DNA of 64,000 nucleotides from Vulcanimicrobiota bacterium (GCA_963723515.1 CAVRQT010000003.1:736001-800000); one strand, 5' to 3'. Counted from the first letter of the stretch, positions 1 to 64,000 are shown. Made by a program: numbers and translations. Notes: generated from the sequence alone by a model not told the origin.

Positions 1-2078
<2,078 letters not shown>

Positions 2079-2245
2079 ACTTTTTGAAATTGCATCACTT
2101 GCGCTGCGGAAAACAACGCAAATGACCGCTTCACGTGTCCGAAGACACATGAAAGTTCTTCTCTATGCAGTTTTCAATGATCGCAAGGAACCGTGCCGAT
2201 TGCTCACGTCAGATATGCGCGAAGCATCCTGAACGTGCCGGCGGC

Positions 2246-2277
2246 CCGTTCCCTCAAAACTGAACAGTACAGCAGTA
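2246..2277 (-). promoter_or_regulatory. 16S processing-stem 3' arm, pairing with the boxA-containing leader arm at ~4151-4178
   Basis: Minus-strand TACTGCTGTACTGTTCAGTTTTGAGGGAAC is complementary to leader GTTCCTTGAAAACTGAACAGTGCAGTAG; a second boxA-like GATCATTGAAAACTG lies at ~2168-2182. Confidence 0.75.
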
Positions 2278-2330
2278 TATCGCCATTGCGCTCAACCATA
2301 CGCTCGAATCGAGCGATAGATCCCTGCGCG

Positions 2331-2352
2331 CTTCGACAAGCTCAGCGTGACA
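2331..2352. repeat. Dispersed 22-bp REP-like repeat, copy 1 (in rRNA ITS)
   Basis: CTTCGACAAGCTCAGCGTGACA; its reverse complement is 21/22 identical to 13869-13890. Confidence 0.75.
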
Positions 2353-2461
2353 ATCACGCTGCGTGCCCATCGGCAAGCGTTTTCGAATGGCATCGTCTGT
2401 GGTCGACTTTAAGAATGTACGCTATTGCATTTACGCTCGGCGCAAATCAATAGCACGTACT

Positions 2462-3970
<1,509 letters not shown>

Positions 3971-4265
3971 ACATTTTTTATGGAGCCGTTGTTGGCTCTA
4001 TAAACTTGTACGATCGAACTCGCTGTTGTGATGAACCGGTGGAGCCGGAGCTCACTTCGAATTCGATTTAAAAAATCTCACTGAACAAAAAGAAAAAACG
4101 CCTTTACGGCGCTTGCGTCTTTTTGGTCGGGAGACCCACAGACTTATGCGCTACTGCACTGTTCAGTTTTCAAGGAACGAACGATTGGCCCCGACCACGT
4201 CGACCGACCTACAAGCTTTAAGAGTTGAGGACGGTGGGCGCATTGGCTCCAGAGTCACGACGACC

Positions 4266-4294
4266 AGTATATAGGAGCGCCCTAGGGGCGTCAA
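4266..4294 (-). promoter_or_regulatory. rRNA operon sigma70-type promoter
   Basis: TTGACG-N17-TATACT on the minus strand ~300 nt upstream of 16S. Confidence 0.85.
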
Positions 4295-4342
4295 GGTAAC
4301 GCGACACGCGTCCTTGTGGAGAAACGCTCGCGCGATCGCCCT

Positions 4343-4930
4343 TTATAACCCGGCGGCGGTCTCCGTCGTTGCGGTGCGGCGCCGGCGCCGTTGCGCCTTT
4401 GCGCGGTTGCCGCATACGGCCATGTCACACCATGCGCCGGACCCATTTTTCGAGTGATCGTAAAACGCCCAAAGGCAGGTGTGTTGCCGGCACGCTTTCA
4501 ACCGGCGCCACGTTCCGGTGCGAAGCGCATCATAGATGGCGGCCAAGAGCCGTCCCATCGCCTGCTGTTCGCCCGAGCCGCTCGCGGCTAGCGAAGCATC
4601 CCCCGGTGTTGGGCCTAAACACATGCGTAACGGCACATGCTGTCCGAGCGCCCGGACCTGCTCCCAGCCGGCGGCCGGATCGGCTTCGCCCGTGTGGGAG
4701 AGCAGCGCGGTCCGAAGCGCTTCACGAAATTCACGCAAGCGCCCCGTGGCTGAGGGGTCAAGCGGCGCGGTTTCCTCTAGTAGGTCGTTGTCTCGCAGCC
4801 AAGCAGTCGCCGTTTCCGGCGTTGCAAGGTGATCTTCGGGTTCGTCTGTGTGGCCTGAGTTGACGAACCGGCGGACGCGCTCGAGTTCTCCCGGCGCGGT
4901 GGCATCCTTAACGCCCATCGTTGTGTGCAT
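4343..4930 (-). CDS. CGNR zinc finger (ABATE + zf-CGNR) putative transcriptional regulator; real start possibly ATG 4918
   Basis: N-terminal RRFVNS and C-terminal CRQHTCLWAFYDHSKNGSGAWCDMAVCGNRAKAQR. Confidence 0.92.
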   Translation of the reverse strand: MHTTMGVKDATAPGELERVRRFVNSGHTDEPEDHLATPETATAWLRDNDLLEETAPLDPSATGRLREFREALRTALLSHTGEADPAAGWEQVRALGQHVPLRMCLGPTPGDASLAASGSGEQQAMGRLLAAIYDALRTGTWRRLKACRQHTCLWAFYDHSKNGSGAWCDMAVCGNRAKAQRRRRRTATTETAAGL

Positions 4931-4959
4931 ACTATAGCACCACTAAAGCGTGTTGACAA
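4931..4959 (-). promoter_or_regulatory. Promoter of the CGNR gene
   Basis: TTGTCA(4959-4954)-N17-TATAGT(4936-4931). Confidence 0.65.
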
Positions 4960-4981
4960 GTTACTCTAACTACCGTACAAT
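4953..4981 (+). promoter_or_regulatory. Promoter of microprotein 1
   Basis: TTGACA-N17-TACAAT. Confidence 0.8.
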
Positions 4982-5019
4982 CTTAAGTGGTTACTGACAA
5001 AATACATAGAAAGGTTAAA

Positions 5020-5157
5020 ATGATGGCAGACCCTCGTCCAACAATCCCTCTCGTGCCCGAGCTGATCGACATCACCCGACGCATCCCGGGCCACGGTGCC
5101 GACGATGCGCTCTTCGGTGGCTGGGGCGTGCGGTTGCCCTTCGCGATCCCGCGCTAA
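5020..5157 (+). CDS. Microprotein 1, 45 aa (MMADPRPTIPLVPELIDITRRIPGHGADDALFGGWGVRLPFAIPR)
   Basis: SD-like AGAAAGG upstream, own promoter, paralog of 5254-5382 with mostly synonymous differences in the conserved blocks. Confidence 0.85.
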   Translation: MMADPRPTIPLVPELIDITRRIPGHGADDALFGGWGVRLPFAIPR

Positions 5158-5170
5158 GGGGCGAAGGGAG

Positions 5171-5235
5171 CTACTCTTAAACAATTAGTTGACAATCAGC
5201 TATGGCGCCCCTATACTGCTCTTAAAGAATTAGTT
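5171..5235 (+). promoter_or_regulatory. Promoter of microprotein 2 flanked by 20-bp direct repeats
   Basis: TTGACA(5189-5194)-N17-TATACT(5212-5217); CT(A/G)CTCTTAAA(C/G)AATTAGTT at 5171-5190 and 5216-5235. Confidence 0.8.
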
Positions 5236-5253
5236 TTAATAAAGGAGTGCGCC

Positions 5254-5382
5254 ATGGTTGATCCCCGCCCGACGATTCCCTTAGCGTTGCAAGCAATCCA
5301 TCGCCGGCACATTATCCCGCCGGCTGACGATGCGTTGTTCCGCGGGTGGGGCGTGCGCTCGCTCTTCTCGATCGGTCGTTAG
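5254..5382 (+). CDS. Microprotein 2, 42 aa (MVDPRPTIPLALQAIHRRHIIPPADDALFRGWGVRSLFSIGR)
   Basis: SD AAAGGAG, own promoter, downstream terminator, paralog of microprotein 1. Confidence 0.85.
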   Translation: MVDPRPTIPLALQAIHRRHIIPPADDALFRGWGVRSLFSIGR

Positions 5383-5397
5383 ATCACAGAACGCGTC

Positions 5398-5448
5398 AAG
5401 GCGTGCCCGGCAGCAGCTTATGGGCAGTTGCAGCCGGCACGCCTTTTT
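5398..5448 (+). terminator. Intrinsic terminator after the microproteins (between convergent genes)
   Basis: AAGGCGTGCC...GGCACGCCTT stem followed by a T-run. Confidence 0.8.
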
Positions 5449-5466
5449 GATTAGCTAACGTAGATC

Positions 5467-7071
5467 TCAGAATCCCTCGGCCTCTTCACCGGCGTCTTTG
5501 GCGCTCACTTTGGCTGCAACCGTCTTGGCTTGTAAGAAGAGTAAGAGGTAATCGTGACTCCCGGCTTTTGAATCCGTTCCCGACATGTTGAATCCGCCGA
5601 ACGGATGAGCTCCCACCATTGCGCCCGTACACTTCCGATTGAGATACAGATTGCCGACGAAGAACTCATCGCGCGCACGTTCGAGCTTGCGCGGGTCTTT
5701 CGAGTAAACCGACCCCGTTAGGCCGTATTCAGTGTTGTTTGCGATCCGCAGCGCATCATCAAAATCTTTGGCCTTAATCACCGCAAGCACCGGGCCGAAG
5801 ATCTCTTGTTGTGCGATCGTCGCATCGGGCGCCACATCCGCGATCACGGTCGGCTCGATGAAGTACCCAGCACCGCCGCTGCGGCGTCCGCCGGTCAGCA
5901 AGCGCCCTTCTTTTTGGCCGATCTCGATGTAGCGGCCGATCGAGGTCGCTGCGTTCTCATTGATGACCGGCCCCATGTAATTCTTTTGCTCGACCGGATC
6001 GCCGACTTGAATTTTACCGACACGATCCTGTAAGCGCGAAACGAATTCATCGTAGATCTTCTCGTCAACGATGGCGCGCGAGCACGCCGAACACTTCTGG
6101 CCTTGAAATCCAAAAGCGGAAACGGTGACGCCTTCGACTGCGGCGTCGAGATCCGCGTCGGCCGCAACGACGATCGAATCTTTGCCGCCCATCTCGGCGA
6201 CGACGCGTTTGATCCATTTCTGTCCCGGTTGCGGCTTCGCCGCCAGCTCGTTGATCCGCAAGCCAACTTCCTTCGAACCGGTAAAGGAAATGAAGCGCGT
6301 CTTCGGGTTTGTGACCAGCGCATCACCGATTGTCGAGCCCGAGCCGGGCAAGAAGTTTAAGACGCCTTGCGGCAATCCCACTTCTTCAAGCAAGTCGACA
6401 AAACGAGCCGCAATGACGGCTGAATCGCTCGAAGGCTTGAGCACGACGGTGTTGCCGGCAACGACAGCTGCAGTCGTCGTTCCCGCCATGATTGCAAACG
6501 CAAAGTTCCACGGCGGGATCACTACGCCGACGCCAAGCGGGATGTAGCGCAACTCGTTCTCTTCGCCGGCGATCGGCTCGACCGGATGTGGGCCGTCGTA
6601 GCGCAGCGCTTCGCGCGCGTAAAATTCCAGAAAGTCGATCGCTTCAGCCGTGTCGCCATCGGCTTCGGGCCACGTCTTGCCAACTTCGTACACGAGCAAC
6701 GCGTCGAATTCGAAGCGGCGTTCGCGAATGCGCTGGGCGGCTTTGAGCAGATAGCTTGCGCGCTCCGAAGCGCTGACATTCTTCCACGTTTCAAACCGGC
6801 GGGCTGCCGCGTCGATCGCGCGATTCGCCTGCTCGAGTGCCGCCGAAGCGACCAGTCCAACAACTTCCTGCGGATTGGCCGGATTGATCGACTTGATCCA
6901 GCGCTCTGTTTCTTCACGCCGGCCGTCAATGACGAGCGGATATTTCTTTCCAAAATTGCGCTTAACCGCCGCAAGGGCGCCTTCCATGGCGGCGACGTCG
7001 GCGGGATCGCTGAAGTCCTTGACCAGTTCGTTTTTGAACGGTGCGAGTGTTTTTTCCAGTGTTGCAGCCAT
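5467..7071 (-). CDS. pruA: 1-pyrroline-5-carboxylate (L-glutamate gamma-semialdehyde) dehydrogenase, RocA/PruA type
   Basis: PPWNF, FTGSKEVG, EMGGKD, FGFQGQKCSACSR, GNLYLNRKCTGAMVG, PFGGFNMSGTDSKAG. Confidence 0.93.
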   Translation of the reverse strand: MAATLEKTLAPFKNELVKDFSDPADVAAMEGALAAVKRNFGKKYPLVIDGRREETERWIKSINPANPQEVVGLVASAALEQANRAIDAAARRFETWKNVSASERASYLLKAAQRIRERRFEFDALLVYEVGKTWPEADGDTAEAIDFLEFYAREALRYDGPHPVEPIAGEENELRYIPLGVGVVIPPWNFAFAIMAGTTTAAVVAGNTVVLKPSSDSAVIAARFVDLLEEVGLPQGVLNFLPGSGSTIGDALVTNPKTRFISFTGSKEVGLRINELAAKPQPGQKWIKRVVAEMGGKDSIVVAADADLDAAVEGVTVSAFGFQGQKCSACSRAIVDEKIYDEFVSRLQDRVGKIQVGDPVEQKNYMGPVINENAATSIGRYIEIGQKEGRLLTGGRRSGGAGYFIEPTVIADVAPDATIAQQEIFGPVLAVIKAKDFDDALRIANNTEYGLTGSVYSKDPRKLERARDEFFVGNLYLNRKCTGAMVGAHPFGGFNMSGTDSKAGSHDYLLLFLQAKTVAAKVSAKDAGEEAEGF

Positions 7072-7159
7072 GCGTTAGACTGCGCTCAGAAATCCGGCAG
7101 TCCTTTCTTCCGCCCAAGCTTCGCCTCGGCGGGCTCAGGCGGTGATGCTTATTATTAGC

Positions 7160-7188
7160 GAAGAGGGCCGCTTCTTGCGGCCCTCTTC
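7160..7188. terminator. 12-bp perfect hairpin downstream of rplQ (probable terminator)
   Basis: GAAGAGGGCCGC-TTCTT-GCGGCCCTCTTC; only a weak U-tract on the minus strand. Confidence 0.6.
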
Positions 7189-7220
7189 CTTATTTTGCGG
7201 CGCGAGCGATTGCGCTGTGG

Positions 7221-7574
7221 CTAGCGGACGAGTTCTAAGACCGAAAGTTCTGCAGCGTCGCCGGGGCGCACGCGTGACTTTGTTATGCGCGTGTAACCGC
7301 CGCTGCGGTCTTTCAAACTGGGCGCAATTTGTTCGCATAGCTTGCTGACGACTTTCGGTTCGGTCAGGTATTCAGCAACTTGGCGCCGGGACTGTAAGTC
7401 GCCGCGAGCAGCCGTCGTGATCAGCCTGTCGGCGACTTTGCTAATCTCCTTCGCTTTCGCGGTCGTCGTCTCGATCTTTTCGTGCTTGAAGAACGCCGTC
7501 GCAAGATTACGCAACATCGAGCGACGATGGCCGTCCGTACGTGAAAGGCGCCTCTGTGAGATTTGATGCGGCAT
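7221..7574 (-). CDS. rplQ: 50S ribosomal protein L17
   Basis: HRRSMLRNLA, IETTTAKAKE, RSGGYTRI. Confidence 0.97.
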   Translation of the reverse strand: MPHQISQRRLSRTDGHRRSMLRNLATAFFKHEKIETTTAKAKEISKVADRLITTAARGDLQSRRQVAEYLTEPKVVSKLCEQIAPSLKDRSGGYTRITKSRVRPGDAAELSVLELVR

Positions 7575-7585
7575 AATATTCGGCG

Positions 7586-8512
7586 CTACGACTGCCGGAG
7601 GGAGAGTCCCCGCTCCTCGAGGACTTGCTTTATCTCGTCGAGCGATTTCTTCCCGAAGTTGCGCATTTCGATGATCTCGTCTTCCGACATGTCAAGCAAT
7701 TCAGAGACTTTCGAGATGCCGGCACGCTTCAGACAGTTAAACGACCGAACGGAGAGGTTGAGCGTTTCAACCGGCACGTCCCACTCGCTGACGGGCGCCG
7801 GTTGAGCAGGCTTCTCTTCGGTGCTGAAGCTTACGAAGAGATCCAGTTGCTCTTGAACGATTCGAGCGCCAATCGAGAGCGCTTCATCCGGGGTGATCGA
7901 GCCATTTGTTTCGATTTCAAGCGTGAGGCGATCGAAGTCGACGTTTTGTCCGACGCGCGTGTCGTCGACCGTGAAATTGACTTTGCGAATCGGCGAGAAG
8001 ATCGAATCAAGCGGAATGAGACCGATCATGTGCTCGACGTTGCGCTGACGATCCGCCGTGACGTAGCCGCGATGCTTTTCGACGCCGATTTCCATCGAAA
8101 GCCTTGCCCCTTTCGAACTCAAGGTGGCGATGTGGTAATCAGGATCCAAGATCTCCACGTCGGCGTCAGGCGTGACGTCCGCCGCAGTGACTTCTTTGGG
8201 CCCGGTTGCAGACAACGAAAGCACCTTGGGCTCGTCGGTGTTCATTTTCACCGGCAAGCCTTTGAGGTTGAGCATCAGATTGGTCGTGTCTTCGACGACT
8301 CCCGGAATCGTTGAGAACTCGTGCAGCACGCCATCGATTTTCATGTACGTCACTGCCGAGCCCGGAATCGAGCTGAGCAGAACGCGGCGCAGCGCATTGC
8401 CGAGCGTTATTCCGAAGCCGCGTTCCAGCGGTTCGATGATGAATTTGGCATAGTTGTCGCGGCGCTCCCGAATTTCAATTTCGGCGCCTTGCGGTGTCTC
8501 TAATACGGTCAT
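7586..8512 (-). CDS. rpoA: RNA polymerase alpha subunit
   Basis: EPLERGFGITLGNALRRVLLSS; LSVRSFNCLKRAGI. Confidence 0.99.
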   Translation of the reverse strand: MTVLETPQGAEIEIRERRDNYAKFIIEPLERGFGITLGNALRRVLLSSIPGSAVTYMKIDGVLHEFSTIPGVVEDTTNLMLNLKGLPVKMNTDEPKVLSLSATGPKEVTAADVTPDADVEILDPDYHIATLSSKGARLSMEIGVEKHRGYVTADRQRNVEHMIGLIPLDSIFSPIRKVNFTVDDTRVGQNVDFDRLTLEIETNGSITPDEALSIGARIVQEQLDLFVSFSTEEKPAQPAPVSEWDVPVETLNLSVRSFNCLKRAGISKVSELLDMSEDEIIEMRNFGKKSLDEIKQVLEERGLSLRQS

Positions 8513-8601
8513 TGTTTTTCTATAAGTCCTTTGCTGCTCAAGTTATCCGCGGGCATCCCCGATGCCGCACGATCGTACTCCCAGCAGCGGCGTGAAGTGG
8601 T

Positions 8602-9258
8602 TTACCGCGAGTAGTATTCGACGATCAGTTGTTCCTCGACCGGAGTGTCGATCTGCTCGCGTGACGGCAGCTGCAGCACTTTGGCTGAGCTGTCTTGATC
8701 GTTGAATTCAAGCCATTCGGGTGCACGACGGCTGCGTGCGACTTCGAGGTTGGCTTGAAAGACATTGGACTTGTGAGAGCGGTCGCCGATCGTGATGACG
8801 TCGCCCGGCCTCACCATGTAGGACGGAACGTTCACGATGCGCCCATTGACTCTGAAGTGGCGATGCGTAACGAGTTGTCGCGCTTGGGCGCGGCTCGTCG
8901 CCAAATTCAGACGGTAAACGACGTTGTCGAGGCGCCGTTCCAGGAGTTGCAAGAACGTTCTGCCGGTTTGTCCCGGCACGCGTGCCGCTTCCTGAAAGTA
9001 GTTTTCGAATTGGCGTTCGATGACGCCGTAGTAGCGGCGCATCTTCTGCTTCTCGCGCAACTGGCGACCGAATTCCGAGGTCTTCTGGCGCGACTTGCCT
9101 TGCGTCTTCTGCCCCGGCGCTGTGCCGCGACGCTCGACCGCGCACTTTTTCGTTAGGCAACGGTCGCCTTTGAGAAACAGTTTGATCTTCTCGCCCGTTT
9201 TGCTCGCTGCAGTTTCGCGGCGGCACATGCGGCAGACCGGACCAACGTAGCGCGACAT
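8602..9258 (-). CDS. rpsD: 30S ribosomal protein S4 (Cys/Zn-type)
   Basis: [25 protein letters not shown]. Confidence 0.99.
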
Positions 9259-9653
9259 TAAACGCGGCGCCTTTTGGGCGGGCGGCAGCCGTTGTGTGGA
9301 ATCGGCGTCACATCTTTGATCAACGTGATCTCCAAACCGGCGGCTTGCAACGACCGAATCGCCGCTTCACGGCCGGCACCGGGACCTTTCACCATAACTT
9401 CTGCCGACTTCATGCCGTGATCCATCGCTTTGCGCGCGACGGCCTCGGCAGCCATTTGCGCGGCAAACGGCGTCGATTTCTTCGAGCCCTTGAAGCCGAG
9501 ATTGCCGGCGGATGCCCATGCAATCACGCTTCCTTGATTGTCCGAAATCGTTACGACGGTGTTGTTGAACGACGAATGAATGTGAGCGACGCCCGATTGG
9601 ACGTTCTTGAACTCACGCTTCTTGCGTGATTTCGCTTGCTTTTTCGCAGCCAA
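9258..9653 (-). CDS. rpsK: 30S ribosomal protein S11 (TTG start)
   Basis: [26 protein letters not shown]. Confidence 0.99.
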
Positions 9654-9820
9654 ACTCTAGATGAACCTCAAATCCTTAAACTAGTACGGCAAAATTCCGA
9701 TGCCCCTTGTTGGGGCCCCGCACGCTTTGCTGGTGGGGGCGTGCAGGCGCTTGCGCCGGAACACCTGTTAAACAAGCGGGGTCCCCATTGTGCGAAGCAC
9801 ATTGGGAGTGCCAAACGCTT

Positions 9821-9849
9821 ATTCTACGGAAGGGCCGCTCTTCGGTCAA
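9821..9849 (-). promoter_or_regulatory. Promoter for rpsK-rpsD-rpoA-rplQ
   Basis: TTGACC-N17-TAGAAT, ~165 nt upstream of rpsK. Confidence 0.75.
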
Positions 9850-9873
9850 GGGATTAAGGCGCCTCGGGCTCGG

Positions 9874-9908
9874 AAATTAAAGGACCCCGCCGCGAGGCGG
9901 GGCCCTTC
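9874..9908 (-). terminator. Intrinsic terminator after the stalk-domain gene
   Basis: Minus strand AAGGGCCCCGCC-TCGC-GGCGGGGTCCTTTAATTT. Confidence 0.75.
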
Positions 9909-9929
9909 GTTTCACTCCGGCTAGCGGGG

Positions 9930-11360
9930 TTAGAAGCGGAGTCCTAAGCCAACGTAGCCACCGTTATGCGTCGCATCGATCGGAGCGTTGGAACGATTCG
10001 TCCAGCGATCGCCGATCCACCCGAGGTCGATGAAGAACGGTGAGTTTCCGAGCGTCAGCGTTCCACCAACCTGATACTTGAAGACGTTGTAGGCCAGGGT
10101 GTACGGACCGGTCGGACAGACGCTCGTGCCGCAATTTCCCTGAACGTTCCAGAAGTACCAGGCACTGCCGTAGATCGAGAAGACCTGGTTCAGATCCGGC
10201 AGCTTTTCGATACCCGCCCCGAAACCGCTGAGGTTCGGGTATCCGTAGTTGGTCGTTCGCCACATATACCCGACACCAATGTAGATCCGCGGGTCGATGA
10301 CCTTAAGCCCGAGGCGTACGTCGAAGTCGGTGTCTCGCGCGGTGAACGCCGGAACGAAGGTCTGCGACATGCCGCCGATCGTCGTGACGCATCCCGTGTC
10401 ACCGAGCGGTGCGTGTCCCGCTAGACCATCGCACGGCAGACCCGTGTTGGTCATGATGTCATAGTTACCGCCCGTGCATCCAGGGGTCGGTTTGGGCGGT
10501 GCGCCCGGCGGAGGCACGAAGCCCACAGGCACCGTGCAAGCGGCGGTCGGTACGCCTTGGCTGTGCGGATATCGCCATTGAGTCCACGTACCTTCGAGCA
10601 TCCACGGCAAGTTGAACAGTGAAAACTCGAGGCCGCCGGCAGCGTGATACGACCCGGTTTGACCACCGGTGTTACCAGGATTGAACTCGTTGTACACCTT
10701 CGGACTGAAGATGTAGTCACCAACGATGAAATGGTCCTGATAGACGGCCGGTACGGGTGCCGGCGTTGGAGCCGGTGTTGCGGGCGGCGGAGGCGGCGGT
10801 GCCGGCGGCGCTGCTGGAATGTAGCGCACGACGACGAGCCGTTTCTCCGGTACCCATTGGACATAGGCGCCCATGCCTTCGGAAATCACGCGCACCGGCA
10901 CGACGACGTGTCCCTGATAGATTTCAGGCGGCACATCGAGCGGCCGGGTCTCCCCGTTGATGACGACTTCCGGTTTGCCGACGGTCACTTTGACGTCGGA
11001 TCCCGGCTTGCTGACATCGACGGTTTTATTGGCGGGATTGTAAGACACCGTTGCGCCCATCTGTTCGAACATCGAGCGCAGCGGAATGAGGATCGTGCCC
11101 CCGCGCACGAGCGCGGCTAAGACACGGCCCTGTTTGAGCTTGTCAGGTTTGGCGTAGACGTGATGGTCGTTGTAGAGAATTGGAATCTGCCCCGACGGCG
11201 GTGAACCGAAGTTCATCGGCGGCGGAGCCGGGGCTGGGCTGGCCTGAGCAATCGCGTTGGTTCCAATGTTGCCATGCGAATGCCCCGGAGCCGCAGCCAC
11301 GGTAAGCCCCATGCCGGCTGCTATCAGCACGACAAGGACTCCGGTGCTCAGTGTTTTCAA
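9930..11360 (-). CDS. Secreted protein: copper amine oxidase N-terminal (stalk) domain, Pro linker, probable outer-membrane beta-barrel
   Basis: TTG start at 11360 behind SD AAAGGGAGG; signal peptide; LIPLRSMFEQMGATV and VVPVRVISEGMGAYVQW; C-terminal YVGLGLRF. Confidence 0.8.
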   Translation of the reverse strand: MKTLSTGVLVVLIAAGMGLTVAAAPGHSHGNIGTNAIAQASPAPAPPPMNFGSPPSGQIPILYNDHHVYAKPDKLKQGRVLAALVRGGTILIPLRSMFEQMGATVSYNPANKTVDVSKPGSDVKVTVGKPEVVINGETRPLDVPPEIYQGHVVVPVRVISEGMGAYVQWVPEKRLVVVRYIPAAPPAPPPPPPATPAPTPAPVPAVYQDHFIVGDYIFSPKVYNEFNPGNTGGQTGSYHAAGGLEFSLFNLPWMLEGTWTQWRYPHSQGVPTAACTVPVGFVPPPGAPPKPTPGCTGGNYDIMTNTGLPCDGLAGHAPLGDTGCVTTIGGMSQTFVPAFTARDTDFDVRLGLKVIDPRIYIGVGYMWRTTNYGYPNLSGFGAGIEKLPDLNQVFSIYGSAWYFWNVQGNCGTSVCPTGPYTLAYNVFKYQVGGTLTLGNSPFFIDLGWIGDRWTNRSNAPIDATHNGGYVGLGLRF

Positions 11361-11430
11361 GTCAACCCTCCCTTTAATAAAAACGTCCATTGCTGGAGTC
11401 TACGGCTCTTATTCCCACTCCGCGCTTCAA

Positions 11431-12606
11431 CTACCCGGCGCCCGCCGACTTAAAGCTAGGCAAACGCCAGATCCAGGCGCTCCCGATAACGACCTCGACG
11501 GCCGCCATCCCAAGCGCGTACAGCGGTGCATGAACACTTGGCGGCCTCACCACCAGCAAAACACCGGTTGCGAGAGCCGGCGCAACGATCTGCGAACCCG
11601 CCACCGCAATGTTCCAAACACCCATTGCGGTTGCCATCGCGCTCCGCGGTAAAATCGCGCAACCCAAAGCCCAATCGGCGGTCAAGAAAGCGCCCCACCC
11701 GAGACCCGCAAAAGCAGCAGTTACAAAGAGCGCGTGCGCATCGCGCAGCACGATAAAGATAATGAGCGCGGCCGTCAAGAGCGCGGTGCCGGCATTGACG
11801 ATCAATCTGCGGTCAAAACGATCCGCCGGTCGCCCCGAAAGAGCGGCGCCTAACGCAGCAGCAACCGTGAAAATCAAAATGACGACACCGGTCGTCCTTG
11901 CGGCCGTTGCGATCTGTAACGTATCCCGGATGTAAAAGAACATGTAACCCAAGATCGTGTAGAAGCCAATCCAAAGAATCGCGCGCGAGATGAAGAGATC
12001 GACCGCCGACGTCGGAACGTTCACTTTGCCGGATTCGATTGCGCGCGGATAAATTTCCGTCATATGAACGATGGTGACGAGCGCACCGCCGGCCAAGAAC
12101 AGTGCCAGAACGATTGCAACGCCCAACGGCGTCGCGATTAGTGTTGCAGCCAGCGCCCCGCAGGCGTTGCCTCCACTCTGGAACGCGGCCATCCATGACG
12201 AAGCCACGCCGGTGTCTCGCGATGAAAAGTAGTCCGGTATAATCGCTTGGTAGGGTCCAATCGCGATGTTCACGCCAAATTGCAGGAAGATCATCGCCCC
12301 AATAAGCGCGCCGAACGTGGGCGCGAGATAGAATGCAAGAACGCCGAGAATCCCGCACAAGGTGCCGACCACCAAGAACGGGCGCCGGTCGCCGCCTGCA
12401 TGGCGCCGGCGATCGGAGATGATTCCGACGAAAACCTGAACGAGCATCGCCGTGAGCGCACCCGCAGTCGCGATCTGCCCGTAGGCAATGAGCGTATCGT
12501 GTGGATGCAGCGCGCTGCTGCGAGCCTGTAATGAGATCCCCAGCAGCGCGCCCCAGAGTGCCTGAACGCCGAACCAAAGCGCCGCCAGTCGCGCCGCGCT
12601 AACCAT
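11431..12606 (-). CDS. MFS transporter
   Basis: About 12 hydrophobic segments; motif-A-like GIISDRRR and GRPADRFDRR. Confidence 0.9.
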   Translation of the reverse strand: MVSAARLAALWFGVQALWGALLGISLQARSSALHPHDTLIAYGQIATAGALTAMLVQVFVGIISDRRRHAGGDRRPFLVVGTLCGILGVLAFYLAPTFGALIGAMIFLQFGVNIAIGPYQAIIPDYFSSRDTGVASSWMAAFQSGGNACGALAATLIATPLGVAIVLALFLAGGALVTIVHMTEIYPRAIESGKVNVPTSAVDLFISRAILWIGFYTILGYMFFYIRDTLQIATAARTTGVVILIFTVAAALGAALSGRPADRFDRRLIVNAGTALLTAALIIFIVLRDAHALFVTAAFAGLGWGAFLTADWALGCAILPRSAMATAMGVWNIAVAGSQIVAPALATGVLLVVRPPSVHAPLYALGMAAVEVVIGSAWIWRLPSFKSAGAG

Positions 12607-13325
12607 GGCGGCAGGCGTACAGATAGTCATCTAAATCGTCGACATCATAGCAAAGCTCCGGCGCGCAATCTCGAATCGCGCGCGTCGGGAAAACCGAGTA
12701 CGCTTGCTGCTCGGCGCTCGATGTCGGCGATTTGCAAGCGCCGAAGCGCGAACTTGAGCAGCAGGGTGGGGCCGAGCAACATTGCCATGCGCAGCAGGCT
12801 TTTTCGCGCATTGAAGAAGCGTTCGACGACGATTGAAATCCTTGCGGCGGCACCGGCGGGCAGCGTGAAGACGGAGCCGTTTGCAACGCGCTCATGCCCG
12901 ATAACGGTTGCATGCGCCGGTGCATCTGGGAAGCGGCCTTCATATGCGCCGGCATCAGCAATCGGCATCGCGATTGCTCCAGCGGGGACGCGATCCAGAA
13001 AATTTCGAAGCGTGGGGGCGCTGATGAACGGCAGGTCGCTGCTTAAATAGACGACGTCTCCGTCGAATGCCCGAAGCGCGTTGCGCACGTTTTCCGCGCC
13101 GCTAACGCTTTCGGGAATGACGCGATCGGCAAGATAGCCACATTTTTCGCGCGCTTCCTCGCCGCAAACGATTGCGATTTTCCGTGCGCCGGCACCGCGG
13201 GCCGCATCGATCGCGCGCTGCAGCATCGTGCTTCCATTGACGACGGCGAGCGCTTTGACCGTCGTCCCGATCCGCTCACAAAGCGGCGGGCCGACGCGGC
13301 CGCCGGCTGTGATGACGGCGTCCAG
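12599..13325 (-). CDS. MobA-like NTP transferase family protein (CTG start; frameshift near 12690)
   Basis: Frame extends upstream of the tracked ATG to CTG-DAVITAGG...KAL; SSDLPFI; alternate frame gives the family-like C-terminus PELCYDVDDLDDY. Confidence 0.8.
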
Positions 13326-13331
13326 TCGCCG

Positions 13332-13715
13332 TTACTTCTTGGCGAGCGCTTTCTTTTTGTTGCCGACCGTCTTCTTTGGACCCTTACGAGTTCGGCTATT
13401 TGTCTTGGTCCTCTGGCCGCGCACTGGAAGTCCGCGGCGATGGCGCAGGCCGCGATACGAACCGATGTCGCTCAGTCGCTTGATGTGTCCGCTGACCTCA
13501 CGTCGCAGATCGCCCTCGACGCGCAACCGCCCGTCGATCGCATCCCGCAGCTTCTTCTCATCTTCTTCACTGAGATTCTTGACGCGAACGTTCGGATCGA
13601 CGCCCGTTTGCGCGAGCAACTTCTGGGCCGTTGAGGGGCCGATGCCGTAGATGTAGGTCAGCCCGATCTCGATGCGCTTTTCGCGCGGCAAATCGATCCC
13701 CGCGATGCGCGCCAT
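13332..13715 (-). CDS. rpsM: 30S ribosomal protein S13
   Basis: [30 protein letters not shown]. Confidence 0.99.
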
Positions 13716-13831
13716 CAGCCCTGCACCTGCTTATGCTTAGGATTGGACTCGCAAATCACGCGCACTTTGCCTTCGCGGCGAATGATCTTACATTTCTCGC
13801 AAATCTTCTTCACTGACGGTCTGACTTTCAT
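13715..13831 (-). CDS. rpmJ: 50S ribosomal protein L36, 38 aa (not in ORF track)
   Basis: Hand translation [43 protein letters not shown] overlap with rpsM. Confidence 0.98.
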
Positions 13832-13868
13832 GTTTTTATCCTATTCACGCAATTTAGTTTCCCGACTT

Positions 13869-13890
13869 TGTCACCCTGAGCTTGTCGAAG
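13869..13890. repeat. Dispersed REP-like repeat, copy 2 (infA-rpmJ spacer)
   Basis: TGTCACCCTGAGCTTGTCGAAG. Confidence 0.75.
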
Positions 13891-13896
13891 GGGCGC

Positions 13897-14188
13897 TTAC
13901 TTATATCGATACGTTATCCGGCCGTGCGTCTAAATCGTACGGCGAGAGTTCCACGAGTACCCGGTCGCCCGGCAGAATCCGAATAAAATGCATTCGGATC
14001 TTTCCGGATACGTGCGCCAGCACCCGATGCCCGTTTCCCAATTCGACGCGGAACATCGCGTTGGGCAACGGTTCGACGATCGTGCCCTCAACCTCGATCG
14101 CCTCTTCCTTTGGTGTCGCCGTTACGGCGGCACGATCCGCCTTCTTCGTTCGCCGCTCCGGCCGAGTGCGGTTATGACCGCGCGCCAC
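13897..14188 (-). CDS. infA: Translation initiation factor IF-1 with N-terminal extension (1-nt insertion near 13930)
   Basis: KEEAIEVEG...[10 protein letters not shown]...ELSPYDL; removing one base restores [14 protein letters not shown]. Confidence 0.96.
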
Positions 14189-14201
14189 TACGGAACCAAA
14201 C

Positions 14202-14999
14202 TCAGGCTGCTACCCCGGGCGCATAGTCGTAGGCTTCCGGACGTTCGCCCACATCGCGTAACGTGAGAATCTTCGGACCGGTTTCGGTGATCGCAACCGT
14301 ATGCTCAAAGTGCGCTGCGAGTCTACCATCTGCGGTCACGACTGTCCACCCGTCGCGGAGTGTTTCAACCGCGTAGTCGCCCTGGGTGATCATCGGTTCA
14401 ATAGCGAGCACGAGCCCCGCTCGCAACTCGAGGCCGGTTCCGGCTCGGCCATAGTTGGGCACCTGCGGCTCCTCATGCATTCTCGTGCCGACCCCGTGTC
14501 CCACGAGCTCGCGAACCACGCCGTAACCATGCGATTCTGCGTGCGCTTGAACCGCCGCCCCGATGTCGCCTAAATGCTTACCAGGCCGCATGCAGGCGAT
14601 GCCGCGCATCAAGCACTCCTGAGTGACACGAAGCAAGCGTTGCGCCACTGAGCGAATCTGTCCGACGCCGACCGTCACTGCGCTATCACTGACATACCGT
14701 TCAAAAGTCGTTCCGATGTCGATTGAGAGCAGATCGCCGTCTTGCAGCACGTAACCGCTCGGAATGCCGTGCACGACTTCCTGATTGATCGACGTGCAGA
14801 TCGATGCCGGGAAGCCGTTGTAGCCCTTGAAGGTCGGAATGCCGCCCAGTTCGCGAATTTGCTGCTCCGCGAGAGCATCGAGTTCGAGCGTTGTGCGTCC
14901 CGGTTTGCATGCGTGAATCAAGTTCGAGAGGACGCGGGCCGTTATTTCGCCGCTGCGCCGCATCGTCTCAATCTCTCGGGCGGACTTGATCGTGATCAT
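14202..14999 (-). CDS. map: Type I methionine aminopeptidase
   Basis: [34 protein letters not shown]. Confidence 0.98.
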
Positions 15000-15652
15000 G
15001 GTGCGGCTTGTGCTTGTTTTGGCACAGCGACCTTGAGGATTTGTTGCATGACTTCATCGACCGGCCGCAAGGCATCGATTTGGACGAGCCGCCCCGTCTT
15101 CCGGTAGAAGGCGATCAAAGGCATCGTCTGCGCCTCATACACTTGAAGACGACGGATCACGGTTTCGGGCTGATCGTCATCGCGCTGAACGAGCGGGCCG
15201 CCGTCAACATCGTCGACGCCGCTAACACGTGGCGGATCGGTGATCGTGTTATAGGTACGACCGGTGCGCGGATTCGTCCAGCGCGAAGTCAAACGTGCGA
15301 TCAGCGTCTGCGGATCGGCAGCAAAGAGCACCGCTGCATCGAGTGCAAGGTGCTTTTGGGCAAGCAACTGGTCCAGCGCTTCGGCTTGTGCCACCGTTCG
15401 CGGGAAGCCGTCCATGATAAAGTTCGTGCCTTTCTCGAGCTCGGCTTCAATCATTTTGATGATCACCGCGTCCGGCACGAGGTCTCCGCGGTGCATGTAG
15501 CTTTCCGCGAGCTTTCCGAGTTGGGTTTGACGTTCTTGATTTTCGCGCAGAATGTCGCCGGTCGAAATTTGCCGTCCTCCAAAACGCTCGGCGAGCATAC
15601 GCGCTTGCGTACCCTTGCCCGCGCCGGGTGGACCCAGGAATACGAGCCGCAA
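14996..15652 (-). CDS. adk: Adenylate kinase (TTG start)
   Basis: GPPGAGKGTQA, DGFPRT, QRDDD. Confidence 0.98.
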   Translation of the reverse strand: MRLVFLGPPGAGKGTQARMLAERFGGRQISTGDILRENQERQTQLGKLAESYMHRGDLVPDAVIIKMIEAELEKGTNFIMDGFPRTVAQAEALDQLLAQKHLALDAAVLFAADPQTLIARLTSRWTNPRTGRTYNTITDPPRVSGVDDVDGGPLVQRDDDQPETVIRRLQVYEAQTMPLIAFYRKTGRLVQIDALRPVDEVMQQILKVAVPKQAQAAP

Positions 15653-15657
15653 CGTCC

Positions 15658-16950
15658 TTACCGCTTGATGAACCCGCGATAGTCGCGCATTGCCAGGCGT
15701 GCCTCGATCTGGGTCATCGTGTCCAGTGCTACGCCGACGACGATCAGTAGCGACGTCGAGCCGAGATAGAACGTCGTGATGCCGAGGCCGCGTTCAAGCG
15801 TCGTCGGCAGCACGGCGAGCAAGCCGAGATAGATGGCGGCAGCCGTCGTGATGCGCAAGAGAATGCGGTTCACGTAATCGACCGTCGGCTGTCCGGGGCG
15901 AATGCCGGGCACGAAGGAACCGCTCTTCTTCAGATTGTCCGCGATGTCACGCGTGTTGACGACGATAGCGCTGTAGAAGAACGTGAAAACCACGACGAGG
16001 ACAAAGTAGACCGCGTTGTACCAAAACGAGTTCGGGCTGAAGTAAGCGCCCAGAAAATTGGAGACGTTCGCGAGCGCGCCGGTCTGACCGCCGCGCGCAA
16101 ACCACGTTAACGCTTGTTGCGGGAGGAGCAGAATCGAAATCGCGAAGATGATTGAGATCACGCCGGCGTTGTTCAGGCGCAAGGGAATGTACGTTGAACG
16201 GCCCGCGAACATTTTGCGTCCAACGACGCGCCGCGCTTGTTGAACCGGAACGCGGCGCTGTCCCTGATAAAGGAAGATGATCGAGATGATCGTGATCAAC
16301 GCGATTGCGACGAAGACGATCAGATTGAAAGCGGAGATGCCTCCGCCGGCTGCCGAGGTGACCGTCTCTCTGACGTAGGTGGGATACCGAAGCACGATGC
16401 CGATGAAGATGATCAGCGATACGCCGTTGCCGATCCCGTGGTCTGAGATTTGTTCGCCGAGCCACATCAAGAACATCGTCCCCGCGACCATCGTCAAGAC
16501 GACGAAGAGCTGGAACGTTATCGTGTTGTCGTAGAAGACGCCGCCGGAGCTCATTGCCCTCGCCATCATCGTGCCTTGGATCAGAGCGAGCACAATCGTC
16601 AGCCAGCGCGTATATTGCCCGATCTTGCGGCGGCCTTCTTCACCGCCTTTCTTCGCCATTTCTTCGAGATTGGGCAAAACGACTGTCATCAATTGCATGA
16701 TGATCGATGCGTTGATGTAAGGCGTGATGCCCATCGCGATGACGGAGAGATGCTGCAGCGCGCCGCCGGAGAGAAAGCCGAGGAAGTTGTAAAACGTTCC
16801 GCTCTGCAGTTCGCGCTGCCACGCGGCCTCGTTCACGTTCGGAATCTGAACGTGAATCATAAAGACGAAGAGCGCGAATGCGCCGAAGACAAAGACAACC
16901 CGTTGCCGGATGTCTGGAACGAGCAACGCCGCGCGAAGGTTGTTGAGCAC
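15658..16950 (-). CDS. secY: Preprotein translocase SecY
   Basis: MGITPYINASII, GIGNGVSLIIF, FVPGIRPG, TSLLIVVGV. Confidence 0.99.
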   Translation of the reverse strand: MLNNLRAALLVPDIRQRVVFVFGAFALFVFMIHVQIPNVNEAAWQRELQSGTFYNFLGFLSGGALQHLSVIAMGITPYINASIIMQLMTVVLPNLEEMAKKGGEEGRRKIGQYTRWLTIVLALIQGTMMARAMSSGGVFYDNTITFQLFVVLTMVAGTMFLMWLGEQISDHGIGNGVSLIIFIGIVLRYPTYVRETVTSAAGGGISAFNLIVFVAIALITIISIIFLYQGQRRVPVQQARRVVGRKMFAGRSTYIPLRLNNAGVISIIFAISILLLPQQALTWFARGGQTGALANVSNFLGAYFSPNSFWYNAVYFVLVVVFTFFYSAIVVNTRDIADNLKKSGSFVPGIRPGQPTVDYVNRILLRITTAAAIYLGLLAVLPTTLERGLGITTFYLGSTSLLIVVGVALDTMTQIEARLAMRDYRGFIKR

Positions 16951-17604
16951 CTAGCCCTCTTCGAACTGGGCGCCGGCCGCTTTGAGCGCTTCCTTCGCGC
17001 TGTCGCTGAAAAGGATATCGCGAAAACGCAAGCCGTTCGGTAGCGTCTTTCCACTGCGCGACCGGCCTAGGATCTTGACGCCATCTTTAAAGCGCGAGAG
17101 TTTGCGCGCTACCTTCAATGTTTGCGGCGTCACCTCGACCGATGGATCCCAGTCGGTGAGATCGTGCAAATTCAAGACGGTGTACGTGGCTCGGAAATGT
17201 CCGATATCACGTGCCTTTTGCGAATATCCGCGACGGTGCGGTAAGCGCCGCTGCCAGGGCGTCTGGCCGCCTTCGAAGGCCGGCCCTTTGCCGCCGCCGG
17301 AACGAACCGTTTGGCCTTTGCCGCCTTCTCCGCCGGTCTTTACCATGCCCGACCCGTGCCCGCGCCCGACGCGCGTTCGCTTCGGTCGCGAACCAGGGGT
17401 TGGACGCAACATGCCGAGCGTCAAAACATTGCGCGCCGGTTGTGGGCTGGGCATGGCACGCTCTTTCTTTGGGACCGCTGCTTTGCGCGGCTCTTTAGCC
17501 GTCGTCAGCTTTCGAGCAGCAGTCTTCTTGGCGGGCGTCGCTTTTTTTGCGGGCGCTGCTTTTCTCGTTGTCGCCTTGCGCGTTGATTGTTTCTTGGCCG
17601 GCAT
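16951..17604 (-). CDS. rplO: 50S ribosomal protein L15 with Lys/Ala-rich N-terminal extension
   Basis: RVGRGHGSG, GGKGQTVRSG, FEGGQTPWQRRLP. Confidence 0.96.
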   Translation of the reverse strand: MPAKKQSTRKATTRKAAPAKKATPAKKTAARKLTTAKEPRKAAVPKKERAMPSPQPARNVLTLGMLRPTPGSRPKRTRVGRGHGSGMVKTGGEGGKGQTVRSGGGKGPAFEGGQTPWQRRLPHRRGYSQKARDIGHFRATYTVLNLHDLTDWDPSVEVTPQTLKVARKLSRFKDGVKILGRSRSGKTLPNGLRFRDILFSDSAKEALKAAGAQFEEG

Positions 17605-17617
17605 CGTTCGCTAGACC

Positions 17618-18124
17618 CTAAGCCGCAAAGATCTCGGCCGCGCTTTTTCCGCGCAGCTCGGCAACGCGCTCCACCGTCTTCAGGGATTTGAGCGCTTCAA
17701 CGGTTGCGTACACGACATTGATTGGGTTGCTCGTGCCGAGCGACTTGGTCAGGATGTCGTGGATTCCGGCAAGCTCGAGAACGGCACGCATCGCGCCGCC
17801 CGCGATGACACCGGTTCCGGGTGCCGCCGGCTTGAGCAACACGCGCGCCGCGCCAACTTGCTTGGTAATCTGATGCGGAATCGTCTTCTCCACCATCGGC
17901 ACGGTGATTAAGCTCTTGCGCGCGGATTCGACCGCTTTGCGTATCGCTTCCGGCACTTCGCCCGCTTTCCCGTTGGCGAAGCCCACGCGGCCTTTGCGAT
18001 CGCCGACAACGACGAGCGCGCTGAAACTGAAGCGCTTGCCGCCCTTGACCACTTTCGCGACGCGATTGACGCGCACGACCGTCTCTTCGAGTCCGCTGTT
18101 GTCCCGATCTCGTCTATATTGCAC
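17618..18124 (-). CDS. rpsE: 30S ribosomal protein S5
   Basis: [22 protein letters not shown]. Confidence 0.99.
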
Positions 18125-18127
18125 TTA

Positions 18128-18490
18128 CTAAAACTCCAAGCCGGCTTCACGTGCCGCTTCCGCGAGCGCTTTGACACGCCCGTGATATTTCAAGCCGCCG
18201 CGATCGAAGACGACGGCGGTGATGCCGGCCTCCTTTGCCTTTTGCGCGATCGCGCTGCCGACTTTCTGCGCCGCTGCGAGGTTCGTTTTCGATTGCAGAC
18301 CGTCAGCAAGGTCGGATTGCAGCGTCGATGCCGCAAGGAGCGTATGTCCTTTGCTGTCGTCAATCATGGTTGCATAAATATGATGCAGCGTTCGCCGTAC
18401 GAGCAAACGCGGGCGTTGTGCCGACCCGGACAGGCCGCGTCGCAATCGCCGGTGGCGGCGCTTACGGGAGAACTCTCTAGATCCCGGCAT
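18128..18490 (-). CDS. rplR: 50S ribosomal protein L18
   Basis: [27 protein letters not shown]. Confidence 0.99.
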
Positions 18491-19038
18491 TACTTCTTGC
18501 CTGCCTTACCGGCTTTACCGAGTTTCTTGCGGACCGCTTCGCCTTCGTAACGGATCCCTTTGCCTTTGTACGGCTCGGGTGGCCGCAAGCTGCGAATCTC
18601 CGCGGCGACCTGACCGACTTGCTGCTTATCGATGCCGTCAACGTGGATTCGGTTGGTTCCCTCGACCGTAAAGTTGACGCCTGACGGTCCGTCATAACGA
18701 ACCGGATGCGAGAAGCCGAGGGTAAGGTTCAGCTGATTGCCGCTCTTCGCAGCGCGATAGCCGACGCCTTGGATTTCAAGACTCTTGCGATAGCCTTTCG
18801 TCACGCCTTCGATCATGTTCGCGATCAGCGTACGCGTGAGCCCGTGCGCGGCTCGATGCGTCTTGTCGTTGCCGCGGCGCTCGACGGAGACTCTCCCGTC
18901 GTCAACGCGCACGGACACATGTTCAACGAAGTGCTGACGCAACTCGCCTTTGGGACCTTTGACGTGCACCTCGTTGTCGCGAACGTTCACGTTCACGCCT
19001 TCCGGCAAGCTGAGCGGCAGTTTTCCGATTCGACTCAT
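18490..19038 (-). CDS. rplF: 50S ribosomal protein L6
   Basis: [19 protein letters not shown]. Confidence 0.99.
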
Positions 19039-19042
19039 GCGA

Positions 19043-19444
19043 TCACCATACGTAGGCGAGGACCTCGCCGCCGCAGCGTTCTTTCTTTGCCCGCTTGCCC
19101 GACATGATGCCGCGCGACGTCGAGAGGATGACGAGGCCTAATCCGCCGAGCACGCGTGGAATCTCCGTCTTGTTTGTATAGACGCGCAACCCCGGGCGCG
19201 AGATCCGCCGCAGTCCGGTAATGACTTTCTCTTTTTCGGGGCCATACTTGAGCGTGATGCGCAACGTGCCTTGCGGTCCGTCGTTCGTCCGCTCGAAATC
19301 GGTGATGAAGCCCTCTTCTTTGAGGATCTTTGCAACAGCTATCTTCGTTCGCGAGGCCGGCACGTCAACAATCGGATGATTGGCGGTATTCGCGTTGCGA
19401 ATCCGCGTCAGCAGATCGGCGATCGGATCGGTGATGACACCCAT
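19043..19444 (-). CDS. rpsH: 30S ribosomal protein S8
   Basis: [31 protein letters not shown]. Confidence 0.99.
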
Positions 19445-19459
19445 GCTACTGCCTTCCTC

Positions 19460-19645
19460 CTACCACGACGCCTTGAGGATGCCCGGAATGACGCCTTTAT
19501 GGGCGTTCTCACGAAAACAAATGCGGCAAAGGCCGAACTTCCGATAGTACCCGCGCGGCCGTCCGCAGAGCAGACAGCGATGATGCCCGCGTACCTTAAA
19601 CTTCGGCGTGCGCTTTGATTTCTCGATTAACGCGGTCTTAGCCAA
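19460..19645 (-). CDS. rpsN: 30S ribosomal protein S14, short zinc-binding type (TTG start)
   Basis: [10 protein letters not shown]...LCRICFRE...KASW, 61 aa. Confidence 0.98.
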
Positions 19646-20197
19646 CTATGCTCGCCCTTTCTGTAACGGCAATCCCATCGCGCTCAGAAACTCCGTCGCT
19701 TCCTCATCATTGCGAGCGGACGTGACGATGACGATGTCCATGCCGCGTGCCTTATCGACTTTATCGTAGTTGATCTCGGGAAAGACAAGCTGCTCGCGCA
19801 GGCCCAAATTGTAATTCCCGCGCCCATCGAACGACTTGCGTGCAAGCCCTCGGAAGTCACGAATGCGCGGCAGAACGATGTTGAAAAGCTTGTCCAAGAA
19901 CGTGTACATGCGCTCGCCGCGAAGCGTTACTTTCGCCCCGATGTTAGTGCCTTCACGCAACTTGAATGCCGCGATCGATTTCTTCGCCTTCGTGATGACG
20001 GCGCGCTGGCCGCTGATCGACTGCAGCTCTGAAGCCGCCGCCTCAAGCACTTTGGCGTTCTGAATCGCCTCCGAAACCGACATGTTGATGACGACTTTCT
20101 CGAGCTTCGGAACTTGATGCACGTTCTTGTAACCGAACTTCTCCTGCAATTGCTTGCAGACTTCGTTGCGATACTTCTCGTGTAAACGAGTTGCCAT
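19646..20197 (-). CDS. rplE: 50S ribosomal protein L5
   Basis: [17 protein letters not shown]. Confidence 0.99.
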
Positions 20198-20544
20198 TAT
20201 GTCGCCTTGACGCTTTCACGCGCAGGCTCGCCACATTTGGCGCAAACGCGCTGTGAGCCGTTCGGCCCTTGGCGGTGACGCAATCTCGATGGCGTATTGC
20301 AGCGCGTGCAGACGTACATCAGCGCGGAAATCGGCAACGGAGCTTCCTTTTCCAGAATGCCCCCGGTTTGTGATGAGGCCATGCTGCCTTGTTTGGTCTG
20401 CTGCTTGGTGTGGCGCTTGACGACGTTGAGCCCCTCAACGGTCGCCATCCCTCGGCCGGGAAAGACGGCTTTGACGGTGCCGCGCCGGCCGCGTTCCTTG
20501 CCACGTCTGATGATGACGGGATCGCCTTTGACGAGGTTTGCCAT
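20197..20544 (-). CDS. rplX: 50S ribosomal protein L24 (C-terminal CxxC...CxxC)
   Basis: KOW region, [20 protein letters not shown]. Confidence 0.97.
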
Positions 20545-20546
20545 GA

Positions 20547-20924
20547 TTAGAGCACCTCAGGCGCAAGCGACGCGATTTTCAAGAAACCGCGTTCGCGCAA
20601 CTCGCGCATCACCGGTCCGAAGACGCGGGTCCCGCGCGGATCGAGATTGTCTTTCTCGCCTTTGATGATGACGCACGCGTTGTCGTCGCACTTGACCGTC
20701 GACCCGTCCGGACGGCGGATCGGCTTAGAGGTCCGTACGATGACGGCTTGCACAACCTGTCCTTTGCGCACAGCGGCGCCGGGAATCGCGCTCTTGACGG
20801 TGCCCGTGATGACGTCTCCGACGTGCGCGTACGGATGTCGGCTCCCGCCCTTCACGTGGATGCAAAGCAACTCGCGCGCGCCCGAGTTATCGGCCACCTT
20901 GAGCCGCGTCTCTTGCTGGATCAT
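20547..20924 (-). CDS. rplN: 50S ribosomal protein L14
   Basis: [16 protein letters not shown]...SLAPEVL. Confidence 0.99.
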
Positions 20925-21181
20925 CGCGCTTTCTCCACGATCTCGACCAAGCGCCAGCGCTTCTCGCGCGAAAGCGGCCGGCACTCCGCGATGCGCACGA
21001 CGTCGCCGATGTTCGCTTCATTGCGTTCATCGTGCGCCTTGAAGCGCGCGGACTTCCGCATGATCTTTCCGTAAACCGGATGCGGCACGCGCGTCTCCGC
21101 CACGACGACGATCGTCTTGTCCATCTTGTTGCTCGCGACGCGACCTTGCTTGATGCGCCTGCGGTTGATTCGTTGCTCCAT
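20921..21181 (-). CDS. rpsQ: 30S ribosomal protein S17
   Basis: [23 protein letters not shown]. Confidence 0.99.
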
Positions 21182-21182
21182 C

Positions 21183-21392
21183 TTAGGCGACGCCCTCGAG
21201 CCGCTTCTCGGAGATGACGGTGTGAATGACGGCGTAGGTCCGGCGCATCGCTCGCACTTTGCTGAAGTCGGAAAGGTGACCGGTGCGCAACGCAAAGCGC
21301 AGGTTGAAGAGTTCTTCTTTGGCTGCGCGAGCTCGTTGTTGCAATTCGGGCATCGTCAATTGACGCAGCTCCTTTAGCTCCGCGCGCTTCAT
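21183..21392 (-). CDS. rpmC: 50S ribosomal protein L29
   Basis: KEELFNLRF; position between rplP and rpsQ. Confidence 0.97.
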
Positions 21393-21808
21393 GCCTCAAC
21401 CTCAGACCGTGAAACGATCTTGGTGCCGATCGGCAATTTGGAAGCGGCCAACTGCAGCGCTTCCCGAGCGACGTCGTCCGTTACGCCGGATAACTCAAAG
21501 AGAATGCGGCCCGGGCGCACGACGGCGACCCAAAACTCTGGGTTGCCCTTACCGGAACCCATTCGAACCTCGGCCGGCTTCTTCGTGACGGATTTATCCG
21601 GAAAGACTTTGATCCAGACTTTGCCGCCGCGCTTGATGTGGCGCGTCAATGCGATACGAGCCGCTTCGATCTGACGGTTAGTCATCCAACACGGCTCAAG
21701 CGCCTGAAGGCCATACTCGCCGAAGTTTAATGTGCTTCCGCGGAACGATTTTCCGCGCATTCGGCCGCGGTGCACGCGGCGCCATTTCACACGTTTTGGC
21801 GTCAGCAT
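21389..21808 (-). CDS. rplP: 50S ribosomal protein L16
   Basis: [15 protein letters not shown]. Confidence 0.99.
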
Positions 21809-21811
21809 CGC

Positions 21812-22900
21812 TTACTCCGTACTCTCCGTGGTTGGCTGCGACGGCTGTTGATCGCCTTGCGGCGAGGTCTGCTCGGGAGATGAGGACTCCTCGCTTGGCG
21901 CAGGCGACGTATCCGGCGAAACCTCGGGATTGGTCAGCTGTGTAGCGGCGTCATCGAAGTCCGGTTTGCCTTCGCCCGTATGCTGCTCAGCCGACGGTGC
22001 GGATGATTCCGGTACATGCTGTGCCGCTTCCGCAACGTCCGCAACATCGAGCTCATGCTGCGCAGCGGCCAGAACTTCTTCAGCTTGCGGGGGTTGTTGA
22101 ACGTCGCTCGGCGCAGCGGCGATGTCATCGATTGTCGGAGCGGGCGCAGCCGGCATCGCTTCCGCCACCGGAGCACTCGTCCGCGCAGCGCGCGGCCGCG
22201 CCGGTCGTGTGGCTCTTTCGCGACGGAACGTCGTTCGCTCCGTCCGTTCCGCACGGCCTTCGCCGCGCGCTTGCTCGGGGAGCACTTCACCCCGATAGAT
22301 CCAAACCTTCACGCCGATGCGCCCGAACGTCGTAAACGCCTCGACATGCGCATAGTCGATGTCGGCGCGCAGCGTATGCAAGGGTACCTTGCCGTCGTGG
22401 TTGCGCTCGCTGCGCGCGATTTCCGAGCCGCCTAAACGCCCAGCAACCTGCACCTTAATGCCGCGCGCGCCGGCCTTCATGCTTCGCATGATCGCCTGTT
22501 TCATCGCCCGGCGAAAGGCAATGCGCTTCTCGAGTTGATCGACGATGTTCTGCGCAACCAGCCGTGCGTCGAGCTCGATTTGCCGAATCTCGATGACATT
22601 CACTTGAACTGTCTTGCCCGTCAGCTGCTCGAGGTTCTTGCGGATTTCTTCAATTCCAACACCGCGCTTGCCGATGATGATGCCGGGCTTGCCGGTGTTG
22701 ATGATGACGCGAACCTGATTGCTGCGGCGCTCGATTTCGATTCGGCTGATCGCTGCCGGCCGCATCCAGCGCGCAAAGTACTTGCGAATCGCCGTATCTC
22801 CACTCAGCCATTCGGCGTAGTGCTTCTTCTCGAACCAGCGGCTATCCCAAGTTCGCGTGATGCCCAATCGCAAGCCGACCGGATGAATTTTCTGACCCAT
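21812..22900 (-). CDS. rpsC: 30S ribosomal protein S3 with ~150-aa low-complexity C-terminal tail
   Basis: [32 protein letters not shown]. Confidence 0.99.
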
Positions 22901-23439
22901 TAGCTTTGCTCCGCCGGCTTGCGCTGCGTCTTCTTACGAGCCGCCGTCTTGCGACGGGCGGTCGTTTTCTTCGCGCCGGACTTCGCTGCTTCGCCTGTAT
23001 GCGGCGAACGGCGCGCCTGACGCTTCAACGAGATCGATGCCCCTGCACGCGCCTGAGGAGCGCGCCGCGGCGGCGTTTCGCTCACGACAACGGTGACGTG
23101 CGAAAGGCGCTTGCGCTTGAAGTTCGCGCGGCCTTGCGCTCGCGGATCCAAACGCTTCGTAAACTTCCCGCCCGGACCGCCATCGACGGTGATGCGGGCG
23201 ACGTACAGAGTGTCGGTGTTCATGTTGTGGTTGTTTTCAGCATTTGCAACGGCGCTGCGCACGAGCTTCTCCAACGGTCGCGCGGCAAAGACGCCGGCAA
23301 ACTGCAGCAACACGAGCGCTTCCTGAACTTTCTTGCCGCGAATCGCGTCGGCGACGCGGCGCAATTTACGAGGCGCCATACGCGCAAACTTTAGATGCGC
23401 CACGGCTTCCGTTCTGGCTTGAGCAGCGGTTTCGGTCAT
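22900..23439 (-). CDS. rplV: 50S ribosomal protein L22 with basic C-terminal extension
   Basis: [33 protein letters not shown]. Confidence 0.98.
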
Positions 23440-23718
23440 GTCTTCACTGCCGACTTATCGGAGCCGCTATGCGCGCGGAAAATACGCGTCGGCGCAAACT
23501 CACCGAGCTTATGCCCGACCATATTTTCAGTGATGAAGATCGGAACGTGCGCCTTTCCGTTGTGAACGGAAATCGTATGCCCGACCATCGCCGGAATCAC
23601 GGTTGATGCTCGGCTCCATGTTTTGATGACGCGCTTCTCTCGCGCCTTATTGAGCGCTTCGATCTTCTCAAGCAGCGGCTCGGCCACGAAAGGGGCCTTT
23701 CTTCAGACTCCGGCTCAC
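23436..23718 (-). CDS. rpsS: 30S ribosomal protein S19 (GTG start; 1-nt frameshift near 23690)
   Basis: [10 protein letters not shown] in one frame continues as VAEPLL...KTWSRAS...GHKLGEF in the next. Confidence 0.97.
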
Positions 23719-24542
23719 TTAGAGCTCCTGCGACGCACGATCATCTTGGCCGTGCGCTTGTTACGGCGGGTCTTCTTGCCCATCGTCATTTGGCCCCAAG
23801 GCGTGGTCGGTGCGCGACCGGATGTCGAACGCGCTTCACCGCCGCCGTGCGGATGGTCAACGGGATTCATGGCAATGCCGCGCACCGTCGGACGACGGCC
23901 GCGATGCCGCTGGCGTCCCGCCTTGCCGACGACTTCATTTTCATGATCGAGGTTGCCGAGTTGGCCGATCGTCGCTCGGCAGTTCACGAGTACCTTACGC
24001 ACTTCACCCGAGGGCATGCGAATCTGCGCGTAGGCATCTTCCTTAGCCATCAACTGCGCTGAGCCGCCGGCGCTGCGCACGAGCTTGGCGCCTTCACCCG
24101 GACGCAGCTCGATGTTGTGCAGAACCGTGCCGAGCGGGATGTTTTGAATCGGCAGGCAGTTCCCGGCTTTGATGTCGGCTGACGGACCGGACTCGATCAC
24201 ATCCCCGACGCGTAGTTCCGCCGGCGCAAGGATGTAGCGCTTCTCGCCATCACGATAGTGCAATCGCGCGATGCGCGCTGACCGGTTCGGATCGTATTCG
24301 ATCGTGGCGACCTTCGCCGGAATCGCATCTTTCTGCCGCTTGAAGTCGATAATGCGATACAGCTTGCGGTAGCCGCCGCCTCGATGCCGCACGGTGATGT
24401 GGCCGTTGAAATTGCGTCCCGAATGCTTCTTACGAATCTCGGTCAACGCGCGTTCCGGCCTTACCGCACTCAGCTCGGAGAAGTCCATTGTCGTCATGAA
24501 ACGGCGCCCGGCACTGGTCGCCTTATATTTTTTAACCGGCAT
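23715..24542 (-). CDS. rplB: 50S ribosomal protein L2 (true start 24542, MPVKKYK)
   Basis: [24 protein letters not shown]. Confidence 0.99.
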
Positions 24543-24850
24543 TATTGCTCGAAGTAGTTGACGCCGCCAAGCTCGATCTTCTGGCCTGACTTCAGAGTGA
24601 CAATCGCTTTCTTCCAATCCTTTTGGCGCCCAACCGTGCGCACGCCCCGCCTCGCGAAATGCCGCCTCTTGCCGCCAACGCTTGCGGTATTGATCTTGAT
24701 CACGTTGACTTTGAAGATCTCTTCGACCGCGTGACGGATCTGTGTTTTCGTCGCATGCGGGTGCACGGTAAAGGTGTACTGATGCGAGAGGGCGTTGTGC
24801 ATCGCTTTTTCCGTGATCCGCGGTGAGATAATGATGTCTCTTGGGTTCAC
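24542..24850 (-). CDS. rplW: 50S ribosomal protein L23
   Basis: [22 protein letters not shown]. Confidence 0.98.
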
Positions 24851-24877
24851 TTAGAAGGCGCTCCGCTCTAAGCGCGG

Positions 24878-24901
24878 CTTGTCCTGAGCAGTGTCGAAGG
24901 A
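24878..24901. repeat. Dispersed REP-like repeat, degenerate copy 3 (rplD-rplW spacer)
   Basis: CTTGTCCTGAGCAGTGTCGAAGGA shares the CCTGAGC..TGTCGAAGG core with copy 2. Confidence 0.55.
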
Positions 24902-24990
24902 CGCCCCCCAGCCGAGCTGGGGCCCCCAAAACAGCGCTCCCTCACGAAATCGGAAAGAGCACGATCCCCCGTGGGGTCGCGTAAAGAACA

Positions 24991-25644
24991 TCATCGTTTT
25001 GTGTCCAGGCGTTTGCGGAGTTCGTCGTACGCAGCCGAGGTCAAGATGAGGCGGTTAAAGCGCAGCACGTCCTTCACGTCGAGTGCGCCGGTATGCGTGA
25101 CGCCGACGCGCCGGAGGTTTCGTCCGGCGAGATGTAACTGCTCGCCAACCGGCCGATATTCGTTCTGACCATAGACGATCAACGTTGAGGCCGCGTCCTT
25201 GGGCGCCGTCGTACTGCCGTAGAGAAGAGCTGCAAGATCGCGCGTCTTCTTCAGATCGATGCCGTTCGGTTCGAGCAACGTCACCGCGTCGTTTTGGAAG
25301 CGGTCCGAAAGCGCGGCGATGAATGCGGCGCGCCGTTCTCTTTTGTTGAGATCCGATGCATAGCTGCGTGGCTTAGGGCCAAAAACGACACCGCCATGTC
25401 GCCACTGCGGTGAACGAATCGATCCCTGACGCGCTCGGCCGGTGCCTTTTTGGCGCCAAGGCTTCCTCCCGCCGCCGCTGACTTCATCACGCCGTAATGT
25501 CGAGGCCGTGCCTGCCCGCGAGCTTGCGAGCTCGCGATGAACGGCACGAAAGATCACGTTCATCTTGTCGGCGGCCGATGCGCCGAAGATGGAGGGCACC
25601 GGTTCGTCACGCTGCACCTTGCCCGCCATATCGATCACCTGCAT
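24991..25644 (-). CDS. rplD: 50S ribosomal protein L4
   Basis: [25 protein letters not shown]. Confidence 0.99.
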
Positions 25645-26270
25645 TAGCCGGCCGCCTTGACCGAGTTGCGGATGATGAGCAAACCGTTACGCGGTCCCGG
25701 CACCGGGCCACGAACGAGCAACAGATTGCGCTCCGCATCAGCGCGCATGACTTCTAAATTCTGCTGGGTCGTGCGATCGACGCCGAAGTGTCCGGGCCGG
25801 CGAGACCCTTTCATGACGCGGCCGGCATTCGTGTCGCTGTTGGAAGCCGGCTGGCGATGGATCATTGAGCCGTGGCTGGCGCCGCCGCCTGAAAAGTTAT
25901 GCCGCTTGATGCCTCCCGCGAAGCCGTGTCCCTTGGAGATGCCGACGACGTCCACGCGATCGCCCTGCGCAAAATCGGCCACGGTGACGACGCCGCCGAC
26001 GTCGGCGCCCTCAAGATCGGTCCGAAACTCTCGGATATAGCGCTTGGGATCGACGCCTATCTTCTTATAATGACCCCCGAGGGCGCGATTGGTCCTCGCC
26101 TTCTTGGCGTCGGCAAATGCAAGCGCGACGGCATCGTAGCCGTGGCTCTCTATCGTCCGGCGCTCAATGACCGTGCAGGGACCGGCCTCGATCACCGTTA
26201 CCGGCACAGATCGGCCGTCATCGGTGAAGACGCTCGTCATCCCGACTTTGCGGCCTAGGATGTTCTTCAA
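25644..26270 (-). CDS. rplC: 50S ribosomal protein L3 (TTG start)
   Basis: GRKVGMT, VPVTVIEAGP, SKGHGFAGGIKRHNF. Confidence 0.99.
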   Translation of the reverse strand: MKNILGRKVGMTSVFTDDGRSVPVTVIEAGPCTVIERRTIESHGYDAVALAFADAKKARTNRALGGHYKKIGVDPKRYIREFRTDLEGADVGGVVTVADFAQGDRVDVVGISKGHGFAGGIKRHNFSGGGASHGSMIHRQPASNSDTNAGRVMKGSRRPGHFGVDRTTQQNLEVMRADAERNLLLVRGPVPGPRNGLLIIRNSVKAAG

Positions 26271-26367
26271 TCGCTCCTCTTAAGTACACGGGGCCACGCG
26301 TGTGGTACTTTGTCTTTCTCCGGTCGCGGCAAGCTACGCCGCGGCCGAAGTGGACGGCAACCCCCGT

Positions 26368-26396
26368 ACTTTAGCAAATCGCTCCTGGGCCGTCAA
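26368..26396 (-). promoter_or_regulatory. Promoter for the rplC-led S10/spc transcript
   Basis: TTGACG-N17-TAAAGT with extended TG. Confidence 0.72.
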
Positions 26397-26427
26397 CGAA
26401 CGGCTCCGGATTTGCGGGCGGGTCTCC

Positions 26428-27587
26428 TTAGGTGAAAGCGGCGTGGCCGGTGATGGTCTCGCCGAGAATCAGCGTATGGATCTCGCTCGTCCCTTCGTAG
26501 GTCAACACCGATTCGAGATTATTCATGTGGCGGATCACGGGATACTCCAGCGTGACGCCGTTGGCACCAAGCACGGCGCGCGCTTCACGCGCAATTGCCA
26601 GAGCCTCTCGAACGTTGTTGAGCTTGCCGAAGCTCACTTGCTCTGAGGTCAGCTTCTCACATCTTTCATTCGACCAATGTGTAAGGCGAGTAGCGTGCCT
26701 TTGTTCAATTCCAGCAGCATGTTGACGAGCTTCTGCTGCGTGATCTGAAACGCCGCAATCGGGCGTTCAAATTGAATGCGCGTTCTTGCGTACTCCAAAG
26801 CCGCCTCATAACAGGCGCGAGCGGCTCCCATTGCGCCCCAGATGATCCCGTAGCGCGCTTCATTTAAACACGCGAGCGGGCCGCGCAATCCGTTGGCATG
26901 CGGCAACTGCGCGTCGGCCGGAACGCGGCAATCGGTCAGAACGAGTTCCGAGGTCACCGAGGCACGCAGCGACAACTTGCGCTCGATGTCGCTGCTGGTG
27001 AGTCCCTTAGTTTTCGTCGGAATGCAGAAACCGCGAATCCCATCGTCGGTTTGCGCCCAGATGATCGCCACGTCGGAAATGCTTCCGTTGGTGATCCACA
27101 TCTTCGTGCCGTTGAGCACCCAATCCGAGCCGCTGCGTCGCGCGGTTGTCCGCAGGCCGGCCGGGTTGCTGCCGTAGTCCGGCTCGGTCAAACCAAAGCA
27201 CCCGATCGATTCCCCACGTGCCATGCGTGGGAGCCACGTTTCTTTTTGCTCTTGCGACCCCCAGCGATAAATCGCGAACATCGCCAGCGAGCCTTGAACG
27301 GAGGTGAACGATCGGACGCCCGAATCGCCGGCTTCCAACTCAAGACATGCGAGCCCGTATGCCGTTGCCGAAGCGCCCGTGCAGCCGTACCCGTGCAAAT
27401 GCATGCCGAGAAGCCCGAGCGCGCCAAGCTCCTTCGCCAATTCACGCGGAAAGACGCCGTCTTCAAACCACTCTGCAATTGAGGGCAGAACGCGCTCGCG
27501 CACAAACGAACGAACCGTGTCGCGGATCATGCGCTCCTCGTCGCTAAGGAGCGCATCGATATTTAGAAGATCAACCGCCGCGCTCAT
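26428..27587 (-). CDS. Acyl-CoA dehydrogenase, glutaryl-CoA dehydrogenase-like (frameshift near 26660)
   Basis: [36 protein letters not shown]; next frame [14 protein letters not shown]. Confidence 0.9.
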
Positions 27588-28009
27588 CGCCGCAAAACGC
27601 GTGCGATCTTATCAAATAGTCCTTCAATCGAGCGCTCGTTGGCATCTTCAAGCCGCCGCCACAACAAGCGCCCTTCGGTATCGCTCAGATCAGCGTCGAT
27701 CCGATGTTCGACTTTCGTCTGCTTGCCTTCGCTCGATACATAGAAGCCATGCGTGCCGTCAACGCCCTCATTTTGGATGCGCCAGACGATATGTTCTTCC
27801 GGCACGACCTCTTCAAGGACCGCGTGAAAGCCGTTATGCCACTCTTCCGTACGGCCGGGAACGAGTGGCCCGGGCGAGCGCATAAACGGTTGCGACGCAA
27901 ACGGCCAAACGATGTCGTTCGACGTCCCCATATCGACTAACAGTTGGAAAATTCGGCGCTTGGTGCCTGAGAAAACGCGCTCGCGCTTCTCGTGCAGCGG
28001 GATCGACAT
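27584..28009 (-). CDS. Hypothetical protein, possibly SRPBCC/START fold
   Basis: 141 aa, ATGA-coupled to the ACAD gene; VLEEVVPEEHIVWRI...GTHGFYV and an amphipathic C-terminal helix. Confidence 0.65.
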   Translation of the reverse strand: MSIPLHEKRERVFSGTKRRIFQLLVDMGTSNDIVWPFASQPFMRSPGPLVPGRTEEWHNGFHAVLEEVVPEEHIVWRIQNEGVDGTHGFYVSSEGKQTKVEHRIDADLSDTEGRLLWRRLEDANERSIEGLFDKIARVLRR

Positions 28010-28156
28010 GGCGGCCTGTTTCGCCCAGCGGCTGGCCGGTTCTTCGTCAGAAGTAGTCGCCGCAAACGAACGACACCGCGTTCGTCGGCAAAGCGTTCGT
28101 CAATTCGGTTCTAGCGCGCTGAGGTCACCGCTCAAATCTGCGCGTCCTACTGTGAG

Positions 28157-28315
28157 CTAGGACGCAACCTTGTCCAAGATATACTTCGCGTACCAGGAGG
28201 GCCAATCCGCATCAGCATGGCCCAAGCGCTTCTCGAACTCGGCGTGCGCTGCTTCAGCTTCACAAAGTAATTGCGTCAACCGCTCTTGGGCGTTCGTCCC
28301 TAAATCAATTTGCAT
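28157..28315 (-). CDS. Small hypothetical protein, 52 aa
   Basis: EAEAAHAEFEKRLGHADADWPSWYAKY resembles the helical C-terminal extension of some VOC/glyoxalase proteins (from recall). Confidence 0.7.
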   Translation of the reverse strand: MQIDLGTNAQERLTQLLCEAEAAHAEFEKRLGHADADWPSWYAKYILDKVAS

Positions 28316-28325
28316 TGCTTGCGAC

Positions 28326-28562
28326 CTATGCTTTCGGGCCGATGTCACGTTGGGCGATTTTGCCGAGATTTTGCATGACGACGACGGCGATAATTGTAAT
28401 GACGAGCGCATAGATAAACTCTGAGAGTATCCCTTGACCAGCCGGGAAGAAGTGCTTGAAGAAATCGGTGATCGCCGTATTCCAAGCCAAGGCCGCGATC
28501 AAGCCGAAGGCTGCGGTCGCTAGGGCGATCATTGTCCCGAGATAGGTTGGCTTTATTTCCAT
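28326..28562 (-). CDS. DUF5654-like small membrane protein
   Basis: [25 protein letters not shown]...[10 protein letters not shown]. Confidence 0.8.
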
Positions 28563-28574
28563 CAGTACTCCCTC

Positions 28575-28602
28575 AAAGAAAAAGCACGAGTTCATCGTGC
28601 TT
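28575..28602 (-). terminator. Intrinsic terminator directly after rpsJ
   Basis: Minus strand AAGCACGA-TGAAC-TCGTGCTT-TTTCTTT. Confidence 0.72.
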
Positions 28603-28627
28603 CTGTGATTCTCCTAAGATACGCGCG

Positions 28628-28936
<309 letters not shown>

Positions 28937-28978
28937 TATTTCCGTTCAAGCTTTGTTTGTATAAACTACCGGGATGAT

Positions 28979-30181
28979 CTAGTCCTGGACCGCGGTTACG
29001 ACGCCGGCGCCTACAGTTCTGCCGCCCTCGCGGATCGCGAACCGTAAACCTTCTTCACACGCGATCGGTGTGATCAACTCCACGTCCATCGCGACGTTGT
29101 CGCCCGGCATTACCATCTCGACGCCTTCAGGCAACTTGATCGTGCCGGTCACATCGGTCGTGCGGAAGTAAAATTGCGGCCGGTAGTTCGCAAAGAACGG
29201 CGTGTGGCGCCCGCCCTCTTCCTTAGATAAGACGTACACCTCGGCTTTGAACTTCTTGTGCGGCTTGATCGAGCCGGGTTTGGCCAAAACCTGACCCCGC
29301 TCGATCTCGTTGCGGTCGATACCGCGCAGCAGCACGCCGATGTTGTCGCCGGCAATGCCGACGTCGAGCAACTTGCGAAACATCTCGATGCCGGTGACGA
29401 CCGACTTCTTCGATTGATCCTGTAGCCCGACGATCTCGACTTCCTCACCTACTTTGACCTGGCCACGCTCGACACGGCCGGTTCCGACCGTTCCGCGTCC
29501 AGTGATCGTGAAGACGTCTTCCACCGGCATCAGGAACGGTTTATCAACCGCGCGCTCCGGCGTCGGGATGTACTCATCAACCGTGTCCATCAGTTTGTAG
29601 ATCGGCTCGGCATCCGCATCGCCGCGCTTCAGCGAGCTGTTCAGCGCCTTCAGCGCCGAGCCGCGAATGATCGGCGTATCGTCGCCGGGGAATTCGTACT
29701 GCGTCAAGAGTTCGCGGATCTCCATCTCGACAAGCTCGAGCAATTCCTCATCTTCGACCATGTCGGTCTTGTTCAGAAAGACGACGATGTATGGAACGCC
29801 GACCTGCTTCATGAGCAGAATGTGCTCGCGAGTCTGCGGCATCGGTCCGTCCGTTGCCGAGACGACCAGGATTGCGCCGTCCATTTGCGCTGCTCCGGTG
29901 ATCATGTTCTTGATGTAGTCGGCGTGACCCGGGCAGTCAACATGCGCGTAGTGACGCTTCTGCGTCTCGTACTCCTGATGCGAGATCGCGATCGTAATGC
30001 CGCGCTCTTTCTCCTCGGGCGCATTGTCGATGTCGTCAACGCTGCGCTTCTGAATGGTCGAATTCTCGCTGGCGAGGCAGTTGATAATTGCCGCGGTAAG
30101 CGTTGTCTTACCGTGGTCGACGTGCCCCGTCGTGCCGATGTTCACGTGCGGCTTAGAACGTTCGAATTTTGCCTTCGCCAT
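28979..30181 (-). CDS. tuf: Elongation factor Tu
   Basis: [29 protein letters not shown]. Confidence 0.99.
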
Positions 30182-30294
30182 GTTTTCCTTTACTTGTCCT
30201 TATGATTGTTGATGCTTGTAGTTTACTTCTTCTTCGGATCACCACCGTCAGGCGGCGCTTTTCCTACCGCCATTCGACGGCTCAGTGTGCGGCA

Positions 30295-32388
30295 CTATGC
30301 TGCCGTCCTCTTACCTGCAGATTTGGCGATGATCTCCTCCTCAACGGACTTTGGCGCTTTCTCGTAGTGCGAGAACTCCATCGTGTATGTCGCGCGACCT
30401 TGAGTCGCCGATCGCATATCCGTCGCGTAGCCGAACATTTCGGAGAGCGGAACGTTCGCCGTAATGACCTGGGCTCCGCCGGGCGCTTCTTCCGTTGACT
30501 GAATCAGCCCGCGGCGCCGGTTCAGATCGCCGGTGATCGCCCCCATGTAGTCTTTGGGCGTCGTCACTTCGACCTTCATGATCGGCTCGAGCAAGATCGG
30601 TCCGGCCGCCCGATTCGCTTCCTTGAACGCCATCGAGCCGGCGATCTTGAACGCCATCTCCGATGAGTCGACGTCGTGGTACGAGCCGTCAAAGAGCGTC
30701 GCTTTAAAATCTAAGACCGGATAGCCGGCCAGCACGCCACTCTGGGAAGCCTCGCGCACGCCCTCCTCAACCGGCTTGATGAACTCTCGAGGAATGGCGC
30801 CGCCGACGATTTTGGATTCGAAGAGAAAGCCGCTTCCCGCGTCTTGGGGCTGCAAGCGCAGCCAAACGTCGCCGTATTGGCCTTTGCCGCCGCTTTGACG
30901 CACGAACCGACCCTGCTTCTCAACGGTTTTGGTGATCGCTTCTTTATATGCAACCTGCGGTTTACCGACATTCGCGTCGACGCGGAACTCACGGCGCAAG
31001 CGGTCGAGGATGATCTCGAGATGCAGCTCGCCCATCCCGCGGATGATCGTCTGCTGCGTCTCCTCATCGGTGCGCATCTGAAAGGTCGGATCTTCTTGCG
31101 CCAAGCGCGTTAAGGCGATGCCAAGCTTATCTTGATCTCCCTTGGTCTTCGGCTCGATCGCCTGCGAGATTACCGGCTCCGGGAAGGTGATCGACTCGAG
31201 AATAATCGGGTGTTTTTCGTCGCAGAGCGTATCGCCGGTGCGAGTATCGCCCAAGCCGACCGCCGCCGCGATGTCGCCCGCACCGATCGATTCGATATCT
31301 TCACGGTGGTTCGCATGCATGCGCAAGATCCGTCCGATGCGCTCTTTCTACCCGAGCGCGGATTGAAAACGTACGATCCTTTATTCAGCGTCCCGGAGTA
31401 GACGCGGAAGTAGGTGAGGTTGCCGTACGGATCGGTCGCGATCTTAAATGCAAGGGCAGCGAAAGGCTCACCATCATCAGGCTTGCGTTCGACGGCTGCG
31501 CCGGTCTTCGGATCTAGCTCCGACGATCGGTTTCGCGTCGAGCGGCGACGGCAAGAAATCAACGATCGCATCGAGCAGCGGCTGAACGCCCTTGTTCTTG
31601 AATGCGGATCCGCAAAGCATCGGCAGAACGGTGCCGTCGATCGTCGCGATACGTAGGGCGCGTTTGAGCTCTGCTTCCTCGATGTGCTCGCCAAGCAAGA
31701 ATTTTTCCGTGAGCCCCTCGTCGCTTTCCGAAATCGCCTCGATCAAATCGTGACGCCACTTTTCGGCGGTGTCTTTGAGGTCGGCTGGAATCTCTTGCAC
31801 CTCGACCGTCTCTCCGAGATCATCCTGATAGATCAGCGCCTTCATCGCAAAGAGATCGACGATGCCGCGAAAGTGGTCTTCCGATCCCACTGGAATCTGA
31901 ATCGGCGTCGCGCGTGCGCCAAGGCGCTCGCGAATCTTGTAGACCGCGTTGAAGAAATCGGCGCCCATGCGATCCATCTTATTGACGAAGATGATGCGCG
32001 GAACGCGATACTTGTTCGCTTGGCGCCAAACCGTTTCGGATTGCGGCTGCACGGCGGCCACAGAATCGAAGAGGGCGACCAGGCCGTCGAGGACACGAAG
32101 CGACCGCTCGACCTCGACCGTGAAGTCCACGTGGCCAGGCGTATCGATGATGTTAATGCGCGTGTCTTTCCAAGTGCAGGCGGTCGCAGCCGAGGTTATC
32201 GTGATGCCGCGCTCCTGCTCTTGCGGCATCCAGTCCATCGTAGCCGCGCCTTCATGCACCTCACCCAGCTTATGTGTGCGGCCGGTGTAGAAAAGGATCC
32301 GCTCCGTCGCCGTCGTTTTGCCGGCGTCGATGTGGGCAGCGATTCCAATGTTGCGCGTTGCCGCTAGCGAGAAATCTCGTTTGGCCAT
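30295..32388 (-). CDS. fusA: Elongation factor G (frameshifts near 31520 and 31348)
   Basis: [32 protein letters not shown] across three consecutive frames. Confidence 0.98.
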
Positions 32389-32409
32389 GTTCTAAAAGTG
32401 GGGCGGCGC

Positions 32410-32880
32410 CTACCAGCGGTAATGCGCGAAGGCCTTATTCGCCTCGGCCATCTTATGCGTGTCTTCGCGCTTCTTGATCGTCGCGCCGAGGTTGTTGGCC
32501 GCGTCCATCAGCTCCTCAGCAAGCTTCTCTTGCATCGAATGGCCGGGACGCTTGCGCGCAAACTGAATCAGCCAGCGCATCGCCATCGCCTGGCGCCGAT
32601 CCGGCCGGACTTCCATTGGGACCTGATAGGTGGCGCCGCCGACTCGTCGTGGACGCACCTCGACCAGCGGCATCGCGTTCGAAAGCGCCTGCGAGAAGAT
32701 GTCCATCGGATCGCGGCCCAGCTTCTCCTCAACGATCTTGAGCGCGTCATAGCAAATCGACTCCGCGACGGACTTCTTGCCGCAGAGCATGACCTTATTA
32801 ATGAAGCGCGACAGTACTTTTGAATTGTACTTTGGATCCGGGAGAATCTGGCGCTTGGCAGCCGGTCCCTTACGAGGCAA
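32410..32880 (-). CDS. rpsG: 30S ribosomal protein S7 (TTG start)
   Basis: [24 protein letters not shown]. Confidence 0.99.
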
Positions 32881-32900
32881 TCTCTACTCCTAAATCTTTC

Positions 32901-33338
32901 TTATTTCTTTATGCGCTTGGCGCCGTATTTCGAGCGGCCCTGTTTGCGATTCGCCGCACCCGAAGTGTCGAGCGTACCGCGGATGATGTGGTATCGCACG
33001 CCGGGCAAATCTTTCACGCGGCCGCCCCTGATGAGAACGACGGAGTGCTCCTGAAGGTTGTGGCCGATGCCCGGAATATAGGCGGTGACCTCTTCGCCGT
33101 TGGTTAACCGCACGCGGGCGACTTTACGCAGCGCCGAGTTCGGCTTCTTTGGCGTGATCGTCTTAACTTGCGTGCAGACGCCGCGGCGCTGCGGGTTGCC
33201 CGCAACTTCAAAAGACCGCAATGGCAAGTCGGGATGGCCCGGCTTCGGCCCTGTCTGGACCACGCGGAAAGCCGGCGTCTTGACCTTCTTTTGGACCTTT
33301 TCGCGGCCTTTACGGACCAACTGACTAATCGTCGGCAA
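32901..33338 (-). CDS. rpsL: 30S ribosomal protein S12 with N-terminal insertion (TTG start)
   Basis: [21 protein letters not shown]. Confidence 0.99.
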
Positions 33339-33412
33339 CGATCTTCCTTCTCAATAACGGCTAAGGGCACACACAAATTCGGCCGCACCGCGAGGTGGGC
33401 CGGAACCACGGC

Positions 33413-33441
33413 ATTATAACAAGCGGCGCACGGAGCGTCAA
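33413..33441 (-). promoter_or_regulatory. str operon promoter
   Basis: TTGACG-N17-TATAAT with extended TG. Confidence 0.88.
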
Positions 33442-33566
33442 ACCGCGGTCAAACGGTCGCTTTGGGACGCCTTATTATAAGGAAGGCACGCGACAATAAC
33501 CCTAGGCGCCGAAAGAGGAAGCACAGAAAGTGGGTTGCTCGCTTCGGACACGAAGGCATCGTCGTC

Positions 33567-36282
33567 ATGGTGGGTGATGCGCCGCCCAGCGGGACGCTGA
33601 CATTTCTCTTCACCGACATCGAAGGCAGCACGCGTTCGTGGGAGCGCGACGCGAAGCCGCATGTCCGACATCTTGAGCCGGCACAACACGGTTTTGCGCG
33701 ACGCGATCGAAGGCGCGGGCGGCGTTGTCTTTAAGACGGTCGGCGACGCGTTTTGCGCCGCTTTCGCAACGCCGGACCGCGCGCTCAATGCAGCCATTGC
33801 AGCGCAGCGTCAGTTGATTCCGGTGGTCCCGGTGCGAATGGCGTTGCACAGCGGCACGGCGGTTGAGCGTGACGGCGACTACTTCGGCCCAACGCTCAAT
33901 CGCGTCGCCCGTCTTATGGACCTCGCCCACGGTCGCCAAATTCTGCTCTCCGGAGTGACCGCAGCAATTGTGAGAGATGGCCTTTCGGGCACGCAACTGC
34001 GCGATCTCGGCATGCATCGCTTGCGCGATTTGAGCGAACCGGAACGCGTCTTTCAAGCGACAACCGACGATCTGCCGGCGGATTTCCCGCCGTTGCCCTC
34101 CGCTTGACCTGCGACCGCATAACCTGCCCGCACAACTGACGACCTTCGTTGGGCGGGAGGAAGAGTTGCGCGAGCTCAACGCGGCGCTTCGCGCGACGCG
34201 ACTCTTGACGCTCACAGGGCCCGGCGGCATCGGCAAGACTCGACTCGCGCTTGAGGTCGGATCACATGCGCTTGAACAATTTACGCATGGCGTCTGGTTC
34301 ATCGATCTCTCCACAATTCGCGAGGGGGCACGAATACCGGAGACGATTGCCGCGGCGCTTTCGCTGCAAGAGCAGAGCGATCGTTCGCATTGGGATGTCG
34401 CGATCGCATATTTGCGGGAGAAGCAACTTTTGCTCATCCTCGACAACTGCGAACATCTCGTAGACGATTGCGCGCGGCGTGCAAGTGAGATTCTTCAGAA
34501 TGCCGAGGCGGTTCAAGTTCTAGCGACCAGCAGAGAACCGCTCAGCGTTCCCGGCGAGCGGCTTTGGGTTGTGCCGTCGCTGCTTGATGCGCATAGCGCG
34601 GAGGAACGTGCGGATAATCCCGCTGTCAGACTCTTCATCGATCGCGCAATGCTCACCGGCAGCCAACTGGAGCTTACTGACGCTGCACTTGAGACGATTG
34701 CGGAGATTTGTCGCTGTCTTGACGGCATACCACTCGCGCTCGAGCTTGCGGCCTCACGTGCGCAATCGCTGACGCTCGAGGAGATCCTGGGCCACTTGAG
34801 CGATCGTTTTCGATTCTTGGCCTCAGGCGATCGGACGCGGATGCCGCGCCAGAAAACGCTGCGCGGGGCCATCGATTGGAGCTACGATCTGCTGGAAGCG
34901 CGCGATCGTGCGATCTTTGCACGCAGCGCTGTCTTTACCGGAGAATTTAGCCTCGCCGCAGCGGAGGCGATTTGCGCAGACGACGCTATTGCGCAGCATC
35001 GACGTCCTCGATGGCATCTCCGCGCTTGTCACCAAATCATTTCGTCGTGCGGCACGAGCGTGAGCGTGCATCACGCTATCGGCTCCTTGAAACAATGCGC
35101 GAATACGCCCATGAGAAGCTCTCGACGCAGGCCGAAGTCGAGGACGCACGCCGGCGACATTTTGACTTTTATCTGGTGCATGCGAAGCAGCTCGATCGCG
35201 AATTCAGCGCTCGACCGGCCGAAACGCTGCGAGCATTTGATGCTGATTATGAAAACATGCGCGCTGCGTTGGCGTGGGGCTTTGAAGCGTCGTTCGATCA
35301 TAACTGCTTACTGCAACTCGCGACGGCGCTTTCGCGCTACTGGGAAGTCCGTGCCCACGTGAACGAAGGGGGGCTGTGGTTTAAACGCTTACTTCATGGC
35401 TTGGATTCGGTTGAGGCAGACCCGGCTGTTGCCACCGCGTTTGCCAGAGCCGGCCGCATTGCAGGGATGGAAGGCGACTATCGCACTGCAATCGGCAAGG
35501 GCAGGGTGGCGCTTCGCATGCGACGAGCGCTCAACGATGAAGCAGACATCGCTGAATCGCTGAACAACCTAGGCGCCGCGCTAAACGATGCGGGCCGCAG
35601 TAAGCAGGCCGCTGTTCTCATGCGCGAGGCCCTCAAACTCTTTCGTAAGCAAGGCAACCGCAGCGCAGAAGCGCGCCTGCTGTGCAACCTGGGTCTTGCG
35701 GCGATGAATGGCGGCGACCAAAAAATGGCCCTGGAAAGACTTCGCGAGAGCTTGACGCTGAGCGAAGGGTTGAGCGATCTTCGAATGCGGGCGTTCGTTC
35801 TGGGTGCCTTGGGGACGGTTTCTCACCACACGGGCGCGGTCGCGGAATCGTTTGACTACAATTCGCGCAGCCTGGAGATCGTGAGATCGCTAGGCGATTT
35901 CGTCGGTCAAGCGCGCGTTCTGAATAACCTTGCTGATGTGACCTTAGAGACGAACGACCTTCCTGCGGCGCGCAGCCACATCATCGAATGTATCAGGATC
36001 TGTGAGCAGCGCGGTTTGCGTCATGAATATGCCGATGCGCTCGACAATCTCGCGGTTGCCGAACAGCGCTCGGGTCGTTCCGACCTCGCGGCGCAACTGA
36101 TCGGCGCAGCGGACGCAATTCGAACGGCTTCGCGCCAACCGCTTGCGCCGTACTTCGCGTTGCACCGCCAAAAAGTTATTGCGTCAGTCCAGCATACGCT
36201 CGGTACCGAAGGATTCGAACGGCAACGCCTCAGTGGCGAGCAGGCCGATCCGAAGCAGCTAAGTAGAGCGGCCCTCGGCTAG
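33567..36282 (+). CDS. Class III adenylate/guanylate cyclase + STAND-type ATPase + TPR protein (three frameshifts, near 33660, 34105, 34995)
   Basis: FLFTDIEGST, KTVGDAF, DYFGPTLNRVARL; Walker A GPGGIGKT, LDNCEH, LDGIPLALELAA; TPR repeats such as AESLNNLG. Confidence 0.9.
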
Positions 36283-36482
36283 CGGCCCTCGTTCTTTTTG
36301 CCGCGCACGTAGTTCAGACAGTGCTGGAGCACTTCTTCGATACGATCCCAACTGTCGATCTTCGGAAAGCCTTCGATTTTTTCGTGCGTCGGGTTGTGCT
36401 GCGTGTAATCGTGAACCGAATCACCTAACTGGTTGACCATTCCACAAAACGTTTTGGGGTCCGGAATCGACGGATACGGCAT
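36279..36482 (-). CDS. Small hypothetical protein, 67 aa
   Basis: SD-like GGAAGGA before ATG; protein-like composition; fills the gap convergent with the cyclase gene. Confidence 0.6.
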   Translation of the reverse strand: MPYPSIPDPKTFCGMVNQLGDSVHDYTQHNPTHEKIEGFPKIDSWDRIEEVLQHCLNYVRGKKNEGR

Positions 36483-36581
36483 TTGGTTTCATCCTTCCAT
36501 GAGAAGCACGATAGCAACGCGCTAACGAGCGACTCGCCTTAGGCACGACTCGAAGCCGTCCTTCCCGAACGGCGCTTCTTG

Positions 36582-36683
36582 ATGGCCGGCAATCGCCTTG
36601 GCGTCCTCGATGGACTGCGCGTCATCTACGCCGTCGAGCGACCGCTCCTGCGGCTCAACGTTCCATCAGGAGCACGCGCATGA
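36582..36683 (+). pseudogene. Internally deleted acyltransferase-3 (OafA-like) remnant, 33 codons
   Basis: MAGNRLGVLDGLR joined to VIYAVERPLLRL; ATGA overlap with the DMT gene. Confidence 0.6.
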
Positions 36684-37612
36684 CGCGTCCGAAAGGAAGC
36701 GCGTCGCTCGCGTACGTTGGTCTGATCTACGTCGCAGCTGTTTGGGGCCTCAATACCGTCGCGGTGAAGCATGCCGTCAGCGAAATCAACCCGTTCGCGT
36801 TCACGGCGCTGCGTTTTATTCTCATGACGCCCTTGACGATCGCCTTAGCATTGATTGCCGGCGAGCGATTGCGCTTCGACCGCAGGGATTTGCTCATGCT
36901 GATCGCCTGCGGCGCTTCGGGATATGGGCTTTACCAGTATTTTTGGGTCCTCGGCCTCTACAACACGACGGCGTTTGCGTCATCGCTGCTGATCACGTTT
37001 ACGCCGATCATCACCTTAGGGATCGTCGCGGTGCTTCGAACGGAGCGCGTGCGGAGCATTCGCTGGCTCGGCGCACTTATTGCGCTACTCGGCATCGCGA
37101 TCTTTGAGGGAGCATTTTCGGGGGCCTTTGCGATCCGGTTAGGCGATACACTCACGCTGATCTCAGCAACGATCTTTGCAATCAACACGATTCTCTCCGC
37201 GCGTCTGCTCAACCGATACTCTCCATTGAAGTTGCTCGCAATCACGATGACAATCGGCTCGTGCATGATCATTCCCGGCATGCTGCCCGCACTGCTGCAC
37301 ACTGACTTGCGTAAGATACCGCCTCTCGACTGGGCAATCTATGGCTATTCCGTTCTCTTTCCGCTCGTGCTGACGTATCCGGTGTGGAGTTATGGCATCA
37401 CGCGAATCGGGGCGGCGCGCACGTCGCTCTTTCAATTCTTGGTGCCGATCATTGCCGGAGTTTTAAGCGTGCCGCTATTGCACGCGCGGATCGCGCCCTA
37501 TCAGATCGTTGGCGCTTTCGTCTGCATCGGCGGCATGGCCCTTGCGCAGGCGCTCGGCGGTTTTTCGCTCACGGCGTGGTGGCTGCAACGGACTTCGCCG
37601 GTCGAGCGATGA
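36680..37612 (+). CDS. DMT/EamA family transporter
   Basis: VWGLN, ALRF, GDTLTL, about 10 TM segments in two EamA repeats. Confidence 0.92.
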   Translation: MTRPKGSASLAYVGLIYVAAVWGLNTVAVKHAVSEINPFAFTALRFILMTPLTIALALIAGERLRFDRRDLLMLIACGASGYGLYQYFWVLGLYNTTAFASSLLITFTPIITLGIVAVLRTERVRSIRWLGALIALLGIAIFEGAFSGAFAIRLGDTLTLISATIFAINTILSARLLNRYSPLKLLAITMTIGSCMIIPGMLPALLHTDLRKIPPLDWAIYGYSVLFPLVLTYPVWSYGITRIGAARTSLFQFLVPIIAGVLSVPLLHARIAPYQIVGAFVCIGGMALAQALGGFSLTAWWLQRTSPVER

Positions 37613-37664
37613 TGAGAAATTTGCAAACAGGCACCGCGCTGAGCGAGAAGAACAACGCGGGCCA

Positions 37665-37859
37665 ATGAAGCGCCGCGTTTGGTATTGGCTCTTGCTTTTG
37701 CCGTTTGTGGCGACGCTTTTTCCGCCGTTCTACGCGCGCCACGATCCTGTCGTATTCGGCTTCCCGTTTTTCTACTGGTATCAACTCGTGTGGGTGGTGC
37801 TCGCCGCAGTCGTGGTGGGTATTGTCCTCATTGCGACCGGAGATCGAAGGGATGTCTAG
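37665..37859 (+). CDS. DUF3311 small membrane protein
   Basis: PFYARHDPVVFGFPFFYWYQLVW, directly upstream of an SSS transporter. Confidence 0.88.
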   Translation: MKRRVWYWLLLLPFVATLFPPFYARHDPVVFGFPFFYWYQLVWVVLAAVVVGIVLIATGDRRDV

Positions 37860-39345
37860 CGGCGCGATCATTTTTGTCGTGCTCATCGTGCTGGTTACCG
37901 TCATGGGGTTTGTCGCATCGCGCTGGCGATCGGGCAACCTTGGAAGACTCGAAGAATGGGCGCTGGGCGGCCGGAGTTTTGGAACGATCGTCAGCTGGTT
38001 TCTGCTCGGCGGCGACCTTTACACGGCCTACACGTTCATCGCCGTTCCGGCGCTTGTCTTTGGAGTGGGCGCGATCGGCTTTTTCGCGGTACCATACACG
38101 ACGATCGCCTATCCCTTTGTTTTCGTCGTCATGGCGCGCTTTTGGACCGTCGCCCGAAACCGCAATTATGTGACCGCCGCCGACTTCGTTCGCGATCGCT
38201 TCGGAGATCGATCGCTCGAGATCGCTGTTGCGTTGACTGGATTCGTCGCGGCGATGCCGTACATCGCGCTGCAGTTGCTCGGCATGCAAGTCGTCATGGC
38301 GCAATACATATCCGGGACGACGGCTGAAAACATTGCTTTGGTCATCGCATTCGCAATCTTGGCCGCCTACACGTACACCAGCGGCCTGCGGGCGCCCGCG
38401 CTGATCGCATTCGTAAAAGACACGCTGCTCTACGTCACCATCCTCGCCGCAATTATCTATATTCCGGGGAAGCTCGGCGGATGGGGCCATATCTTCACCG
38501 CCGCCGACGCCGCGTTAGGCACGCATAAACCGCCCGGGACCTTGATCTTGCCGCCGAAGTTGTACTTCGCCTATGCTTCGCTCGCATTCGGTTCGGCGAT
38601 GTCGCTCTTCATCTATCCTCACTCCATCACGAGCTTGCTCAGCGCCAAGAGCCGCCTCGTCATCCAACGCAACTCGGCATTGCTGCCGCTGTACTCGATA
38701 CTTTTAGCACTGCTGGCTTTGCTCGGCTACTGCGCCTTAGCAGCGCACATTCATACGAAGGATGCAAATTACGCGATACCATTGCTCTTCGGCTTCTTCC
38801 CGGATTGGTTCCGCGGGATGGCCTATGCTGCTATCGTGATCGGCGCGCTCGTGCCGGCAGCGATCATGGCGATCGGATCGGCGAACCTCTTCGCAAGCAA
38901 CGTCTTTCAAGAATTCGTTCGGGAACGGACGCGCACGCAAACGCACTACGCAAAGTTACTCTGCTTGGCCGTTTGCGCCGCGGCGCTGCTGATCAAGCTG
39001 TATCTGCCGGTCCAATATGCAATCTATTTCCAATTGCTGGGCGGCAGTTTGATGCTGCAAGCCTTTCCCGCGACGGTGCTCGGGCTCTACACGCGGTGGT
39101 TTCATCCGAAGGCGCTGCTCATCGGTTGGGCTGCCGGCATCATCGCCAGTGTGCTGATGGCGAAAGCCGCGAACTTTCAAGCGATTTTCGCGCTTCCAAT
39201 CGGCGCGGGCCACGCGTTGCCCGGTTACATCGCCCTCTATGCGTTGGTGGTCAATCTGATCGTCGCGGTTACAATGACGCTCGTCTTCCATGCGACGGGC
39301 CTTAAAGCCGGCGCCGATCTTACCGTCGCGGCGGACTACGCATGA
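37852..39345 (+). CDS. Sodium:solute symporter (MctP-like monocarboxylate permease)
   Basis: EWALGGRSFG, WFLLGGDLYTAYTFIAVP, GALVPAAIM. Confidence 0.92.
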   Translation: MSSGAIIFVVLIVLVTVMGFVASRWRSGNLGRLEEWALGGRSFGTIVSWFLLGGDLYTAYTFIAVPALVFGVGAIGFFAVPYTTIAYPFVFVVMARFWTVARNRNYVTAADFVRDRFGDRSLEIAVALTGFVAAMPYIALQLLGMQVVMAQYISGTTAENIALVIAFAILAAYTYTSGLRAPALIAFVKDTLLYVTILAAIIYIPGKLGGWGHIFTAADAALGTHKPPGTLILPPKLYFAYASLAFGSAMSLFIYPHSITSLLSAKSRLVIQRNSALLPLYSILLALLALLGYCALAAHIHTKDANYAIPLLFGFFPDWFRGMAYAAIVIGALVPAAIMAIGSANLFASNVFQEFVRERTRTQTHYAKLLCLAVCAAALLIKLYLPVQYAIYFQLLGGSLMLQAFPATVLGLYTRWFHPKALLIGWAAGIIASVLMAKAANFQAIFALPIGAGHALPGYIALYALVVNLIVAVTMTLVFHATGLKAGADLTVAADYA

Positions 39346-39746
39346 GTCATATATTGCAACCTTCGGGCTGGATTCGTCCCACCGGCTATGCACACGGTAT
39401 CGTCGCGGAGGGCCGTTACGTTGCCATTGCGGGACAAATCGGCTGGAACGAGCGCGAGGAATTGCTCAGCGATGACTTCGTCGAACAGGCCGCGCAGGCG
39501 CTTCGCAACATCGTTGCAATCCTGGCCGAGGCCGGCGCATTGCCGCCTCATCTCGTCCGCCTGACCTGGTACGTGCGCGACAAGAACGACTTTCGCGCCG
39601 GCGCGAAGCGTTTAGGAATTGCATATCGCCAAATCATCGGCGCACATTACCCCGCCATGACGCTGGTCGAAGCCGGCTTACTCGAAGAGCGCGCCAAGGT
39701 TGAAATCGAAGCCACCGCCGTCGTCCCGCTCAACGAAAATCGATGA
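39342..39746 (+). CDS. RidA/YjgF family protein
   Basis: GYAHG, AGQIGW, YPAMTLV, KVEIEATA. Confidence 0.92.
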   Translation: MSHILQPSGWIRPTGYAHGIVAEGRYVAIAGQIGWNEREELLSDDFVEQAAQALRNIVAILAEAGALPPHLVRLTWYVRDKNDFRAGAKRLGIAYRQIIGAHYPAMTLVEAGLLEERAKVEIEATAVVPLNENR

Positions 39747-40142
39747 TCACATTGCGCTGAGTCGTTTCACCCGGCGTATTACGCGCCACGATCTCAATGG
39801 TGTACGGCCGGCGATAGATGACCGGCAGATCGAGCGCATGAAAATGGAACGCGAACTCACCCGGCGCCTTACGTGGCACACTAAAGGCGAAAAAGGGCCA
39901 GCGAACTTCAACGCTCGCGACGTTTGTTGAGGTGACGATCCGTCCGCTCCACCAGGACCCCGGCGCTACATGCGCCGGCGCTAAGATCGAGGGCCAGAAT
40001 TTCCGGTGATGCATTCGTCTGGGCGAATCGTGGCGTCGGCCACACTCGCGGGGAGAGGATCGCGTGGCTCGTTTCTTGATGCTGCGCACACGCCTGCAAC
40101 CCGATCGATGCCGCAACTGAAGCCAACGACGAATGCGCGCAT
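39730..40142 (-). CDS. Putative lipoprotein A (two apparent frameshifts); paralog of 44785-45231
   Basis: Spliced reading MRAFV-LASVAASIGLQAC (lipobox)...[33 protein letters not shown]...YTIEIVARNTPG. Confidence 0.7.
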
Positions 40143-40185
40143 TAGCGACACAGGTTGGCATCGCATCGGTTCGAATCCCTGCGCG

Positions 40186-41232
40186 GTGAGGCAGCGCAGC
40201 ATCGCCTTCGATTGGACGATGGCGGTCGGCGGATTGTGGCTGATCGGCGGCCTTTTTACCGATCTGGGATGGCACATTCGGGAAGACGTCGATTCATTCT
40301 TGACCGGCGCGCACGCGATGCTCTACAGCGGCCTGATCATCTTGTTCATCGCCGCGGGCGCCATGGCAATTCGTGGCGTTCGCTTAGGCCTTCCGCTGCG
40401 GCGCGCGATGCCGCCGGGATACGACCTGGTGTTGCCGGGCTTGGCGATCTTCTTGCTCGGCGGCGCGCTCGACGCAATTGGCCACTACCTGTACGGTTTC
40501 GAAGCGGGCTTCTTGGCGCTCTTGAGTCCGACGCATCAATTGATCGGTTTGGGACTTATTCTCGTGCTCACGAGCCCGATTCGCGCCGCGATCGTTGCCT
40601 CGCCCCGTCCAATCAAATTCATCGATCAACTTCCGGCCATCATCGCCGCCGCATCATTCCTTGAACTGATCCACTGGGGAACAAACTACATTTTTCCGAG
40701 CGGCGCAGAACAACGGCTTGGGCCGGTACATCTTCCGGCCGCGAGCACCGAAGCGTTAACCGCTCAGACCCTCGCCTTCAGCCATCAAGCCGGCGGGTTA
40801 ACCTCATTCGTCTTGCAGAGCTTGGTGCTCGTCGGCATAACACTCTATCTCGTTCGGAATTTCTTGTTGCGGCCGGGTTCGTTGACCTTGCTCTATTTGC
40901 TCGGCAACGGGTTCATCGCAATTGCGCTCGCGACGACGTGGCCGCAAGCGCTGGGGCCGATTGTCGCGAGCGTTGTAGCGGGCATCGTTGCGGATTGTTT
41001 TCTGCTCAGCGGTGCATCGCTACGCGCCAATCGTCTGCGCTACGGTGCGTTTGCTTTCATCGTTCCGGTCGTGTACCACGCCACATTGCTACTGTACGTG
41101 ATCGCGTTGCTCGGCGGAACGTGGTGGCATCCGATATTCGCGCTCGGTGCCTTGCTCTATACGGGAATTTTCGGCTTCTTGCTGAGCTTGGCCGCATTTC
41201 CGCAAGCCGAAGTCTCCACGCCATCGGCGTGA
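40186..41232 (+). CDS. Polytopic membrane protein A with two D-x3-H-xn-H motifs; paralog of 45267-46328
   Basis: DLGWHIREDVDSFLTGAH and DAIGHYLYGFEAGFLALLSPTH; GTG start chosen by alignment with the paralog. Confidence 0.8.
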   Translation: MRQRSIAFDWTMAVGGLWLIGGLFTDLGWHIREDVDSFLTGAHAMLYSGLIILFIAAGAMAIRGVRLGLPLRRAMPPGYDLVLPGLAIFLLGGALDAIGHYLYGFEAGFLALLSPTHQLIGLGLILVLTSPIRAAIVASPRPIKFIDQLPAIIAAASFLELIHWGTNYIFPSGAEQRLGPVHLPAASTEALTAQTLAFSHQAGGLTSFVLQSLVLVGITLYLVRNFLLRPGSLTLLYLLGNGFIAIALATTWPQALGPIVASVVAGIVADCFLLSGASLRANRLRYGAFAFIVPVVYHATLLLYVIALLGGTWWHPIFALGALLYTGIFGFLLSLAAFPQAEVSTPSA

Positions 41233-41234
41233 GC

Positions 41235-42860
41235 CTAAACTTGCGCCTGCTCTCGCAACACGTAGCGCTGAAGTTTTCCCGTCTCGGTCCTCGGCAGTGT
41301 GTCTACGAATTCAATTGCGCGCGGCGCTTTATACGGAGCAATCTTCGCTTTGACGAATTCTTGCAGCGCCGTGACCTCTGCTTCGCTGCTCGCGCAACCG
41401 GCATTGAGAACGACGAACGCTTTCACGATATTTGTGTGACGCTCAGGGTCGGGTGCCGCGACCACGGCGCACTCTTTGACGTCGGCATGGCTAAGGAGCG
41501 CTTCCTCAACCTCAGGTCCCGAGATGTTGTAGCCCGATGCGATGATCATGTCGTCTGAACGAGCGACGTACCAGAAGTAGCCGTCTTCATCCATCCGGTA
41601 AGTGTCTCCGGGAAAATTCCAACCGCCTTGCACGTATTGTATCTGACGCGGATCGTCGAGATAGCGGCAGCCGGTCGGACCGCGAACAGCGAGGCGGCCA
41701 ATCGTTCCTGGCGCTACCGTTTGGCCGCCTTCGTCAACAATGCGTGCCTCGTATCCCGCGACGACTTGCCCGGTTGAGCCGGGACGGATCCTCTCTTCAG
41801 GCGATCCGATGAAGATGTGCAGCATTTCAGTGGCGCCGATTCCATCAATGATCTTCAGGCCCGTTTTTTCGAACCAGGCTTGCCATGTCGGCAAAGGCAA
41901 CGTCTCGCCGGCCGAAACGCACTTGCGCAATGGCCCTGACGCGTAAGGCTCGATCAGTCCGGCCATCGCGCGGTACGCGATCGGTGCGGTAAAAACGACG
42001 GTCGCTTGATACTCTTGAATCGCATCCAAGAGCACCTCGGGCGAAGGTTTTTCTAAGAGCAGCGTCGCCGCGCCGATGTCGAGCGGAAAGAGCAGCAAGC
42101 CGCCCAACCCAAATGTAAAACCGAGCGGCGGGCTGCCGCAAAATACGTCGTCTTCCGACGCCTTGAGCACTGATTTCGGAAATGCATCGCAGATGGCGAG
42201 GACGTCGCGATGAAAATGCATCGTCGCCTTCGCTTTGCCGGTCGTTCCCGAAGTAAAGCCAATCAGTGCAACGTCCTCGGCCGCAGTCTCGACGTTCTCA
42301 AACATCCGCGGCTTGCCCGAGAGGCGTGCCTCCAGAGCGTTGGGTTGCGAACCACCGAAGGTGAGGGTTGCAACTCGACCGGTTCTCCCACAAGCGGCTT
42401 CAAGGTCGTCGATGAAGCGCTCGTCGCATAACGCATGCTGAATGCGCGCCTTCTCGATCATGTACTCGAGCTCAGACGCGCGGTACAGCGGCATCGTCGT
42501 AACGGCAACAGCGCCGGCTTTCATGACCGCAAACCAACATGCAGCGAGCATAGGCGAATTCGGCCCACGCAATAAGACGCGGTTGCCGGGTCGCACGCCA
42601 AGATCCTCAACCAGCACATGCGCGACCTGATTTGCCTTCTCAAAGAGATCGGCGTAGGTCCACGACTCCTTTGGGGAGAGCAAGCATTGCTTTCGTGCCC
42701 GCCCGCCGGCGATATGACGGTCAAGTAGGCGTGATGCGCAGTTCATGCGCTCCGGATATTGGAACTCGGGCCGCGTGAAGATCAAGTCGGGCCATTCCGA
42801 TCGCGGCGGCAGATGATCGCGCGTAAAGGTGTCGAGGTGACCGGTATACGCTGCCCTCAT
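41235..42860 (-). CDS. 2-aminobenzoate/benzoate-CoA ligase family (AbmG-like)
   Basis: [52 protein letters not shown]. Confidence 0.9.
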
Positions 42861-43997
42861 TTTGGATGCAGGACTTGGCGAGCGATGATCAGCTGTTGAA
42901 TCTCGCTGGCGCCTTCGTAGATCCGTAAAGCGCGAATCTGGCGGTAAAGCCTTTCCACGACCTCGCCGTGAGTTACGCCTCGCCCGCCAAAGAGCTGCAC
43001 CGCCGAATCGATGACGCGCTGCGCCGCTTCAGTAGAAAACCACTTTGCCATCGCGGATTCGGCGGTGACCCGCGGCTTGCCGCGGTCTTTCTCATACGCC
43101 GCACGATACACGAGCAAAGCGGACGCGTCGATATCGGTTGCCATCGAGGCGACGCGTGCCTGCGTCAACTGCAAAGCGCCAAGAGGGGCGCCAAAGACCT
43201 CTCTCGTTTGCACGTGCGCAACCGTTTCCTCAAATGCGCGTCTAGCAAAACCTAGCGCGGCCGCACCGACGGTGGACCGGAAGAAATCCAAGGTTGCCAT
43301 TGCGATTTTGAAGCCCTCGCCCTCGGCGCCGACACGACGATCTTCCTTTATTATGCAGTCCCGAAAGCGCACGGTCGCCAGCGGATGCGGCGAGAGCACG
43401 TCGATTCGCTCCACAATCTCCAGACCGGCAGTCTCTGCATCAACGACGAAGGCTGAGATGCCTCGTGAGCCTGCTTCTCCGGTACGAGCGAAGACCACAT
43501 AAAAATCGGCGATGCCGCCGTTTGAAATCCACGTCTTCTCTCCATCGATTGCATACCCAGCGTCGCTGCGCCGGGCAACTGTGCGCAGCGACGCAACATC
43601 CGAGCCGGCGTCTTTTTCGGAAAGCGCAAAGGCGGCAATCGCGTGACCGGCTGCAACTCGCGGCAAATAGCGCGAGCGAACGCGCCTCGCTGCCGAACAG
43701 CGTAATCGGTGCGCTGCCCAAACCTTGCATTGCGAAAGCAAAATCGGCAAGCCCGTCGTGGCGCGCGAGCGTCTCGCGTGCGAGGCATAACTTCCGCACG
43801 TTCAGCGGCCGCTCGACTGCGACGCGCAACCATCCCCCCTCAGCAAGCCGTGCGACCCATGTGCGGCACGCGACATCTACGTTGGAATCATCGACGCGCT
43901 GCGTTGCCAGCCAGCGCGAAAGTTCGCGGGCAAATTGACGGTGTGCGACTTCGAAAAACGGCCATTCTAAGGCGCTGCGCTCCTCGGACGTTGTCAG
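42857..43997 (-). CDS. Acyl-CoA dehydrogenase (CTG start overlapping the hydratase stop; frameshift near 43688)
   Basis: [10 protein letters not shown]..., [29 protein letters not shown]. Confidence 0.88.
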
Positions 43998-44788
43998 TTC
44001 CCCTCAAAACGCGGGTTCTTGCCGGCGACAAATGCGTCGTACGCACGGCGAAAGTCTTTGCTGAGCATGAGATGCGCCTGAGCTTCCGCTTCCGCATCGA
44101 TCGCATCAGGAAGCGGCATGGCCCATTCTCGCAGCAGCATCTTCTTCGTCATCGCATGCGCGAGTATCGGACCTTCAGCGAGCGATTTTGCCATTCGCTG
44201 CGCCGCTGCCGGCAGATCGTCGACAGAGTGCAGCGCATTGTAAAATCCATACGCCAGCGCCTCCTCTCCATCGATCGAACGGCCGGTGTAGAGCAACTCC
44301 GATGCGCGTCCAAGGCCAATGATCCGCGGTAACATGGCGCATGCCCCCATATCGCATCCGCCTAAGCCGACACGCGCGAAGAGAAAGGCGACTCGGCTGC
44401 GCGGCGTCCCCAAACGTAGATCCGATGCCATCGCGAGAATCGCCCCCGCGCCTGCGCAAACGCCGTCAACCGCCGCGATGATTGGCTGCGGACACGATCG
44501 CATCGCTTTGACGACATCGCCTGTGAGTTTCGTAAATTCGAGCAACTGCGGGTAGTCGCGTTCCGTGAGCACCCCGATAATTTCTCTCACGTCACCACCA
44601 GAGCAGAAATTCCCACTTGCGCCGGTCAGGACCACCACCCGTGTCGTAGCATCCGTCGCAAGCGCCGCAAAGCGCTCGTACAGCTCTCGATACATCGCAA
44701 ACGTCAGGGGGTTTTTCCTATCCGGCCGAGACAGCGTGATGGTGACGATCCCTTCGCGCTCGCTCCACAATAGATCGCTCACGCTCAC
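43994..44788 (-). CDS. Enoyl-CoA hydratase family protein
   Basis: [28 protein letters not shown]. Confidence 0.92.
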
Positions 44789-45231
44789 CTCATCGAAAAA
44801 GGTGCTTGCTCAACTTGCGCCGTTCCGGCCGTGTTCCGCGCGATGACATCGAGCGTGTAGGTATGCAGTCTCGCAAGTGGCGGCAATTCGAGAACGCGCG
44901 TCTGAAAACGAAACTGCCCGGCCGCGACGTGTGAAGAGTTGATCGAAAATGCAGCGGTGCGGACTTCGACAGAAGCGACGTTCGTGGTCGTTGCAACGGC
45001 GCCGGCCAGCGTACTGCCCGGACCGATCCCTAAACTCGACAACCAGACGCGAACGATTCGCGGCGCTGCGTCGGGCGGGGCCGGAATCGCCTTCGGCCAA
45101 GGTTGCGGCATGTCGGACGAAACGGTCCAGTTCGCCGGCGCCTTCGCCGGGGTCTCCGTTTCGCAGCCGCTGCAAATGATCGCCACAACCGACACGGCGA
45201 CAAAAAGGCCATTCTTCACGCGCCGTAGCAT
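44785..45231 (-). CDS. Putative lipoprotein B
   Basis: Signal peptide ending [33 protein letters not shown] overlap with the hydratase gene. Confidence 0.8.
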
Positions 45232-45266
45232 CGTCGTCGCAATTGCGCCGTCCCTCCTCTACCGCC

Positions 45267-46328
45267 ATGCGCATCGCTGAACGTCCGCCGGCAAATTTCG
45301 TGCTGGACTGGCTGATGACGTTCGCCGGCATTTGGACGATCAGCGGACTCTTCATCGATGGCCACCACCATCTTTTTGAAAGCGTGGAGAGCTTCTTCAA
45401 TCCTTGGCACGCCATCATTTACGGCGGCGGCTTCTTCGGGATCGTTGTCTTGACGTGGACGGCGCTCAGGAATCGCCGTGCCGGATATCCCCTGTGGTAC
45501 GCCGTTCCCGAAGGTTACCAGCAGTCGCTCGTCGGCGTGGCCTTCATCATCATCGGCGGCATCGCGGACATGATTTGGCACGCATTTTTCGGCTTCGAAC
45601 ATCAGCTCGATCTGTTGGTCAGCCCGCCGCACCTCGTCTTATTGGCTGCGCTTTTCTTTGTGGTGACGGGGCCGGTGCGCAGCGCGTTTTCCAGAGCCGA
45701 CCGGCCGGCAACGTTGCTTGCGCAGCTGCCGATGCTCATTTGCATGGGACTTGCCGCGCAGACGCTGCAGTTCATGACCCAGATCGCGTTTTATCCCGAA
45801 GCACTGATGCGCGACCGTCCGCTCTCCCAGATCGTCTACCACAACGACCAGTTTGTGCTTTCCGCGTTCCTCTTCTACCGTCAATCGCTCGAAATGATCA
45901 TTGTGATTTGGCAGAGCGTGCTGCTGGCGGCGATCGTCCTCTATGTCGCCGCACGCTGCCGACCGGCGGCCGGAGCATTGATCGTCTTATGCGTTGCTGA
46001 AAAGCTCTGGATCGGGGCGGATCTCTCGCGCGATTTCAAAGAGTTCGCACTCGTCGTTTCGGCAAGCGCGGTTGCCGGCGCAGTCGGCGACATAATCGTG
46101 AGCCGCCTGCGACCCTCACTCGAACGACCGAACGCATTTCGGCTGCTGGGCTTTATCGTGCCGGCAGCATACTTTTGTGCTTATTTTCTGATCGCGGTGC
46201 CGATCTTCGGCGGAACGTGGTGGAATATGACGTTCGTCTTCGGAGCGATCGTTGAAGCCGGTATTGCGGGACTTTGCGTTAGCCAGCTCTTTCTCTCCGG
46301 TTTTTCCACGCGCACTGCGGCGGCATGA
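45267..46328 (+). CDS. Polytopic membrane protein B with two D-x3-H-xn-H motifs
   Basis: DGHHHLFESVESFFNPWH and DMIWHAFFGFEHQLDLLVSPPH. Confidence 0.85.
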   Translation: MRIAERPPANFVLDWLMTFAGIWTISGLFIDGHHHLFESVESFFNPWHAIIYGGGFFGIVVLTWTALRNRRAGYPLWYAVPEGYQQSLVGVAFIIIGGIADMIWHAFFGFEHQLDLLVSPPHLVLLAALFFVVTGPVRSAFSRADRPATLLAQLPMLICMGLAAQTLQFMTQIAFYPEALMRDRPLSQIVYHNDQFVLSAFLFYRQSLEMIIVIWQSVLLAAIVLYVAARCRPAAGALIVLCVAEKLWIGADLSRDFKEFALVVSASAVAGAVGDIIVSRLRPSLERPNAFRLLGFIVPAAYFCAYFLIAVPIFGGTWWNMTFVFGAIVEAGIAGLCVSQLFLSGFSTRTAAA

Positions 46329-47873
46329 GGCTTACTTGGCCCGCGTATGCGTGGGCGGCCGTCGCGATCGTTTTGCACCTCGCGTTTAACCATCGCTACA
46401 ACTACTACCGCGATGAGTTCTACTTCATCGATTGCGCCAAGCATTTAGCCTGGGGATACATCGATCAACCGCCGCTGGCACCGCTGCTTGCGTGGCTCAC
46501 GACGCCGCTCCACTACGCGCTTTGGGCGCTCCGGTTTCCGCTGGCGATCCTCTCCGGACTGACGGTGCTGGCCGGCTGTCTGATCGCGCGAGAGTTTCGT
46601 GGCGGCACGCTTTGCCCAAGCTCTCACCGGTCTTGTGCTGGCGGTTGCCCCCGGTTACTTGGGACAAGGATACGCGCTTTCAACCGAGTTCTTGACGCCG
46701 CTAGCGTGGAGTGCGCTGATCTATCTTTCGATGCGGCTCGTTGCGACCCGCAACTATCGCCTCTACATTCCAATCGCGGTCGTCATTGTCGTAGGTCTCT
46801 ATGCGAAATATTCAATCGCGGCGCTTGCCGCCGCATTGGGCGTCGCGCTGCTTTGCACGGGGCAGGCGAAGCTAGCGCGCACGCGTTACTTGCCGCTGGC
46901 GATCGCGCTTGTCGTGCTCCTCGTGCTTCCCAACCTGTTGTGGCAGTACGCGCACGGATGGCCGATCCTCGAAGTGATGCACAACGACCAACTCAATCGT
47001 CACGCGTTGGCCAACGGCATCGCGGTCGAGTCCCCGAATCTGGCGATCAACGCGCTGTACTTCGTCGTCATGCAGGTCGTCTACCAGCATCCGATCCTTT
47101 CGATTATTTGGATTTGGGGGCTCGTCACCCTGATTCGCACGCCGCAGAACGCGCCGTACCGTTATCTTCCGCTAACATACGCCTTGCTTTTCGTCTTTAT
47201 GGTGCTCAGCGTAGCGCGTGGCTACTATCTCGAGGGATTCTATCCGACACTTTTTGCGGCCGGCAGCGTCGCGATCGAACGCGCGCTCCAAACGCGACCC
47301 TCGTGGATGCGCCCGACGGTGATCGCTGTGGCTACCGTTTCAGCCGCGTTCATGCTGCCGCTTGCCTTGCCGATCTTTCCGTTGCCGCTCTATATGAAGT
47401 ACGAAGTTGCAATCGGGTTGAGCCGGCCTGCGCCGCCCGATGGAAAGCGCCACCTGATCGATCCGATGTATGCCGATCAAATCGGCTGGCAAGGGATGAC
47501 GCAGGTCGTCGCCGGCGTCTACAATTCATTGCCGCCGCAAGTGCGCAGCCGGACGGCGATATTTGCGGACCGCTATGCGTATGCCGGCGCAATCGATTTC
47601 TACGGTCCGCAGTACGGATTGCCGCCGGTAATCAGTCCGAACAATTCATACTATCTCTGGGGAACGCGAGGCTACTCGGGGCAGCCGATGATCGCCGTGG
47701 GAGCCACCGATTACCATCTCCTCGTACAATCATTCGCGACGGTGCGGCAAGTGGCGGTCTACCGCAATGATTACCGGTGGATGCTCGAAGGACCGCTGCC
47801 GATCTATCTGTGCACGCAGCCGCGCGCGTCGCTTGCGGTCTTGTGGCCGCGATTCAAGTACTTCGGCCTGTGA
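46325..47873 (+). CDS. GT-C glycosyltransferase (PMT_2/ArnT-like; frameshift near 46605)
   Basis: YYRDEFYF, LAWGYIDQPPL, LPNLLWQ, NSYYLWG. Confidence 0.88.
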
Positions 47874-47935
47874 ACGCGAACGCAATCGCAGACGCGCACT
47901 CCAGCGAACGAGCAGCTCCCTAGGAGGTTTTCATC

Positions 47936-49372
47936 GTGCCTCTCCATCGAAAGCGACATCATTCCGACGGCGCCACGGCCGATCCATATGCAACTCATGC
48001 CATGCAGGTCGCCGTCCCGCGCTTGCACATGCCGGCACAAGGCCTGCGTCCGGACGTCGCTTTTCAACTCGTCAACGACGACTTGATGCTCGACGGCAAT
48101 GCTCGGCAAAACCTTGCGACGTTTTGCCAAACTTGGTTCGACGACCAGATTCACAAGTTGATGGATTTGAGCATCGATAAGAACATGATCGACAAAGACG
48201 AGTATCCCGCGACCGCGGAGATCGAGAGCCGCTGCGTGCACATTCTTGCGGAGCTGTGGAACTCGCCCGCGAGCGCCGATACGATCGGCTGTTCGACGAC
48301 GGGGTCCAGCGAAGCGGCGATGCTCGGCGGACTGGCGCTCAAGTGGAAGTGGCGTGAACGCCGCGCGCTCGACGGCAAGACGGCGGATCGACCGAACCTG
48401 ATCACCGGGCCCGTGCAGGTGTGCTGGCATAAGTTCGCGCGCTATTTCGATGTGGAGCTGCGCGAGGTGCCGCTCGAGCGCGACCGGCTGGGCATGACAT
48501 CCGATGAAGCGATCAAACGCATCGACGAAAATACGATCGGCGTCGTTCCGACACTCGGGGTCACGTTCACATGCCAATATGAGCCCATCGCAGAGCTCGC
48601 AGCGGCATTGGACCGTTTCCAATTGCAAAGCGGCCTTGACGTTCCAATCCACGTCGACGCCGCATCAGGCGGCTTCATCGCGCCGTTCGTTGCGCCGCAG
48701 CTTCTTTGGGACTTCCGCCTCTCGCGCGTTCACTCAATCAATGCGTCAGGACACAAATTCGGGCTCGCGCCGCTCGGCGTCGGTTGGATCATCTGGCGTG
48801 AAAAACAAGATCTTCCGGAAAGTCTCGTATTCCGCGTCAATTATCTCGGCGGCGACATGCCGACGTTTGCACTGAACTTCTCTCGCCCCGGCGGACAAAT
48901 CGTCTGTCAATACTACTTGATGCTGCGACTCGGAAAAGACGGCTACCGGTTGATCCACGAGACGTGTTATAGCGTCGCTCAGCACATCGCAAAGCGCATC
49001 CCCAAGCTGGGGCCCTTCGACGTGCTCTTTGACGGCGACAGCAACCACGGCATTCCAGCGGTTTCATGGACGCTGCGCAACGCCGCCGAAGCAAATTACT
49101 CGCTCTTTGATCTCTCGGACCGTCTGCGGTCTCGTGGCTGGCAGGTCGCCGCATACAGCATGGTGCCGAATATCTCGGATATGGTTGTGATGCGCGTCCT
49201 CGTGCGGCATGGTTTTAGCCGCGACATGGCGGACGCGCTGCTCGAAGATCTGGAACGGGCACTCGATTATTTCGATACGCATCCGGTTTCACGCAAGATG
49301 ACCCCCGAAGAGGGACGTTCTTACAACCATGACGCCGTCAAGCCGCCAATGCCGGCCAAAGTTACCGCGTGA
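47936..49372 (+). CDS. gadB: Glutamate decarboxylase
   Basis: [31 protein letters not shown]. Confidence 0.95.
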
Positions 49373-50694
49373 ACGGGAAGCCGGAGTTCTCCAAGACAGC
49401 AGAATTAAGCGAGCGCCGTACGAGAGCCGTGGCGCGCGGTATTTCGACGGCGCATCCAATTTTTGCGTCACGCGCGGAGGGGGCGCGGTTATGGGACGTC
49501 GACGGAAGAGAGTTCATCGATTTTGCCGGCGGCATCGGCACCATGAACCTCGGACACCGCCATCCCGCGATCGTTGAAGCGGTCCGCCGGCAGCTCGAAC
49601 ATTTCACACATACGGCCGCTCAAGTTGTGATGTACGAAGGGTACGTCGCACTGGCAGAACGATTGAACAAACTCACTCCAGGATCGTTTGAGAAGCAGAC
49701 GCTGCTCGTGACCACCGGATCGGAGGCGAATGAAAACGCCGTCAAGGTTGCGCGAGCTGCCACCAACCGTCCCGCGATCATCAGCTTCTCCGACGGATTC
49801 CACGGCAGAACGTTGCTCGCGCTTTCATTGACCGGCAAAGTTGCGCCGTACAAGCAGAACTTCGGACCGTACGCGCCCGAGATTTATCAAGCGCCGTATC
49901 CGAATCCGCGGCGCGGCCACGATACCCGAAGCGCATTGCATGCGCTGGACGAGCTGTTTGAAACTCGTGTTGCGCCGAACCAAGTCGCAGCTATCGTCAT
50001 CGAACCGGTGCTGGGCGAAGGCGGCTTCGTTCCGGCGCCGTTCGAGTATCTGCGCGAACTGCGCACGATAGCCGATGAACTTGGCATTCTGATCATCGTC
50101 GATGAGATACAAACCGGCTTCGGCAGAACCGGCACGCTCTTTGCGATCGAACAATCCGGTATCATGCCGGACCTGCTCACGTTCGGCAAGAGCATCGCCG
50201 GCGGGTTACCGATCGCGGGCGTCGTCGGACGCAAATCAGTGATGGACGCAGTGCAACCCGGCGCCCTCGGCGGAACATATGGCGGTAATCCGCTCGCCTG
50301 TGCGGCCGCTTTGGCAACGCTTGACGTCTTCGAGCACGGTGACATCCTGGAGCGTGTGAAAACGCTTGGCCCAACCTTGCGCACTGGTCTCGAAGCGATT
50401 GCGTCGCGCTATCCGCAGGACGTCGAAGGCGTCTGGGGATTGGGACCGATGCTGGCGATCGGCTTTCGAAACACCAAGGCGCACAGCGGCAAGAGCGTCG
50501 CTCAGCACGTCGCTGCTGCGGCGCTCGACTGCGGCCTCATTGCGCTCACCGCCGGTCCGGGCGCGCATGCGATCCGGATCTTGGTTCCGCTCGTGGCAAC
50601 CGACGATGATTTGGAGCGCGGTCTGGCGGCGCTCGAAGAGGCTTGCGAGCGTGTTCTCGCGCGGGATGCCTCTCTCGTCACCTCGCGTTCTTAA
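49369..50694 (+). CDS. gabT: 4-aminobutyrate aminotransferase
   Basis: [45 protein letters not shown]-coupled to gad. Confidence 0.92.
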
Positions 50695-50702
50695 GTCGTC
50701 GC

Positions 50703-50960
50703 ATGCTCTTCATGCTGATCGAGCGCTTTAAGCGTGGCGCAATGCCGGTCGGCGAGCGCTTCCGGCACGAAGGCCGCATGCTGCCTGATGAAGTCGTTTA
50801 CCACTCAAGTTGGGTGGAACACAACGGCGAGCGTTGCTTTCAACTGATGGAGGCTCCCAGCGTTGGACCTCTTCAGGCCTGGACGTGCACGTGGGAGGAT
50901 CTCTGCGAATTTGAAATCGTGCCTGTTGTTACGTCACGGGAGTTTTGGCCCTCGAAGTAA
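50703..50960 (+). CDS. DUF3303-like small protein
   Basis: MLFMLIERF...GRMLPD...RCFQLME...WEDLCEFEIVPV. Confidence 0.8.
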   Translation: MLFMLIERFKRGAMPVGERFRHEGRMLPDEVVYHSSWVEHNGERCFQLMEAPSVGPLQAWTCTWEDLCEFEIVPVVTSREFWPSK

Positions 50961-51429
50961 TCGCGAGAGCGATCAGGATCACCGGCAAGAAGAGATCCCA
51001 GTATAAGATGATGCCGCCGTTGTTCGGCGCGTAGTTATGGCAACAGATGATCTGATTGATGTGCTGAATTGCGGCCCCCCAATAGAAAATTGTCAGAACG
51101 ATTGTCGCCGCGATTCGATATGGACGGCCGGCCCATAATTGCATAAGCGCTATGGCCGCTAAACCGAACGTTGCAAATGCCAGCTCCCACTCAAACGGGC
51201 TGGGAGACCATCCGATCGATGATGCGGAGACCCCCGGCGCAAACGCATGAAAAAATCCAAACCAAATTCCGCTGATTCCGACGGCGTAGAAGACGATTTC
51301 GGCAAAAAAGATGTCAAGCTTGGCAGGGTTGTCCGCCACACGGCGTCCTTTTACGCCTGCGACAATTAGGGAGATGCCAAGAAAGACGAGGTAGATGTAA
51401 GTAAGAAACGCTGTGATCGCCGATTCCAT
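50929..51429 (-). CDS. DUF6790-like membrane protein
   Basis: SIGWSPSPFEWELAFA, NYAPNNGG. Confidence 0.75.
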   Translation of the reverse strand: MESAITAFLTYIYLVFLGISLIVAGVKGRRVADNPAKLDIFFAEIVFYAVGISGIWFGFFHAFAPGVSASSIGWSPSPFEWELAFATFGLAAIALMQLWAGRPYRIAATIVLTIFYWGAAIQHINQIICCHNYAPNNGGIILYWDLFLPVILIALAITSRAKTPVT

Positions 51430-51432
51430 TTT

Positions 51433-52167
51433 CTAAAGCGACCCCTCCGGTAGCATAACTTCCCGCCCGTTCGCATCGCCTTGACACAACGCGACGACGG
51501 CTCGCGCCACTTCTTCCGGATCGACGATCCGTCCACCGGGATTCATCGCCGCAAGTTCCTTCCGCGCCGCAACGGTTGTCTTGCCAGTCTTTGAAGCGAC
51601 ATTCTTGATCGCTCGTTCGAGCATTTCGGATTCCGTATAGCCCGGACAGACGGCGTTCACGGTGATCCCTGAACTCTCCAGCTCGGCGGCCAGCGCGCGC
51701 GTGAGACCGACGACGCCGTGTTTTGACGCGCTATAGGCGGCGATGTACGGCGCGCCATAGAGACCGGCCAAGCTCGCGATGTTTACGATGCGGCCAAATT
51801 TCTCAGTCACCATATCCCCAAGCGCCGCCCGCGAGCACAGGAACGTGCCCGTCAGATTCGTCGCAATAACGCGGTCCCACATTTGCGCGCTGGTGCGTGA
51901 AAGCGGCGCCGACTCGGCCACACCGGAGTTGTTGACGAGAATCGTCACCGGTCCGTTTCTTTCGCGAAGGACATCAAACGCTTGCGCAACCGCATTTTCG
52001 TCCGTTACGTCCACGTCGAGGTTCGTATACTGACTCGCATGTTGCGTTGCCGTTCGGCTGATCACGCTCACCCGGGCTCCCTCTTGCGCGAGCGCGTCCG
52101 CAATCGTACGCCCAATGCCTTTGGCTCCGCCGGTTACAACCGCATGCCGCCCGGTAATCCCGCTCAA
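51433..52167 (-). CDS. SDR oxidoreductase (3-hydroxyacyl-CoA/hydroxybutyrate dehydrogenase-like)
   Basis: [24 protein letters not shown] overlap with the upstream hydroxylase. Confidence 0.92.
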
Positions 52168-54449
52168 ATCGTTTGCGCCGCTTCAGCTGCGCGAGCCAGA
52201 TTGCGTTCGTACTGCCCTTTACCGGCCAAATATTGGTTGGGCCACTCCATTTGCGTGTAGCCGAGTTGCGCCGCGGCGTGCAAGCTCCAATAAGGATCCG
52301 CGAGATGCGGCCGCGCCAGCGCGCAGAGGTCCGCACGGCCGGCCGCGATGATGCTGTTAACATGATCCGGCTCGAAGATGTTGCCGACCGCCATCGTCGC
52401 GATGCCGACTTCATTGCGAATTCGGTCGCTGTAGGGTGCCTGCCACATTCGACCGTACACCGGTTGCGCCGCGCGCGATGTTTGTCCGGTCGAGACGTCG
52501 ATCAGATCGACGCCAAGCCGCTTGAATGCGCGCGCGATCTCGATGGAATCTTCACCGGTAATCCCACCATCAACCCAATCCGTCGCCGAAATACGAACCG
52601 ACATCGGCTTGTGTGCGGGCCAAGCGCTGCGCATCGCTGCAAACACCTCAAGCGGATATCGCAAACGGTTTTCAAGCGATCCGCCGTACTCGTCCGTACG
52701 CTGATTTTGCAGCGGCGTGATGAAGCTCGAGAGCAAGTAGCCATGTGCGCAGTGCAACTCGAGCATATCGAAACCGGCTTGATTGCCCATCTCGGTCGCC
52801 CGGACGAACTCGTCCCGGATCAGCGCCATCTCCGAATGCGTCAGTTCGCGCGGCCTTTGATTTTGTGGACCGTAGGCAATCGGTGAAGGACCGACGACTT
52901 CCCAATTGCCGGCGGGCAACGGCTCGTCCATGCCCTCCCACATCAATCTGGTGGAGCCTTTGGGTCCCGAGTGGCCGAGCTGCAAGCAGATCTTCGCCGG
53001 CGTGTACTGATGCACGAAATCTACGATGCGCTTCCAGGCGGTCATATGTCCGGGCAGATACATACCCGTACACCCATAGGTGATCCGACCTTCAGGTGAG
53101 ACGCAGGTCATCTCCGTATAGACGAGCGCCGCGCCGCCAAGGGCGCGCGTTCCGAGGTGCACGAGGTGGAAGTCGTTCGGAATGCCGTCGACCGCGCTGT
53201 ACATATCCATGGGCGATACGACAACGCGGTTGCGGAGTTGCAGCTCACGCAAACGGAAGGGCGTGAACATTGGCGGAACGGCCGTTGGTTGAGAACCATC
53301 CGCGGCTCGCGCTGCCAGCCACATCTCCACCCGCTCGACATAGCCCTTATCGCGCAGCCGCAAGTTCTCGTGACTGATTCGTTGGCTGCGAGTCAGCAAG
53401 CTATAGGCAAATTGCTCGGGCGGCAAGACGGCGTACCGGCGGACGTTCTCAAACCACTCGGTGCTGTTCCGTGCGGCGTTCTGTAGGCGCAGCACCTCGA
53501 TGCGGCGCGACGCCTCGTATGCCTCCAGCGCAGGCTGAAGCGATGAATTCTGCGCCAGCGCATCGTGCAAGCCGATCGCATCTTCCATCGCCAGCTTCGT
53601 TCCGGAGCCCACTGAGAAGTGCGCCGAGTGCGCGGCATCCCCCATTAGCGCGATCTTGCCGTCCGTCCAGTGCTTGTTGTTGACCCGAACGAAGTTGAGC
53701 CAATCGCTGCCGCGCAGATGCGCGCTATTTGCCAGCAGCTTCTCACCGTCGAGATACGGGGCGAAGAGCCGCTCGCAAAATGCAATCGTCTGCATCGTGC
53801 CGGCTTCTTCAAGGCCTGCGGCGCGCCACGTCTCCTCGAGGCATTCGACGATAAAGGTGCTCGTATCGCGGTCGAAGCGGTAGGCATGGACCGTAAACCA
53901 GCCCCACTGCGTATTTTCAAAGACAAACGTAAAGGCGTCGAAGCGCTTATGCGTTCCCAGCCAGACGTATTTGCATTTGCGGCGCTCGAGATCGGGTTCA
54001 AAACGTTCTGCACGCAATGAGCGAACGCGACTGTTGATCCCATCTGCTGCGACGATCAAATCGGCATCCAAGTACGGCTGGAGCTCGCGCACTTCGCACT
54101 CGAAGTGCAGCTCGGCGTCGAGTGTAGTGGCGCGCTGCTGAAGAATGTTGAGCAATCTTCGACGCGCGATACCGGAGAAACCGTGACCGCTCGAGGTGAT
54201 TAACCGCCCTTTGAAGTGAATGTCGATGTCGTCCCAATGTGCGAAAGCGGCGACAATTTGATCGTGCGTCGGTGCATCCGCAGCTCGCAGATTATCTAAG
54301 GTTTGGTCCGAAAAGACGACGCCCCAGCCGAAGGTGTCATCGGAGCGATTGCGTTCGAAGACGCGGATATGATGCTGCGGGTAACTCTTCTTCATCAAGA
54401 TTGCGAAGTAGAGGCCGGCGGGACCGCCGCCGATGATGTTGACGTTCAT
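52164..54449 (-). CDS. Bifunctional salicylyl-CoA 5-hydroxylase / 2-aminobenzoyl-CoA monooxygenase-reductase (AbmA-like)
   Basis: [32 protein letters not shown] fused to an OYE-type domain ([18 protein letters not shown]). Confidence 0.93.
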
Positions 54450-54452
54450 GCT

Positions 54453-55221
54453 TTAGAATGCGTAATCGATCGTGACTGGCGCATGGTCCGAGAAGCGCTG
54501 CTCTTTGTAGATCGACGCGGCCCGCACCGTTTCAGCAATCGGCCGGAGAAATCAGATGGTAGTCGATACGCCAGCCTAGATTGTTTTGCCAGGCCTTGGG
54601 CCAGCCGGCCCACCACGTGAATTGTTTGGGAGCTTGATTGACGACCCGAAAGGCGTCAACCCATCCAACCTCTTGAATGACGCGATCGAGCCAGGCGCGT
54701 TCGCGAGGGAAGAACCCCGTAACGTTCGCACAGCTGCGTGGACTGAAGACATCGATGTCTTTGTGCGCGATGTTATAGTCGCCGCAAAGGATGTACCTTC
54801 GGTTGTCGCCACGCATGCGCTGAAGTTCGGCGGAGAAACGCTCGAGAAAATCATACTTGACCGCTTGCCGCTGCGGCCCGGACGTTCCCGATGGAACGTA
54901 GAGCGATGCAATGCTGAGCTCGCCGAAATCTGCTTGCAGAAACCGAGCCTCTGCATCGATATCGGGCCATCCTAATCCGCGCACGATCCGATCCGGTTCG
55001 TTTCGCGAGTACAGCGCGACGCCGCTGTAGCCTTTCTTTTGCGCGTCGACAAAGTAGCCGACGTAGCCGGGTACTTCGAGCGCCTCGGGCGGCAGTTGAT
55101 GTTCTTGTGCCTTGGTTTCCTGGAGACAGACGACGTCCGGCCGCTGCGCTAGCATCCACGGAAAGAAGCCTTTGCGCACGGCGGCACGCAGTCCGTTCAC
55201 GTTTAGCGTGATAATCCGCAT
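54453..55221 (-). CDS. xth: Exodeoxyribonuclease III (frameshift near 54540)
   Basis: NVNGLRA, LQETK, GDYNIAH, GWRIDY; FSDHAP in the next frame. Confidence 0.93.
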
Positions 55222-55241
55222 TCAAACTGACTGTCTCACGC

Positions 55242-55907
55242 TCAACGTTTGCGCACCAGCGTCACGCCGTCGCCGATCGGCAGCATCGCAACATCGACGC
55301 GCTCGTCTCGCCCGATCTTAGCGTTGAGTGCGCGCAAGGCTTGCGTGTTCTCGTCGTTTTCGTTCCGATCGGCGACCCGTCCGCTCCAGAACACATTATC
55401 GATTGCGATGAGCCCGTTCGACTTGAGCAGTTCGAGAGCGCGTTCATAGTAGCTATCGTATGCGGGCTTATCGGCATCGATGAACGCGAAATCGAACGTT
55501 CCGCGCTCGCCGCGAGCGAGCAGATCGTCGAGTGTTTCAACCGCCGGGCCGATGCGCAGCAAAATCTTCTCCGCTACACCGGCACTCTTCCAATATCGTC
55601 GTGCGATCGCAGTGTATTGGTCGCTAACGTCACAAGCTACGAGTGTCCCGTCGTCGGGCAGCGCCAGCGCAACCGCGAGCGCACTGTACCCCGTAAAAAC
55701 ACCAACCTCGAGGCAACGCTTCGCGCGGATCAGCCGCACGAGCAGCTGCATGAATTGCCCTTGATCCGGCCCGATTTGCATGCCGGCGTGATCCGGCAAG
55801 AGCCGGTGTGTCTCTTCACGGAGCTCCTGCTGCAACGACGTCTCGCGCAACGAGATGTTGCAAACGTACTCGTAGAGCTCAGGGGACAAGTTTTTTGTAC
55901 GGCTCAT
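55242..55907 (-). CDS. SAM-dependent O-methyltransferase (caffeoyl-CoA OMT-like)
   Basis: LEVGVFTGYS, FIDADK, IDNVFW, IGDG. Confidence 0.93.
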   Translation of the reverse strand: MSRTKNLSPELYEYVCNISLRETSLQQELREETHRLLPDHAGMQIGPDQGQFMQLLVRLIRAKRCLEVGVFTGYSALAVALALPDDGTLVACDVSDQYTAIARRYWKSAGVAEKILLRIGPAVETLDDLLARGERGTFDFAFIDADKPAYDSYYERALELLKSNGLIAIDNVFWSGRVADRNENDENTQALRALNAKIGRDERVDVAMLPIGDGVTLVRKR

Positions 55908-55951
55908 CGAGTGCGGGAGTTAGCGGTCGCCGCCTAAAAATCCGCCGCTTG

Positions 55952-57554
55952 ATGACAGCGCGCAATTCACAGCATCGCTACGATGCAATCGTGATCGGCG
56001 CAGGCCACAATGGACTTGTGACGGCTTGCTATCTCGCGCGTGCGAAGCGCAAGGTGCTCGTTTTGGAGCGGCGCGCGGTTGTCGGCGGCGCATGCGTCAC
56101 CGAAGAGACGTTTCCCGGCTTCAAAGTCTCGACCGCTGCGTACGTCAACAGCCTCTTTCGCCCGGAGATCGTGCGCGATCTGCGCCTGAACGACTACGGC
56201 TTCGAGCTTCTGGAGCGCAATCCATCATCGTTCACACCGTTCTTGGACGGCCGCTATTTGATGCTCGGCGCAGATAAAGCGGCGACGTTGCGTGAAATCG
56301 GCAAATTCAGCGCCCGCGACGCTCAGGCGTATCCCCGCTATGAGGCAATGCTCGAACGCGTTGCGGCTGTCGTTGAGCCCACGCTGATGCAAACGCCCTC
56401 GAACGCCGCGCACCCCGGTGCATCCGATCTCTTGAAGATGGCAAAGCTTGGCCGGTCGCTTCAAAAACTCGGAGCCGGCAATGGGCGAGGCGATCGAAGT
56501 CTTGACCGGATCCGCCCGCACGATCCTCGACCGGTGGTTCGAATCGGAGCAGTTCAAGGCGGTGTTGGACACCGATGCGATCATCGGGGCTTTTGCGGCC
56601 CCTTCGATGCCCGGAACCGCCTACGTCCTCTTTCATCATGTTATGGGTGAAACGAACGGTAAACGCGGGATCTGGAGCTACGTTCGCGGTGGAATGGGCG
56701 GCTTAACCCAAGCGTTGGCACGAGCCGCCTGCGACATGGGCGTGGAGATTCGAACCGATTGCGAAGTGCGCCGAATCATCGTCAGAGACGGTGTCGCGAC
56801 GGGCGTTGTACTCTCAAACGGTGCGGAAATTGAGGCGGTTAAGGTTGCCAGCAATGCGGATTGCAACGTGACCTTCAACAAGCTGCTCGACGCGCAAAGT
56901 TTACCCGAGGATTTCAGAGACGCGATCGCGCGCATCGATTACAGCAGCGCATCGCTGAAGATCAACGTCGCGATGTCGGCCTTGCCCAACTTTACCGCAT
57001 GCCCCGGAAACAGCGAACCGGGGCCGCAACATCGCGGCACGATTCATCTCGTGCCCGACCAGGACTTTATCGAACGTGCCTACGACGACGCGAAGTTCGG
57101 TAACCCCTCGCGCGAACCCGTGATCGAATGCACGATTCCGTCGGCACTCGATGCAACGGTCGCGCCGCCCGGCAAGCATGTCATGTCGATGTTCGTGCAA
57201 TATGCGCCGTACACAATCAAGGACGGCACGTGGGACGAGCGCACGAAAGATGAGTTCGCCGACCGGTGTTTTGGGATGCTCGAACGGCATGCGCCCGGAT
57301 TCACGTCATCGGTCCTCGCGCGGCAAGTACTGAGTCCCGTTGACCTCGAGCGTATGTTTAACTTGACCGGCGGCAACATTTTTCAAGGTGCGATGGATCT
57401 GCATCAGCTCTTCATGTTCCGGCCGGTAGCGGGATTTGCGGACTACCGCACGCCGATTCGCAACCTCTATCTGTGCGGTTCTGCGGCGCATCCAGGCGGC
57501 GGCGTGATGGGCGCTGCGGGTCGAAACGCAGCTCGAGAGATGTTGCGGAGATGA
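55952..57554 (+). CDS. Phytoene desaturase-family FAD oxidoreductase (PYROXD2-like; frameshift near 56475)
   Basis: IGAGHNGL, AYVLFHHVMG, GGMG, LTGGNIFQG, HPGGGVMG. Confidence 0.9.
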
Positions 57555-57739
57555 TCGCGATTTACAAGACTGCCTTGGCGATTATTCCGATCGCGATGCT
57601 GACCGTCGCCGTACCTTTGGTCAATCGTGTCGAGCCGCGGATCTTCGGTCTGCCTTTTCTTCTCGCATGGATCGCGTTCTGGGTTCTGCTGAGCCCTTTG
57701 TCCATCTACACGATCTACCGGCTCGATAATCGTCGTTGA
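57551..57739 (+). CDS. DUF3311 small membrane protein
   Basis: NRVEPRIFGLPFLLAW; coupled to the SSS gene. Confidence 0.85.
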   Translation: MIAIYKTALAIIPIAMLTVAVPLVNRVEPRIFGLPFLLAWIAFWVLLSPLSIYTIYRLDNRR

Positions 57740-59196
57740 GCGCTCCCATGATGGCGCTCTCGATCGTCGCCGCGATCGTTTGCGCGACGATTGCGTTTGC
57801 GCTCATCGCAATCCACCGTCTCCCGCGCGATCCAACCCAGTACATCGTGGGCGGCCGTTCGTTTGGAGCGTTGTTCCTGTGGATCTTGCTGGCGGGTGAA
57901 ATCTATACCAGTTTTACATTTCTCGGTGCGGCGGGCTGGGCGTACGGCAAAGGCGCCCCCGCATTCTACATCCTTGCGTATGGGACGACGGCATACATCA
58001 TCTCGTACTTTCTGCTGCCGCCGATTTGGCGCTTGGGCAAAGAGCGTGGGCTGCTCACTTCCGCGGACTTCTTCGTCGATCGCTACGGGAGCCGATGGCT
58101 CGGCGGAGCAGTCGCGCTCGTGCAGTTCGTATTGATCGTGCCATACGTCACGTTGCAATTGACCGGAATGCAGATCTTGCTGACCTTGGCAGGGTACGGA
58201 AAATACAACGCATCTATCGCGGTCGCCGTTGCCTTCCTCGTCGTTGCGCTGTTCGTCTTTACCGCCGGACTGCGCGGCACGGCATGGGCAAGCGTAATCA
58301 AAGATGCACTTGTGCTGGGCGCGGTGATCTTCGCCGGCGTCGTCTTGCCGATTCATTTCTTCGGTTCACCCGCCAAAATGTTCGACCGATTGCTCGTCGC
58401 ACACCCCACATGGCTGACGTTGCAATCCGCCGGTCCGTATCCGCCGCTCTGGTATATCACAACCGTTATCCTCAGCGGCGTCGGTTTTTATATGGGCCCA
58501 CAGAGCTTCGGCGCGGTTTACTCGGCCAAAGATGGCGACACGCTGCGGCGTAACGCCATTTTTCTGCCGCTTTATCAGCTGGTGCTCATGTTGATGTTCT
58601 TCGCCGGTTTTTCCGCGCTCTTAATCGTGCCCGGATTGCACGGACCGGCCGCCGACCAATCGTTTATGCTCGTGGTCCAGCGTTTCTACGCGCCATGGGT
58701 GCTGGGTCTTGTCGCGGGTGCGGGCGCGTTGGCGGCGCTGGTGCCGGTTTCCGGCCAGTTGCTCGGCGCGGCGAGCGTCCTTGCGAAAAATGTGCTCGGC
58801 GATCTCTGTCACGTCGGGGAATCCGATGTCGGGCGAACGACGGTCACACGGGTGCTCGTGATCGTCATCGCGGTTTTAGCGCTAGTCCTTTGGCTTTACG
58901 CGAAAACGACGCTCGTCGACTTGCTGCTGATTTACTACAACGGCATAACGCAGATGTTGCCGGGCGTCGTCTTTGCCCTGATTTGGCCGCGCGTACGCGC
59001 GGTGCCGGTGGCGGCCGGAATAGCGGCCGGACTCATTACGACAATCCTCTTGCGCGACTCGATCAGCGTGCACGGTCTAAACGTCGGCTTCTTGGCCCTT
59101 CTCGTCAATCTGCTCGTCTGCGTCGGGCTGACGCTCTTGGGCAACAAAAAACCCGCTGATCGCTCAGCGGGTTCTTCGTTGTCGACTCTACTTTAG
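57736..59196 (+). CDS. Sodium:solute symporter (YhjB-like)
   Basis: VGGRSFG, AGEIYTSFTFLGAAGWAY. Confidence 0.92.
   Translation: MSAPMMALSIVAAIVCATIAFALIAIHRLPRDPTQYIVGGRSFGALFLWILLAGEIYTSFTFLGAAGWAYGKGAPAFYILAYGTTAYIISYFLLPPIWRLGKERGLLTSADFFVDRYGSRWLGGAVALVQFVLIVPYVTLQLTGMQILLTLAGYGKYNASIAVAVAFLVVALFVFTAGLRGTAWASVIKDALVLGAVIFAGVVLPIHFFGSPAKMFDRLLVAHPTWLTLQSAGPYPPLWYITTVILSGVGFYMGPQSFGAVYSAKDGDTLRRNAIFLPLYQLVLMLMFFAGFSALLIVPGLHGPAADQSFMLVVQRFYAPWVLGLVAGAGALAALVPVSGQLLGAASVLAKNVLGDLCHVGESDVGRTTVTRVLVIVIAVLALVLWLYAKTTLVDLLLIYYNGITQMLPGVVFALIWPRVRAVPVAAGIAAGLITTILLRDSISVHGLNVGFLALLVNLLVCVGLTLLGNKKPADRSAGSSLSTLL
59146..59173 (-). terminator. Intrinsic terminator of the zinc-ribbon gene (inside the SSS 3' end)
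   Basis: Minus strand AACCCGCTGA-GCGA-TCAGCGGGTT-TTTT. Confidence 0.8.
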
Positions 59197-59501
59197 CGGT
59201 ACGACGGCCGCGATGCAAAGCAATCGCGACAGTAGACCGGCTTATCGCCGCGCGGCTGAAACGGAACTTCCGCAACGCCGCCACACTGGCTACACGTTGC
59301 GGTGAACATCTCACGCGCGCGGCCGCCACCCGATCCCATGCCGCCACCTTGGCTGCGCATTGCTTTGCGCGCCTGACGGCAATCGGGACAGCGGTTTGGT
59401 TTGTTTTGAAAACCTTTCGATGCGTAGAATTCTTGCTCACCGGCGGTGAAAGCGAACTCACGACCGCAATCAACGCAGGTCAATTTTTCGTCAACGTACA
59501 C
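59193..59501 (-). CDS. Zinc-ribbon (zf-trcl + CxxC-x17-CxxC) small protein
   Basis: CVDC...FTAGEQEFY...PNRCPDCR and CSQC...VPFQP...VYCRDC; SD AAGGAG. Confidence 0.93.
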   Translation of the reverse strand: MYVDEKLTCVDCGREFAFTAGEQEFYASKGFQNKPNRCPDCRQARKAMRSQGGGMGSGGGRAREMFTATCSQCGGVAEVPFQPRGDKPVYCRDCFASRPSYR

Positions 59502-59701
59502 GAACGAGTTTCTCCTTATTTTGACTTACTAACGCTTGGATTCGACTCGTCTAGTACTTGAAAAAGTGACCGTGCCGAGCTTCGAAACCTGCGGTCATCC
59601 TACCATGCAAGTGCCGCAAAAGCAAACAAGCGCGCCTCTATGTACGTGCTTCGTGCTGCGGCCCGAGGCCGCTGCGGACTGCGAGCGCGAATAGACATTG
59701 T

Positions 59702-60876
59702 ATGACCGCTATTCTGATTCCCGAAGATTTGCGCCATGAAGTGATCGCGACGCGACGCGCTATCCACAGCCACCCCGAACTGGGGTTCGAAGAGGTTGAA
59801 ACGTCGCGTCTCGTCGCAGGCCGTCTTCGAAAGCTCGGCTACGACGTCCATACCGGCATTGCGCGAGACCGGGGTCGTGGGCGTCATGCGCGGTACTGCG
59901 CCTGGGCGCACGATCATGCTGCGCGCCGACATGGATGCCCTACCGATACAAGAGGAAAACACCCTCGACTTCCGTTCGAATATTGCGGGCAAGATGCACG
60001 CGTGCGGCCATGACGGACATGTCGCAATTCTTTTGGGCGCGGCGGCGCTCATTGCAGAGCGCAAGGACAACTCGCGGGAACGATCTGCCTTCTCTTTCAG
60101 CCCGCTGAGGAAGGGCGCGGCGGCGCTCGAGCGCATGGTTGCGGAAGGCGTGATCGAGCGCTTCGGCATCGAGCGCGCGTATGGACTCCATCTTTGGTCG
60201 AATCAACCGGTTGGAACCCTTGGGTTTCGCGAAGGGCCGTTTTGCGCATCCGGCGATACGATCGAGATCACCGATTCGCGCCCCCGGTGGCCACGGCGCA
60301 ATGCCCCATCAAACTCCGGACCCCATCGTGACTGCGGCCAATTTTGTTACTGCGGTCCAACAAGTCGTCTCACGATCCATAGACCCCATGCAGCCGGCGG
60401 TTGTGACGGTCGGCTCGATCCATGGCGGAAGCGCGCCGAATGTTATTCCCTCCACCTTGCAGATGTTAGGCACGGTCCGCGCCTTTTCAAACGAAGTTCG
60501 CGAAGCCATGCCGGAGCGAATCGAGCGAATCTTACGCGGCTGCTGCCAGATCTCCGGAGCGGAGGCGGATTTCGAATACCAATGGCGCTTTCCGGTGACC
60601 GAAAACGATCGTGAGCAGACGCGTTACGCCCGCCGGCTCGCGACGACGCTTGGCGAAGAGCGCGTTCTGGATGTCGATCCGCTGACCGGCTCGGAGGATT
60701 TCTCGTTCTTCGCGCAGCGCGTGCCGGCGTGTTTCTTCGCCCTTGGCTCGCAGGGAAGTGCGTCAACCGGGAATCCACACCACAGCAACACCTTCGATCT
60801 CGATGAACGCGCGCTGGAGGCCGGCGTGCAAATGATGACGGCGCTCGCCTTTGACGCACCGCGCAACGCACCGTGA
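59702..60876 (+). CDS. M20D amidohydrolase (about three frameshifts)
   Basis: HPELGFEE, RADMDALP, MHACGHDGH, GGHGAMP, GSEDF across frames. Confidence 0.9.
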
Positions 60877-61399
60877 ACGTTCGTGAGACCTCAGCGCTAC
60901 TCGACGATCCCGGGACGCGCGCGAGCCTGAGACATTGGACGGATACTTGGAGGTGATGACACGCGCGGTCTTTCAGGCCGGCGTCAGCTGGGCGATGATC
61001 GCACAGCGCTGGGATGCTTTTCGCCGCGCGTTTTGCGATTTCGACGTCCAGCGCGTCGCAGCGTTCGATGACGTCGACATCGACCGTGCCCTTGCGGAGC
61101 GCATCCTGCGCAGCCCCAAGAAAGTGCGCGCAACGATCGCAAACGCGCAAACGATCTTATCCCTCGAAAAAGACTACGCCGGCTTCAAGAACTATCTGCG
61201 CTCATTTCGATCGTACGACGGTTTGTGCGCCGACATTCGCAAGCGCTTCAAGTTTATGGGCGCAATGAACGTTTGGTACTTTCTCTTTCGCGTCGGGGAG
61301 CCGGTGCCCAACTTTGAGGAATGGGTGAAGACGATTCCCGGCGACCATCCGCGCATGCAAGAGATGGTCGAGCGCGCGCGCCGCGAGGGCACGCTCTAA
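60873..61399 (+). CDS. DNA-3-methyladenine glycosylase I-like protein (intact frame from 60935)
   Basis: VFQAGVSW, FRRAF, KVRATIANA, KRFKFMG. Confidence 0.82.
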
Positions 61400-61402
61400 G
61401 TC

Positions 61403-62943
61403 TTACGGCAAAGAGCGCACCGCGCTGCGCAACATCGGCGATCCGCTATTCCAGCGCACCGATCGAAGTTGGAGTCCGTCGAATCCCTGCAACACCGCGA
61501 CCGGTCGCGAATACCCGCTAATCGTTCCGTTTTGCACTTGCACCGTGCCGTTCAGTCCGGCGCCGGCGCTATGCGGTAAGAAATACACGCCGATTAGGTT
61601 CGGCCAACTGCCCAGTGCGGTCGGCGACGCCTCAACGCGAAAGTTATCCAGGACGAGACGATCGCGTCCCGTTGAAGGGGATGTGACGGCAAAATCGATT
61701 GCGGCTCCGGGACTATAGCAGTTGACCAAGGTGATGTTCTTTAGCACCGTGTCAACCGACGCCCCACTCTCAGCCCCCACGCCGACGAGAATCCCATTCG
61801 AGTTGACGCCATAAACGTTTTCGACCGTGACATTGCGCACGAAGCCATTGGGAACGTTCGCCACGAGGGCCAATGGTGTGCCGGAGCCGTTTTTCGATGC
61901 TTTACTAAGCGGGGCGCCATAATTCCCAAAGCGCGATCCCTGATAGCGAATGTTCGTGATCCGAACGTCACTGATAATGGTGTTCGTTGCCGGATTGATT
62001 TTCACGGAGTTCGCTCCACCGACCGACACTGAATCCGAAACGGTCGTTGAAACGCCGTTGATCGAGACGTTTTCGATTCTCCCGAACTGCCCGGCTGCCG
62101 GGTGGGAAACGCCATCGATCACGACGCGGTCGTCGTCGATGTTGTTTTCATTTATGAACGACTTCACATCGTCGATCCGTATGTCATGCGCCCTCGACGT
62201 GACGCCGTTGCGGGTCACAGCCTCGAGCGCCATTTGAATGATTCCGCTGCCATTATACGAGACAATATGTTGAAAGGTAGAGATCGTAGCTTGGATTGGC
62301 GGGATCGACGCCAAGATCGTAGTCGTTGAATCCTAGGAAGCCCTTTGGCCCGATGTTGATGCCGTTGTACGGGCGACGAATTTGCCCCCAGATCGAAGCG
62401 CACGTTTTCGAGCGTGAAGTGCTGCAGCGGCCGCATGTATCCGATGATGCAGTTGTACGTGCCGATGCTGCTCAGCGTAAACGATTGCGTGCCGGCGCGT
62501 GGATCGCAGCCCAAATCGCGGATCGTCACGTTGCGCAGCGGACCGGTTGCGGTCGGGCCGTCCAGCCAAAGCATCCCGATGTATTGACCGTCGTTGCCGC
62601 GCCTCACGCGGCTGGGATCAAAGCCGAAGTTGCGCGAGGCGACGAGCGTCGTGGTGTTCATGCCCGCGCCTTCAAAGGTCACATCTGAATCCAATGCGAT
62701 GCCGGTTGATATGACGCATTTACCGCGCGGAAGCCGCACGATGCCTTTGGAACGTGCGGCAGCGTCCTCGGCCGATTGAATCGCTTTGGTATCGTCCGTT
62801 GCACCGTCGCATTTTGCGTGGAAGTTTCGCACATCAAACACCGGACGTGTCGCTGCAGTAGCCGTGGTGCTCAACGCAAAGCCGAACATGATCATCGTCA
62901 GCAGGGCTGTCGTCGTCAGCCGTGATTTGGTCAAAGACTCCAT
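61403..62943 (-). CDS. Secreted parallel beta-helix protein (pectate lyase 3 / GH28-related; frameshift near 62340)
   Basis: Signal peptide; FDVRNFHAKCDGATDDTKAIQSA, LPRG; N/V/I-rich beta-helix repeats. Confidence 0.82.
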
Positions 62944-62978
62944 GGACGTAATTATTCGTTATCCAGGCGCCGGCTCGT

Positions 62979-64000
62979 CTAAATGCCGGCCGGCGGCTGA
63001 GGGTCCGGGTTGCGAGTCCCGGCGGCTGTTGTGGCGGCGTGCCCGTTCTGTTGGCGCCGGCATTTTGTCCACCGGGTTGACCGTTGCGCACGATGTACAA
63101 GCCGAGCTTTGGCGCATAGTTGAGCGCAGGCAACCGTCCGCCATCGAAACCGGCAGCCTTTAACTGATCTGTCGTGGCAGCGGCCACTCGTCCGCAATTG
63201 AGCAACGACGGTAACGCGCTCAAGTCATCATTATCGAGTTGATACCACGTTCCACCGTTTGCGGTGTGCGGCGTGATCTTCCAGCTTTGCGGTGCCTTGC
63301 CGGACTTGAAATACGCTTGCAGCTCTGCGAGCAGCCGTTGTGCCGTCGGTTTGATCTCCGTTGTGCATGCGTCGTTGGCGCTCAGCTGGAACGGCGTCGT
63401 CGGAGCGCTCTTCGGCAATTGATAGAGCCGGAAGCTCTGTTGTCCCGGCTGCTGCACCGGACGCGCGATGTAGAAGCCGACTGCGGGCATGAACTCGAGC
63501 GAGGGGCGGAAGAACAGCGAGCTCTTCGGCTGGTAGAGTCCGCGGCTTTGCACGTCTTCGGGTTGCGCGATGTGCACGGCGATGCATGCCGGCAATGCTT
63601 GCAGATTCGATTCGCGCCGCTGCACTTCAAAGCTAAGGCATACGACGAGCCGACTTTATGGTAGCTCACGTTGACGCCCGGAATTTGCGGCGCGCCGGGA
63701 ACCGCATCCGGATAGCCGCTGCGCGTCTTCGCCGCTTCAATTTTGGCGACGTACGGCTTTGATCTGATCCAAGAACGGCTGCACCGTTTTCTGGCCGTCG
63801 GCCGTGCAAGCGGAGTTCGACGTCGCCATCGCAAGCGGATCGCTGGGCGGGCTGGCCGGCAACGGCGTGAACATAGGGCGTTGGAACCACACCGGTCCGC
63901 CCGGACCCCCGCCGATGAGCCCCGCCCGGGCCACCGCGATCGCCTCCGCTCGCCGGCGCCTGCTGCAACAAGACTTGAACCGTTGTTCGCAGCCGCAGCA
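62979..64000 (-). CDS. Hypothetical Pro-rich protein, 5'-truncated by the window edge, several frameshifts
   Basis: Protein-like segments chain across tracked ORFs 63737-63934, 63382-63834 and 62834-63625; likely end RNPDPQPPAGI-stop. Confidence 0.5.

Follow-up and report, generated by a model that had tools for sequence, protein, structure and literature searches.

The locus described here appears to be a local divergent regulator-target module, in which the target is an undescribed microprotein and a duplicate of that target has been rewired to a second switch. It lies in a stretch of 64,000 nucleotides of DNA from a Vulcanimicrobiota bacterium, to which we refer as the window (Table 1). 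Its regulatory architecture is well supported by comparison with the DNA of relatives. As to the role of the microprotein, we consider it probable, without being sure, that it is a disordered, trans-acting stress protein, that it serves as the dedicated output of the adjacent CGNR regulator, and that it was duplicated under a second switch of the BlaI type. The target is new: a class-wide protein of 44 residues that is nearly invisible to annotation.

Table 1. Features of the locus, in coordinates of the window
Feature	Position	Strand	Remarks
23S rRNA	1-2075	minus	
16S rRNA	2468-3970	minus	
ABATE + zf-CGNR regulator gene	4343..4918	minus	191 aa from second ATG; open frame reaches 4930
CGNR gene promoter	4931..4959	minus	TTGTCA-17-TATAGT with TG extension; 10/12 in promoter scan
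Promoter P1 of copy 1	4953..4981	plus	TTGACA-17-TACAAT; 11/12 match
Putative CGNR operator	4960..4994	plus	direct GTTAC repeats 4960-4964 and 4990-4994; TAAC half-site 4967-4970
Microprotein copy 1 (ORF1)	5023..5157	plus	44 aa, MADPRPTIPLVPELIDITRRIPGHGADDALFGGWGVRLPFAIPR; alternative ATG 5020
Promoter P2 of copy 2 with flanking repeats	5174..5233	plus	TTGACA 5189-5194, TATACT 5212-5217; 11/12
Microprotein copy 2 (ORF2)	5254..5382	plus	42 aa, MVDPRPTIPLALQAIHRRHIIPPADDALFRGWGVRSLFSIGR
Terminator-like hairpin with T-rich tail	5396..5452	plus	common to both ORFs; ends just before the convergent pruA stop
P5C dehydrogenase (L-glutamate gamma-semialdehyde dehydrogenase, pruA)	5467-7071	minus	exceeds NCBIfam cut-offs; convergent

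Two coding sequences in a seemingly intergenic stretch

The order of features in the window is 23S/16S rRNA, CGNR gene, ORF1, ORF2 and pruA. An earlier reading made from the DNA alone (the sequence-only reading) had proposed that the seemingly intergenic stretch hides two paralogous ORFs. Both are present, and in a BLASTP alignment their products are identical at 26 of 44 positions (59%, E 2e-13). ORF2 was confirmed as a frame of 42 amino acids at 5254-5382. For ORF1 a product of 45 amino acids had been proposed; this is the length counted from the first ATG (5020), but 44 amino acids from 5023 are more likely, since locus L061 has ACG in place of the first ATG and close homologs start with MADPRP or MTDPRP. 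L061 is a contig of another organism, labelled as an Acidobacteriaceae MAG, and the single locus returned from a named genome collection. Its gene order (16S end, CGNR, ORF1, ORF2, pruA) matches that of the window.

In the shared segment DPRPTIPL all eight codons differ synonymously between the copies, just as the earlier reading had listed. Over 42 codons, the differences between ORF1 and ORF2 fall on the three codon positions as 13/13/25, and the NG86 method gives pS of 0.72, pN of 0.29 and dN/dS of about 0.15, with synonymous sites near saturation. The dN/dS check that had been suggested was done against the orthologs in L061 and gave 0.117 for ORF1 and 0.213 for ORF2, with 0.115 for the CGNR gene. 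Judged by these patterns of substitution, ORF1 and ORF2 are under purifying selection. Orthologs of copy 2 are found in L061 and among metagenome proteins (P0012 and P0031).

The expression signals that had been predicted hold up as well. SD-like cores precede both frames (AAAGG at 5010-5014 for ORF1 and AAGGAG at 5242-5247 for ORF2), and such a core stands upstream of 40 of 43 family members against a background of 15%. Each ORF has its own near-consensus sigma-70 promoter of the form TTGACA-N17, P1 at 4953-4981 and P2 at 5189-5217, with a match of 11/12 in both cases. Promoter-like sites in the region number four, where 0.3 are expected from shuffled sequences; the one at 4994-5021 overlaps the start codon and is taken as a chance occurrence. 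A simple terminator scan called no terminator in the region. The proposal that one terminator closes the unit is nonetheless borne out by a perfect inverted repeat of 10 bp (5398-5407/5436-5445) followed by TTTGATT; the hairpin folds with -33.5 kcal/mol (z -3.7) and is nearly identical in L061. Since no terminator lies between ORF1 and ORF2, transcripts from P1 probably enter ORF2 too. A hairpin over the start of ORF2 (5195-5208/5249-5262) was considered as a block on translation of ORF2 in read-through transcripts and was rejected, because its z-score is -1.6 and it is absent from L061.

It could be argued that the ORFs are not translated at all, and that the conserved unit is a pair of small RNAs or a set of promoter and terminator elements in which the frames are incidental. 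The promoters and the terminator are indeed better conserved than the coding parts when compared to L061. We nevertheless find this scarcely credible: divergence is dominated by synonymous changes (dN/dS 0.12-0.21), dozens of genera retain the frame at protein identities of 30-40%, SD cores precede nearly all of the family members considered above, and an Rfam scan of positions 1-9000 gave no match besides the rRNAs. Most probably both ORFs are genuine genes that are translated into a cytoplasmic microprotein of some 44 residues.

The homolog search that had been called for yielded frame-keeping homologs across the whole class and no match to a curated family. With a threshold of E<=0.01, the family profile has six-frame matches in 159 of the 301 class genomes. 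Of the 401 genomes in the phylum, 154 are matched at E<=0.001, and these belong without exception to the families f1 (130/296) and f3 (23/30); at this threshold the profile matches none of the 5 genomes in f2 and none of the 69 in f4-f21 (other classes of the phylum). The peptide is present in 69 of the 73 genomes of the largest genus, g47. The family alignment is nearly gap-free over its 44 columns, conserved at both termini and variable in the middle, with P10, R21 and D28 invariant.

Among 1.84 billion protein cluster representatives there are 31 matches. Thirty of them are 34-61 aa long, and the one longer protein, P0030 with 163 aa, is apparently a read-through call. So few and such short matches in so large a set mean that there is no fused form and that the family is mostly missed by gene callers. 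Searches of Pfam, NCBIfam, PADLOC, PHROGs and PDB sequences returned no match for the peptides, the scores in ESM Atlas were below 0.9 and gave nothing usable, and a literature text search on the peptide motifs found no paper. The sole weak Pfam hit, to a PaaA2-type antitoxin (PF21217), spans nine residues and scores 11.8 bits where 27 are required (E 0.25); it was rejected. On the evidence of these searches the microprotein family is undescribed and confined to one bacterial class.

In G001, a genome of the same genus that is 77% complete, neither the peptide nor the CGNR gene was matched. Perhaps the assembly has a gap next to the rRNA operon, but this is a guess.

The CGNR regulator and the control region of copy 1

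Pfam assigns two domains to the neighbouring gene, both above their gathering scores: zf-CGNR (PF11706, 59.1 bits, 3.5e-16) and ABATE (PF07336, 48.4 bits, 1.9e-12). The ABATE domain is N-terminal and the CGNR zinc finger C-terminal in the protein, and the whole genome holds a single PF11706 match, i.e. one CGNR gene. We place its start at 4918, because the -10 box abuts the first ATG and the ortholog in L061 starts at the aligned second ATG. In an alignment of 34 sequences, residues C147, C152, C168, C173, G174, N175 and K178 of the protein are invariant.

Linkage of the peptides to CGNR genes had been put forward as a check, and the outcome was clear. When peptide-profile matches were compared with CGNR-ortholog-profile matches in the 125 genomes where both are listed, the two lay less than 1.5 kb apart in 123 (G059 and G084, which are among the 123, are flagged as unpublished, and the result is independent of them). 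The exceptions are G007 and the fragmentary G089. The microprotein/CGNR pairs are divergent in 125 of 125 cases, and a median of 102 nt separates the matches. In 13 of the 18 neighbours from relatives that were tested, Pfam finds both ABATE and zf-CGNR; another, truncated where its contig ends, has ABATE alone.

There are exceptions to the pairing: 24 genomes have a listed CGNR ortholog and no listed peptide. Eight of these were inspected. Three have divergent peptides that fall below the threshold, two have a CGNR-type promoter before another gene (one for a secreted protein, the other for an unrelated 77-aa protein), one has only a promoter remnant, and the remaining two present other contexts. 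A further nine copies of the peptide have no linkage to a CGNR gene. None of the three that we examined has a CGNR-type promoter, and one of these, in G007, precedes a GntR gene.

The CGNR promoter and P1 stand back to back, with overlapping -35 boxes. P1 is identical in L061 and conserved across the class, and the region of the CGNR promoter is conserved in relatives. The layout in relatives is TTGACA followed directly by (A/G)GTTAC, with a second (A/G)GTTAC just past the -10 box; the distance from the first motif to the second is 30-31 nt in 27 of the 31 promoters taken from relatives, compared to 1.3% in shuffles. In the window the GTTAC repeats are 30 bp apart, start to start, and bracket the -10 box of P1. 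A promoter profile built from the 31 relatives, with this genome excluded, has one match in the 2.1-Mb genome, which is P1 (E 1.2e-13; the next has E 9.3).

The simplest reading is that of a dedicated local regulator, whose only visible targets here would be the microprotein unit and the regulator itself. The conserved spacing of 30-31 bp suggests that the CGNR protein is the putative sequence-specific binder of the GTTAC repeats. Put as a mechanism, the ABATE/CGNR regulator would be devoted locally to the microprotein gene that diverges from its own. It would probably sit on the GTTAC repeats, which are spaced by three turns of the helix, and might keep both genes repressed for as long as its ABATE domain does not sense a releasing signal.

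Modules that consist of a local regulator and a divergent target are a textbook case, represented by those of the TetR/TetA type. The likeness lies in back-to-back genes, overlapping divergent promoters and operator repeats over the target promoter, and the shared control region implies autoregulation here as it does there. What we find at this locus has the features of such a module: the orientation is divergent in all 125 pairs, and operator-like repeats lie over the target promoter and nowhere else in the genome. In contrast to TetR, the regulator is a treble-clef zinc finger and not a helix-turn-helix protein, its candidate operator is not a compact palindrome but consists of GTTAC motifs repeated directly at a distance of 30-31 bp, and the target is a 44-residue protein instead of a pump.

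The founding structure of the ABATE plus CGNR zinc-finger family is Jann_2411 from Jannaschia sp. (PMC2954205). The protein is described there as a dimer with a deep cavity at the interface, the ABATE domain is proposed to bind a ligand, and a ligand-controlled, dimeric, DNA-binding regulator is proposed for the family; the part of that paper drawn on here gives no DNA site, ligand or target gene. A literature search on ABATE/CGNR proteins likewise found no functional study, DNA site, ligand or target. Our regulator resembles Jann_2411 in having the same two Pfam domains, and the four cysteines and the G-N-R core are invariant in the 34 orthologs. It differs in that we can point to a particular promoter, a pair of repeats and a target gene, all three from sequence. 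Hence the locus could serve as a minimal test case for a large family of presumed regulators, with one gene, one promoter and one target.

Copy 2 and a probable switch of the BlaI type

The sequence-only reading supposed that the two copies are differently regulated, and the promoters agree with it: copy 1 has the class-wide GTTAC pair, and copy 2 has the repeat pair of a BlaI/BlaR1-like operon. There is no GTTAC in P2. This promoter is bracketed by direct 15-bp repeats, CTCTTAAA[C/G]AATTAG (CTCTTAAAnAATTAG), at 5174-5188 and 5219-5233, which are 45 bp apart, start to start; one overlaps the -35 box and the other lies just past the -10 box. When P2 is compared with its counterpart in L061, the repeats are conserved and the 17-bp spacer between -35 and -10 has wholly diverged.

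Genome-wide, the repeat pair occurs at three sites. Besides P2, these are a site before a gene for a Penicillinase_R protein (BlaI-like, 5e-33), which is followed by a Peptidase_M56 gene (BlaR1-like, 2.5e-35), and a site before a gene for a 754-aa secreted DUF5916-like protein. The Penicillinase_R gene lies at C3:566573-566953 of the genome. The same pattern was found in 16 of 151 family genomes, against 0 for a reversed-pattern control. At the 20 loci with the repeat pair, one of which (L073) is from an unpublished genome, the first gene encodes Penicillinase_R in 11 cases; at 4 of the others it is a gene for a pentapeptide-repeat protein and at 3 one for a DUF5916-like protein. These last two kinds of protein, which are secreted, would be the other putative members of the regulon.

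Because the repeat pair co-occurs at the promoter of the blaI-like operon, we assign copy 2 to the putative regulon of the BlaI-like repressor, with the repeats as a putative operator pair. The presence of the pair at both the repressor operon and copy 2 is what would be expected of an autoregulated repressor with extra targets. The likeness to BlaI/BlaR1 and MecI/MecR1 consists in the arrangement of the genes in this genome, a Penicillinase_R repressor and then a Peptidase_M56 membrane protein. Staphylococcal BlaI/MecI or CopY boxes have a TACA/TGTA dyad. A dyad of this kind was looked for in CTCTTAAAnAATTAG and is absent, and the repeat as a whole is unlike the staphylococcal box. Hence we claim that copy 2 is under something that works like the bla switch, not that it has a canonical bla operator. 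The signal is also probably different. The M56 protein (440 aa) matches only the protease part of BlaR1 models (102-328 of 585), and since it is without their penicillin-sensing part, what it responds to is probably not a beta-lactam.

We suggest that a tandem duplication took place in this lineage, and that copy 2 gained a strong promoter for itself, with the two operators of the BlaI-like/BlaR1-like system on either side. Given the shared operators, the same effector would then be inducible by two independent inputs. A duplicate with swapped operators would be a clean natural example of one effector joined to two sensory systems, and the repeat pair itself is a candidate operator for BlaI/BlaR1-like switches that are unconcerned with beta-lactams.

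Another ORF was met behind a BlaI-type operator, in G071. It has 38 codons and its product ends with IFMGWGPRVPA; it is not a significant member of the family (E 1.5).

Possible functions of the microprotein

Direct reading of the peptide sequence reveals no hydrophobic segment and no signal peptide. AlphaFold2, run with 38 sequences, gives a mean pLDDT of 61 and one four-residue helix at ADDALF, and predicts no stable fold. The peptide seems to have come under three types of regulator, namely CGNR, in this genome also a BlaI-like repressor, and, with the operon of G007, GntR. Conservation over the full length, the lack of a downstream gene and the three regulators together lead us to regard the peptide as a trans-acting output module that binds something. 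The peptide, which is predicted to be disordered by itself, would most likely fold onto a partner protein, which it may contact through its conserved N-terminal P-x-R-x-x-P-L and central R-x(5-7)-A-D-D/S-x-L-F segments. An undescribed small-protein system was what the sequence-only reading had proposed, and a frame kept class-wide, no curated match and near-obligate linkage to CGNR genes agree with it. Of the roles that it had named, we favour that of an effector over that of an inhibitor or anti-repressor, because the CGNR-type promoter occurs once in the genome.

The case for an anti-repressor deserves to be set out. SinI frees SinR from DNA, and small antagonists of this kind are encoded next to their repressor. 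Our locus is similar in that a tiny protein is encoded beside a transcription factor and one copy is under a separate signalling input; it differs in that no sequence relation was seen between peptide and regulator and the regulator seemingly has no target besides the peptide gene. The peptide could be a ligand of its own regulator, binding the ABATE domain and so freeing the CGNR protein from DNA. Copy 2, controlled by the BlaI-like repressor, might then relay envelope-type signals to the CGNR circuit, and such a role could coexist with that of an effector. Adjacency to the CGNR gene is near-obligate, as this idea would have it. A domain proposed to bind a ligand and a dimer with a deep interface cavity, as described in the part of PMC2954205 used here, also suit it. 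So does a peptide that is disordered alone, as expected of an antagonist that folds on binding, and the unlinked copy in the GntR operon places the peptide once more beside a transcription factor.

Several findings nevertheless make us regard an anti-repressor as unlikely, though not implausible. The genome has one CGNR-type promoter and one CGNR gene, and a regulator that targets only its own antagonist would have no output. Nine copies of the peptide are unlinked to CGNR. Two relatives have unrelated genes behind the CGNR promoter, and a swappable target fits this better than a fixed pair. A stronger form of the same idea can be imagined, in which ABATE is a peptide sensor and the microprotein is both product and inducer of the CGNR circuit, a self-amplifying anti-repressor, with copy 2 wiring in a membrane-protease switch. 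We would be rather surprised if this turned out to be the case. If correct, it would provide the ABATE/CGNR family with its first class of ligand, and this ligand would be genetically encoded.

A different kind of argument comes from what lies downstream of the peptide gene. In both families of the class (f1 and f3) the ORF is often followed by a gene of about 127 codons, 0-36 nt downstream or overlapping. Fourteen of 15 immediately downstream ORFs match PF00903 (Glyoxalase/VOC), 10 of them above the gathering score, and the remaining one encodes a GntR regulator. For the VOC protein, the nearest relatives with a solved structure are unnamed structural-genomics entries. In the ancestral state, the microprotein gene may have headed an operon of two genes, the other one coding for a small enzyme of the VOC/glyoxalase fold. 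The best VOC homolog in the present genome (42% identity) is 128 kb off and without a peptide, and no shared operator was seen upstream of it. In view of the ancestral coupling, the function of the peptide may yet be tied to the VOC enzyme.

TnaC, SecM and ErmCL are leader peptides of attenuation or arrest systems, and they are like the microprotein in being short conserved ORFs, which in relatives stand directly before another cistron. One could therefore think of cis-acting leader peptides, whose translation would control a downstream gene by attenuation or ribosome arrest. Many relatives have the ORF just before, or overlapping, the start of a VOC gene, and arrest peptides, too, have conserved sequences. 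We consider this very unlikely all the same. No same-strand gene follows the peptide here, in L061 or in loci of the g47 type. Downstream of ORF1 comes a second promoter, and downstream of ORF2 a terminator and then a convergent gene; in other words, the frames are stand-alone, with their own promoters and a terminator. All 44 residues are conserved and not merely a C-terminal arrest motif. RNA structure between the ORFs is not significant (z -1.6), and the hairpin at the start of ORF2 is missing in L061. With no downstream cistron here, in L061 or in g47, the peptide must act in trans, as the effector reading that we prefer has it; both in the present lineage and in the family's largest genus its gene stands alone.

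The ancestral co-transcription with a small enzyme may also be seen in another light. The peptides could be RiPP precursors with maturation genes elsewhere, the VOC-fold protein being perhaps a tailoring enzyme; small size, a conserved N-terminal segment that might be a leader and the two tandem copies would be in line with this. Conserved ends with a variable middle are the opposite of a leader followed by a hypervariable core, though, the invariant residues are P, R and D and not Cys, Ser or Thr, and there is no export signal. In the loci inspected, the adjoining genes are CGNR, pruA, VOC and unrelated genes, with no maturase, protease or exporter among them. Precursors of this type are, in our opinion, extremely unlikely, and a trans-acting effector remains the reading that we prefer.

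The position next to pruA had been suspected to be coincidental, and the neighbours in relatives point the same way: pruA occupies this slot only in the closest relatives (L003 and L061), and in L009 an RNA methyltransferase is found there.

Genes placed behind the two promoter types

The promoter of copy 2, the second of the paralogous microprotein genes, belongs to a design in which TTGACA and the -10 hexamer are flanked by two 15-bp direct repeats, spaced 45 bp apart and forming a putative BlaI-type operator pair. The design is seen at loci L065, L066, L075 and L085. It is present in 16 of the 151 genomes of the family, and two examples lie elsewhere in the genome that holds the window (see the table). 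In the family genomes, the genes downstream of such promoters encode Penicillinase_R proteins, secreted pentapeptide-repeat proteins and DUF5916-like proteins. One 38-aa ORF in genome G071, immediately 3' of such an operator pair and 5' of a pentapeptide-repeat gene, was considered as a member of the microprotein family. It has an F-x-G-W-G resemblance, but the match is not significant (E 1.5) and we rejected it.

Features outside the window
Feature	Location	Strand	Promoter
BlaI-like repressor / BlaR1-like M56 protease operon	C3:566570-567031, own genome		copy 2-type
754-aa secreted DUF5916-like gene	C2:270565-272893, own genome		copy 2-type
tRNA-like gene with duplicated 3' end, ahead of the best own-genome homolog of the microprotein-associated VOC gene	~C3:613000 (L062 1880-2180)	minus	
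38-aa ORF, C-terminal end IFMGWGPRVPA	L082 (G071) 1357-1470	minus	

The CGNR-type promoter is also found with other target genes. At L087 (G071) and L088 (G038) the CGNR gene and its divergent, GTTAC-bearing promoter are retained, and a different gene occupies the target slot; at L087 its product starts with a signal-peptide-like segment. In family f2 the slot holds an unrelated ORF of ~77 aa. An unlinked microprotein gene in genome G007 (L027 1111-1689), followed after 7 nt by a GntR-family regulator gene, is not preceded by a CGNR-type promoter; its own promoter carries palindromes containing ACTAGT.

Boundaries of the module in the window

At 4916-4936, the CGNR open frame has its first ATG directly against the -10 hexamer of its own promoter. 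Translation probably begins at the next ATG (4918), in which case the 5' leader would be only ~5-7 nt long. At the other end, the terminator hairpin (5396-5447), its loop included, is nearly identical in L061, a contig of another organism with the same gene order; between these two sequences, the coding DNA on either side has changed at roughly half of its synonymous sites (pS 0.49-0.53).

A genus relative and the VOC companion

In G001, a genome of the same genus that is 77% complete, we found neither the microprotein nor a CGNR ortholog. Since the module adjoins the rRNA operon in the own genome, one might guess that an assembly gap is the cause. Three putative BlaI-type operator pairs occur in G001.

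In relatives, the microprotein has a VOC gene as companion. Its best own-genome homolog follows a tRNA-like gene and, ~100 nt on, a duplicate of that gene's 3' end, an arrangement that looks like an integration scar.
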